The notes under the pieces are model-generated. The model saw only the letters and a program-made list of their open reading frames with translations. It was not told the origin of the DNA and did not search any database. DNA of 247 nucleotides from a phage, in the sequence record BH153128.1, one strand, 5' to 3'. A program made the translations under genes and the position numbers. Each line of letters starts with the position of its first letter. Within the stretch, counting starts at the first letter, position 1. This document shows, piece by piece, positions 1-247 of this stretch.

Positions 1-1
1 A

Positions 2-199
2 AAGGAAAGTTTTTTTATTAGAGGAACGGTGGTTAATATCTGCTGGAGTAAAGGCGAAGGAATCCGTAGCTTTTGCGTAATTGACGATGATAATAACCTG
101 TATGTGATTCGCTATCATAATAATTCTGTGTTGGTTTATACCGACAATTCACGAGAATTGTATACTCTTGAATTTGTTAAGCGATCTGATTGCGACTGA
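2..199 (+). CDS. 3' end of a protein-coding gene (5'-partial; start lies upstream of the window); hypothetical protein, C-terminal 65 aa
   Basis: Frame 2 is open from position 2 to a TGA stop at 197-199 (65 sense codons), while + frames 1 and 3 are interrupted repeatedly by stops. Translation: KESFFIRGTVVNICWSKGEGIRSFCVIDDDNNLYVIRYHNNSVLVYTDNSRELYTLEFVKRSDCD*. In DNA this AT-rich, a 65-codon stop-free run is unlikely by chance (rough estimate about 1% per frame). Third-codon-position GC is about 35% (23 of 65), in line with the bulk composition. I recognise no family or motif, so the product is left as hypothetical. Confidence 0.6.
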   Translation, partial: KESFFIRGTVVNICWSKGEGIRSFCVIDDDNNLYVIRYHNNSVLVYTDNSRELYTLEFVKRSDCD

Positions 200-214
200 T
201 TTGTTCGTGCTTAT

Positions 215-225
215 GAAGAAGATGG
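215..225 (+). promoter_or_regulatory. Candidate ribosome-binding region (purine-rich GAAGAAGATGG) for the downstream gene
   Basis: The purine-rich run GAAGAAG at 215-221 is the only Shine-Dalgarno-like element in the spacer. It is 14 nt from the ATG at 236 (long) but 8 nt from the alternative TTG at 230 (typical). The weaker GATGG at 221-225 is 10 nt from the ATG at 236. Match to AGGAGG is imperfect. Confidence 0.3.
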
Positions 226-235
226 CTGTTTGCGC

Positions 236-247
236 ATGAAACAGAAA
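236..247 (+). CDS. 5' end of a downstream protein-coding gene (3'-partial); hypothetical protein beginning MKQK
   Basis: ATG at 236-238 followed by AAA CAG AAA, running off the window end. It is in the same frame as the upstream CDS, and frame 2 has no stop between 200 and 247. An alternative in-frame TTG at 230-232 sits 8-9 nt downstream of the purine-rich stretch and could be the true start. Only 4 codons are visible, so coding status cannot be tested here. Confidence 0.35.

Follow-up and report, generated by a model that had tools for sequence, protein, structure and literature searches.

Does the stretch of phage DNA analyzed here (247 nucleotides in full; hereafter the window) carry the C-terminal domain of an unrecognized protein, or does its reading frame end for another reason? 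The question was raised by frame 2 of the + strand, which reads KESFFIRGTVVNICWSKGEGIRSFCVIDDDNNLYVIRYHNNSVLVYTDNSRELYTLEFVKRSDCD for 65 codons (translation KESFFIRG...KRSDCD) and then meets a TGA stop codon. A preliminary description had interpreted this frame as a C-terminal domain with three cysteines and beta-strand-like alternation that could be matched to no family. The 65-codon reading, the three cysteines (in NICW, SFCV, and SDCD), and a DDDNN patch are all present in the sequence as described. The length of the frame alone is not significant, because shuffling this AT-rich window (36.8% GC) produced an open run of at least 65 codons in one or more of the six frames in 13% of cases.

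The window was closest to coliphage RB49 (NC_005066; 97.2% nucleotide identity to RB49 34070-34317), and its approximately 58-59 matches among phage records were all Krischvirus, the RB49-like T4-type coliphages. We found no match to the window sequence among E. coli genomes or plasmids. In RB49, the window lies within RB49p055, a 178-amino-acid “hypothetical protein” encoded between nrdD and nrdG. The first frame 2 codon corresponds to K36 of RB49p055, so that the 65 amino acids described as a C-terminal domain are residues 36-100 of the longer protein. These 65 residues matched the phrog_14838 HMM over profile positions 36-102 of 180 (E=8.1e-41), and full-length RB49p055 matched it over positions 1-180 (E=1.4e-120). 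This PHROG, annotated as “unknown function,” was the sole family match found for the protein; no Pfam family matched at E<=1, NCBIfam gave no match, and no family of the anti-phage defense collection PADLOC-DB matched at E<=1. The view that the protein belongs to no recognizable family stands, apart from this PHROG. Sequence comparison places the window in the middle of a known, uncharacterized RB49-like early gene; it is not a C-terminal domain. Its reading frame is the same as that of the phrog_14838/RB49p055/phi1p055 family, whose full-length product of approximately 178-180 amino acids ends in HFHNV(L/Q)YRD(L/I). The window copy does not reach this end: its codon 101 is TGA, one base is lost 30 nt farther on, and the window stops short of the native C terminus. 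Coordinates of the features of the window are collected in Table 1.

Table 1. Features of the 247-nt window; positions count from its first nucleotide, and residues are those of the protein named
Feature	Position	Strand	Remark
Residues K36-D100 (RB49p055 numbering)	2..196	+	Central run of five beta-strands, N-terminal part; private T97S
T7 homopolymer inside the gene	10..16	+	T6 in several deposited genomes, with the ORF split in two annotated pieces
Adjacent-base transposition, AT vs TA in all relatives	184..185	+	ACT Thr to TCT Ser
TGA stop private to the window	197..199	+	Replaces CGA (Arg101)
In-frame continuation FVRAYEEDGC, RB49p055 residues 102-111	200..228	+	Identical to RB49
T-run, TTT vs TTTT in every relative	229..231	+	One base missing
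Adjacent-base transposition, CA vs AC in all close relatives	235..236	+	Private
AF2 strands of a full-length homolog within the window region			E39-50, E59-65, E70-76, E79-83, E88-98

We compared the window with seven aligned relatives (two RB49 records, phiS, Phi1, MIZ6, GEC-3S, and JSE). Positions 1-183 were identical to RB49 NC_005066, and all four differences fell within the last 64 of the 247 nt; unlike other members of phrog_14838, this copy combines there a TGA of its own with the loss of one base and two swapped dinucleotides. The stop was created by CT in place of the RB49 TC at 196-197, which is again a swap of adjacent bases, and RB49 itself is translated across this site as ...DCDRFVRAYEEDGCFATE.... 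With the T-run one base short, the frame is shifted and the last 16 nt (232-247) are out of frame. All seven aligned relatives have CGA at the site of the stop, as either GAT CGA or GAC CGA, and two IMG/VR contigs with the gene read GATCGA; CGA was thus present in 9/9 relatives read base by base. A 43-nt query spanning window positions 186-228 matched 55 phage records, none of them at 100%, and patterns bearing the stop had no match across IMG/VR, JGI metagenomes, or GTDB genomes. No recorded gene encodes the 65-amino-acid product. Because the stop occurs in this copy only, the apparent C-terminal domain is an artefact of this copy.

The gene itself is intact in relatives of the window. By tblastn, 59 phage records matched the full-length protein with a coverage of at least 80% in every case, and comparison of RB49-type sequences with JSE gave dN/dS of 0.22-0.28 at dS of approximately 0.65-0.8. 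Since homologs exist and dN/dS lies well below 1, frame 2 is coding; read from these sequences, the full-length gene is real, coding, and under purifying selection. The objection that the frame might not be conserved in related genomes, which had been named as an argument against coding, does not apply. The family is very small: among 5.8 billion proteins, it formed six clusters at 90% identity. When 1.84 billion representatives were searched exhaustively by HMM, only a single convincing distant member was gained, P0011 (165 amino acids, 28% identity, hhalign probability 96%). A profile that included P0011 found no members beyond the same seven clusters, and P0011 had no relatives in our phage collection or in IMG/VR. 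In metagenomic T4-type contigs, the P0011 gene lies directly after nrdD and before DUF7170-nrdG; since this is the same genomic place, we regard P0011 as a positional ortholog. All homologs examined were at the nrdD-nrdG locus, and the window, which is 97% identical to them, probably comes from there as well. The suggestion that this might be an accessory protein lacking homologs therefore stood in part: the protein is uncharacterized and is encoded in a plastic early region of T4-type genomes, but it has homologs in 59 phage genomes and seven clusters. The gene is already known in this sense, being catalogued as a PHROG of unknown function. We found no paper mentioning it; the one literature match to “ORF055c” concerned RB69 and was unrelated.

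Two natural or apparent variations in length occur within the gene. An in-frame 6-nt indel after window position 60 adds Thr-Gln behind KGEG and splits the window, RB49, Phi1, and phiS from GEC-3S, MIZ6, and JSE; this indel is a natural, frame-preserving length polymorphism. The other variation lies at the T7 run. In phiS and MIZ6 the run is T6 (around 1510-1516 in our loci L002 and L005), and ORF055 is annotated in each as two overlapping CDS. Further Krischvirus records behave likewise: MIZ2, MIZ3, and pEJ01 are annotated with a split gene or, as in MIZ2 and pEJ01, matched in two parts, and a 61-amino-acid frameshift product of the run exists as its own protein cluster (P0007). The T6 splits could represent homopolymer sequencing error or genuine slippage. 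The split genomes hint that ORF055 is dispensable, and this hint is to be read with the same proviso that the splits could be sequencing errors.

AlphaFold2 (AF2) gave confident all-beta models for both P0001 (pLDDT 83.9) and P0011 (pLDDT 89.6), with the same order of approximately 14 strands and one short helix. The beta-strand-like runs picked out in the preliminary description (LYVIRY, SVLVYT, and LYTLEFV) coincide with the predicted strands E70-76, E79-83, and E88-98 of a full-length homolog. The models are predicted to resemble an SH3-like small barrel of the Tudor/KOW/bL19-like type. A PDB sequence search returned no meaningful relative, and Foldseek against the PDB returned nothing at E<=0.001; its weak top matches were chains of Pol II-DSIF complexes, which we read as SPT5 and its KOW domains in tandem. 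Relative to SH3-like barrels in general (Tudor, KOW, bL19, the RNA-polymerase-interacting domains of CarD, Mfd, and UvrD, and Sm/Hfq), the protein has no sequence similarity, and the scores indicate no more than a generic fold. That the N- and C-terminal halves are internal duplicates of each other was considered and was not supported (hhalign probability 1.2%). Against viral models, Foldseek matched 17 uncharacterized proteins of approximately 170-200 amino acids, and the named matches came from T4-type phages of Klebsiella, Salmonella, Serratia, Citrobacter, Pectobacterium, and Aeromonas. A positional search for such structural relatives in the 25-50 kb stretch of KP15 found no nrdD or nrdG.

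A check of the gene neighborhood for defense, toxin, or surface-polysaccharide genes had been proposed, and the neighbors turned out instead to be the nucleotide-metabolism genes nrdD and nrdG. The order nrdD - ORF055 - (ORF054) - DUF7170 - nrdG was found in RB49, Phi1, GEC-3S, JSE, JK32, and the contig carrying the 28%-identical metagenomic ortholog. In RB49 (locus L001), nrdD is followed by an intrinsic terminator at 5799-5820, a perfect sigma-70 promoter (TTGACA-16-TATAAT) at 5837-5864, a Shine-Dalgarno sequence, and then the ORF. The P0011 gene (locus L008) has the same layout and a similar stem, with a stem-loop at 7899-7924 and TTGACA-16-TATAAT at 7939-7966, and the annotation of GEC-3S places a terminator and promoter at the same position. 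The terminator stem, GCCGATCC...GGGTCGGC, is nearly the same upstream of both orthologs. With stem and promoter nearly the same and proteins only 28% identical, the regulatory cassette is far better conserved than the gene it drives.

Several observations concern the neighbors themselves. The tiny DUF7170 ORF (50 amino acids in RB49; L001 7054-7206 and L008 8560-8667) directly precedes nrdG in both the Krischviruses and the distant metagenomic phage, has its own sigma-70-like promoter upstream, and overlaps nrdG in Krischviruses; a role as a small conserved nrdG partner or as an nrdG leader is conceivable. ORF054 (L001 6451-6978) encodes a 175-amino-acid phrog_8242 protein with no Pfam match and a CSCGHAGC cysteine/histidine patch. 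Because ORF054 is missing from the metagenomic locus L008, ORF054 and ORF055 are not an obligate pair. In JSE (L007 1-1297), nrdD is annotated at only 332 amino acids, with a homing endonuclease gene in front of it, and in phiS (L002 247-1293) a short nrdD of 349 amino acids is annotated, which suggests that nrdD is split or interrupted by an intron or homing endonuclease gene in some Krischviruses.

How the stop arose can be weighed from the lesions around it. The four private lesions span 53 nt and comprise three exact neighbor-base swaps and one homopolymer miscount; for four events placed uniformly, the probability of clustering in the last 64 nt is approximately 0.0045. Because neighbor swaps and a homopolymer miscount clustered in this way, we infer base-calling error toward the end of a read. 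The private stop is most likely a sequence error: the TGA would stem from faulty base calling or assembly where a read of RB49, or of a phage almost identical to it, was coming to its end. A private pseudogenized allele is less likely. Were the stop and frameshift real, the allele would yield only the N-terminal approximately 100 residues of ORF055, and such a product could fold, since the stop falls four residues past the last N-terminal strand (E88-98) and ahead of the C-terminal part in the AF2 model. Relative to the GAC CGA allele of other Krischviruses, the stop is also a single C-to-T transition and thus a plausible natural mutation, and a gene that is broken elsewhere, at the T7 run, in at least five deposited genomes would fit a dispensable one. 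However, all four lesions lie beside 183 nt identical to RB49, three of them are exact neighbor-base swaps relative to RB49, which is not a natural mutation spectrum, and none of the variants was present in any collection searched. Furthermore, the portion of the gene downstream of the stop is kept in 59/59 records. On this evidence, we consider a truncated or pseudogenized allele unlikely and a sequence error the preferred explanation of the stop.

The nature of the encoded protein allows other readings as well. The three cysteines might bind a metal or pair as disulfides and in this way mark out a Cys-dependent domain, and C49 (NICW) and C62 (SFCV) are indeed invariant in the six close clusters. 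The third cysteine (SDCD), however, is Asn in P0006, and P0011 lacks all three yet is modeled confidently with an unchanged order of strands; nor is there a CxxC or His partner pattern. A Cys-rich domain of the metal or disulfide type was rejected as the cysteines are not conserved across the family, and it appears very improbable; the cysteines that had been singled out are no conserved feature of the family. That the stretch DDDNNLYVIRYHNNSVLVYTD forms an NHL-type beta-propeller blade, making the protein a diverged NHL/propeller protein, appears more improbable still. An approximately 25-residue hairpin motif, D-x-NLYV-x4-N-x-VLV, resembles one blade of the NHL repeat (PF01436), the family profile matched the NHL-repeat proteins P0008 (E=3e-9, six stretches) and P0012 (E=5e-4) at positions 58-86 only, and a weak PDB match was to the propeller protein Drp35 (E=1.4). 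Unlike NHL-repeat proteins, ORF055 has one copy of the motif, has no Pfam match, and is not modeled as a propeller; we rejected this reading on the grounds that one motif of approximately 25 residues had been summed over the repeats of the targets. The gene order kept in five named phages and with a distant metagenomic ortholog would be accounted for if the protein assisted the anaerobic ribonucleotide reductase NrdD/NrdG, for instance in its assembly or regulation. Against such a role, the gene is set apart from nrdD by a terminator and a promoter of its own, and DUF7170-nrdG has another promoter in front of it. Furthermore, only 59 of 2254 nrdG-bearing phage records have the gene. In most T4-type genera the nrdD-nrdG interval is empty or holds a homing endonuclease, and in the Slopekvirus-like Klebsiella phage KM2 (L014 2011-4004) it is filled with six small ORFans unrelated to the ORF055 family, which marks the interval as an accessory-gene hot spot throughout T4-type genera. 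The nrdD gene has also been described as lying at a plastic site associated with promoter-early stem-loops (PeSLs; PMC2839356). Because the interval is plastic and the gene so sparsely distributed among nrdG-bearing records, a dedicated role with the anaerobic reductase is quite unlikely. We tentatively prefer the reading as an early all-beta binding protein.

Overall, we consider it very likely that the window comes from inside a gene of the ORF055 family, that its apparent C terminus is due to a copy-specific TGA, and that the family encodes a protein with a predicted all-beta fold. Because a terminator and a perfect sigma-70 promoter stand before the gene in RB49 and in the distant ortholog, unmodified host RNA polymerase probably transcribes ORF055 immediately upon infection. 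No signature of catalysis or metal binding is present in the protein. Tentatively, its product might bind a host protein or nucleic acid stoichiometrically, with no catalysis, and might serve as a non-essential host-takeover or adaptive factor. A more speculative idea, and one that we hold to be a long shot, is that the ORF055 family and the Foldseek-linked proteins constitute one fast-evolving early SH3/Tudor-like superfamily docking on a host machine, which could be RNA polymerase, bound in the manner of the Tudor-like domains of CarD, Mfd, or UvrD. If true, this superfamily would represent an undescribed host-takeover or counter-defense factor.

As a discovery, the window is of little importance, and an error in the sequence most likely accounts for the C-terminal end that drew attention to it. 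The family is one of many uncharacterized early ORFans of T4-type phages; since its fold is confidently predicted and an ortholog shares its genomic position, it lends itself to host-interaction screens, without being an exceptional choice. The case also carries a practical lesson: when a stop in a short window stands beside private changes, relatives should be compared before a domain boundary is deduced.

Among the closest known counterparts of this locus are the PeSL-ORFan cassettes of RB49 and phi1. In T4-like genomes including RB49, nearly 90% of novel ORFs were found among early and middle genes, and early promoters were predicted upstream of many of them (Nolan et al., PMC1524935). PeSLs of RB49 and phi1 were shown to be strong sigma-70 promoters and terminators, and nrdD was listed with the genes that have PeSLs associated with them (Arbiol et al. 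2010, PMC2839356). A cassette that is conserved beyond its gene, as we found upstream of ORF055, is as expected for PeSL elements. The cassettes tested in PMC2839356 were other ones, and here the PeSL lies outside the 247-nt window, its layout having been read from the relatives RB49 and L008 rather than from the window's own flanks. In sequence layout, the ORF055 cassette of these relatives nevertheless matches the published PeSL-ORFan type: an ORFan adjoining nrdD and placed behind a GC-rich stem-loop terminator and a strong sigma-70 promoter.
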